Below are positions 1 to 24,668 of a stretch of DNA of 24,668 nt, piece by piece. Location: the IMG/VR virus record IMGVR_UViG_3300010052_000204, positions 1 to 24,668 of that record; one strand, written 5' to 3'. Position numbers and translations under genes: made by a program. A model generated the notes under the pieces. It was not told where the DNA came from. It was given only the letters and a program-made list of their open reading frames with translations, and made no database searches. Positions within the stretch are counted from its first letter, which is position 1. Every line of letters starts with the position of its first letter. The DNA is from a virus. Its lineage: Duplodnaviria > Caudoviricetes.

Positions 1-387
1 GTGTCGTATCAGATAAAGCTTAGCTCCAGGTCGAAGAAGGCCGCGCGCTTTATCCGGAGCGTGCACCGAGAACTGCAGGCTGCGTTTGCAAAGGCGGCCG
101 CTGGTGGCCTGACGCAGCAGCAGTTGGCTGAAAAACTGGAGGTCAATCGCGCAACGATAAACAAGCGCCTTTTGGGGCAGGAGAACCTCACTCTGCGGAC
201 TATCGCGGACCTTGCCTGGGCGCTCGACTATGAGCCGCAGTTCAAGCTAGTGACAAAGCCTCAGCGATCGGACAGGGCCAACGACACAAACGTCGAGTTT
301 GAACCGAAGCAGCTGCCGGCTGCCACCCCTGTACGAGTCGTCTCCTATGGTAACTCCGCATCCTTCGCGGCGGGGGCTCACCGGTGA
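1..387 (+). CDS. XRE-family HTH protein (antitoxin/regulator-like) with ~40-aa C-terminal tail
   Basis: GLTQQQLAEKLEVNRATINKRLLGQENLTLRTIADLAWALD is an HTH_3-type motif. The start lies at the window edge. Confidence 0.8.
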   Translation: MSYQIKLSSRSKKAARFIRSVHRELQAAFAKAAAGGLTQQQLAEKLEVNRATINKRLLGQENLTLRTIADLAWALDYEPQFKLVTKPQRSDRANDTNVEFEPKQLPAATPVRVVSYGNSASFAAGAHR

Positions 388-776
388 GAGCGGAGGCCAT
401 TTTCTGCGACGACATCCGAACAGAGACCTCGGGCAAGCTCATCCTGATAGGGGTATACCCTGTGGACCTTGTCCCGGCTGTGATCCCGCAAACAATGTCC
501 CTAGCGATGCTAGTGAAAGTGTTCGATTTCGGCGCCAAATTACCCGCCTTTACGCGTTTGCAGGTGACGCCACCAGGAGGCGGGCAACCAGTAGGCATTG
601 ATCTCCCAGGCCCAGGCGGTGAGCACTCCCACTCCCCGGGGGACCCCATTTTGATGGTTGTCGGTGGCTTGCCGGTAGAGATTCAAGCCTTTGGTGAGAT
701 ATCTGTCGAGCTTAGCCTCGAAGGCGGGCCGGCTGAGAGAATTGCTGCTCTGCCAGTTCGACCACGCTCGGCCTAG
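384..776 (+). CDS. DUF6941-like beta-rich protein
   Basis: N-terminal IFCDDIRxExSGKLILIGVY resembles DUF6941 as I recall it. GTGA overlap with the upstream HTH gene. Confidence 0.65.
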   Translation: MRAEAIFCDDIRTETSGKLILIGVYPVDLVPAVIPQTMSLAMLVKVFDFGAKLPAFTRLQVTPPGGGQPVGIDLPGPGGEHSHSPGDPILMVVGGLPVEIQAFGEISVELSLEGGPAERIAALPVRPRSA

Positions 777-1033
777 TCCATCAGCGCCGTCAGCTCTTTC
801 ACCGCCGCGGCGCGGCGCTTGTCGAGGTAGGCGGCCAGGTCGGTGAGGTGTACGCCGCGGGCCGTTTTCTGGCTGTCGTCCATGCGGACCAGCGGCAATG
901 CGATCTCGGCGTGGCTGAGCTTGCGGATGAACTCCCGGTCATTGAGGTGCGGGAAATAGTCCTTCCGCACCTTCTCGACCGGGATCACGGCGGCGCCGTC
1001 GTACTGGGCCATCAGCAGGAACGCGGTGTTCAT
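773..1033 (-). CDS. Pyocin activator PrtN family DNA-binding protein (possibly excisionase-like)
   Basis: MNTAFLLMAQY...YFPHL...LPLVRMDDSQK..RGVHLTDLAAYLD is the PrtN family signature. Last gene of the leftward operon. Confidence 0.9.
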   Translation of the reverse strand: MNTAFLLMAQYDGAAVIPVEKVRKDYFPHLNDREFIRKLSHAEIALPLVRMDDSQKTARGVHLTDLAAYLDKRRAAAVKELTALMD

Positions 1034-2169
1034 CGCGTCACCTCCGGCATGGCGCTGTGCTCGACACCATCGAGCAGGCGTCCGGCGGCTTTCTTGCCGA
1101 CTTCGTAGAGGTCTGGCTGGTCGTCAGCGTGACCGTCGTCGCGGGCAAGGTTCTCTTCTCCGATGAACCAGTCATCGTTCCACCATGTCGCGACTCGAAC
1201 GACGCCCTGGTGGCGGGTGACGTTGGTGCCGGGCGCCCACGCACCCCACTGCTTGAAGAAAAAGGCGACGCCGGCGGCGTGACACTGGTCGCGGAGGGAG
1301 CGGGCCCATTCGGGGTGCATCGGGCGGGCGCCGGGGCCGCTCTCGCCGCCGACGATCACCCACGCGATGCCCGTCGTCGGCTCCCGCCTCGGGCGTTCGT
1401 GCTGCATCGGCACGCGGGTGTGGATGCCGCGCAGTGAGTCGACAACCTCAAAGCCGAATTGCCGGGCAGCTTCGGCGGGGCGGATGGCGGTGAGGTCGAT
1501 CGGGCCGAGCAGTGGCTCTGCGCTGATAAAGCGAACGGCGGCGTGCGTCTGCAGAAGGTGCGGAATGCGGTCGTCGGCGCGGCGCTGATCCTCGACGCTG
1601 GTGCCGAGCCAGACGTTGGGAAGGGGATGCGCTGCCGCCCCTCCTAGCGGGGCGTGGCGGCTCACCAAATCCTCAGCAGTTACTATGCCGAGGGAATTTG
1701 CGACCAGCAGCGCGCCGATCAATGAATCGCGAATCTCCGTAGCGGCCGACATGACAAGGCGCCGGCCGGCCATGAACTCGGCGACATAGTCTCGCATCCG
1801 CTCCGGGCGCTTGGTCAGCACCTGGTATGTGTGGTGCGGGGTCAGCGCCATCACCGCGAACACCCGATCGATCCAAGCGTCGGGCACGCTCTCGTGGAAC
1901 AGGTCGCCGTGGGCGCAGACGAAGATGGTGCGCGGGCGCTTCCAGCCCAGCGGCTCGAGCAACTGGCGTTCGTTGAAGCGCACCTCCCCGGTCCACACCG
2001 GGCCGGCCTTCGAGTCCTTGGTCAGGCCCTCGCGCGTCGGGTGGTGCCTGAGCCGGGTGCCGGCCAGCTTCATGGCGTAGCAGTTGGTGCAGCCGGGCGA
2101 GACGATGCTGCACCCGGTGATCGGGTTCCACGTCGCGTCAGTCCACTCGATCTTGGTGTTGTCAGCCAT
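1030..2169 (-). CDS. Phage Gp37/Gp68 family (DUF5131) protein, radical-SAM-like
   Basis: Start MADNTKIEWTDATWNPITGCSIVSPGCTNCYA (Cx6CxxC), plus LTKRPER, RFISAEPLLG, WVIVGGESG and FFFKQWG. ATG 2169 overlaps the upstream stop. Confidence 0.93.
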   Translation of the reverse strand: MADNTKIEWTDATWNPITGCSIVSPGCTNCYAMKLAGTRLRHHPTREGLTKDSKAGPVWTGEVRFNERQLLEPLGWKRPRTIFVCAHGDLFHESVPDAWIDRVFAVMALTPHHTYQVLTKRPERMRDYVAEFMAGRRLVMSAATEIRDSLIGALLVANSLGIVTAEDLVSRHAPLGGAAAHPLPNVWLGTSVEDQRRADDRIPHLLQTHAAVRFISAEPLLGPIDLTAIRPAEAARQFGFEVVDSLRGIHTRVPMQHERPRREPTTGIAWVIVGGESGPGARPMHPEWARSLRDQCHAAGVAFFFKQWGAWAPGTNVTRHQGVVRVATWWNDDWFIGEENLARDDGHADDQPDLYEVGKKAAGRLLDGVEHSAMPEVTR

Positions 2170-2405
2170 CACGCCCTCCGCAGGTTGCGGACTTCGCCTT
2201 CGACGAAGTAGCACCAGCCAGAAATCCACAGGAACCGCTCGTCGATGCGGCCGATGCTGCCGCTGCGGTGCACGGTGCGGCCGTCGCGGATCACGTCGTA
2301 GTTCACCACCACGCCGCGCAGCTCGTCGCGCTCGGCCTCGGTGAGGCGGGCGGTGACGGAGACCGGGTCGCCGATGCGGTGGATCTTGTCGTTTCTTGCC
2401 ATCAT
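2169..2405 (-). CDS. Hypothetical phage protein (78 aa)
   Basis: Overlaps both neighbours at start/stop. AGGAG lies upstream. Confidence 0.75.
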   Translation of the reverse strand: MMARNDKIHRIGDPVSVTARLTEAERDELRGVVVNYDVIRDGRTVHRSGSIGRIDERFLWISGWCYFVEGEVRNLRRA

Positions 2406-2707
2406 GCGGCTCCTACCTGATCGAGCGCCTGGCGCAGCTGGTCGGCGGCGCGGGTGGTGTCGAGGCTGATCAGGCCGCCATTGCCGCCGGTGCGGACCTG
2501 GCCGACCATGATGCCGTTATTGTCGAAATCGACGGCCTCGAGCAGACGCCGGGCCCGTTCGCGCAGGCGCAGCTCCGCCGGCTGGGCGTCGATCGCGGCG
2601 CGGATGGTGGCGAGGTCGTGGGCAATGCCTTCCTGCGCCGGATCGTTCTCGAAACCGGAGAGGAAGGCTTCCGCGCGCACGAGAGCGGTGAGGGTGAGCT
2701 GGCTCAC
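2402..2707 (-). CDS. Hypothetical phage protein (101 aa)
   Basis: AAGGAGG precedes the GTG start; coupled to neighbours. Confidence 0.75.
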   Translation of the reverse strand: MSQLTLTALVRAEAFLSGFENDPAQEGIAHDLATIRAAIDAQPAELRLRERARRLLEAVDFDNNGIMVGQVRTGGNGGLISLDTTRAADQLRQALDQVGAA

Positions 2708-2826
2708 GGGTGAGCCTCCTTGAGATGAGCCTTGAGGCCCTTGTCGCCGTGGAGTTTCTTGCCGCAGTGGGGGCAGGGCGTGTGGGCGCGGCTCGAGGCG
2801 CGCTTCGTGGTACGGCGCGGCTTCAT
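2704..2826 (-). CDS. 40-aa C2H2 zinc-finger microprotein (absent from the ORF track)
   Basis: MKPRRTTKRASSRAHTPCPHCGKKLHGDKGLKAHLKEAHP has C-x2-C-x12-H-x4-H. ATGA and GTGA overlaps fill the gap between neighbours exactly. Confidence 0.8.
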   Translation of the reverse strand: MKPRRTTKRASSRAHTPCPHCGKKLHGDKGLKAHLKEAHP

Positions 2827-3068
2827 TCGCCCGCCCTCGGCAGGAAGATACGGGCGGGTGCAGGCCCCGACACTTCGATGCTGTAGCCGCCCTTGCGGCT
2901 GTCGCCGCGCGTCACCTTGACGGTGATGCCGGGCAGGCGCTTGCCGGTCGCCGGGTCAAGCCCGCCAATCTGCTCCAGCACCTCGTCGGCCATGCGCTGG
3001 CGAATTTCATCTTCGGTGACGGTGGCGCGGAAGCTGATGCTGTCCGGGCTGATAAGCTTGATCATCAC
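2823..3068 (-). CDS. Hypothetical phage protein (81 aa)
   Basis: GAGG upstream; coupled to neighbours. Confidence 0.75.
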   Translation of the reverse strand: MMIKLISPDSISFRATVTEDEIRQRMADEVLEQIGGLDPATGKRLPGITVKVTRGDSRKGGYSIEVSGPAPARIFLPRAGE

Positions 3069-3289
3069 GCCACCTCGTTCAGGCCGCAGAGGCGTTCGGC
3101 TTCGGTGGCGGAGACGATCACCAGCGGCGACGTCGGGCTTTCGATCAGCACCCAGCTGTCGTTGACCACCACCAGGCGCGGATAGACCGCCTCGCCCTTG
3201 CGCAGCTCAAGGGCCGCCTCGCGGGCGGCGCGGCCATCGAGGTGGGCGAAGATCGGGCGGGGGCGGGGGAGTTCGATATCCAGCATCAC
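3065..3289 (-). CDS. Hypothetical phage protein (74 aa)
   Basis: GGGAGG upstream; coupled to neighbours. Confidence 0.7.
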   Translation of the reverse strand: MMLDIELPRPRPIFAHLDGRAAREAALELRKGEAVYPRLVVVNDSWVLIESPTSPLVIVSATEAERLCGLNEVA

Positions 3290-3630
3290 GCCCTCCCGCG
3301 CTGAGGTTCAACCGGAATGCCGTGCTTCATCGAGTAAATGGTGATGAAGGCCTGCAGCTCGTGGTGGATCAGGTCCATTCGACGCAGGTCGGCATCGGTC
3401 GGTTCGCTGCCCGGATCGAGGACGCCCATGATGCTGGCGAACAGGTGTTGCGCGCCGGCAAAAAAGGCATTGCGCATCTCGTCGATCTGAACCTGGGGCG
3501 CATCTGATGCGACCGAGGCAAGTCGCAGCGACAGCCAACCGACCTCGATCAGCCGGCCATCATCGCTGGCCTTCTTCATCAGCTTGTTGATGTCGGCATC
3601 GAGCCGACGGCGCATGGCTTCGTCCATCAC
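3286..3630 (-). CDS. Hypothetical phage protein (114 aa)
   Basis: Coupled ORF with a protein-like sequence (QIDEMRNAFFAGAQHLF). Confidence 0.75.
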   Translation of the reverse strand: MMDEAMRRRLDADINKLMKKASDDGRLIEVGWLSLRLASVASDAPQVQIDEMRNAFFAGAQHLFASIMGVLDPGSEPTDADLRRMDLIHHELQAFITIYSMKHGIPVEPQRGRA

Positions 3631-4067
3631 AGCCTCGCCGGAAGTGGACTGCGGGCGAGGCGGCTGGCGCCGGCGGTGACGAGGCGGGGCCAGATGCGGG
3701 CCAGCACGTCGTCGTTGAAATCGGGGCGGGCGCGCAGCTTGATGGCGAGGCTCTGCGCCATGCCATCGAACAGGCGCAGGCCTTCGGCCACCAGCATCTC
3801 ATCGGTCGGCGGCTCGGGTTCGAGCACGGCGTCCTGACGGACGAAGCGGGTGTTGGCGAGCAGCTCGGCCGCCTCGCCGTAGGTGTCGAGCTCCCAGTCG
3901 GAAAAGCCCTCGAGCCGCATCAGCCGGCGGCTGGCGCCCTCGATGCTCTGGCCGTTGAGCTTGACCAAGGCATCGGCCATTTCGCGCAGCCGGCGATCGG
4001 TGCGCTCGTGGGTGCGGGTGGCGGTGGGAAAGCTGGCCCGTGGCGGGGCAGCGGTCGCGGCAAGCAT
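3627..4067 (-). CDS. Hypothetical phage protein, first gene of the leftward early operon
   Basis: The ORF opens at 4079, but GGAGG lies just before ATG 4067, which is the preferred start. Confidence 0.7.
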   Translation of the reverse strand: MLAATAAPPRASFPTATRTHERTDRRLREMADALVKLNGQSIEGASRRLMRLEGFSDWELDTYGEAAELLANTRFVRQDAVLEPEPPTDEMLVAEGLRLFDGMAQSLAIKLRARPDFNDDVLARIWPRLVTAGASRLARSPLPARL

Positions 4068-4098
4068 GGAAGCCTCCATCGGTGATCGATGGGGCGGG

Positions 4099-4127
4099 AC
4101 GATAGTGCGGGTTTAGACCCGCGTCAA
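4099..4127 (-). promoter_or_regulatory. PL-like sigma70 promoter with operator in the spacer
   Basis: Minus strand reads TTGACG-17 nt-TATCGT. The spacer differs from the PR spacer only at its last base. Confidence 0.8.
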
Positions 4128-4144
4128 GTTCGGGTTACGTGCCG
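4107..4144. promoter_or_regulatory. OL operators: GCGGG-TTTAGA-CCCGC (4107-4122) and CGGG-TTACGT-GCCG (4131-4144)
   Basis: Inverted repeats match the sites between cI and cro. Confidence 0.75.
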
Positions 4145-4200
4145 CTTGATATCAGTCGCCGCGCCGAATCACACTCGGCTCTGGTTGGGGGAGAGCGAAA

Positions 4201-5241
4201 ATGGCAGACGTCTTGCGGCCACTGACCTTCTTCGACGTCGAGACCACCGGACTGAGCCGCGAGGATCGGGTGGTGAGTCTGGGCGTGCTACACGTGGTTG
4301 ACGTGCCCGGCTTCCGCTCCGGCTTCACGAAGGCGACTGGCACCCACCTAATCTTTAACCCTGAGCGCCCGAGCCATCCGCGTGCCAGAGCGGTGCACGG
4401 CTACACCGACGAAGTGCTCGCGCGGCAGGACAGCTTTGCCGCGCATGCCGAGGACCTGCGGGAGTTTTTCGAACATGGCGGTGTCCTTGCAGCGCACAAT
4501 GTCAGTTTCGACCGACGCTTCATCAACCGGGAGTTCGAGCTGGCTGGGTCGCCTCTGCCGAAAAGTGCCGACTTCTACTGTACGATGCTTGCCTATCGAC
4601 GGCAGTATGCCGGCGAGCGGTCTGGTCTCGATGCGGTGCTGAAGCACATGCAGATGCCGCCACGCACCGGCCATCACGGTGCTTTTGCCGATGCATGGTA
4701 TGCGATGGCGGTTTTTCGTTGGCTGCAGGGGCTGCCCATTCCCAGCCTGGCGGAGTTGCCGACGCAAGGGCCACTGAATCTACGCCTGCCGGGGCAGGCC
4801 AAGGCCTCGCCTGCGCCAAAGCCGGCGGCGCCTCTGGTGGTGATGCCGAGCGAGGATCAACAGGCCTTCGAAGCGGCGCTGCAACTGCTATCGCCGCTTG
4901 CCACGATCATGATGCACGTGGCCCACGCAGACGGCACGGTGATGCAAGCGGAGGTGGAAGCTATCTCGCTGCTGATGCACACAATGTTGACCGGGCGCTC
5001 TCACGGGCTATCCGATGCGCAGCAGCAGGACCTGCTCGCTCACCTGGTCGACGTGACCCCCACGCCGGATGACTTGCTAGTCGCTTGCCGAGGCATCGTT
5101 CGGGACGAGAACATGCGCAACTCGGTGTCCGGCTGGGTGCGGCAAGTCACATTCGCAGATGGCGATCCGTCGACAAGCGAAAAGGCCGCGATCCTGCAGG
5201 TGGCCGACAAGATGCGCGAAGCGCGCCGCTCGCTGGCCTAG
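4201..5241 (+). CDS. DEDDh (DnaQ-like) 3'-5' exonuclease fused to a C-terminal TerB-like domain
   Basis: ExoI FFDVETTGL, ExoII AHNVSFD, ExoIII HGAFADA. Pro/Ala linker. Two TerB-type ADG...E motifs (VAHADGTVMQAE, FADGDPSTSE). GGGGAG RBS. Confidence 0.88.
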   Translation: MADVLRPLTFFDVETTGLSREDRVVSLGVLHVVDVPGFRSGFTKATGTHLIFNPERPSHPRARAVHGYTDEVLARQDSFAAHAEDLREFFEHGGVLAAHNVSFDRRFINREFELAGSPLPKSADFYCTMLAYRRQYAGERSGLDAVLKHMQMPPRTGHHGAFADAWYAMAVFRWLQGLPIPSLAELPTQGPLNLRLPGQAKASPAPKPAAPLVVMPSEDQQAFEAALQLLSPLATIMMHVAHADGTVMQAEVEAISLLMHTMLTGRSHGLSDAQQQDLLAHLVDVTPTPDDLLVACRGIVRDENMRNSVSGWVRQVTFADGDPSTSEKAAILQVADKMREARRSLA

Positions 5242-5942
5242 GCGGCGAACAGCTCGGCGAGATCCGGCACGTAGTGCACACTCACAACGTACTTCACCGG
5301 GATCTCGATGGTGACAGCAGGGTTGAACTGCTCGAGGACGATGCTGGCGGCGGTGCGGCGCCGGAAAATCTTGATGTAGGCTTGACCGGGGTCGTGTTCC
5401 CAGTGCCGCGTCTGCACGATCACCGTCGAGCCGGGGCGCGGCTGCTTGTGCGGGTGGACGAAGCGCAGGTCGCCGGGCGAGTGCATCGGGTACATCGAGT
5501 CGCCGACCACATAGATGGCGTAGGCGTCGGGCACGGTCATCAGCGAGGGTGGGCGGCGCACATATTCGATCGGGTCGCGCAGAACCTCGATCCCCTCGAA
5601 CTTGTCGTCGAACAGCGAGCCCATTGCGGTCCCCATCACCGGGACATTCTTAGGCATGTCCCTCAGGGAGGGGAAGGGGACGTCGGCAATGACGAACTCG
5701 GTGCCGGCCGAATCGGGCCGAGCAGCGGGCGCTTCGGCGCCGATCAACTCTTCGATGGTCCAGTTCAGCGCGCGAGCGATGTCGACGAGCGTCTCCATTT
5801 TCGGGTTCGTCTCGTCGCCGAAGCGCAGCACGCTTCGAAACATGTCGGGGTTGCTCGACACCCTCAGAGAAGCGGCCCGCGGAGACAGGTTAAGCTCCTT
5901 CAGGCGCTGCTCAATTCGCGCTGTCAATCCGGGTTTTGCCAT
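5238..5942 (-). CDS. CI-like repressor (N-terminal HTH + S24 peptidase domain)
   Basis: HTH ending NPKMETLVDIARAL, catalytic Ser motif VVGDSMYP, Lys in YIKIF. Divergent from the Cro-like gene. The start is reassigned to ATG 5942. Confidence 0.92.
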   Translation of the reverse strand: MAKPGLTARIEQRLKELNLSPRAASLRVSSNPDMFRSVLRFGDETNPKMETLVDIARALNWTIEELIGAEAPAARPDSAGTEFVIADVPFPSLRDMPKNVPVMGTAMGSLFDDKFEGIEVLRDPIEYVRRPPSLMTVPDAYAIYVVGDSMYPMHSPGDLRFVHPHKQPRPGSTVIVQTRHWEHDPGQAYIKIFRRRTAASIVLEQFNPAVTIEIPVKYVVSVHYVPDLAELFAA

Positions 5943-5945
5943 GGT

Positions 5946-6016
5946 GCGGGACCATACCCGCAAATGCTTATCTGGCGGTAACGGTTTGGAACCCGATTGA
6001 CACGGGTCTAAACCCG
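5946..6016. promoter_or_regulatory. OR operators: 5946-5961, 5982-5995, 6003-6016 (CGGG-N6-CCCG)
   Basis: GCGGG-ACCATA-CCCGC, CGGT-TTGGAA-CCCG and CGGG-TCTAAA-CCCG lie in the cI-cro intergenic region. Confidence 0.8.
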
Positions 6017-6025
6017 CATCATCTT
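5997..6025 (+). promoter_or_regulatory. PR-like sigma70 promoter
   Basis: TTGACA-17 nt-CATCTT, with the operator in the spacer and the cro ATG 8 nt after the -10. Confidence 0.8.
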
Positions 6026-6033
6026 GCCGCGTC

Positions 6034-6330
6034 ATGGCAACACCGGCGACCACCTCACTCATCACCACCTCCGATGCCTTCTGCGAGGCCAAGGGCCTGT
6101 CGCGGTCGCGCGTTTCGACGCTGGTGTTCAACGATGGCAAGGCGCTCGACCGCATTGCGGCCGGCGGTGACCTCAACACCCGATCCTTCGAAAAGGCGAT
6201 GGCCTGGTTCGCGGCGAACTGGCCGGAGGGCGTGGCGTGGCCGCAGGGGGTCGAGCGGCCCGAATTTGCTGCCGCCGATTCGCTCGATGCGGTGAGCCCG
6301 CTGGCTCCGGCGCAGGGAGCGGCGGCGTGA
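6034..6330 (+). CDS. Cro-like HTH regulator
   Basis: Position opposite CI. GLSRSRVSTLVFNDGKALDRIAAGGDL...WFAANWPEGVAWP is typical of alphaproteobacterial prophage Cro-like proteins. Confidence 0.85.
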   Translation: MATPATTSLITTSDAFCEAKGLSRSRVSTLVFNDGKALDRIAAGGDLNTRSFEKAMAWFAANWPEGVAWPQGVERPEFAAADSLDAVSPLAPAQGAAA

Positions 6331-6581
6331 TGACCAGAGAGACGCGAGCCCCTTTGCGAGACGGCCTGCATATGAAAGCCAGCGATCGCGACCATTGGCC
6401 ACCCGTGGCACCGTCCGACTGGGACAACGCGAAGAGCGCCGCGCCTCGATCGGACGACGATATCGGCTGCGCGTTCTGGGCAGCGGCGATGGCGGGTGGG
6501 CTGTTCCTGCTGCTCGCCGGCTATGGGCTGGCCGGGCTCGTCGATGCCGGGACCGGCGCACTGCTGGCGGTGCTGCCATGA
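6330..6581 (+). CDS. Small putative membrane protein
   Basis: TGATG coupling to cro; hydrophobic C-terminal half. Confidence 0.6.
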   Translation: MTRETRAPLRDGLHMKASDRDHWPPVAPSDWDNAKSAAPRSDDDIGCAFWAAAMAGGLFLLLAGYGLAGLVDAGTGALLAVLP

Positions 6582-6621
6582 CCATTTCCAACAGTTCCCA
6601 TCGGGGGGCGTCCAAAGCGTG

Positions 6622-6700
6622 GCCGGGGTTTTCCTCCCTGTTGCCCCGGCGCGGCTTCCCGAGGCCGGCAACCTCTCTCCTCCTCCCTGAGGTTGCCGGT
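6622..6700 (+). ncRNA. Two hairpins with CCUCC(U)CCC anti-Shine-Dalgarno loops (cuckoo/alpha-r14-like RNA)
   Basis: GCCGGGG-ttttcctccctgttg-CCCCGGC and CCGGCAACCTC-tctcctcctccct-GAGGTTGCCGG. Confidence 0.6.
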
Positions 6701-6858
6701 CCGCTTTCACTGGAAGGGTCGAATCCCTCCATCCGGGGCAGCGCCGATGCGCGCCCCGCTTCCACCTCGTCCGTCATTTGCGCCCCCAAGCTGGCTACCG
6801 GTGAATGGGTAGCCGGGCTCGCGTGGGCATGCACGCGGCAAGCCCCGGAGACTTTGCC

Positions 6859-7329
6859 ATGTCGGTAAGGCCGAACTCACTGAAGGCGGCGACGCGTCGC
6901 CTGATCGAAGCGTGCGGCGGGCAGGAAAGCTGCGTGCTGATCCCCGGCATGCCGATCAGCCGGCACCAGAGTTTTTCGGAGGCGGGCAACGGCGCGCTGC
7001 CGGACCGGTTCCTGCGGATCGACGTGGCCGCGCTGCTCGAAGCCGATTGCGGGCTGCCGATCGTCACCGCCGAACTGGCGAAGGCCACCGGCCACGTGCT
7101 GGTGCCGCTGCCGGCGATTGCGGCGCAGCGCACGCCGCTGGGCCGGATCACGGCGCAGGCGATGAAGGAAACCTCCGAAGTGTTCGCACGGCTCGGCGCC
7201 TTCCTTGACGACGGGGTGCTGAGCTCGGCCGAAGGCGCGCAGCTCGACCGCGAGATCGACGAGGCGATCCTGAAGCTCTTGGCACTCAAGGCCGAAGCCG
7301 ACGCCGTGGTGGCGCGGGGAGGGGAGTGA
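6859..7329 (+). CDS. Phage regulatory CII-like protein
   Basis: GGAG RBS. LKAATRRLIEACGG...LEADCGLPIVTAELA...DDGVLSSAE resembles this family. Position downstream of cro. Confidence 0.7.
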   Translation: MSVRPNSLKAATRRLIEACGGQESCVLIPGMPISRHQSFSEAGNGALPDRFLRIDVAALLEADCGLPIVTAELAKATGHVLVPLPAIAAQRTPLGRITAQAMKETSEVFARLGAFLDDGVLSSAEGAQLDREIDEAILKLLALKAEADAVVARGGE

Positions 7330-7688
7330 TGACCGCGCTGCATTCCGAGGCGTTGATCGCGGCGAAGGTGGCGGACCAAGCCAATGCGGCCGATCCTGCG
7401 CGGGTGGAAAAGGTGCTGGCTGCCTACCTGGCCGTGGCGTTTCCGAAGGCGGCCTCGCCGGAGGAATCGCAGCGGTTCCTCAATGCCGACGGCACGCCGA
7501 TGGTGAGCGTGGTGGTGGCCAAGAGCCTGCCGTTTGCGCGGGCGCTGATCTACGAGTGGTCGCTGCTCGACGGCATCGACCGCAACCACTGGCTGAAGTG
7601 GAAGGCCATCAGCCTGCCGGCCTCGATCTACGACGCCATCCTCGACCGCGCGCGCCTGCGCCTGCGGCGTCCGGAGGCGACGAAATGA
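7326..7688 (+). CDS. Hypothetical phage protein
   Basis: Coupled ORF with GGAGG RBS. Confidence 0.75.
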   Translation: MMTALHSEALIAAKVADQANAADPARVEKVLAAYLAVAFPKAASPEESQRFLNADGTPMVSVVVAKSLPFARALIYEWSLLDGIDRNHWLKWKAISLPASIYDAILDRARLRLRRPEATK

Positions 7689-7885
7689 GCGGGCTGCGGG
7701 ACTGGATCAACATGGTGCTGGCGGCGATCGTCGCCCCTCTGGTGATGCGGCTGTTGTTTGCCGCTGTCGTCGATCCCTTCGCTGCCTTTATCGGGTTGGG
7801 TGCCGTGATGCGCGCCTACTGCGAGGGCGCGCTCGGCTTCGGGCTAGCACTGTGGCTGGTTTCGGAAATGGAGGGCGACGAATGA
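7685..7885 (+). CDS. Small putative membrane protein (66 aa)
   Basis: GGAGG RBS, ATGA overlaps at both ends, hydrophobic sequence. Confidence 0.7.
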   Translation: MSGLRDWINMVLAAIVAPLVMRLLFAAVVDPFAAFIGLGAVMRAYCEGALGFGLALWLVSEMEGDE

Positions 7886-9546
7886 CCTCGCCGGTTCGCT
7901 CCATCGATCTCGACCTGCTCGACCGGCGTGCCGATGCACGGGCGGTGGACGAGTACCAGGTGAAGGCGATCGCCAACTCGATGGGCGATGTCGGGCAGCT
8001 GAGCGCGATCCGGGTGCGGCCGAAGGCCGATGGCCGGTTCGAGATCATGGCGGGGGTGCACCGGGTCGAGGCGTGCCGGCTGCTCGGGCTCGCCGAGATC
8101 GACGGCATCGTCGAGGACATCGGCGAGCTGTTCGCCGAACTGACGATGATCGACGAGAACCTCTGCCGCTCCGAGCTCGGCCCGGCCGACCGGGCGCGGC
8201 AGACGGCGCGGCGCAAGCAGATTTACGAGGAAATCCATCCCGAGACGGCGCAGGGCAGTCCCGGCGTAAGTCGCCAAGTTGGCGACACACGCGAGCGCAG
8301 CGAGGCGCCTCGCTTCACCGAGGACACGGCGCAGGCTTCGGGCAAATCCGAGCGCACGGTGCAGCGCGATGCCGAGCGGGGCGAGAAGATTTCGCCCGAC
8401 GTGCTCGCGCTGGTGCGGGGCACCGAACTCGACACCGGCACCTATCTCGACGGGCTGAAGAAGTTCGGTCCCGACCAGCAGCGGATGCTGGTGGAGCGCG
8501 ACCTGGCGGCGCTCGAGGCGGGCGACAACAGCGACGCGGGGCGCGAGCGGGCGCGGCAGGCCGTCGGCGCCGGGCGGGTGCAGGATGGCGAGAGCCTCGA
8601 CTATTTCCCCACGCCGCCATGGGCAACGCGGGCCCTTATCGAGGACGTGCTTGCCCCCAACGGCATCGATCTCGGGTTCGACCTGGTTTGGGAGCCGGCG
8701 TGCGGCGAGGGGCACATCAGCGGCGTGCTCGAAGAATACGGCGTGCAGGTGATCGCCACCGACATCAAGGACTATTCGGTCGATGGGCGCTCGCCGCCGG
8801 GCTGGGCGCAGGTGGCGGATTTCCTCGAGGCCAGCTGGGGCGAGGACGAGCCGCCCGAGTGGATCGTCACCAACCCTCCGTTCACCGGCCGGGAGATGGA
8901 CCGGGCACTTGAGTTCGCGCTGCGGGCGCTCGCTACCGCCTCCAGAGGGGTGGCACTGTTCGTGCGCACCGGCTGGGCGATGGAGGGGATAGACCGCTAC
9001 CAACGGCTTTTCCGCGATAACCCGCCGACGCTGCTTTGCCCGTTCGTAGAGCGGGTGCCGATCTTCGAAGGGCGATGGGTGCCGGACGGTTCCAGCGACA
9101 TGGCCTATTCCTGGCTGGTGTGGATCAAGGGCGAGGCGGAGCGCACGCCGTGGCGTATCCCGCCGGGACGGCGGGTTGAGCGCTCGCGGCCCGACGATAT
9201 CGAGCGCTTCACGGCGCACCCGGTGATTTCGATTTTGCCGGCCTCGCACGAAAGGTCGGCTGACGAGTCCCAAGCGGCGGTCGCTGGGGAAACGGGGGAG
9301 GCTACCGCGGCGGCGGTTTCCCCCCTTACCGCCCTGTCGTCCGAGGCGATCAACCAGCTGATCCGCGACGGTTACGCTGCCGGCGGGCTGGACCTGGTGA
9401 AGCGGCTGGCGGCGGCCACCGGACTTGAACGCGCCGCGGTGCGGCAGCGGGCCAAGCGCATGGGGCTGGCCGATGCGCAGCACCAGCGGGATGCCTCACG
9501 CGCGCTGATGAATGCCCGGCACCATGGCGGGGTTGCCGATGCATAA
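7882..9546 (+). CDS. ParB/Srx-like N-terminal domain fused to an amino (N6A/N4C) DNA methyltransferase
   Basis: ParB motif FEIMAGVHRVEAC...IDENLCRSEL. MTase motifs DYFPTPPW, WEPACGEG (SAM binding) and IVTNPPF (catalytic). Confidence 0.87.
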   Translation: MTSPVRSIDLDLLDRRADARAVDEYQVKAIANSMGDVGQLSAIRVRPKADGRFEIMAGVHRVEACRLLGLAEIDGIVEDIGELFAELTMIDENLCRSELGPADRARQTARRKQIYEEIHPETAQGSPGVSRQVGDTRERSEAPRFTEDTAQASGKSERTVQRDAERGEKISPDVLALVRGTELDTGTYLDGLKKFGPDQQRMLVERDLAALEAGDNSDAGRERARQAVGAGRVQDGESLDYFPTPPWATRALIEDVLAPNGIDLGFDLVWEPACGEGHISGVLEEYGVQVIATDIKDYSVDGRSPPGWAQVADFLEASWGEDEPPEWIVTNPPFTGREMDRALEFALRALATASRGVALFVRTGWAMEGIDRYQRLFRDNPPTLLCPFVERVPIFEGRWVPDGSSDMAYSWLVWIKGEAERTPWRIPPGRRVERSRPDDIERFTAHPVISILPASHERSADESQAAVAGETGEATAAAVSPLTALSSEAINQLIRDGYAAGGLDLVKRLAAATGLERAAVRQRAKRMGLADAQHQRDASRALMNARHHGGVADA

Positions 9547-10363
9547 CGCCCTCAACCCGCAGGAACTGCTCTACGCGCAGAGGCTGCAGCGGCGCGGGCT
9601 GCTGCTGCGCGAGATCGCCGCCGAACTTGACGTGAGCTTTCAGGCCGTGTGCCTCGGGCTCTACGGCGGCAACGAATCGACGGCAGCACGGAAGGACGTG
9701 CAGCGCGCAGAAGTGTCCGGGGTTGTGGAAGGCGCTGAAGTCGCCACGGCCGGCTCGGTAGCGGGTACTCAAGTCCCGCCCGTCGATACGATCATCGAAC
9801 GCGAGGTGCCAGTAACGGTTGCCGCTGCGGGTGCAAGCCCCGCGCTGCTCAGCAGAGCGGCCGCGCAGGCTGCGAATGCCAACAAGGAGGATGAAGATGT
9901 AGCATTACCCCCGGCGCATGCGCCGGAGCAGCCGGGCAGTGACCAATGCTCCGTTAGCACGCCAGACGAGAGCGGCGCAGACTCGTCCCAGATTCACCAA
10001 CCGGAAGCCGCGCTGCTTCCGCAGACGGGGGTCGTTGAGGCTCTTGTCGCCCATTCGGAGCCGCTGGTTTACGACCCAGCCGATGCGATGACGTCGGGGG
10101 CTGCTACCCGGAAGGATGCAGGGACGGCGGCTCCGGATGATCCCGATGCTGCGATCGAGGCTGAACGGCTCGAGCTCAGCCGCAGCTATCATCCTGCCCA
10201 GCGGTTCCGCCTGGTGTCGGATGATGGGCAGACGTTGCACCAGAGCCTGCACGTGCTGACGCGCCTGCCCAGCTTCTTCTGGCGCGGCACTGGCGAGCAG
10301 CTGGCCGCCGTGCGGCGGCGCCGGCCGCAGTGGGCGCACCTCAAGCCCGTGGCGGTGACATGA
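9539..10363 (+). CDS. Hypothetical protein with N-terminal HTH and low-complexity middle
   Basis: RRGLLLREIAAELDVSFQAV is HTH-like. The start overlaps the upstream gene end. Confidence 0.7.
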   Translation: MHNALNPQELLYAQRLQRRGLLLREIAAELDVSFQAVCLGLYGGNESTAARKDVQRAEVSGVVEGAEVATAGSVAGTQVPPVDTIIEREVPVTVAAAGASPALLSRAAAQAANANKEDEDVALPPAHAPEQPGSDQCSVSTPDESGADSSQIHQPEAALLPQTGVVEALVAHSEPLVYDPADAMTSGAATRKDAGTAAPDDPDAAIEAERLELSRSYHPAQRFRLVSDDGQTLHQSLHVLTRLPSFFWRGTGEQLAAVRRRRPQWAHLKPVAVT

Positions 10364-11436
10364 ACGAAACGATCAAACGCCGGCTCACCCCGCCGATCGA
10401 CCGGTTGCGCACCCGGGCCCAGCTTTCGGCGCTCAAGGCGGCAGTGCTGCGCGACAAGCTGAAGGCCGCCGAAGCCGCGGCGCGGCAGGATCGGGTGGCG
10501 CGCCGAAAAGGCCGCGACGCGGGCGCACTATTTCGAGGGCGGGAGGGCGGGGCGATGAACGATCTTCTCGCGCCAGGTGGCGAGTTTGCCGGGCGCAGCA
10601 TCACGGTGCTGCTCAACCAGGGCGCCATGGTGGGCGAGCCGAAGGCTGGATCGAAGCGGTTCTGGACGACGGGCGAACTCAAGGTCATCCGCGAGCACTA
10701 CCCAACGGGCGGGCTCGCTGCCTGCCTGCCGCTGCTGCCGGGGCGCGCGGCGCCCTCGATCTACCAGAAGGCGTTCGAGCTCGGTGTCGGTTCGCTGGTG
10801 GGCGGGCAGAAGCCGCGGGCCAAGCGGCAGGTCTACGTCGCGACGCCGGAACTCGACCAGTCGATCCGCGATGCCTACGCCAGCGACGATCCGCTCAAGG
10901 CGCTGAAAAACCTGACCCGGCTCACCGGCCGGCCGCGCGCCTGGTTCATCAACCGGGCGGCGGCGCTCGGGCTCAGCCGGCCGAAGCTCAAGGAAGCGCC
11001 CTGGAGCGAAGCCGAGCTGGCACTGCTCGAGGCGCGCTCGCACCTTGCGCCGGGGACGATCCGGGGCGAGCTGCGCGCCGCAGGGTTCAAGCGCACGGCC
11101 AACGCGGTGGCGCTGAAGCTGCGCCAGCGGGGCTGGCGCCGCGAAAAGGCCGAGGGCCGCTACAACAAGGCGACGCTGCAGGCCTGCTTCGGGGTGAGCG
11201 GCGCAACGCTGAGCCGCTGGGCCGACCGCTGCGGGCTGAAGGTGGAGCGCGAGCGCCCGATGCTGGCGCCTCGCGGCGCCGAGCCGCATGCCGGGGCCGA
11301 GTGGAGCGTGCGCGAGCGCCACCTCAGGGCGTTCGTCATCGACAACGTCGCGATCATCGATTTCCGCAAGGTCGACAAGTTCTGGCTGGTCGACCTGCTG
11401 GCGGGCAAAAGCGAAGCGAAAGGGCATGGCGAATGA
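10360..11436 (+). CDS. Hypothetical DNA-binding protein with repeated W(S/T)xxE HTH-like units; alternative start at 10555
   Basis: FWTTGELKVIREHY and PWSEAELALL repeats, plus a C-terminal HTH (FGVSGATLSRW). Confidence 0.7.
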   Translation: MNETIKRRLTPPIDRLRTRAQLSALKAAVLRDKLKAAEAAARQDRVARRKGRDAGALFRGREGGAMNDLLAPGGEFAGRSITVLLNQGAMVGEPKAGSKRFWTTGELKVIREHYPTGGLAACLPLLPGRAAPSIYQKAFELGVGSLVGGQKPRAKRQVYVATPELDQSIRDAYASDDPLKALKNLTRLTGRPRAWFINRAAALGLSRPKLKEAPWSEAELALLEARSHLAPGTIRGELRAAGFKRTANAVALKLRQRGWRREKAEGRYNKATLQACFGVSGATLSRWADRCGLKVERERPMLAPRGAEPHAGAEWSVRERHLRAFVIDNVAIIDFRKVDKFWLVDLLAGKSEAKGHGE

Positions 11437-11843
11437 CGACTACAGTGACCGACGAGGATCGGAAGTCCTACTTGGCAGCATGTGAGGGGCTCGCGGCTAT
11501 CGAGCGTGAGCGCGAAGCTCTGGTGGAGCCGACGCGGGCGCGATGGGAGGCGGCCAAGGCTGCGGTCGACGAAGTCGTTGAGATTCACGGCGAGCCGATC
11601 TGCTGCTGCGAGGCCTGCGGCGTGCCGGTGTTCGAAGGTGAGCCCTACTTGGGCGGCGAGACTCCGCTGTGCGGCCCCTGCGCGCCCACCTACTGCGACC
11701 TGGTCGTCGATAGCGAACTGCTCGGCTTCGTCATGCCCGGCCCGGATGACGACTGGGTGCCGATGACGGTGGAATACGCCCGCGCGCTGTACGACTCGCA
11801 TCTCGCCGCCGGCGGGCTGGCCACCGACAGCATGGCAAAATGA
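11433..11843 (+). CDS. Hypothetical protein with CxxC...CxxC zinc-binding motif
   Basis: CEAC...CGPC; ATGA overlap with the upstream gene. Confidence 0.75.
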   Translation: MTTTVTDEDRKSYLAACEGLAAIEREREALVEPTRARWEAAKAAVDEVVEIHGEPICCCEACGVPVFEGEPYLGGETPLCGPCAPTYCDLVVDSELLGFVMPGPDDDWVPMTVEYARALYDSHLAAGGLATDSMAK

Positions 11844-11846
11844 TCG

Positions 11847-12083
11847 ATGATGGTCCCCGTCAAACTCTGGCTGCATCGCGACGTGGGGGACGCCTGGCTG
11901 GTGTCGCGCGGCGGCGTCGGGGCCGGGGTGTTCGTGCCGAAATCGCAGCTGGTGCTCGAGGATGGGCACCCGCTGCCGCTACTCGCCCCGGTGGGGCCGG
12001 TGGCGGCGGAAATGCCGGACTGGCTGGCCGAGGACAAGGGCCTCGTCGACGTGAAGTTCGAAGGGCAGGGGGATTTGTTTTGA
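11847..12083 (+). CDS. Small conserved-type phage protein
   Basis: DAWLV...VFVPKSQ...MPDWLAEDKGL pattern seen in phage early genes; ends QGDLF. Confidence 0.75.
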   Translation: MMVPVKLWLHRDVGDAWLVSRGGVGAGVFVPKSQLVLEDGHPLPLLAPVGPVAAEMPDWLAEDKGLVDVKFEGQGDLF

Positions 12084-12085
12084 GA

Positions 12086-12712
12086 TCAGTTCGACGCATC
12101 CGCGGCGAGCTGTGCCGCCATCTCCGCATAAAGGCGCGACCGCGTCATGCGCCGCGTCTGTCGTCTGACTTCAGGGTCAGTTGTCGCGGCCTCGACGCCA
12201 CTGGACGACGACACCTCGATGAACTGAACCAGAAACTGGATCATCACGGCCAACAGGGCAATCACGCCGTTCAGCACACGGATATCGAGCAGGGCCTCGG
12301 TCGGAGGCTTGCGTCGTATCTCGCCGCGTTTGGGACGGTTGTTGACGCTGAATCCTGTCCCATCCGGGACACCGTGCACGATGGCGTTGCGGTAGGCGAG
12401 CACCTGCTGCGCCATGACACAGAACGCAGCTGCTCCCTTATGCCACGGTTCGGCGCCTATGCGGGAAGCTGCGGCACCGAACATCTTGATCCGGTCTTCG
12501 CTGCCAGCGTTGACCGAGGCATGTTTGATGCCGGCGACGTTGATCCCTTCGATGTCCCAGATCGCAACCTCAAGGGCGTTGTCGATGCCGGCCCACAGCA
12601 TAGTCATTGCGCCGATGCGCTCGAGGATCACCGCGTCGCACTTCCAGCTGCTGGCCATCAGGCTCAGCACGGTGGCGACTTCGTTCTGAATGTAGATCCC
12701 GTCGTCGTTCAC
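12086..12712 (-). CDS. Antisense accessory gene, helical protein with RxxxxH (HEPN-like) motif; start uncertain (12712 GTG or 12658 ATG)
   Basis: Fills the gap between two + strand genes. IGAMTMLWAGIDNAL...YRNAIVHG. Confidence 0.65.
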   Translation of the reverse strand: MNDDGIYIQNEVATVLSLMASSWKCDAVILERIGAMTMLWAGIDNALEVAIWDIEGINVAGIKHASVNAGSEDRIKMFGAAASRIGAEPWHKGAAAFCVMAQQVLAYRNAIVHGVPDGTGFSVNNRPKRGEIRRKPPTEALLDIRVLNGVIALLAVMIQFLVQFIEVSSSSGVEAATTDPEVRRQTRRMTRSRLYAEMAAQLAADASN

Positions 12713-12777
12713 GCGCTCGGTCCCCAGGTCAACAGTCAAGCTTTGCGGCGCGACCTGGTCAAGCTCTGGAGGGTGGA

Positions 12778-13419
12778 ATGACGGCTGCCCTGAAGGTGCT
12801 GATCGGCTGCGAGTGCAGTGGCATCGTGCGGCGGGCGTTTGCAGCGCTCGGTCACGACGCGTGGTCGTGCGACCTGAAGCCGGCAGAGGATCGAAGCAAC
12901 CATCACCTCGTCGCCGACGTCCGCGATGTGCTCGGGCTCGGCTGGGATCTGCTGGCGGTGATGCATCCGCCGTGCACTCGGCTGACGAACAGCGGGGTGC
13001 GGTGGCTGTCGGTGCCGCCGCCTGGCCGATCGAAAGAGGATATGTGGGCTGAACTCGATGCCGGGGCGGCGCTGTTCTCGGACTGCTGGAATGCGCCGAT
13101 CGACAGGATCGCCGTCGAGAACCCGGTGATGCATCGCCACGCCAAGGCGCGGATCCGCAACTTCGCGCCGCATAGCCAATCGGTGCAGCCATGGCAGTTC
13201 GGCAACGATGAAGCCGGGCCGGACAACGTGAAGAAGCGCACCTGCCTGTGGCTCAAGGGCCTGCCGAAGCTGTTGGCGACCGGTTCGCTCGACGGCAAGA
13301 CGGCGCGGGCGGAAATTCATCGCGCGCCGCCTGGGCCTGACAGGGCAGAGCGCCGCAGCCGGTTCTTTCCGGGCCTCGCCGCCGCAATGGCGTTGCAGTG
13401 GGGAGGGCAGGTGACGTGA
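12778..13419 (+). CDS. Short phage C5-cytosine DNA methyltransferase-like protein
   Basis: VLIGCECSG (motif I-like), HPPCT (catalytic PC) and ENP. GGAGG RBS. Confidence 0.75.
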   Translation: MTAALKVLIGCECSGIVRRAFAALGHDAWSCDLKPAEDRSNHHLVADVRDVLGLGWDLLAVMHPPCTRLTNSGVRWLSVPPPGRSKEDMWAELDAGAALFSDCWNAPIDRIAVENPVMHRHAKARIRNFAPHSQSVQPWQFGNDEAGPDNVKKRTCLWLKGLPKLLATGSLDGKTARAEIHRAPPGPDRAERRSRFFPGLAAAMALQWGGQVT

Positions 13420-14453
13420 TCGTCGACGCCGTCCTCGACCAGATGCTGCTCGATGGCTGCACGGCGGTGCAGATCGTCAACGCGCTCAAGGCCGACCGGG
13501 CGGAAGCCCGGGCGCGGCGCGAAGCGGCACGGGCTCGGCGGGCCGGCGCCGCAGTTGTTCAACTCGGACAGGTCGAGTCCGGGTTACGCATTCCAGTCGG
13601 ACTCGATCTTGCTGGCTCGGGCTCGGCCAGCCGCGATGCGCCCTCGCCGGTGGCACCCGCGTCGGCAGATGGGCTGGCGCATCCGCGGGTGAAACTGGCC
13701 GTGGCGCGCAAGGCGATTCCGCTCTGCCGGCTGACGCCCAACGCCCAGGCGGTGTTCGCGGCGCTGCTCGATTTCTGCAATGTCGAGACGCTGCGCTGCT
13801 ACCCCGGCATCGGCCACATCGCCCGGAAACTGGGGCGTCACGAGCAGAAAGACCCGTCGCGCCACATCCGTCGCGGCATTGCCGAGCTGGTGAAGGCCGG
13901 GTTGCTGAAGGTGGCGGCGCACGCCGGGCTGCGGCACTCGAACGCCTACTTCCCGCAGTGGGACCGGCTGGCGGCGATCGTCGCCGCGTTCGAGGCCGGC
14001 GAAGGTGTGAAGCCGAGCGATGTCCGGGTTCAGTCGGACTCACCGGACAGAATTGTCCTCCAAAACCAGAAGAAGAATCTTCCCTCTGTGGGGAGGAGAG
14101 TTCAGCGCGCGAAGCAACCGGACAGGGCGCAGCGGGAGCTGATGCTGCCGGTGGTGCTGCAGGGCGGCAGGGCGACCGATGCGCCATCCGTGCCGGCGGG
14201 GATGCCGCGGGAGCAGGCGGGGCTTCGGGTGATGCAGGCGATCAGCCGCCACGTCGCCGGCAAGGGGCAGGGCTTCGCGCAGCAGGTGCGGGAAGCGATC
14301 GGGCCGCAGCTGCTCGAGCAGGCGATCGCCGCCGAAGCGCGGGCCCGTGGCAGCGGCTTCCCCATCGTTCTCGAAGCGCTCGGGCCCGGCCCGCCGAAAG
14401 CGTGGAACGGCGAGGTGAGCGACAGTTTGCGGGCAGTGCTGAAAAGGGGCTGA
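13416..14453 (+). CDS. HTH-domain replication initiator-like protein
   Basis: CYPGIGHIARKLG...HIRRGIAELVKAGLLKV...SNAY is a winged HTH typical of phage replication proteins. GTGA coupling. Confidence 0.7.
   Translation: MIVDAVLDQMLLDGCTAVQIVNALKADRAEARARREAARARRAGAAVVQLGQVESGLRIPVGLDLAGSGSASRDAPSPVAPASADGLAHPRVKLAVARKAIPLCRLTPNAQAVFAALLDFCNVETLRCYPGIGHIARKLGRHEQKDPSRHIRRGIAELVKAGLLKVAAHAGLRHSNAYFPQWDRLAAIVAAFEAGEGVKPSDVRVQSDSPDRIVLQNQKKNLPSVGRRVQRAKQPDRAQRELMLPVVLQGGRATDAPSVPAGMPREQAGLRVMQAISRHVAGKGQGFAQQVREAIGPQLLEQAIAAEARARGSGFPIVLEALGPGPPKAWNGEVSDSLRAVLKRG
14021..14100. repeat. Inverted-repeat cluster plus A-rich tract inside the rep gene (candidate origin)
   Basis: TGTCCGG/CCGGACA and GGACA-gaat-TGTCC, then CAAAACCAGAAGAAGAATC. 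Confidence 0.4.
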
Positions 14454-14455
14454 GG

Positions 14456-15289
14456 ATGGGCAAGGCGACGAAGGTGAAGAAGCTGGGCTATGACGAGGCG
14501 GCGGCCGAGCTGCCGCAGCTCGATGCGCGGCTGTCGGCTGTGGCAGCCGAGTATTCGACCCAGTACGAGGCGGCACTCGTCGCCTATCGCCAGATCCAGC
14601 GGGTGATGGCGGAGAGCGGTGCGACGCTGGTGAATCTGCGGCAGCGGCGGGCCCGGTTGCTTGCCCTGGTGGAAGCCGGCCCTACCGATAGCTCGATCGA
14701 GCGCGTGGATGTGCAGAACCCGCTCAGCTCGGAGGAGCAGGTGCTGCACGAGATCGCCACCGATGGGGTCGGCAGGTCGGACCTGATCGAGGTCGACCGG
14801 AACATGGCGATCCTGATCGGCGGGCTGTTCCGGGTGAAGTCGCGCTCGGAGATTCAGACGCTGGCGGCGGCGCGGTATCGCGACGTGTACGAAACGGCGC
14901 AGCTGGGTGGCGCCAAGGCGATCGACTACTCGGTGACGCGGGTCGACAGTTCCGGTTCGGCGCAGGCGGCGATTGCCGACATGGGCGAGGATGCGCGCCG
15001 CCTTTACGGCGTGGCGGTGCGGGCGCTCGGGCCGTTCAAGTCGAGCCTGATCGAACGGGTGGTGTGCGACGGCATGAGCATCCGCGAGGTGGCGCGTCGG
15101 GTGGAGGGCAACGAAGGCGATGCGGCGCGCCAGCGGATCACCGGGCACCTGCTGCTGGCACTCGACGAGGCGGCCGAACTGCTCGGAGTGGGGCAGGGCA
15201 GGCGTCGCGGCAGGCTGCAGGGCTCGGGTGCGCAGGTGCATGTGGATTGGCGGGGCGAGGGGGCAGGCCAGCAGGCCAACGCGGCTTGA
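14456..15289 (+). CDS. Putative late-gene transcriptional regulator (Q-position, DUF6456-like, C-terminal HTH)
   Basis: Last early gene before the packaging module. AIDYSVTRVDSS and VVCDGMSIREVARR. Confidence 0.65.
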   Translation: MGKATKVKKLGYDEAAAELPQLDARLSAVAAEYSTQYEAALVAYRQIQRVMAESGATLVNLRQRRARLLALVEAGPTDSSIERVDVQNPLSSEEQVLHEIATDGVGRSDLIEVDRNMAILIGGLFRVKSRSEIQTLAAARYRDVYETAQLGGAKAIDYSVTRVDSSGSAQAAIADMGEDARRLYGVAVRALGPFKSSLIERVVCDGMSIREVARRVEGNEGDAARQRITGHLLLALDEAAELLGVGQGRRRGRLQGSGAQVHVDWRGEGAGQQANAA

Positions 15290-15314
15290 CGAATCAGGCC
15301 AATAAACGCATCGC
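15286..15314 (+). promoter_or_regulatory. Candidate late promoter
   Basis: TTGACG overlapping the regulator stop codon, then 17 nt to a weak CATCGC -10. A hairpin follows at about 15346-15372. Confidence 0.35.
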
Positions 15315-15389
15315 TAGTGCAGCTTGGCGAAGCACGCCCAGCGAGATACGCCCCGGCCCTGAGCTGGGGCGTTTGCATTTGGGGTGGCA

Positions 15390-15758
15390 ATGGGCAGGCT
15401 CAAGGCGATGCCGGCTGCTCTCGCCCCCCTCAAGCCCCGCCTTGGGTTTGCGCCTGGTGACGCCAAGGCGGCGGACAAGTCGAGGACGGTGATGGCGCCG
15501 TGGCGTGCCTGGTACAAGACAGAGCGCTGGGCTCGGCTGCGACACGAAGTGTTCCTGCGCGATCTCTATCGGTGTCAGCGGACTGGTGTGCTTTGCATCG
15601 GCAAGCATCCCGCTCCGAACAGCCCGGTGGCGAACCACAAGCGCCCGCACAAGGGCGACCCGGAACTGTTCTGGGACATCAACAACATCGAGACGGTGTC
15701 GAAGGAAGTGCACGACGGACTGATCCAGTCCGAAGAGCGCGCGCTGCCTCGCACATAG
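15390..15758 (+). CDS. Packaging-associated HNH endonuclease (HK97 gp74-like)
   Basis: WYKTERWARLR...RDLYRC...VANHKRPHKGDPELFWDINN...VH, located immediately before terS. Confidence 0.88.
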   Translation: MGRLKAMPAALAPLKPRLGFAPGDAKAADKSRTVMAPWRAWYKTERWARLRHEVFLRDLYRCQRTGVLCIGKHPAPNSPVANHKRPHKGDPELFWDINNIETVSKEVHDGLIQSEERALPRT

Positions 15759-15832
15759 GGGGGGCGGGTCAAAAGTCTGGGAGGCGGCGCTTTCCCGGAC
15801 CGGCATCTGCCTCACGCGGAGATTTTTTTCTG
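15759..15832. other. Probable cos region
   Basis: HNH-terS intergenic G-run, GTCAAAAGT, GGACCGGC...CTCACGCG and a T-run. This is the usual position and style for cos phages with an HNH. Confidence 0.55.
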
Positions 15833-16303
15833 ATGGGCGTGGATTTTGACCTGCTGGGTGATCCGATCCCTGAGGGGTTCGGGCGCCGCGGGCGGCCGGC
15901 GCATGTGCCGAGCGACGAAAAGCGTAGACTTGTCATACAGTTACTGGCGTTTGAGTGGTCGCCGGAGCGTATATCGGCGGCGCTGAGCATCACGCCGCCG
16001 ACTTTGCGGAAGCATTATTTTCGCGAGCTCCAGTTCAAGGCCGAGGCTCGCGCCCGCGTCGAGGCTCGGCTGCTGTCGTCGCTGATGAACGAGGCCGAGG
16101 CCGGCAACGTCTCGGCGGTCGACAAATACTTCAAGCGGCTCGACAAGCATGACCTGAAGCGCCTGGCTGCCGACGTGGCGAACCGCGGCGATGCGGACGG
16201 CGAGAAGGTAAAGCCGGGCAAGAAGCAGCTGCAGAAGGTGGCCGCGGCTGGCGTTGAAGGCATCTATGCGCCCCGCACCGGTCCGAAACGGCTCGATGGC
16301 TGA
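15833..16303 (+). CDS. terS: Terminase small subunit
   Basis: GRPAHVP...[23 protein letters not shown]; coupled to terL by TGATG. Confidence 0.8.
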
Positions 16304-18003
16304 TGTTCGCTGCGCCTGAGTGGTCGACCGCCTGCCCTGACTGGGCCGAGCGGATACTGCAGAAGCGGACGCTGATCCCGTGCGGTGCGCTGTTCCCTGC
16401 CCAAGCGGCCGACGCCCTGGCGGTATTCAAGTCGCTGCGCATCGTCGATGCTCCGGGCAAGCCGACGTTCGGCGAGGCCTGCGAACAGTGGGTGTTCGAC
16501 TTCGTCGAGGCCATCTTCGGTGCCTACGACGGCGACGGCCACCAGCTGATCCGGGAGTTCTTCTTGCTGATCAGCAAGAAGAACGCAAAATCGACGATCG
16601 CCGCCGGAATCATGATCACGGCGCTGATCGTCAACTGGCGCGACTACTCTGAACTGCTGATCCTGGCGCCGACCCTCGAGGTGGCAAACAACAGCTTCAA
16701 GCCGGCGGCGGCAATGGTCCGCGCCGACGCGCAGCTGGCCGAGCTGCTGCACATTCAGGATCACCTGAAACAGATCACCCACCGGGTGACCAACGCGACG
16801 CTGACGGTTGTGGCGGCGGAATCGGCCACGGTTGGCGGCAAGAAGGGTGCCTTCGTCCTGGTCGACGAGCTCTGGCTGTTCGGCGAGCGGCCGAATGCCG
16901 AGGCCATGCTGCAGGAAGCGACTGGCGGCCAGGCGTCACGCGACGAAGGGTTTGTCATCTATCTCTCGACCCAGAGCGACAAGGCGCCGGCGGGGATATT
17001 CAAGGCCAAACTCGAATACGCCCGTGCGGTTCGGGATGGCCGGATTCTCGACCGCGCGTTCCTCGCGGTGATCTTCGAGTTCCCGGCGCCGCTGGTGGCA
17101 AGCAAGTCGTACCTCAAGGCCGAATTCTTCTACGTCACGAACCCGAACCTCGGGCGCTCGGTGAATGCCGAGTGGCTTGAGCGCGAACTGCAAAAGGTGC
17201 GCGAGGCGGCGTCGGGGCTGCAGACATTTCTCGCCAAGCACCTCAACATCGAAATCACGCTCGGCCTGGCGGGTGACCGCTGGGCGGGGGCGGATTACTG
17301 GGAGATGGCGGCGCATCGCGAAGTGCGGACGCTGGCGGAGTTGCTGGCGGTTTGTGACGTGGCTGTCGTCGGTGGTGACGGCGGCGGCCTCGATGACTTG
17401 TTCGGGGCAGCGGTGATCGGGCGGCACAGGGTGACGCGCGAATGGATAGTTTGGGGGCACGCCTGGGCGCAGGACGATGTGTTCGAGCGCCGGAAGGATA
17501 TTGCACCGCGGCTTCTCGACTTCGAACGGGCCGGTGACCTGACGCGATGCAAATACACCACGCAGGATATCGAGGGCTTCGCCGACATTTGCGAGCAGGT
17601 GCGTGACGCGGGGCTGATGCCCGACGTCGGCGCGATCGGCCTCGACCCGGCAGGGGTGACGGCGCTCGTCGATGAGCTGGTCTCACGCGGGTTCACGATG
17701 GAGCAGATCGTGGCGGTGTCGCAGGGCTACCGGCTTGCGAGCGCGGTATGGGGTGCGGAGCGCAAGCTCAAAGACGGAACGCTGAAGCATTGCGGCCAAC
17801 CCATGATGGCGTGGTCTGTCGGTAACGCCAAAGTCGAGCAGAGGGGCAACGCCGTGCTGATCACGAAACAGGTGGCCGGCAAGGCCAAGATCGATCCGCT
17901 GATGGCAGCCCTAAACGGCGTGTCGCTGATGAGCCGGAATCCGGATGCTTCGAACGGTCGGGCCCTTAACCAGGCGATCCTTGAGCGCGGCGGGTTCGCC
18001 TGA
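16303..18003 (+). CDS. terL: Terminase large subunit
   Basis: Walker [10 protein letters not shown], Walker B VLVDE, YLST coupling motif, nuclease [10 protein letters not shown] and KIDPLMA. Confidence 0.96.
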
Positions 18004-19280
18004 TGGGGATCTGGGATCGGCTGTTCGGCCGCAAGTCGGCGGCGAGCGGACAGAGCCGCTTTTGGCTCGACCTGCTTGATACCGTCAACACCGTCGCCGG
18101 CATTCGGGTTACGCCGGACTCGGCGCCGAAGCAGTCGGCGGTGTGGGCTGCGATCAACGTGCGCTCGGAGGATATCGGCAAGCTGCCGTGCATCCTTTAC
18201 CGCCGGTTGCCGGATGGCAGCCGGGAGCGGGCAACTACGCACCCGCTGTATCGACTGATCGGCTCGCGGCCAAACACGCGACACACAGCATTCGAGTTTC
18301 GCCAGATGCTGCAGCTGCAGCTCGACGTGTACGGCAACGCCCTGGCAGTAAAGGAACTGTCCGGCACCGGGGACGTCACTGCGCTGTGGCCGGTGCCCTG
18401 GCCGAAAGTCGCCGTGCTGCAGTCGGAAGACGGCTACGAGCTGTTCTACCGCATCACGATGAAGAGCGGGCAGACCATGACGCTGCCGGCCGAGATGGTG
18501 CTGCACCTGCGCGGCAAGAGCTTCGACGGCGTGGTCGGAGTGTCGCCGATCACCTATCACGCCGAGACCATTGGCCTGGCGCTTGCCCAGGACCGTTACA
18601 CCGCCGCGCTGTTCGGCAACTCGGCGCGCCCCAGCGGCGCGCTGAAGGTGAAGCAGGTGCTGAGCAAGGAAGCCAGCGCGGCGCTCAGGTCCGACTGGGA
18701 GAGCAAGCTCAAGGGGCCGGAAAAGACCGGCTCGATGGTCGTGCTCGACGGGGAGATGGACTGGACGCCGTTCTCGATGACGCAGGACGATGCGCAGTAT
18801 GTCGAAAGCAAGGGCATCTCGAACGCCGATATCTTTCGCATCTACCGCATCCCGCCGCACAAGGCCGGCGATCTGACCCGCTCGACCAACAACAACATCG
18901 AGCACCAGGGCCTCGAGTACGTCACCGACTGCCTGATGCCGATCTGTGTCAACTGGGAGCAGGCATTGGCCCGCGACCTGCTGACCGAGGACGAACAGGG
19001 CGACTATTTCTTCGAGTTCCTGGTCGATGCGCTGCTGCGCGGAGACATCAAGTCCCGCTACGAGGCTTTCGCCATCGCCCGTTCCTGGGGCGCCATGTCG
19101 GCAAACGACTGGCGCGACAAGGAAAACATGAACCGCATCGCGAACGGGGACATCTACCTGCAGCCCCTCAACTACATCGAGGCCGGAACCGCTCCGGCCC
19201 CATCGGCCAGTACAGCCAAGGCGCTGCTGGCCTATGCGCAGCAGCTCGTCGCCCGAGAGGATGGCACCAATGAACCATGA
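18003..19280 (+). CDS. Portal protein, HK97 family
   Basis: HPLYRL...PN, GNA, G.SPI, FGNSARPSG, NNIEHQ, LLRGDIKSRYE. Confidence 0.96.
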   Translation: MGIWDRLFGRKSAASGQSRFWLDLLDTVNTVAGIRVTPDSAPKQSAVWAAINVRSEDIGKLPCILYRRLPDGSRERATTHPLYRLIGSRPNTRHTAFEFRQMLQLQLDVYGNALAVKELSGTGDVTALWPVPWPKVAVLQSEDGYELFYRITMKSGQTMTLPAEMVLHLRGKSFDGVVGVSPITYHAETIGLALAQDRYTAALFGNSARPSGALKVKQVLSKEASAALRSDWESKLKGPEKTGSMVVLDGEMDWTPFSMTQDDAQYVESKGISNADIFRIYRIPPHKAGDLTRSTNNNIEHQGLEYVTDCLMPICVNWEQALARDLLTEDEQGDYFFEFLVDALLRGDIKSRYEAFAIARSWGAMSANDWRDKENMNRIANGDIYLQPLNYIEAGTAPAPSASTAKALLAYAQQLVAREDGTNEP

Positions 19281-19965
19281 GGCTTTCTATGCCCCGCTCG
19301 AGGTGAAGTTTGCCGACGGCGGCACGCCTGGCGCGTTCGAGGGCTACGGCGCGGTGTTCGGCAATGTCGACGCCTATGGCGACGTGATCCAGAAGGGGGC
19401 GTTCAAGGAAACGCTGCGCGACTGGAACAAGTCGAAGAAGCTGCCGCCGATGCTGTCGCAGCATGGCGGCTGGATGATGAGCGACATGGACGCCATCCCC
19501 ATCGGGGTGTGGGAGGCCATGTCGGAGGACGACACCGGCCTCTATGTCAAGGGGCGGCTGATCAACCTCGACACCGAGGACGGCAAGAAGCTCTACGGCG
19601 CCATGAAGGAAGGGGCGCTCGACGGCATGTCGATCGGGTACCGCGCAAAGGAATTTGCGCTCGGCACCAAGCCCGACGAGCCCCGGCGCACACTGAAGAA
19701 GATCGACCTGTTCGAGGTCAGCGTGGTGACCTTCCCCGCAAACGGCAAGGCGCGTGTTGCGTCGGTAAAGACTGCCATCGGGCTTGCCGATCGCATGTCC
19801 GATGAAGACGGCCTCGAGCTGGCGCGGCATATCGCGGCCAAGCACGGCCTGGGGCTGTTCGCCCAGCATCGCATTGACGCCGTAGAACGTGCTGCCAAGG
19901 CGCAACGCCTCGCCGAACGCAAGCGGCTGACGGCATCCATTCTTAGCGTTGGCGCCCCGCGCTGA
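19270..19965 (+). CDS. Prohead protease, HK97 family
   Basis: FEGYGAVFGNVD, MLSQH, PIGVW, GMSIGY, EVSVVTFPAN. Confidence 0.95.
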   Translation: MNHEAFYAPLEVKFADGGTPGAFEGYGAVFGNVDAYGDVIQKGAFKETLRDWNKSKKLPPMLSQHGGWMMSDMDAIPIGVWEAMSEDDTGLYVKGRLINLDTEDGKKLYGAMKEGALDGMSIGYRAKEFALGTKPDEPRRTLKKIDLFEVSVVTFPANGKARVASVKTAIGLADRMSDEDGLELARHIAAKHGLGLFAQHRIDAVERAAKAQRLAERKRLTASILSVGAPR

Positions 19966-20032
19966 CGATCCCAGGGGAAGCCTGGCGACCGGGGCGCGCA
20001 TAGTGCGGCCCTCTCTCTTGAAAGAACCCAAG

Positions 20033-21412
20033 ATGAAGACTCTCGCCGAAATGCTGAAGGCGCGATCGCTCAAGGTCGACGCTTACACCGCCCATGCCGA
20101 GGCGATGATCAAGTCGCTCGACACCGACGCTGACATCGAGACCGGCACCGACGAGGCCAAGAAGGCCGAAGTCAAGACTCGCCAGGATGCCGACAGGAAG
20201 AAGTCGGCCGACCTGCTGAAGGAAATCGCCGACCTCGATGCCGTGATCGAGGCCAAGAAGAAGTCAGACGAGCTGAAGGCTTCGCAGGCCACGCCGGTCA
20301 GCGAGTCCGGCAAGTCGCTGGTGTCGGCGACGGCATATCGCACCGGCGCCCTGAAGGTGTTCAAGGGTGAAGGGGCGCAGAAGCGCGCGCTCGGCTTTGG
20401 GCATTTCGTGCTGGCATCGATGTTCGGCTCCGCCAAGTCGCAGCGCTGGTGCGACGAGAACGGCATCAGCGTCAAAGCGCATGCCGAGGGCGTCAACGTC
20501 ACCGGCGGCGTGTTCGTGCCGGAAGAGTTCAGCCAGGACATCATCGACCTGCGCGACACGTACGGCTACTTCCGCCGCATGTGCCAGGTGGTGCCGATGG
20601 GGCGCGACACGATCTCGATCCCGCGGCGCGTCGGTGGCCTGACCGCTTACGCCGTCGGCGAGGCGACTGCCATCACCGCTTCGGATACCAGCTGGGACAA
20701 CATCAAGCTGGTCGCCAACAAGTGGGGCGTGCTCACGCTGATGTCGTCCGAGCTGGATGAGGATGCGGTGATCAACTTCGGCGACATGCTGGCCGGCGAA
20801 ATCGCCTACGCCTTCGCGGTGGCGGAAGACACCGCCGGCTTCTCCGGCGACGGCTCGGCCACCTATCACGGCATCCGGGGCATCCTGCAGAAGTTCACCG
20901 ACGGCCTCGGTTCGGGCTCGACGCCTCTGGCTGGCGCCGTGGACGCGGCTTCCGGGCACGACACCTTCGCCGAGATCGACAGCGCCGACATCAACACCCT
21001 GATGGCGAAGCTGCCGCAGTATGTGTATCTGCGTGGCCAGCCCCGCTTCATGACCTCGCAAGTGGGCTGGGCAACGGTGTTCCAGCGCCTGACCCTCGGC
21101 GCGGGTGGCCTGACCAAGAGCGATATCACCGGCGCGATCCAATACTCCTACCTGGGTTTCCCGGTAGATATCCTGCCCTCGATGCCGACCTCGACCGGCG
21201 ACCTCTCCGACCTTCCGATGATCCTCTTCGGCGATGTAGGCATGGCGGTGGCCTTCGGCGATCGTCGCGGCATGACGCTCGCCCGATCGACGGAATACAA
21301 GTTTGCCGAGGACCAGATCGCCATCAAGGCGACCGAGCGCTTCGACATCAACGTGCACAGCCTGGGCAGCTCGACCGTGCCCGGCCCCCTCGTCGCGCTG
21401 ATGGGCGAGTAA
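20033..21412 (+). CDS. Major capsid protein, HK97 fold, with N-terminal delta (scaffold) domain
   Basis: Charged coiled-coil N-terminus, GGVFVPEE, SSELDED, ILFGD, ERFD. Confidence 0.95.
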   Translation: MKTLAEMLKARSLKVDAYTAHAEAMIKSLDTDADIETGTDEAKKAEVKTRQDADRKKSADLLKEIADLDAVIEAKKKSDELKASQATPVSESGKSLVSATAYRTGALKVFKGEGAQKRALGFGHFVLASMFGSAKSQRWCDENGISVKAHAEGVNVTGGVFVPEEFSQDIIDLRDTYGYFRRMCQVVPMGRDTISIPRRVGGLTAYAVGEATAITASDTSWDNIKLVANKWGVLTLMSSELDEDAVINFGDMLAGEIAYAFAVAEDTAGFSGDGSATYHGIRGILQKFTDGLGSGSTPLAGAVDAASGHDTFAEIDSADINTLMAKLPQYVYLRGQPRFMTSQVGWATVFQRLTLGAGGLTKSDITGAIQYSYLGFPVDILPSMPTSTGDLSDLPMILFGDVGMAVAFGDRRGMTLARSTEYKFAEDQIAIKATERFDINVHSLGSSTVPGPLVALMGE

Positions 21413-21421
21413 GCCTCCCCC

Positions 21422-21444
21422 GCTGCGCAGCCAAGCTGCGCAGC
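21422..21444 (+). repeat. Tandem palindrome GCTGCGCAGC-caa-GCTGCGCAGC (hairpin; possible weak terminator or mRNA stabiliser)
   Basis: Directly visible 9 nt after the capsid stop. No clean U-tract follows. Confidence 0.6.
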
Positions 21445-21480
21445 AAATCTTTCCCTCAACCCAGATCCCAGGAGGCTTTC

Positions 21481-21924
21481 ATGAAGCCCGCATCCCGCCT
21501 TGGCGTTGCAATCGCCTCGGCCTCCGTGACCAATGGCGCCACCGCGACCGCCACCGTTTTCGACACTTCGCCTCCCGGGCTCGCCCGGGCGAAGTTCGTA
21601 TCGATCGACCTGGTGACCACCACGGCCGACGTCGTCTCGAACAAGCCGCAGACGTTGAAGGTGCAGCACTCGAACACCACCGACGCGACCAACTTCGCCG
21701 ACATCACCGGCGCCGATATCGCGTCGTCGGCGCCGAATGCGTCGACCTCGGCGGCCAATCTCTACAAGTGGAACATCGACTGGATCGGCAAGCGCCGGTA
21801 CGGGCGCGTGCTGTTCAGCCCGCGCACCACGATGACGGTGTTTGCGACGGTGAACCACCACCTGCTCGACCAGTTGCCCAACTCGGCGACCGAGGCCGGC
21901 GTGCTGGCGCTCACCGAGATCTAA
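21481..21924 (+). CDS. Ser/Thr-rich putative capsid decoration/accessory protein
   Basis: Strong AGGAGG RBS directly after the capsid gene. Beta-rich pattern (LKVQHS...F.DI.GA...KRRY.R). 33 of 147 residues are S/T by hand count. Confidence 0.6.
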   Translation: MKPASRLGVAIASASVTNGATATATVFDTSPPGLARAKFVSIDLVTTTADVVSNKPQTLKVQHSNTTDATNFADITGADIASSAPNASTSAANLYKWNIDWIGKRRYGRVLFSPRTTMTVFATVNHHLLDQLPNSATEAGVLALTEI

Positions 21925-21929
21925 CCCCG

Positions 21930-22015
21930 TTCCCCGCCCGACAGCGGGGGGGCAAGTTCAGCGCTGAAGACGAGGGGGTGTCGGCCCCCTCGTCACCCCT
22001 CCCTCCCGACAGAGG
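21930..22015 (+). promoter_or_regulatory. Structured cis-regulatory RNA candidate: three hairpins with complementary loops, the last enclosing the RBS
   Basis: CCCCGC-ccgaca-GCGGGG; GACGAGGGGG-tgtcgg-CCCCCTCGTC; CCTC-ccgaca-GAGG, followed by 7 nt to the ATG. Confidence 0.65.
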
Positions 22016-22022
22016 CAAACGA

Positions 22023-23198
22023 ATGAAACTCGATCTTGGGGCCGGGCCCGTATCCCCGGAAGGCTTCATGCCGCGCGGCAACGTCAACGGCACGAGCATC
22101 TACCCGCTGCCCTTCGATGATGGCAGCGTGGAGGAAATCCGCGCGAGCCACGTGCTTGAGCATTTTTCGCATGCCGAAGTGCCGCAGGTGCTCGCCGACT
22201 GGTTTCGCGTGCTGACACCCGGTGGACGGATGCGCGTCGCGGTTCCCGATTTCGGGAAGATCGCAACCAACTATGTGATGGGCGTGCCGGAGAATACTGC
22301 CGGCTATGTCATGGGCGGGCAGATCGACGCCGCCGACTTCCACAAGACGATCTTCGACCGGGAGACGTTGCGCCAGGCGCTTGCCACAGCCGGCCTGATC
22401 GCGCTCGAGCAGTGGACCTCGGAACTGCCGAACGACTGCGCGGCGTTGCCGGTGTCGCTCAACTGGGGTGGGCGCAAGCCGGTGCGTGACCGGCCGTCGA
22501 TCAAGGCGGTGATGACAACGCCGCGGCTTGGCTTCAACGACATGTGGAATGCCACTGTCGCCGCGTTGCCTCGCTTCGGCATCGAGCTGACCAATGTCGG
22601 CGGGGCGTTCTGGGATCAGTCGCTGACGCTGGTGCTCGAACGAGCACTGGACGAGGGCGCGGAGTACATCCTGACGCTGGACTATGACAGCGTGTTCTCG
22701 CCGGGGCATTTGGCGAGGCTCATCGAGTTGGTGATGCTTCATCCAGAGGCCGACGCCATTGCGCCACTGCAGGCAAGCCGACACGGCGGAAACCCGCTGT
22801 TCGGTTTGACTTCGGCGACCGACACTGTGTCCGACGACGGCGCGATCGCCGTTGTCGATCGCGAGCAGTTCGCCGCCGACCTGTTGCCGGTACGGCATGC
22901 GCATTTCGGCCTGACCCTGATCAAGGCCGAAGCGCTCAGGGCCATGCCGCGCCCATGGTTCCTCGGCGTGCCCAATGCCGAGGGGCGCTGGGACGAAGGC
23001 AAGACGGACCCCGACATCTACTTCTGGCGCCAGTGGGAGCGCGAAGGCCGCACGGCGTTCGTGGCGCCGAAGGTATCGATCGGTCACCTCGAGCTGATGG
23101 TTCGCTGGATGGACGACGGCATGCAGCCCATGTGGCAGGCCGCGCGCGACTGGGAAACAACCAAGAAAGCGCCAGCCGGCGCGTGGAACGGAGCGTGA
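22023..23198 (+). CDS. Class I SAM-dependent methyltransferase fused to a GT-A fold glycosyltransferase
   Basis: MKLDLGAG, LPFDDGSVEEIRASHVLEH and RVLTPGG..RVAVPD (Methyltransf_11-like). EYILTLDYD (DxD), HFGLTLIK, PRPWF, DPDIYF and SIGH (GT2-like). Confidence 0.87.
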   Translation: MKLDLGAGPVSPEGFMPRGNVNGTSIYPLPFDDGSVEEIRASHVLEHFSHAEVPQVLADWFRVLTPGGRMRVAVPDFGKIATNYVMGVPENTAGYVMGGQIDAADFHKTIFDRETLRQALATAGLIALEQWTSELPNDCAALPVSLNWGGRKPVRDRPSIKAVMTTPRLGFNDMWNATVAALPRFGIELTNVGGAFWDQSLTLVLERALDEGAEYILTLDYDSVFSPGHLARLIELVMLHPEADAIAPLQASRHGGNPLFGLTSATDTVSDDGAIAVVDREQFAADLLPVRHAHFGLTLIKAEALRAMPRPWFLGVPNAEGRWDEGKTDPDIYFWRQWEREGRTAFVAPKVSIGHLELMVRWMDDGMQPMWQAARDWETTKKAPAGAWNGA

Positions 23199-23199
23199 G

Positions 23200-23409
23200 A
23201 TGACAGGCCTTGTGAAGGTCGAAGTGATCCGGGCCTTTCAGGATCATCGCGTCGGTGACGTGATCACGGTGCAGCCGAACCAGGTGCAGGCCCTGACGGC
23301 GATGAACCTGATCAAGGCAGCGCCCGGCGACGATTTGGTGACCGAAACGCAGCCCGCCGCTGGCGCGGCCGAGCCTGTGGCACAAAAGAAGCCGAAGGCA
23401 TCGCGATGA
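23200..23409 (+). CDS. Small head-region protein (69 aa)
   Basis: GGAG RBS; short domain with a basic tail, typical before the connector gene. Confidence 0.7.
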   Translation: MTGLVKVEVIRAFQDHRVGDVITVQPNQVQALTAMNLIKAAPGDDLVTETQPAAGAAEPVAQKKPKASR

Positions 23410-23993
23410 GCTTTCGTCCGACGCGCACCGTCGCCCCGGCCGCTGATCTGCTCGATCTGGCGACGGTAAAGACGCATCTGCGTGTGGACGGCACAGACGA
23501 AGATGCGCTGATCAGTGCGCTGATCGGCGCCGTCACCGCGCACCTCGACGGCTATGCTGGCATTCTTGGTCGCTGCCTGATCAACCAGACCTGGGTGATG
23601 CTGGAAGATGAGTTCGAGGCCAGCATCGACCTGCCCTTCCCCGATGTGTCGTCGGTTACGCTGCAGTACTACGATGCCGCCAACACGCTGCAGACCGTTG
23701 CGTCAGGCAACTACCAGGTGCTCGAGCGCGATACCGGCAGCGTGATCGAACTCTACTCCAACTACACGACGCCAGCTGTCTATGCCTACCGCGAGGACGT
23801 GGTGAAGGTGACGCTGATCGCCGGATACGGCACGGCGGCCTCGGACGTGCCGGCGAGCATCCTCGCCGCGGCGCTGCTGCTGGTCGGCCATTGGTTCGAA
23901 AACCGCGAGGCCGTGAACATCGGCAACATCACGAGCGAGCTGCCGCTGGCGGTGCGTGCGCTGCTTGCCCCGTACTCCCTCAAAACCGTCTGA
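23406..23993 (+). CDS. Head-tail connector (HK97 gp6-like / phiE125 gp8 type)
   Basis: LATVKTHLRVD...EDALI, LINQTW, AGYG, LLLVGHWFENREAV. Confidence 0.92.
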   Translation: MSFRPTRTVAPAADLLDLATVKTHLRVDGTDEDALISALIGAVTAHLDGYAGILGRCLINQTWVMLEDEFEASIDLPFPDVSSVTLQYYDAANTLQTVASGNYQVLERDTGSVIELYSNYTTPAVYAYREDVVKVTLIAGYGTAASDVPASILAAALLLVGHWFENREAVNIGNITSELPLAVRALLAPYSLKTV

Positions 23994-24004
23994 GGTAACT
24001 GATC

Positions 24005-24307
24005 ATGGCGACACTCTACATTGCCGAGTTTGCCGGCCTGGCCGCTTCGCAGGGACCGCTGCCGGCGCCGCTGGTTCAGTTGCCGCCCGTGGCAGAGCAG
24101 ACGGTGACGATCGGCACCGAACAGGACTCGGCGGCGTTCAGTGCGAACACCCGCATCATCCGGGTGCACGCCGACGCGGTCTGCTCGATCAAGGCTGGTT
24201 CGGGTAACCCGGCCGCCGCGACAACGAATATGCGGCTCAACGCCGGGCAGACGGAGTATTTCGCCGTCAATCCCGGCGACAAGCTGTCTGTGATCTCGAA
24301 CACGTAA
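24005..24307 (+). CDS. Small beta-rich virion protein (possible head-spike base)
   Basis: GAGG RBS; 100-aa beta-strand pattern; sits between the connector and a fibre-like gene. Confidence 0.55.
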   Translation: MATLYIAEFAGLAASQGPLPAPLVQLPPVAEQTVTIGTEQDSAAFSANTRIIRVHADAVCSIKAGSGNPAAATTNMRLNAGQTEYFAVNPGDKLSVISNT

Positions 24308-24317
24308 GGCGGCTGGC

Positions 24318-24668
24318 GTGGGTATCGGTCTGGGGCAGCTCGGCGGGCTTGGGCGACTGGGCCTCCCCACACTTGAGGGCGTGGGGGCCTGGGGTGAGGC
24401 GCAACTCACCTCCTATCTCGCTTCGCTGTCCGACGGGTTCTACTACGACACCACCAAGCTCGACCGTTTCTTCCAGGAGAGCGTCGGACCCACACTGGCA
24501 GATGATGTAGGTGAGCTAGTCGGCCTTGCTTTGGATCAAGCTACGTGGGGCGGTAAGACGCTGGGGCAAATCGTTGCCGAAGCAACTGAGCTTGTTCTCA
24601 ACGGAACGTTCGACACCGATCTTGCAAATTGGACCGATGCAAACACGGGTACCGGCACGAGCGTCTTC
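24318..24668 (+). CDS. Partial putative head fibre/carbohydrate-binding virion protein (runs off the window; not in the ORF track)
   Basis: Open frame MGIGLGQLGGLGRLGL...DGFYYD...FFQES...VGELVGLALD...ELVLNGTFDTDLANW. Confidence 0.65.
   Translation, partial: MGIGLGQLGGLGRLGLPTLEGVGAWGEAQLTSYLASLSDGFYYDTTKLDRFFQESVGPTLADDVGELVGLALDQATWGGKTLGQIVAEATELVLNGTFDTDLANWTDANTGTGTSVF

Follow-up and report, generated by a model that had tools for sequence, protein, structure and literature searches.

The window analyzed here (the whole 24,668-nt stretch of DNA) is a complete 24.7-kb virus record with an HK97-like head module, whose genes run in the order terminase, portal, protease, capsid, p147, MTase-GT, and gp6-like adaptor. 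Between p147 and MTase-GT lies an element with four parts, H1, P, H2, and H3. The loops of H1 and H3 (L1 and L3) carry the same hexamer, the loop of H2 (L2) carries its complement, and H3 hides the Shine-Dalgarno (SD) sequence of MTase-GT (Table 1). These hairpins, loops, the palindrome, and the SD had been described in a first-pass annotation made from the letters of the window, and all were found where it had placed them.

Table 1. Features of the p147/MTase-GT junction and the surrounding head module, in window coordinates.
Feature	Position	Strand	Description
HK97-type major capsid protein	20033..21412	+	Pfam Phage_capsid E 5e-41; phrog_10
p147, upstream gene	21481..21924	+	Jelly-roll protein; phrog_5707 (function unknown); predicted model pLDDT 85
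Upstream stop codon TAA	21922-21924	+	End of p147 gene
Element span	21930..22022	+	Folded RNA of ~95 nt with four parts: H1, palindrome P, H2, H3
H1 hairpin	21932..21949	+	6 bp, extendable to 8 pairs; loop L1 CCGACA at 21938-21943
P element	21957..21968	+	Perfect 12-nt palindrome; predicted hairpin +0.2, duplex -19.3 kcal/mol
H2 long hairpin	21969..21994	+	10 bp; loop L2 UGUCGG at 21979-21984, the sole donor loop; predicted -22.7 kcal/mol
H3 anti-SD/SD hairpin	22002..22015	+	4 bp; loop L3 CCGACA at 22006-22011; predicted -3.4 kcal/mol
Shine-Dalgarno GAGG	22012-22015	+	3´ strand of H3
Downstream start codon ATG	22023	+	MTase-GT gene
MTase-GT, downstream gene	22023..23198	+	Class I SAM methyltransferase domain fused to GT-A-fold glycosyltransferase-like domain
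gp6-like head-tail adaptor	23406..23993	+	Context gene

The best structural match of the p147 model (VIA) was YomS (Z 10.1), followed among capsid chains by a 140-aa chain of the jellyroll-cemented capsid of a Bordetella phage (3j4u; Z 8.5, rmsd 3.7, 117 residues aligned, 22% identity) and a chain of the phage 7-7-1 capsid (Z 8.1); unrelated jelly rolls thus match as well as capsid chains do. From its modeled fold and its place behind the capsid gene, p147 is likely a capsid cement or decoration protein. The earlier label for MTase-GT agrees with a Pfam Methyltransf_11 match at residues 25-70 and with GT-A matches for the rest of the protein (predicted model pLDDT 91.8; best Foldseek matches COLGALT1, LH3, STIV A197, and Mnn9). 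We found 1420 homologues, none of them full-length in the cultured-phage collection. In head modules, MTase-GT genes lie next to a jelly-roll capsid-associated gene in the window (22023-23198) and in L025, L037, L038, L079, and L290, and they are frequently accompanied by a GDP-mannose-dehydratase-like gene. Together, these modules suggest phage-encoded glycosylation and methylation of the capsid. The gap between the capsid gene and p147 holds a GC-rich hairpin (21420-21446) with near-identical arms, each nearly self-complementary, and no U-tract.

Of 20,000 dinucleotide shuffles of the spacer, none reproduced the three-loop pattern. The stability of the region taken alone is unremarkable (z -1.25; 24 of 200 shuffles as good), and in the ViennaRNA minimum-energy fold of 21925-22025, pairing between a G-run and a C-run replaces H1 and H3. 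Because single-sequence folding does not yield these two hairpins, their support is the comparative evidence given below. By a covariance model, the window has a single copy of the element (69.5 bits), and the runner-up is the same site on the reverse strand (20.9 bits). A scan for σ70-like promoters, which is weak for alphaproteobacterial phages, found none on either strand of 15000-24668. No RNA dataset was listed among the sequencing runs holding the element; one run, probably of DNA, gave a 241-nt contig spanning it, which carries no information on expression.

Protein-anchored and pattern scans yielded 93 instances of the element, 86 of them at <85% identity. The closest locus is L001 (protein identity 51%), which keeps the loops and palindrome but has different stems. 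In an alignment of 69 of the instances (A3), 96% of stem cells are paired and two-sided changes occur at 21 of the 26 pairs, including 5/5 in H1, 11/11 in H2, and 4/4 in H3, such that all three stems covary. None of 500 shuffles reached this pairing level, and slid controls gave 40-51%; kinship may inflate the shuffle tests, yet H2 varies on both sides at every position. A census of 76 unique matches collected without a stem filter counted 529 Watson-Crick, 57 G-U, 1 A-C, and 21 other pairs, and the excess of G-U over A-C indicates that it is the sense-strand RNA that pairs. H2 has 9-14 bp, with a mode of 12 (90 candidates from the loop-agnostic scan below), and H1 is absent from 3 of the 86 representatives. 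H3 is weak (-1.8 to -6.8 kcal/mol, median about -3; predicted to form at P>0.5 in 46/86) and may therefore repress little unless it is stabilized. Beyond the complementary loops and the SD, no conserved unpaired bases that could form a pocket were seen in these instances. On this comparative evidence, the element is a real, conserved, and structurally well-supported RNA, for which we propose a function below.

The first-pass annotation had asked whether the loop complementarity is conserved in homologues. Among the 219 unique viral matches listed, out of an estimated 150 and 190 in two scans, L2 and L3 are complementary in 51/51 that bear the H2 stem and in 19/168 that do not, the two central bases of each loop having been left free in the pattern. 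With the canonical L3 excluded, the metagenome matches gave 4/4 (one doubtful) with the stem and 5/63 without it. A loop-agnostic scan of 1.6 Mb returned 90 candidates with 6/6 complementary positions, 0 with 5/6, and 171 with four or fewer; many of these loci had been gathered with fixed loops, and the counts speak for a clean class, not for its frequency. One code dominates (81/90), and the loop ends CC..CA and UG..GG are nearly invariant. The non-canonical elements (n=12) use five other codes, CCCACA, CCACCA, CCCCCA, CCGCCA, and CCGGCA; judging by nearest-neighbor identities, the code probably changed independently four or five times among them, not twelve. L2:L3 complementarity is 6/6 in 11 of these 12, with one mismatch in L639. 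L1, which was part of no pattern used to find these variants, tracks the L2 code as well. With wobble allowed, L1:L2 pairing is full in 11 of the 12 (two on weak 3-bp stems), and by a strict test L1 carries the code of its own element in 7/12 (other codes, 4/180), compared with 58/74 for canonical elements (other codes, 20/1110). L1 is looser than L3, with only 3-5 bases paired in 14/83. Since L1 and L3 both follow L2 across codes, both pairings are under selection. This three-way covariation upholds the earlier proposal of mutually exclusive loop pairings over a hairpin that hides the SD: L2 can hold one partner at a time, and L1 is likely a tethered inhibitor of L2.

Some elements depart from the compact arrangement. 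At four loci (L031, L070, L076, and L092), H3 lies 140-300 nt from the donor, and in L031, L033, and L034 (2350-2470) a repeat of ~36 nt occurs in three tandem copies between H2 and H3. Three genomes (G001, G002, and G068) have acceptor-only units whose code is identical to that of the single donor found; in G001, the rare code CCGCCA is common to units 18.7 kb apart. Two phages (G006 and G013) have two complete elements each, with codes that differ, as was expected for G013, which was chosen for its rare code. In a census of 50 records, 47 matched, of which 46 have one real H3 and one has a real second H3. A fourth CCGA site recurs at the start codon (15/71 elements versus 4/84 control starts, p 0.003, uncorrected for kinship), which may indicate a repressive role for L2. 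In the tail-tube/chaperone spacer of EBPR siphovirus 3 (L697 1480-1620, JF412298.1), the loops are apparently swapped, with UGUCGG on a short hairpin and CCGACA on an 11-bp hairpin, followed by a degenerate SD hairpin.

The palindrome had been noted as separating hairpins 1 and 2. Its position stands, but P is more than a separator: it is a conserved part whose self-complementarity is kept as its sequence varies. With a pattern that did not include the palindrome, a perfect palindrome of at least 10 nt was found directly before H2 in 50/76 (background 1.7%), and a self-complementary center between 3-bp stems around four bases in 41/69 (background 7.1%, 296/4179). Among the 86 representatives, part of which came from patterns fixing one palindrome, 67 are perfect through the center and 3 contain G-U; the remaining 16 were read as loops, in several cases by error. 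There are 45 P sequences of 10-18 nt with nine different centers. The central pairs are 96% and 89% G+C and the outer pairs 42-60%, and this GC-rich center with poorer flanks makes for a weak hairpin and a strong duplex (predicted medians -0.7 and -20.1 kcal/mol). The predicted gain from dimerization has a median of -14.2 kcal/mol, compared with -6.3 when P is shuffled, and is -18.5 in the window. As far as predicted energies go, this design is unneeded by a hairpin and needed by a homodimer, which suggests that these mRNAs form homodimers.

In about 7 of the 86 (L079, L242, L252, L266, L281, L289, and L301), a true loop replaces the palindrome, so that a stable stem capped by an ordinary loop (UUCG, GNRA, or UCCG) takes the same position; thus, dimers are not obligatory. 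Four loci (L237, L245, L284, and L296) have both an ordinary-loop hairpin and the palindrome. Extra hairpins sit between H1 and P, with H1 staying by the stop codon and P by H2. Predicted P length and H2 length are not correlated (rho -0.14, p 0.25). What is conserved at P is a helix, in most phages one that is best formed between two molecules.

The first-pass annotation had tied the switch to the MTase-GT enzyme and its putative substrate. This tie did not hold, as most MTase-GT homologues are without the element and genes unrelated to MTase-GT have it before them. Among the 80 best MTase-GT loci, it lies directly before the gene in 26 by hand count (16 after removal of duplicates). Of the 89 downstream proteins, we scanned the 44 that are neither plainly MTase-GT nor near-duplicates: 23 are tail assembly chaperones, one is a nucleotide-sugar epimerase, five belong to unknown families, and 15 had no match. 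The scanned upstream ORFs (39 of 84, some of them wrong-frame picks) comprise 15 from tail-protein families, one HNH, one of the p147 family, and 22 without a match. The element thus tracks a position, behind a gene for a high-copy virion protein and ahead of a gene for a non-virion helper, and not an enzyme. At L230 (phrog_7203), L231, L233, L234, L244, and L262, it precedes other non-tail genes or genes of unknown family, and what lies just before H1 in L231 and L234 is not a stop codon but a hairpin resembling a terminator. In OP596612.1 (L698 1986-2435), a homologue of the tail assembly chaperones is encoded before the tape measure gene; its annotation, branched-chain amino acid ABC transporter, is probably mistaken.

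The slot before MTase-GT is filled in other ways as well. The int-alpA RNA occupies it in 6 of 20 scanned loci (at least five among the 80 best); L045, L049, L050, L095, L028, and L101 have it in head modules, far from integrase or alpA, and look-alikes occur in L019 (under threshold), L020, L064, and L071. Five of the 80 loci have a gap of less than ~30 nt. In a third class of spacer (L004, L005, L093, L060, L067, L081, and L082), the upstream stop is followed directly by a pyrimidine-rich anti-SD, whose partner, a purine-rich SD, lies on the far side of a long inner hairpin; the L004 and L093 spacers have no match in Rfam.

The host context seen is alphaproteobacterial, with elements in a Bradyrhizobium MAG and a Caulobacteraceae MAG. 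Among 60 genomes of the genus of the former, one more element was found, at a tail-tube/chaperone junction. An order-level pattern search of 401 genomes gave three matches, none with complementary loops, but this search is insensitive, as it overlooked the element of G071 itself. Among cultured phages, blastn with the element and tblastn with MTase-GT yielded nothing useful: a stretch shared with E. coli phage NBD2 is merely RBS-like, and Bradyrhizobium phage ppBdUSDA122-1 has the chaperone behind a 44-nt spacer that lacks the element. We dropped as chance L011, L015, L261, L268, L592, the plus-strand match in L279, the second match in G049, and most of the 67 metagenome pattern matches. A palindrome-anchored scan with a free loop center gave mostly chance matches, plus the known variant L051/L208.

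The geometry of the element bears on how it might work. As the first-pass annotation had noted for the window, H1 is near the upstream stop, with a gap of 0-12 nt in 65/83 elements and a mode of 5-6. H1 may thus lie at the edge of the footprint of a terminating ribosome, although compact genomes could yield equal spacing. L3 starts 5-7 nt past H2 in 61/90, and the distance from the start of L1 to the start of P is mostly 16-19 nt. In A-form dimensions, a kiss with both stems intact measures ~22 bp, which a linker of 1-3 nt cannot close. By this reckoning, the 12-bp H2 and 1-3 nt linker of most homologues preclude a cis kiss between L2 and L3 with H3 intact, and the window, with its 10-bp H2 and 7-nt linker, is borderline. 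The earlier suggestion that loop 2 pairs with loop 1 or loop 3 therefore stands for the pairings themselves and, in most homologues, falls for a cis kiss that leaves H3 in place. L2:L3 pairing would then be either a pseudoknot that melts H3 or an interaction in trans. A pseudoknot with H3 melted appears to fit the geometry, and an 11-bp stem 1 is known from the IBV pseudoknot, as outlined in the relevant part of PMC2836554. L1 could reach L2 in cis through its longer linker, as could the H1 of a partner in a P duplex, in a domain swap.

On comparative evidence, the element likely switches translation of the next gene without a ligand, and we think it quite probable that it acts as a translational switch in one polarity or the other. 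In the model we favor, to which we give a probability of about 0.5, L1 holds L2, a ribosome frees L2, and the pseudoknot opens the SD hairpin. In the low state, L1 would kiss L2, and the weak SD would stay shut inside H3. On termination at the upstream stop, ~5-6 nt ahead of H1, the ribosome would disturb H1 and release L2, and an H-type L2:L3 pseudoknot (12-bp stem 1, 5-7 nt connector) would melt H3 and expose the SD. A formed P helix would keep H1 beside the base of H2 and so favor the low state. In most phages, where this helix is good only between two mRNAs, more late mRNA would lower the switch; in the tetraloop variants, the P helix would always be formed, leaving a response to the ribosome alone. 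The purpose is likely to couple the non-virion helpers (tail chaperone, MTase-GT, and sugar epimerase) to the high-copy virion proteins encoded before them while making them at a stepped-down level. It is a more tentative idea, and one on which we would not bet, that these mRNAs count their own copies with neither protein nor ligand, helper translation falling as L2 is captured by the partner in a palindrome-annealed, domain-swapped dimer. One feature sits uneasily with the favored model: all six bases of L3 match L2, which would suit a kiss better than a pseudoknot, in which one base needs to be unpaired.

That full complementarity, together with the weakness of H3 alone, could instead point to the opposite polarity, in which L2 kisses L3 between mRNAs or over a long range, H3 stays intact, the SD is locked, and the monomer is kept on by L1, acting as a decoy in cis. 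Partners would be gathered by the palindrome, such that high levels of the mRNA shut the gene off. We consider this unlikely, though it draws on several observations: the steric improbability of a cis kiss in compact elements, the CCGA site at the start codon, the distant H3 hairpins and acceptor-only units that share the code of a donor, and the different codes where two complete elements share a phage. The orphan acceptors, however, may be decayed duplicates (in G001 and G068, a long hairpin survives whose loop is not of the donor type), a real second H3 turned up in just one record of the census, and the code difference in G013 was built into its choice. P and H2 lengths, as predicted, do not vary together, and the tetraloop variants retain all three loops without a palindrome. 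These variants, the cis geometry, and the ColIb-P9 precedent discussed below are why we favor activation by L2:L3. Both polarities predict lower expression from dimers.

Three further explanations seem less probable. The primary role could be in the fate or assembly of the mRNA, as a barrier to 3´ exonucleases, an RNase III site on a dimer rod of ~36 bp, or a network of mRNAs, with control of the RBS secondary. REP-like stabilization and the length requirements of RNase III lie behind this idea, and a strong H2 directly behind high-copy genes, the dimer gain that shrinks when P is shuffled, and the oligomers permitted by one donor, two acceptors, and a palindrome all speak for it. We find it improbable nonetheless, given that nearly every instance has its SD within a covarying helix and that the loop of this helix tracks L2, neither of which a barrier requires, and that no U-tract after a GC-rich stem, as in an intrinsic terminator, was found at the element. 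More doubtful still is a switch set by a protein, of phage or host, that recognizes the hexamer loops or the palindrome as RNA or DNA. The near-invariant loop ends and dominant code speak for it, but the centers of all three loops change in step, the palindrome varies widely in sequence and length, the G-U bias indicates RNA pairing, and the flanking genes have no product in common. It is very improbable that the element is a riboswitch sensing SAM, SAH, or an NDP-sugar in connection with MTase-GT, ligand sensing being an alternative raised in the first-pass annotation. Two types of downstream gene do encode SAM or nucleotide-sugar enzymes, but the element is not tied to MTase-GT and its contexts are mixed, with tail assembly chaperones prevailing among the other scanned downstream proteins and no single pathway shared. 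It also lacks conserved pocket bases, and in other phages the slot is held by int-alpA or by almost no spacer.

Protein ratios within a phage late transcript are usually ascribed to terminators, frameshifts, and overlapping codons. Here, a compact RNA device sits at tail-tube/chaperone and cement/modifier junctions, and its natural compensatory codes already specify the mutants with which to probe it. With at least six natural loop codes, the 95-nt switch is also a possible programmable part. If dimer sensing is real, this would be a new kind of switch: were the dimer input to hold, the mRNA would regulate its own translation by homodimerization, for which we found no prokaryotic example in the literature searched. 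If copies are indeed counted in this way, the loop codes would be addresses, one donor could govern RBS hairpins at a distance of kilobases, and a phage with two switches would keep them orthogonal.

The element resembles several known RNAs in part. As the first-pass annotation had supposed, it fits no Rfam family: Rfam 15 gave 0 matches in the window at the gathering thresholds (the best overlapping hits by E-value scored 13 and 17 bits against thresholds of 50 and 60.5) and 0 in 16 further element loci or in the element-bearing loci among 20 scanned sources. It shares with the int-alpA RNA (RF02996) the slot before MTase-GT homologues and the nature of a phage cis-RNA by the RBS; unlike it, int-alpA is a three-way junction with other conserved bases, and it gave no match on the element-bearing loci scanned. 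Short-hairpin loop-loop contacts and natural RNA multimers are known from guanidine-II (mini-ykkC), phi29 pRNA, ARRPOF/OLE/ROOL/GOLLD, manA, and EGFOA, whereas our element combines complementary hexamer loops with its own SD in an mRNA, has no ligand pocket, and has no Rfam match. Its palindrome has a GC-rich self-complementary core (GCGC, CGCG, or G-U forms such as GUGC) capable of homodimer formation, as do the HIV-1 DIS, the oskar 3´ UTR, and the hatchet ribozyme in the account given in the relevant sections of PMC7357161. In those RNAs the palindrome is a stem-borne loop, whereas here the entire 10-18 nt segment is palindromic and has an RBS switch as its neighbor in the mRNA of a bacterial phage; among the RNAs named in the same sections, there is no prokaryotic mRNA that controls its own translation by dimerizing. 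A full-text literature search did not turn up a description of the element in the portions returned, including those of PMC5737381, PMC12990946, and bioRxiv 10.64898/2026.07.01.735769. It may be one of the unnamed IMG/VR candidates of Fremin 2023 (PMC10690425), although supplement files 3-6 give no motif strings and six of 12 chaperone- or enzyme-linked candidates, looked up for comparison, are unlike it in length or host.

The closest likeness is to repZ/Inc of the IncI-alpha plasmid ColIb-P9 (also IncB pMU720 and IncL/M). According to the repZ passages of the cited papers, a loop there pairs with bases just before the hidden SD and induces translation, an RNA with the same bases blocks this pairing (PMC4705826, PMC10724649), and termination of upstream translation is the trigger (PMC4705826). 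Both systems place the SD in a hairpin with a sequence complementary to a loop just 5´ of it, and both have a competitor that carries the sequence of the pseudoknot partner, here L1 in cis. They differ in that the likely inhibitor here would belong to the mRNA itself, as a hairpin, and there is a separate antisense RNA with its own promoter; that the stop codon lies ~80 nt before H3, by H1, here and is that of a leader peptide inside the SD hairpin there; and that the targets are phage late genes (chaperones and enzymes) here and a rep gene there. The pseudoknot proposed here is also local (5-7 nt connector), with a palindrome present and no Rfam match. With a proposed repZ-like way of working but two defining repZ features missing, the element represents a new family.
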